Shown here: positions 1-4,530 of the stretch, piece by piece
How positions within the stretch are numbered: the stretch's first letter is position 1
How the letters are laid out: each line of letters opens with the position of its first letter
IMG/VR virus record: IMGVR_UViG_2585427761_000005
Direction: 5' to 3' (one strand)
Length of the DNA stretch: 4,530 nucleotides
DNA from: a virus
Taxonomy: Duplodnaviria; Heunggongvirae; Uroviricota; Caudoviricetes
Position numbers and translations under genes: made by a program
The notes under the pieces: model-generated
What the model saw: the letters and a program-made list of their open reading frames with translations, nothing else
Databases searched by the model: none
What the model was told of the DNA's origin: nothing

Positions 1-1211
1 ACCGCCGTTGTACTGTTCAGCGCATTCTGGGCGGCGCTTCTGGCAGCAATATTTCTGTTCAGGCGTTCCTGTGTGGCCGCCAGACGGGCCTCTGCAGCAA
101 TCTGCATCTCCGTCCCGCGGGCTGCCGCCACGGCCTGCTGAGCACGGTACACGGCTGCCCTTGCCCGCGCCGTGGCAATCTGCGTTCCCCTGAACTGTGC
201 TTCCGCCAGTGCAACTTCATTACGTGCAGCCGTCACAAGTCCTGCCGTGGCAGACATCGCTCCGGAGGCCATATTGCCAAAGTACCGGGCAACCCCGACG
301 GCAACCAGCGCGCCCACGGCTGTTGCCACATTATCAATCTGTCCGGCAACACCGTTCAGCATGCCGGAGAGCGTTTTTGTCACCCCGCTGGCCTCATTCG
401 CACCGCCCACCCAGGCCATAAAGGCGTTTTCCACCTTTGTGATACTACTGGAAACCGTTTCCGGCATGGCCGCATATTCATCACGTAATATCCCCAGCTG
501 GCTGATTAACGCGGGGACCACTTTATCCGCTGTCAGTTTTCCGTCATCCGCCATTGCCTTCAGATCTTTACGGGCCACGCCCATACCCGCAGCCAGTGCA
601 CGTACGATCCGGTCACCACTTTCATTGACCGAATTAAACTCCTCACCACGCAACACACCCTGCGCCAGCGCCTGACTGAACTGGGTGATCACCGAGCCCG
701 CCTCTGCCGTACTGGCACCGGAGATTTTCAGCCCCGTGGAAATGGCCTCCGTCACCTTCAGCACATCATCAGCACTGTAACCATATTCACGCATTGAGGC
801 TGCCGAGCGGGCAAACAGGGCCGCATTATCTGAAAATGCCGTGCCCGTCCGCTGGCTGATATCCATCAGCACTTTCTGTGATGACGAAAATTCATCGGAT
901 GACTGCGACGCCTGTTTCAGTCGGGCATTCACGGAACTCCATTCATCGGCCAGAGAAATCAGGTGTCCGGTGGCAAAGGCACCGGCAAACGCACCCGCCA
1001 TTCCGACAGCCGAAGCGCGGATTTCCGTCAACTGGCTGTGCAGCTCAGCCAGGGCGCGTCGCTGCTCCCGGGCGACTGCGGCAGCCTGACGCCCGCCATT
1101 CTGCAGGGTCCGGTAATATTCACTGCCCATACGGGAAGCCCGCTGGATCTCCGACTGGAATGACTGCGAATTTGCCGAAATTTTGATAATCAGTTCACGT
1201 AACGTCGCCAT
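1..1211 (-). CDS. Tail tape measure protein, N-terminal ~403 aa (partial; continues beyond window position 1)
   Basis: ATG at 1211-1209 preceded by GGAGAAAGG SD-like sequence. Hand translation of the minus strand gives MATLRELIIKISANSQSFQSEIQRASRMGSEYYRTLQNGGRQAA...SVNESGDRIVRALAAGMGV...KVENAFMAWVGGANEASGV..., an Ala/Gln-rich, predicted-helical sequence typical of tape measure N-termini, with no stop reached by position 1. It sits directly downstream of the G/GT chaperone pair as in lambda (V-G-T-H). Absent from the ORF track only because it has no stop in the window. Confidence 0.8.
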   Translation of the reverse strand, partial: MATLRELIIKISANSQSFQSEIQRASRMGSEYYRTLQNGGRQAAAVAREQRRALAELHSQLTEIRASAVGMAGAFAGAFATGHLISLADEWSSVNARLKQASQSSDEFSSSQKVLMDISQRTGTAFSDNAALFARSAASMREYGYSADDVLKVTEAISTGLKISGASTAEAGSVITQFSQALAQGVLRGEEFNSVNESGDRIVRALAAGMGVARKDLKAMADDGKLTADKVVPALISQLGILRDEYAAMPETVSSSITKVENAFMAWVGGANEASGVTKTLSGMLNGVAGQIDNVATAVGALVAVGVARYFGNMASGAMSATAGLVTAARNEVALAEAQFRGTQIATARARAAVYRAQQAVAAARGTEMQIAAEARLAATQERLNRNIAARSAAQNALNSTTA

Positions 1212-1227
1212 TCACCTTTCTCCGGGC

Positions 1228-1249
1228 AAAAAAAACCGCCACAGCGGTT
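1228..1249 (-). terminator. Terminator-like hairpin plus U-tract between the GT stop and the tape measure start (minus-strand orientation)
   Basis: Plus 1234-1249 reads AACCGCcacaGCGGTT: a 6-bp stem (4 GC pairs) with a 4-nt loop. On the minus strand it is followed by a run of eight T (complement of the A-run at plus 1228-1235, the last two overlapping the stem), then GCCCGGAGAAAGGTGA and the tape measure ATG at 1211. Confidence 0.45.
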
Positions 1250-1257
1250 CTCATCAT

Positions 1258-1572
1258 TCATGACAGTGCTGCAAAGCTCAGCGCGTCTTCCAGCGCCGCA
1301 AACGGATCCACCTCCGGCTTATCCTCATCCTCGCCCCAGCAGAGCATGGCGCCCTTCAGTGCAACATTCATCCCCTGTGCCCCAAAAACCGCTTTCACGA
1401 TCTGTGCATTACGGATATCCCCGCGCTCATCACCCAGCGGGGATACCCTGTCGAACTCCATCCACATCATCGCCTCGCTCGCACTCAGGCTGTGCCGCAG
1501 TTCGGATAAGGTGCGCCCCAGACGGAGCGCAAGTCGCATCAGAAAGCGAATTTCCGGGCGGGCTACTTTTTT
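1258..1572 (-). CDS. T-like -1 frame extension of the tail assembly chaperone (GT fusion made by programmed -1 frameshift from the G frame)
   Basis: The -1 frame relative to G is open from the slippery heptamer A AAA AAG (minus strand, plus coordinates 1566-1572) to the TGA at 1258-1260, with no in-frame stop. The track ORF 1258..1539 is the part after the first internal ATG. Its position between the major tail gene and the tape measure gene matches the conserved G/GT arrangement of long-tailed phages. Confidence 0.7.
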   Translation of the reverse strand, partial: KKVARPEIRFLMRLALRLGRTLSELRHSLSASEAMMWMEFDRVSPLGDERGDIRNAQIVKAVFGAQGMNVALKGAMLCWGEDEDKPEVDPFAALEDALSFAALS

Positions 1573-1877
1573 CTGGCCGACTCTGCATCAGCGATCAGTT
1601 CCAGTGCCTGACGCAGCAACCGGGCATGTACCGGACCATAGACGGCCAGCACCTGCTCACGGTCGTCCGGAGCGAACACCCGCTGCAGATCAGTATCACA
1701 CAGGACATCGCAGAACAGCGTCACATCCGCTTCCAGGTTACGGCGGGTTTTCGCCACCACCGACAGGGTATCGTCATCCTCTCCATCACCATTGAGCACT
1801 TCCTGCCACAGATACCAGGCCTCTGCCGAAGGCTCCCGCAGCACCACGCTGACATTACCCCATTCCGGCACCTTCAC
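1563..1877 (-). CDS. Tail assembly chaperone (lambda gpG-like); start uncertain, GTG at 1877 or a non-canonical start further upstream
   Basis: 104-aa ORF (MKVPEWGNVSVVLREPSAEAWYLWQEVLNGDGEDDD...) immediately downstream of the major tail gene, acidic, ending ...AESARKK with the A AAA AAG heptamer directly before its TAG stop. The codon at 1877-1875 is GTG, not ATG. The same frame stays open upstream to a TAG at 1959-1961 and contains no ATG, so the true start may be ATT (1937-1935) or ATA (1946-1944). Confidence 0.7.
   Translation of the reverse strand: MKVPEWGNVSVVLREPSAEAWYLWQEVLNGDGEDDDTLSVVAKTRRNLEADVTLFCDVLCDTDLQRVFAPDDREQVLAVYGPVHARLLRQALELIADAESARKK
1566..1572 (-). promoter_or_regulatory. 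-1 programmed ribosomal frameshift slippery heptamer A AAA AAG (G to GT)
   Basis: Minus-strand A|AAA|AAG in the G zero frame (plus 1566-1572 = cttttttt complement), immediately followed by the G stop TAG (1565-1563). The -1 frame is open for ~105 further codons to 1258. Confidence 0.7.
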
Positions 1878-1965
1878 CGTTTTATGACGAAACCCCGACA
1901 GTCTGGCCAGCGCCAGCGTTTTCAGATCTTTTGCAATAAGCCTTATCCGCCCGCACCACTAACCG

Positions 1966-2658
1966 TCACGGTACACGCAACAGACGTAACACTCTGCGCT
2001 GTTCTGCAGAATCCGTCACCACGCAGGTATAATCCCCCTTATCACCTGACTGCGTATTGGCTTTACTGAAAGTGTCAGTAGTCTGCCCCTCAACCGGCTG
2101 ACCATCCTTCTTCCAGGCGTATTTATAAGGCGGCGTTCCCCCGTTAACACTGACTGACATTGTCAGCAGCGCACCGGTATTCACGGTAAGTGTCTTATCC
2201 AGATTTTTCACAAACGCCAGCGGTACCACAAAGGACACCGGTTTACCCTTCAGACGAAGTGAAAACGTTGCAGCCACCACGCCGTTGGTACCGGATGACC
2301 AGGTGTGCTGACGCACTTCCGCCAGGAACTTAAAGCCCTTACCGGACGGAAACAGCACCTTAAACGCATACAACGCGTCATTGTCATAGGCATCACGCAG
2401 GGCGTTCTGGGCCTGATTCAGATAAAAATTACCCGACATGGAAATCTCAGACGACGCCCCCAGACCGTTGATGTTCTCCTGCTCTGTGGAGCAGAGCGTG
2501 GTCACATCAATATCCTGTTTCTGACCGGCGGTGAACTGGACTTCCTTGATGGTGCAGTCCAGGCGCAGATATTCCGCCTTATCCATGGTTTCAGCAGTCG
2601 CCGGGGCAGATGAAATCATCACCTGCGTCAGCTGTGAACGTTCATACAAAGCAGACAT
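1966..2658 (-). CDS. Major tail tube protein (lambda gpV-like) with a C-terminal Ig-like domain
   Basis: ATG at 2658-2656 preceded by AGGAGG (plus 2663-2668) at 4-nt spacing; 230 aa, stop TGA at 1968-1966. The N-terminal ~150 aa (MSALYERSQLTQVMISSAPATAETMDKAEYLRLD...YAFKVLFPSGKGFKFLAEVRQHTWSSG...) has the architecture I associate with lambda V-family tail tube proteins. The C-terminal ~80 aa (TLTVNTGALLTMSVSVNGGTPPYKYAWKKDGQPVEGQ...GDKGDYTCVVTDSA) has the hallmarks of an Ig-like fold (YxW, DxGxYTC). The track ORF start at 2787 is an upstream in-frame GTG that would overlap the preceding gene by ~70 nt. Confidence 0.85.
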   Translation of the reverse strand: MSALYERSQLTQVMISSAPATAETMDKAEYLRLDCTIKEVQFTAGQKQDIDVTTLCSTEQENINGLGASSEISMSGNFYLNQAQNALRDAYDNDALYAFKVLFPSGKGFKFLAEVRQHTWSSGTNGVVAATFSLRLKGKPVSFVVPLAFVKNLDKTLTVNTGALLTMSVSVNGGTPPYKYAWKKDGQPVEGQTTDTFSKANTQSGDKGDYTCVVTDSAEQRRVLRLLRVP

Positions 2659-2662
2659 TCTG

Positions 2663-2668
2663 CCTCCT
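2663..2668 (-). promoter_or_regulatory. Shine-Dalgarno AGGAGG for the major tail gene
   Basis: Perfect AGGAGG on the minus strand, 4 nt upstream of the ATG at 2658. Confidence 0.7.
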
Positions 2669-2678
2669 GATAATAAAA

Positions 2679-2697
2679 AACCCGCACGCGGCGGGTT
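2679..2697 (-). terminator. Terminator-like GC-rich hairpin plus U-tract between the tail terminator-like gene and the major tail gene (minus-strand orientation)
   Basis: Plus 2679-2697 reads aaCCCGCacgcgGCGGGtt: a 5-bp GC stem (2681-2685 with 2691-2695) extendable by two A-T pairs, with a 5-nt loop. On the minus strand the hairpin is followed by a six-T run (complement of the A-run at plus 2675-2680, the last two T overlapping the stem extension), then attatc, AGGAGG and the major tail ATG. Confidence 0.55.
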
Positions 2698-2716
2698 ATG
2701 GGTTCTGTTGAAAAAA

Positions 2717-3061
2717 TTACACCGTGACCTGAAATTCCAGGGTTGCACGGTAACAGCGGTTTTCCGGAATATAGTCCTGCATTTCACTGACGGATCCCGG
2801 GGCCAGCAGCATTATGGCTTCACGGGCGTCCTGACGTATCTGACGCGCCTGCGTCACAGTCCCGGCATAAACGTCTATCTGCACCGACACTGAGGACTCC
2901 GCCTGCCCGCCCATCACGTCCGCAGACACCGATGAAATCAGGCTGAAAACCACCCACGGAAGCGCCACCGACGGCCTGCCATCCAGCAGGGGGACCACAT
3001 ACGGGTACACCTGCCCGCCGGCAAGATGCGCCAGATGAGGATACAAATCCGCCTCCGTCAT
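2717..3061 (-). CDS. Small tail terminator / tail completion-like protein (DUF3168-like), HK97-like module
   Basis: 114-aa ORF, ATG at 3061-3059 overlapping the upstream stop in an ATGA arrangement (plus 3058-3061), stop TAA at 2719-2717. It lies between the gp10-family gene and the major tail gene, where the tail terminator sits in lambda (U) and HK97-like phages. The family assignment rests mainly on synteny and size. Confidence 0.5.
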   Translation of the reverse strand: MTEADLYPHLAHLAGGQVYPYVVPLLDGRPSVALPWVVFSLISSVSADVMGGQAESSVSVQIDVYAGTVTQARQIRQDAREAIMLLAPGSVSEMQDYIPENRCYRATLEFQVTV

Positions 3062-3504
3062 CGTCTCAGTACCTCATCAATGGCCCGGTTCATCCGCGCA
3101 ATCGCCACCTGTGCCGCCTGTTCACTGCGCACATCAAACGCCGGGCGCACAAACGGGTGCGGTGGCATATTCACGGTCCCCATTTCCACAAACCGCCAGT
3201 AGAAAGCGTTGCGCGGGTTATCCGCCTTCATGGTGTTATCGCTGTTACCGGTGTCCGGATTAACACCCCGGATATGCACACCGGATTCCATCCCGCCATC
3301 GCGGGAGCGCCGGGAAAGGACCACCACATTGCGGCGCAGCTTTCCCCTGCGTACCGGTGCCCGTGACACCACTTCTTCTTTCAGCACATTCGCACCCGCA
3401 CGGGTTGCCTCACGCAGCACCCGGTTATTTTCTGCACCACTCAGAAGCTGCAAATCGCGGCTGATGTCCTCCAGCCCCGAAAAATCCAGCAGGGTTTCGA
3501 TCAT
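3058..3504 (-). CDS. HK97 gp10-family phage protein (head-tail joining / tail component)
   Basis: 148 aa (MIETLLDFSGLEDISRDLQLLSGAENNRVLREATRAGANVLKEEVVSRAPVRRGKLRRN...FYWRFVEMGTVNMPPHPFVRPAFD...). The motifs (RAP..G.L, EfGT....PHPFvRPA) match my memory of the HK97 gp10 family. ATG at 3504 overlaps the upstream stop as ATGA (plus 3501-3504), and a GGGAGGTG SD sits 4 nt upstream. Confidence 0.7.
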   Translation of the reverse strand: MIETLLDFSGLEDISRDLQLLSGAENNRVLREATRAGANVLKEEVVSRAPVRRGKLRRNVVVLSRRSRDGGMESGVHIRGVNPDTGNSDNTMKADNPRNAFYWRFVEMGTVNMPPHPFVRPAFDVRSEQAAQVAIARMNRAIDEVLRR

Positions 3505-3851
3505 TTTTCACCTCCCAGCCGACAGAGAATTTCCAGACGCCCACCGGTCGCATCCGGCACGGGCAGCCCGACAACGTTCAGGATCCGGTCACGCCAGGGA
3601 CCACTCAGCACATGAAGTCGTGACGCTGCCGTGATTTCCCGGCCGGACTGACCGCGCACCCAGATGCGGATTTCCGCCTGCGCCATTTCCGCACCGGACT
3701 GCATCCGCTCCCGGCTGCTCCTGCCACGGATATCCGCATGAATTTTCCCGCATGACACCCATTCTTCCGTCATTTCTCCGGCAGCATTACGGGTTAACAC
3801 CGGGTTCAGAACACTTATCATCTGTGTCAGACGACCTGCAGATATTGCCAT
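3501..3851 (-). CDS. Head-tail adaptor / head closure protein (Phage_H_T_join-like)
   Basis: 116 aa (MAISAGRLTQMISVLNPV...EEWVSCGKIHADIRGRSSRERMQSGAEMAQAEIRIWVRGQSGREITAASRLHVLSGPWRDRILNVVGLPVPDATGGRLEILCRLGGEK). The layout (N-terminal GRL, central EW, RE..SG.E.A.AE.RIWVR, RDRILNV, C-terminal GRLEILCR) is what I recall for head-tail adaptor proteins of HK97-like phages. ATG at 3851-3849 follows a GGAGG SD and a 9-nt intergenic gap. Confidence 0.7.
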   Translation of the reverse strand: MAISAGRLTQMISVLNPVLTRNAAGEMTEEWVSCGKIHADIRGRSSRERMQSGAEMAQAEIRIWVRGQSGREITAASRLHVLSGPWRDRILNVVGLPVPDATGGRLEILCRLGGEK

Positions 3852-3860
3852 TCCCCCTCC

Positions 3861-4187
3861 TCATAACACCGTCGGACAACGCAAATCGTAAATCAGCACG
3901 GAAACAGAAAACGGCAGCTCCCCCTGAATCAGTTCTTCCCGCTCCGCAAGATCCGGATTCCGGTACAGCATCCCGGTCAGTCGCATGGCAGCCCCCTTCA
4001 TCCGGGTTAATGCCTCGCCCGGGATCAGTTCACCGTCCTCACGAATCACTTTATCCCGGCTGCCCTGAATGTAGGCCAGCAGCACGGCGGTAGCCTGACG
4101 AACCTTGTCCATCAGCATGTCATCATCCGCGTCATGGTCGACACGCAGATGTGCCTTGATCTCTTCCAGTGTCAGTAATGCCGTCAT
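3861..4187 (-). CDS. gp6-like head-tail connector protein
   Basis: 108 aa starting MTALLTLEEIKAHLRVDHDADDDMLMDKVRQATAVLLAYIQG..., i.e. the LEE(V/I)KAHLR(I/V)D-acidic run-L...I.AA signature I associate with the gp6-like connector family. AGGAGG (plus 4194-4199) lies 6 nt upstream of the ATG at 4187, which overlaps the upstream stop as ATGA (plus 4184-4187). Confidence 0.7.
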   Translation of the reverse strand: MTALLTLEEIKAHLRVDHDADDDMLMDKVRQATAVLLAYIQGSRDKVIREDGELIPGEALTRMKGAAMRLTGMLYRNPDLAEREELIQGELPFSVSVLIYDLRCPTVL

Positions 4188-4530
4188 TTTCCGCCTCCTG
4201 CATCCCGCCCACGTTTTGCAGCCAGGGTCCAGCCTGATGAATGAGCTTCTCCGGGTTTATCACCGGTCATACTGTTGCAGTGCCACAGCGAGCCCCCCCA
4301 CGTCACCGTATCGCCGGGGTGGTAGGTTTCACCGGCTCTGAACACACCGCGGTAGAGCATCACCGGCAGGGAAAATGTTTTTTCCGTACGCTGGCCACTG
4401 CTGTGCCGGACCACCACAGAGAACAACCGCTCACCCGTCATGCTGACGTCAATATCCGCCACCCCGTCAACCAGGCATTCCCATCCCCGCATCCCGTGCG
4501 TTTTTTCATACGCCCGCCAGAGTCCGCCCT
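4184..4530 (-). CDS. Hypothetical phage protein, C-terminal ~115 aa (N-terminus outside the window)
   Basis: The frame of track ORF 4184..4492 stays open upstream to the window edge (…GGLWRAYEKTHG before the internal Met). Stop TGA at 4186-4184 overlaps the connector start codon, implying co-transcription and translational coupling with the head-tail genes. I do not recognise the sequence (…GETYHPGDTVTWGGSLWHCNSMTGDKPGEAHSSGWTLAAKRGRDAGGGK); by position it could be the end of a capsid-associated gene or an inserted accessory gene. Confidence 0.4.
   Translation of the reverse strand, partial: GGLWRAYEKTHGMRGWECLVDGVADIDVSMTGERLFSVVVRHSSGQRTEKTFSLPVMLYRGVFRAGETYHPGDTVTWGGSLWHCNSMTGDKPGEAHSSGWTLAAKRGRDAGGGK
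4194..4199 (-). promoter_or_regulatory. Shine-Dalgarno AGGAGG for the gp6-like connector gene
   Basis: Perfect AGGAGG on the minus strand, 6 nt upstream of the ATG at 4187, lying inside the 3' end of the upstream ORF. Confidence 0.65.

Follow-up and report, generated by a model that had tools for sequence, protein, structure and literature searches.

The question raised by this locus is whether ribosomes translating a small tail gene of an E. coli prophage all stop where that gene ends, or whether some of them slip back by one base and carry on into the reading frame that follows. The window, by which is meant the whole 4,530-nt stretch of DNA that was analysed (IMG/VR record IMGVR_UViG_2585427761_000005), carries on its minus strand a lambdoid E. 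coli prophage's genes for joining head to tail and for the tail itself. Among them is a gene, G, whose last codons form a slippery heptamer, followed in the -1 frame by a long open stretch, T. As argued below, the arrangement very probably encodes a programmed -1 ribosomal frameshift of the lambda/HK97-type G/GT tail assembly chaperone pair.

The prophage in question is of the lambdoid, Stx/Sp9-like kind, and the locus falls in its tail module. At 97-98% identity, the window matches BP-4795, many Stx1a-, Stx2a- and Stx2c-converting phages, and O157:H7 prophages; of 5426 complete E. coli genomes, 1277 gave a match, and the best whole-window match is 98%. Its minus-strand genes run from a head-tail connector (4187-3861) through head closure (3851-3501), HK97-gp10-like (3504-3058) and tail terminator (3061-2717) genes to the major tail subunit gene (2658-1966), which encodes a C-terminal Ig-like domain and was recognised by alignment to relatives and by the Pfam models Ig_3, Ig_2, Phage_TTP_11 and Phage_tail_2. 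Next come G (1937-1563; 124 codons plus TAG) and the T segment (1566-1258; 102 codons in the -1 frame plus the TGA at 1260-1258), the putative C-terminal extension of GT. The last gene is that for the tape measure protein, of which the 5′ part (1211-1) is present before it runs off the window, identified by PF20155 (TMP_3, 2.9e-58) and by relatives' annotations. The order major tail, G, T in the -1 frame, tape measure is the one in which a G/GT frameshift is expected.

Differences from the closest relatives are concentrated at window positions 750-1300 and 1750-2250, the variable parts being the 5′ part of the tape measure gene, the T-to-tape-measure spacer and the Ig-like domain of the major tail gene; the head-tail joining genes are nearly invariant among the same relatives. 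Mosaicism of this kind is typical of lambdoid prophages. Two terminator-like hairpins with T runs were also seen on the minus strand, one before the major tail gene (2679-2697; called by a terminator scan) and one between T and the tape measure gene (1228-1248; found by eye and not called by the scan), and HK97 has annotated putative terminators at comparable positions. Searching Rfam gave nothing at the frameshift site and sub-threshold matches only (isrK, isrD and Trp leader) at these two hairpins, with the weak isrK match appearing at both.

Read on the minus strand, G ends in the codons GCC (1577-1575), AGA (1574-1572), AAA (1571-1569), AAG (1568-1566) and TAG (1565-1563). Just as the sequence-only reading had it, the heptamer A_AAA_AAG (1572-1566) takes up the last two sense codons in X_XXY_YYZ, zero-frame register, and the G stop TAG (1565-1563), a possible A-site pause element, stands directly 3′ of it. 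The first codon after a -1 slip would be GTA (1566-1564), from which the -1 frame continues as VARPEIRFLMRLALRLGRTLSELRH and remains open for 102 codons, a little short of the ~105 first estimated, to the TGA at 1260-1258. This TGA lies 46 nt ahead of the tape measure ATG (1211-1209), and GT would thus end just before that gene, also as foreseen. The left boundary of G, by contrast, had been misplaced at a GTG at 1877; the homologous start is at 1937-1935, giving a gene of 124 codons, 20 codons longer.

Upstream, the -1 frame is closed by a TGA at 1590-1588, and a productive shift is therefore confined to the 22 nt between that codon and the zero-frame TAG (1587-1566, minus strand), the sole stretch where slipping back by one base yields a long product. 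The heptamer falls inside it, so that a slippery sequence stands in zero-frame register within the overlap. The string AAAAAAG occurs once in the whole window, counting both strands, where 0.37 occurrences are expected, and at least once in 63 of 200 shuffles; by itself, therefore, the motif is unremarkable. Its position and reading register, and most of all the way homologues retain it, go beyond chance. An argument from rarity of the AGA codon was dropped, as neither AGA nor AGG is rare in the tail module.

Both halves of the putative fusion belong to established families. G matches Pfam PF06222 (Phage_TAC_1; 5.5e-61) and PHROG 344, annotated as tail assembly chaperone, and aligns with its counterparts in BP-4795, Lys8385Vzw and WGPS2. 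The translated -1 ORF matches PF06223 (Phage_tail_T; 2.6e-17), the family of lambda T, and PHROG 337. In addition to these separate PHROG families, both halves match a single 224-position family, phrog_14766 (positions 2-122 and 125-221), and fused GT proteins are therefore already present among phage annotations. No NCBIfam model matched G or T, and BLASTP of the window's G and T against lambda G and T gave no significant match; T is linked to lambda T by the Pfam profile and by residues that match in position beyond the junction.

On the proposed mechanism, the majority of ribosomes translating G would stop at the TAG (1565-1563) and release G (124 aa), and a small fraction would shift one base back on A_AAA_AAG. 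By one route both lysyl-tRNAs would slip, from AAA to AAA in the P site and from AAG to AAA in the A site; by another, a single P-site tRNA-Lys would slip on A_AAG with the stop codon waiting in the A site, and the protein made by either route would be identical. The shifted ribosome would continue with GTA GCC CGC and onwards, appending the 102-residue T domain to give a GT protein of 226 aa with the predicted junction peptide ...SARKKVARPEIR. If lambda is a guide, the tape measure protein would be coated by G together with the G portion of GT, the T domain would recruit the major tail subunit, and slippage efficiency would set a fixed, low GT:G ratio, with neither protein retained in the final virion. 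The anatomy of the sequence, its homology and its conservation are observed directly; from them we infer that slippage occurs here and at what efficiency, and the roles of the two proteins are assigned provisionally through their homologues.

How much of either protein this particular copy would make depends on two lesions close to the slip cassette. The start codon of G (1937-1935) is ATT, where 27 of 27 fetched relatives with the same start-codon context have ATG, and neither IMG/VR nor the complete E. coli genomes yielded the exact ATT variant. The major tail gene, for its part, lacks one nucleotide, a C, between 1999 and 1998, which is present in all 29 fetched relatives with this sequence context. 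Its loss moves the stop from the ancestral TAA (1945-1943) to a TGA (1968-1966) and shifts the frame of the final ~20 Ig-like-domain codons, which now end in RRVLRLLRVP and a stop in place of the SVTSVACTVTVSGAGG and stop of the undeleted frame of the window. A second programmed frameshift at this point was considered and rejected, there being no slippery sequence and all relatives being in frame; the deletion is likely a mutation or a sequencing error. With ATT as the start, a strong drop in synthesis of G and GT would be expected; that start and the frameshifted major tail gene upstream probably mean that this copy makes less of both proteins.

It is conceivable, though on the doubtful side of even, that in this genome the intact cassette is a relic in a defective prophage tail module, yielding little or no functional G or GT. 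Both lesions fit such a relic, as do the absence of the exact ATT variant from IMG/VR and complete E. coli genomes and the frequency of pseudogenes in related prophages, a frameshifted portal gene being one example. Against this, the remaining ORFs of the window all keep the lengths seen in relatives, and the ATT and the missing C could both be sequencing errors. Moreover, ATT can initiate translation at a low level in E. coli, as it does in infC, and lambda gpV can dispense with its C-terminal Ig-like domain. Whether the two changes may be real prophage decay or errors of sequencing, the slip cassette itself is intact, and a relic in this one genome is compatible with the frameshift as a mechanism of the family. 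The two lesions are in any case useful markers for judging whether the prophage can still build tails.

For the family as a whole, the programmed frameshift was examined in more divergent loci. A scan with the G alignment, restricted to a single genome for each species, gave 53 loci from distinct species with 44-64% G identity, drawn from Enterobacter, Kosakonia, Morganella, Pectobacterium, Xenorhabdus, Serratia, Proteus, Providencia, Pantoea, Klebsiella and other Enterobacterales. An overlapping ORF of 92-103 codons comes next in the -1 frame in 51 of the 53, and every one of these 51 has, inside the overlap, a zero-frame AAG preceded by A. The heptamer A_AAA_AAG is present in register in 32 of the 51, abutting the stop in 25 and with the stop 12-24 nt further on in 7; five more carry G_GGA_AAG, the heptamer of lambda, which brings the loci with either canonical heptamer to 37, and the P-site codon ahead of AAG is GCA, GAA or GTA in the other 14. 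AAG makes up only 31% of the Lys codons elsewhere in the same genes, whereas the junction codon is always AAG, and a constraint at the nucleotide level therefore acts on it. Conceptual GT fusions align across the junction without gaps, and the residues V+1, P+4 and F+8, which lie between the slip site and an internal Met, are conserved among homologues. Taken together, these comparisons favour ribosomes entering T from G over a separate start for T.

The same loci bear on which part of the slip site matters most. The stop directly abuts the junction AAG in 36 of the 51 divergent loci, and it does so in all 11 in which the P-site codon is non-slippery (GCA, GTA or A_GAA). In this heptamer-less set (L008, L021, L024, L025, L031, L032, L039, L042, L052, L054 and L057, from Klebsiella, Raoultella, Pantoea, Erwinia and others), GCA_AAG, GTA_AAG or GAA_AAG is followed by TAA, the G stop region mostly lies at ~2860-2895 of the locus, and the -1 T ORF is intact. 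Relatives of this kind suggest slippage of a single tRNA on A_AAG beside the stop. A more general proposal, tentative and rather unlikely as it stands, is that the core signal in this chaperone family is not the heptamer but the A_AAG tetramer with a stop directly 3′ of it, acting largely through a single P-site tRNA-Lys slip as the A site awaits a release factor; the counts of abutting stops given above and the lack of a conserved structure are its basis. If this were so, the GT:G ratio would depend on termination efficiency (RF1 at UAG, RF1/RF2 at UAA) and not on RNA structure. An abutting stop, which the sequence-only reading had suspected of promoting slippage through pausing, may help by leaving the A site empty, which is consistent with the pattern across the family.

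The sequence-only reading had called the heptamer dnaX-type and had proposed folding the downstream RNA in search of a stimulatory hairpin or pseudoknot. The likeness holds for the heptamer, which is identical, but not for the stimulators: no SD-like element stands ~10 nt upstream, the sequence ahead of the heptamer (GCTGATGCAGAGTCGGCCAG) containing no GGAG, GAGG or AGGA, and no stable hairpin lies 5-9 nt downstream. Nor did a wider downstream structure appear, with folds of 50 and 80 nt no better than those of shuffles (z -0.42 and -1.65, respectively) and RNAalifold predicting no pairs over 34 homologues. Further along, at 1531-1512 on the minus strand and 34 nt downstream of the slip site, an 8-bp, G+C-rich hairpin can be drawn (UGCGCUCC GUCU GGGGCGCA); it sits where the codons spell ALRLGR, the best conserved motif of T, and its nucleotide sequence is widely conserved. 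As a stimulator it was rejected on account of its distance, 71% pairing, at most one compensatory change and no convincing covariation.

These observations agree with those of Sharma et al. (2014; PMC4066793) for the catalogued cluster to which this frameshift belongs (see below), where the SD is recorded as 'N', the delta-delta-G in Table S8 is 0.020 +/- 0.023, and no hairpin is more stable than background. In the same authors' E. coli reporters, bare A_AAA_AAG gave 0.29% and bare G_GGA_AAG 0.28%, and the two heptamers were similar with either stimulator as well (PMC4066793). The G_GGA_AAG of lambda reaches a few per cent in its own context. With no RNA stimulator apparent, the level of frameshifting here is therefore probably low and lambda-like.

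Database records tell a different story from that of a fusion, in that a separate 93-aa 'phage tail assembly protein T' is annotated in BP-4795, WGPS2 and RefSeq PGAP records. Its start is the internal ATG at 1539-1537 (minus strand), nine codons past the slip site, which GenBank and RefSeq annotations use as the T start, and the Met is conserved in most homologues. If these annotations were right, T would be an independent gene translated from its own ATG and the heptamer would be incidental, which we consider very improbable. The ATG has no SD-like sequence upstream (context CCGGAAATTCGCTTTCTGATG), and Met is replaced by Leu in four loci (L023, L030, L049 and L056), in which the first ATG comes 25-32 codons into conserved T sequence. 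V+1, P+4 and F+8 are conserved in the -1 frame ahead of the Met even though they would be 'intergenic' under a separate gene. Neither the -1 frame relation in 51 of 53 loci nor a junction codon that is always A_AAG is in keeping with independent genes, and the homologues in HK97 and lambda are annotated or established as frameshift fusions. The separate G and 'T' records are probably an annotation shortfall and not evidence for two genes, and herein lies the value of the case for annotation: Stx and O157 prophage records, including those of RefSeq PGAP, list G and a truncated 'T' separately, and public records should carry the joined GT product.

Least probable of all is transcriptional slippage, in which RNA polymerase would add one A in the A6 run to make an mRNA for an identical GT: the extra A would indeed give AGA AAA AAA GTA and the same ...RKKV... 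product, so that protein data alone cannot separate the mechanisms, and rare in-frame G-T fusion proteins in databases (P0004) fit A-run length changes or read errors, but the frame relation is kept with G_GGA_AAG, GCA_AAG, GTA_AAG and GAA_AAG, where A runs are just 3-4 long, the junction is strictly AAG and not AAA, which fits re-pairing of tRNA-Lys and not merely a longer A run, the same heptamer works by ribosomal slippage in E. coli dnaX and IS911, and appreciable slippage of the E. coli polymerase requires longer runs (PMC5009743). The database proteins in question, P0001 and P0004, are rare, single-contig, in-frame G-T fusions, one with a 13-nt deletion that removes VARP and the other resembling a change in A-run length; they may be read errors or natural fusions.

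A programmed ribosomal frameshift between G and T is thus the preferred reading, and the central proposal of the sequence-only reading, that the pair are G/GT chaperones, is upheld by gene order, by the Pfam matches of G and T, by the -1 ORF and A_AAG in 51 of 53 loci and by gapless GT fusions, as well as by the position of the junction in lambda, the annotated -1 frameshift of HK97 and the place of ECs1801 in a cluster marked as true. Among the caveats that had escaped it are the ATT start of G, the frameshifted major tail gene upstream and the fact that the case was already in the literature.

Among known systems, the gamma/tau frameshift of E. coli dnaX uses the identical heptamer, A_AAA_AAG, decoded by the single tRNA-Lys of E. 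coli. It differs in having an upstream SD-like element and a hairpin ~6 nt downstream, with which it reaches ~50% efficiency, and in yielding a shortened product; in the window neither stimulator is present, low efficiency is expected and the product would be extended.

HK97 gp13/gp14 is a much closer parallel, with ~60% identity over G and T, the same position between the major tail subunit and tape measure genes, the same -1 frame relation and a joined CDS annotated as 'translated due to a -1 frameshift'. It differs in that a moron gene separates T from the tape measure gene, and in its slip region, where CGG_GAA_AAG is followed by TCT CAA CCC CCG GCG before the TAA, the stop thus lying 15 nt on, whereas the A_AAA_AAG of the window abuts its stop. 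This same stretch, at 1255-1290 in the HK97 locus (L140), recurs in its closest relatives (L005, L006, L007 and L017). The group has a G_GGA_AAG-like string out of canonical register (G_GAA_AAG) and a second candidate, CCC_CCG, just before the stop, and either of the two may be the slip site in use.

The conservation of the G/GT frameshift across long-tailed phages was reportedly established by Xu, Hendrix and Duda in 2004. Lambda, whose heptamer G_GGA_AAG is shared by five of the window's relatives, has a G from another chaperone family, with no BLASTP similarity to the G of the window and in a different Pfam family; the lambda G stop is 15 nt downstream of the heptamer, and T has 144 residues compared with 102 here. 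The T domains of both, however, fall in Pfam PF06223 (for lambda G/GT, see Levin et al. 1993; Xu et al. 2004, 2013, 2014), and the junction has the same position relative to T. With a slash at the junction, lambda reads ...SAGK/VFDGELSFALKLAREMGR and the window ...SARKK/VARPEIRFLMRLALRLGR, so that VFDGELSF in the one is set against VARPEIRF in the other and V, E, F, LA and GR match in the pattern K/V...E..F...LA...GR. The functional logic would likewise be shared, as judged by homology, with G binding the tape measure protein and T the major tail protein. In lambda itself, gpG and the corresponding portion of gpGT attach to the tape measure protein and the T domain to the major tail subunit; assembly depends on the gpG:gpGT ratio, which is ~30:1, and the virion contains neither protein (reviewed in PMC5009743).

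Finally, the frameshift at this locus is already known, a textbook case within a catalogued cluster, and it leaves the understanding of frameshifting and of tail assembly unchanged. Sharma et al. (2014; PMC4066793, Tables S4 and S7) list the cluster A_AAA_AAG_25, with 53 genes and ECs1801 as its representative, describe it as 'tail assembly chaperone; [true]' and equate it with GeneTack programmed-frameshift cluster 10. The genes in question, ECs1801/ECs1802 of the Sakai prophage Sp9, are the nearest of the known systems compared here. The window departs from them by ATT instead of ATG at the G start, by two amino-acid changes in G and by the 1-nt deletion in the major tail gene; G is nonetheless 98% identical, and nothing differs in the slip region (AGTCGGCCAGAAAAAAGTAGCCCGCCCGG), in the T sequence or in gene order.
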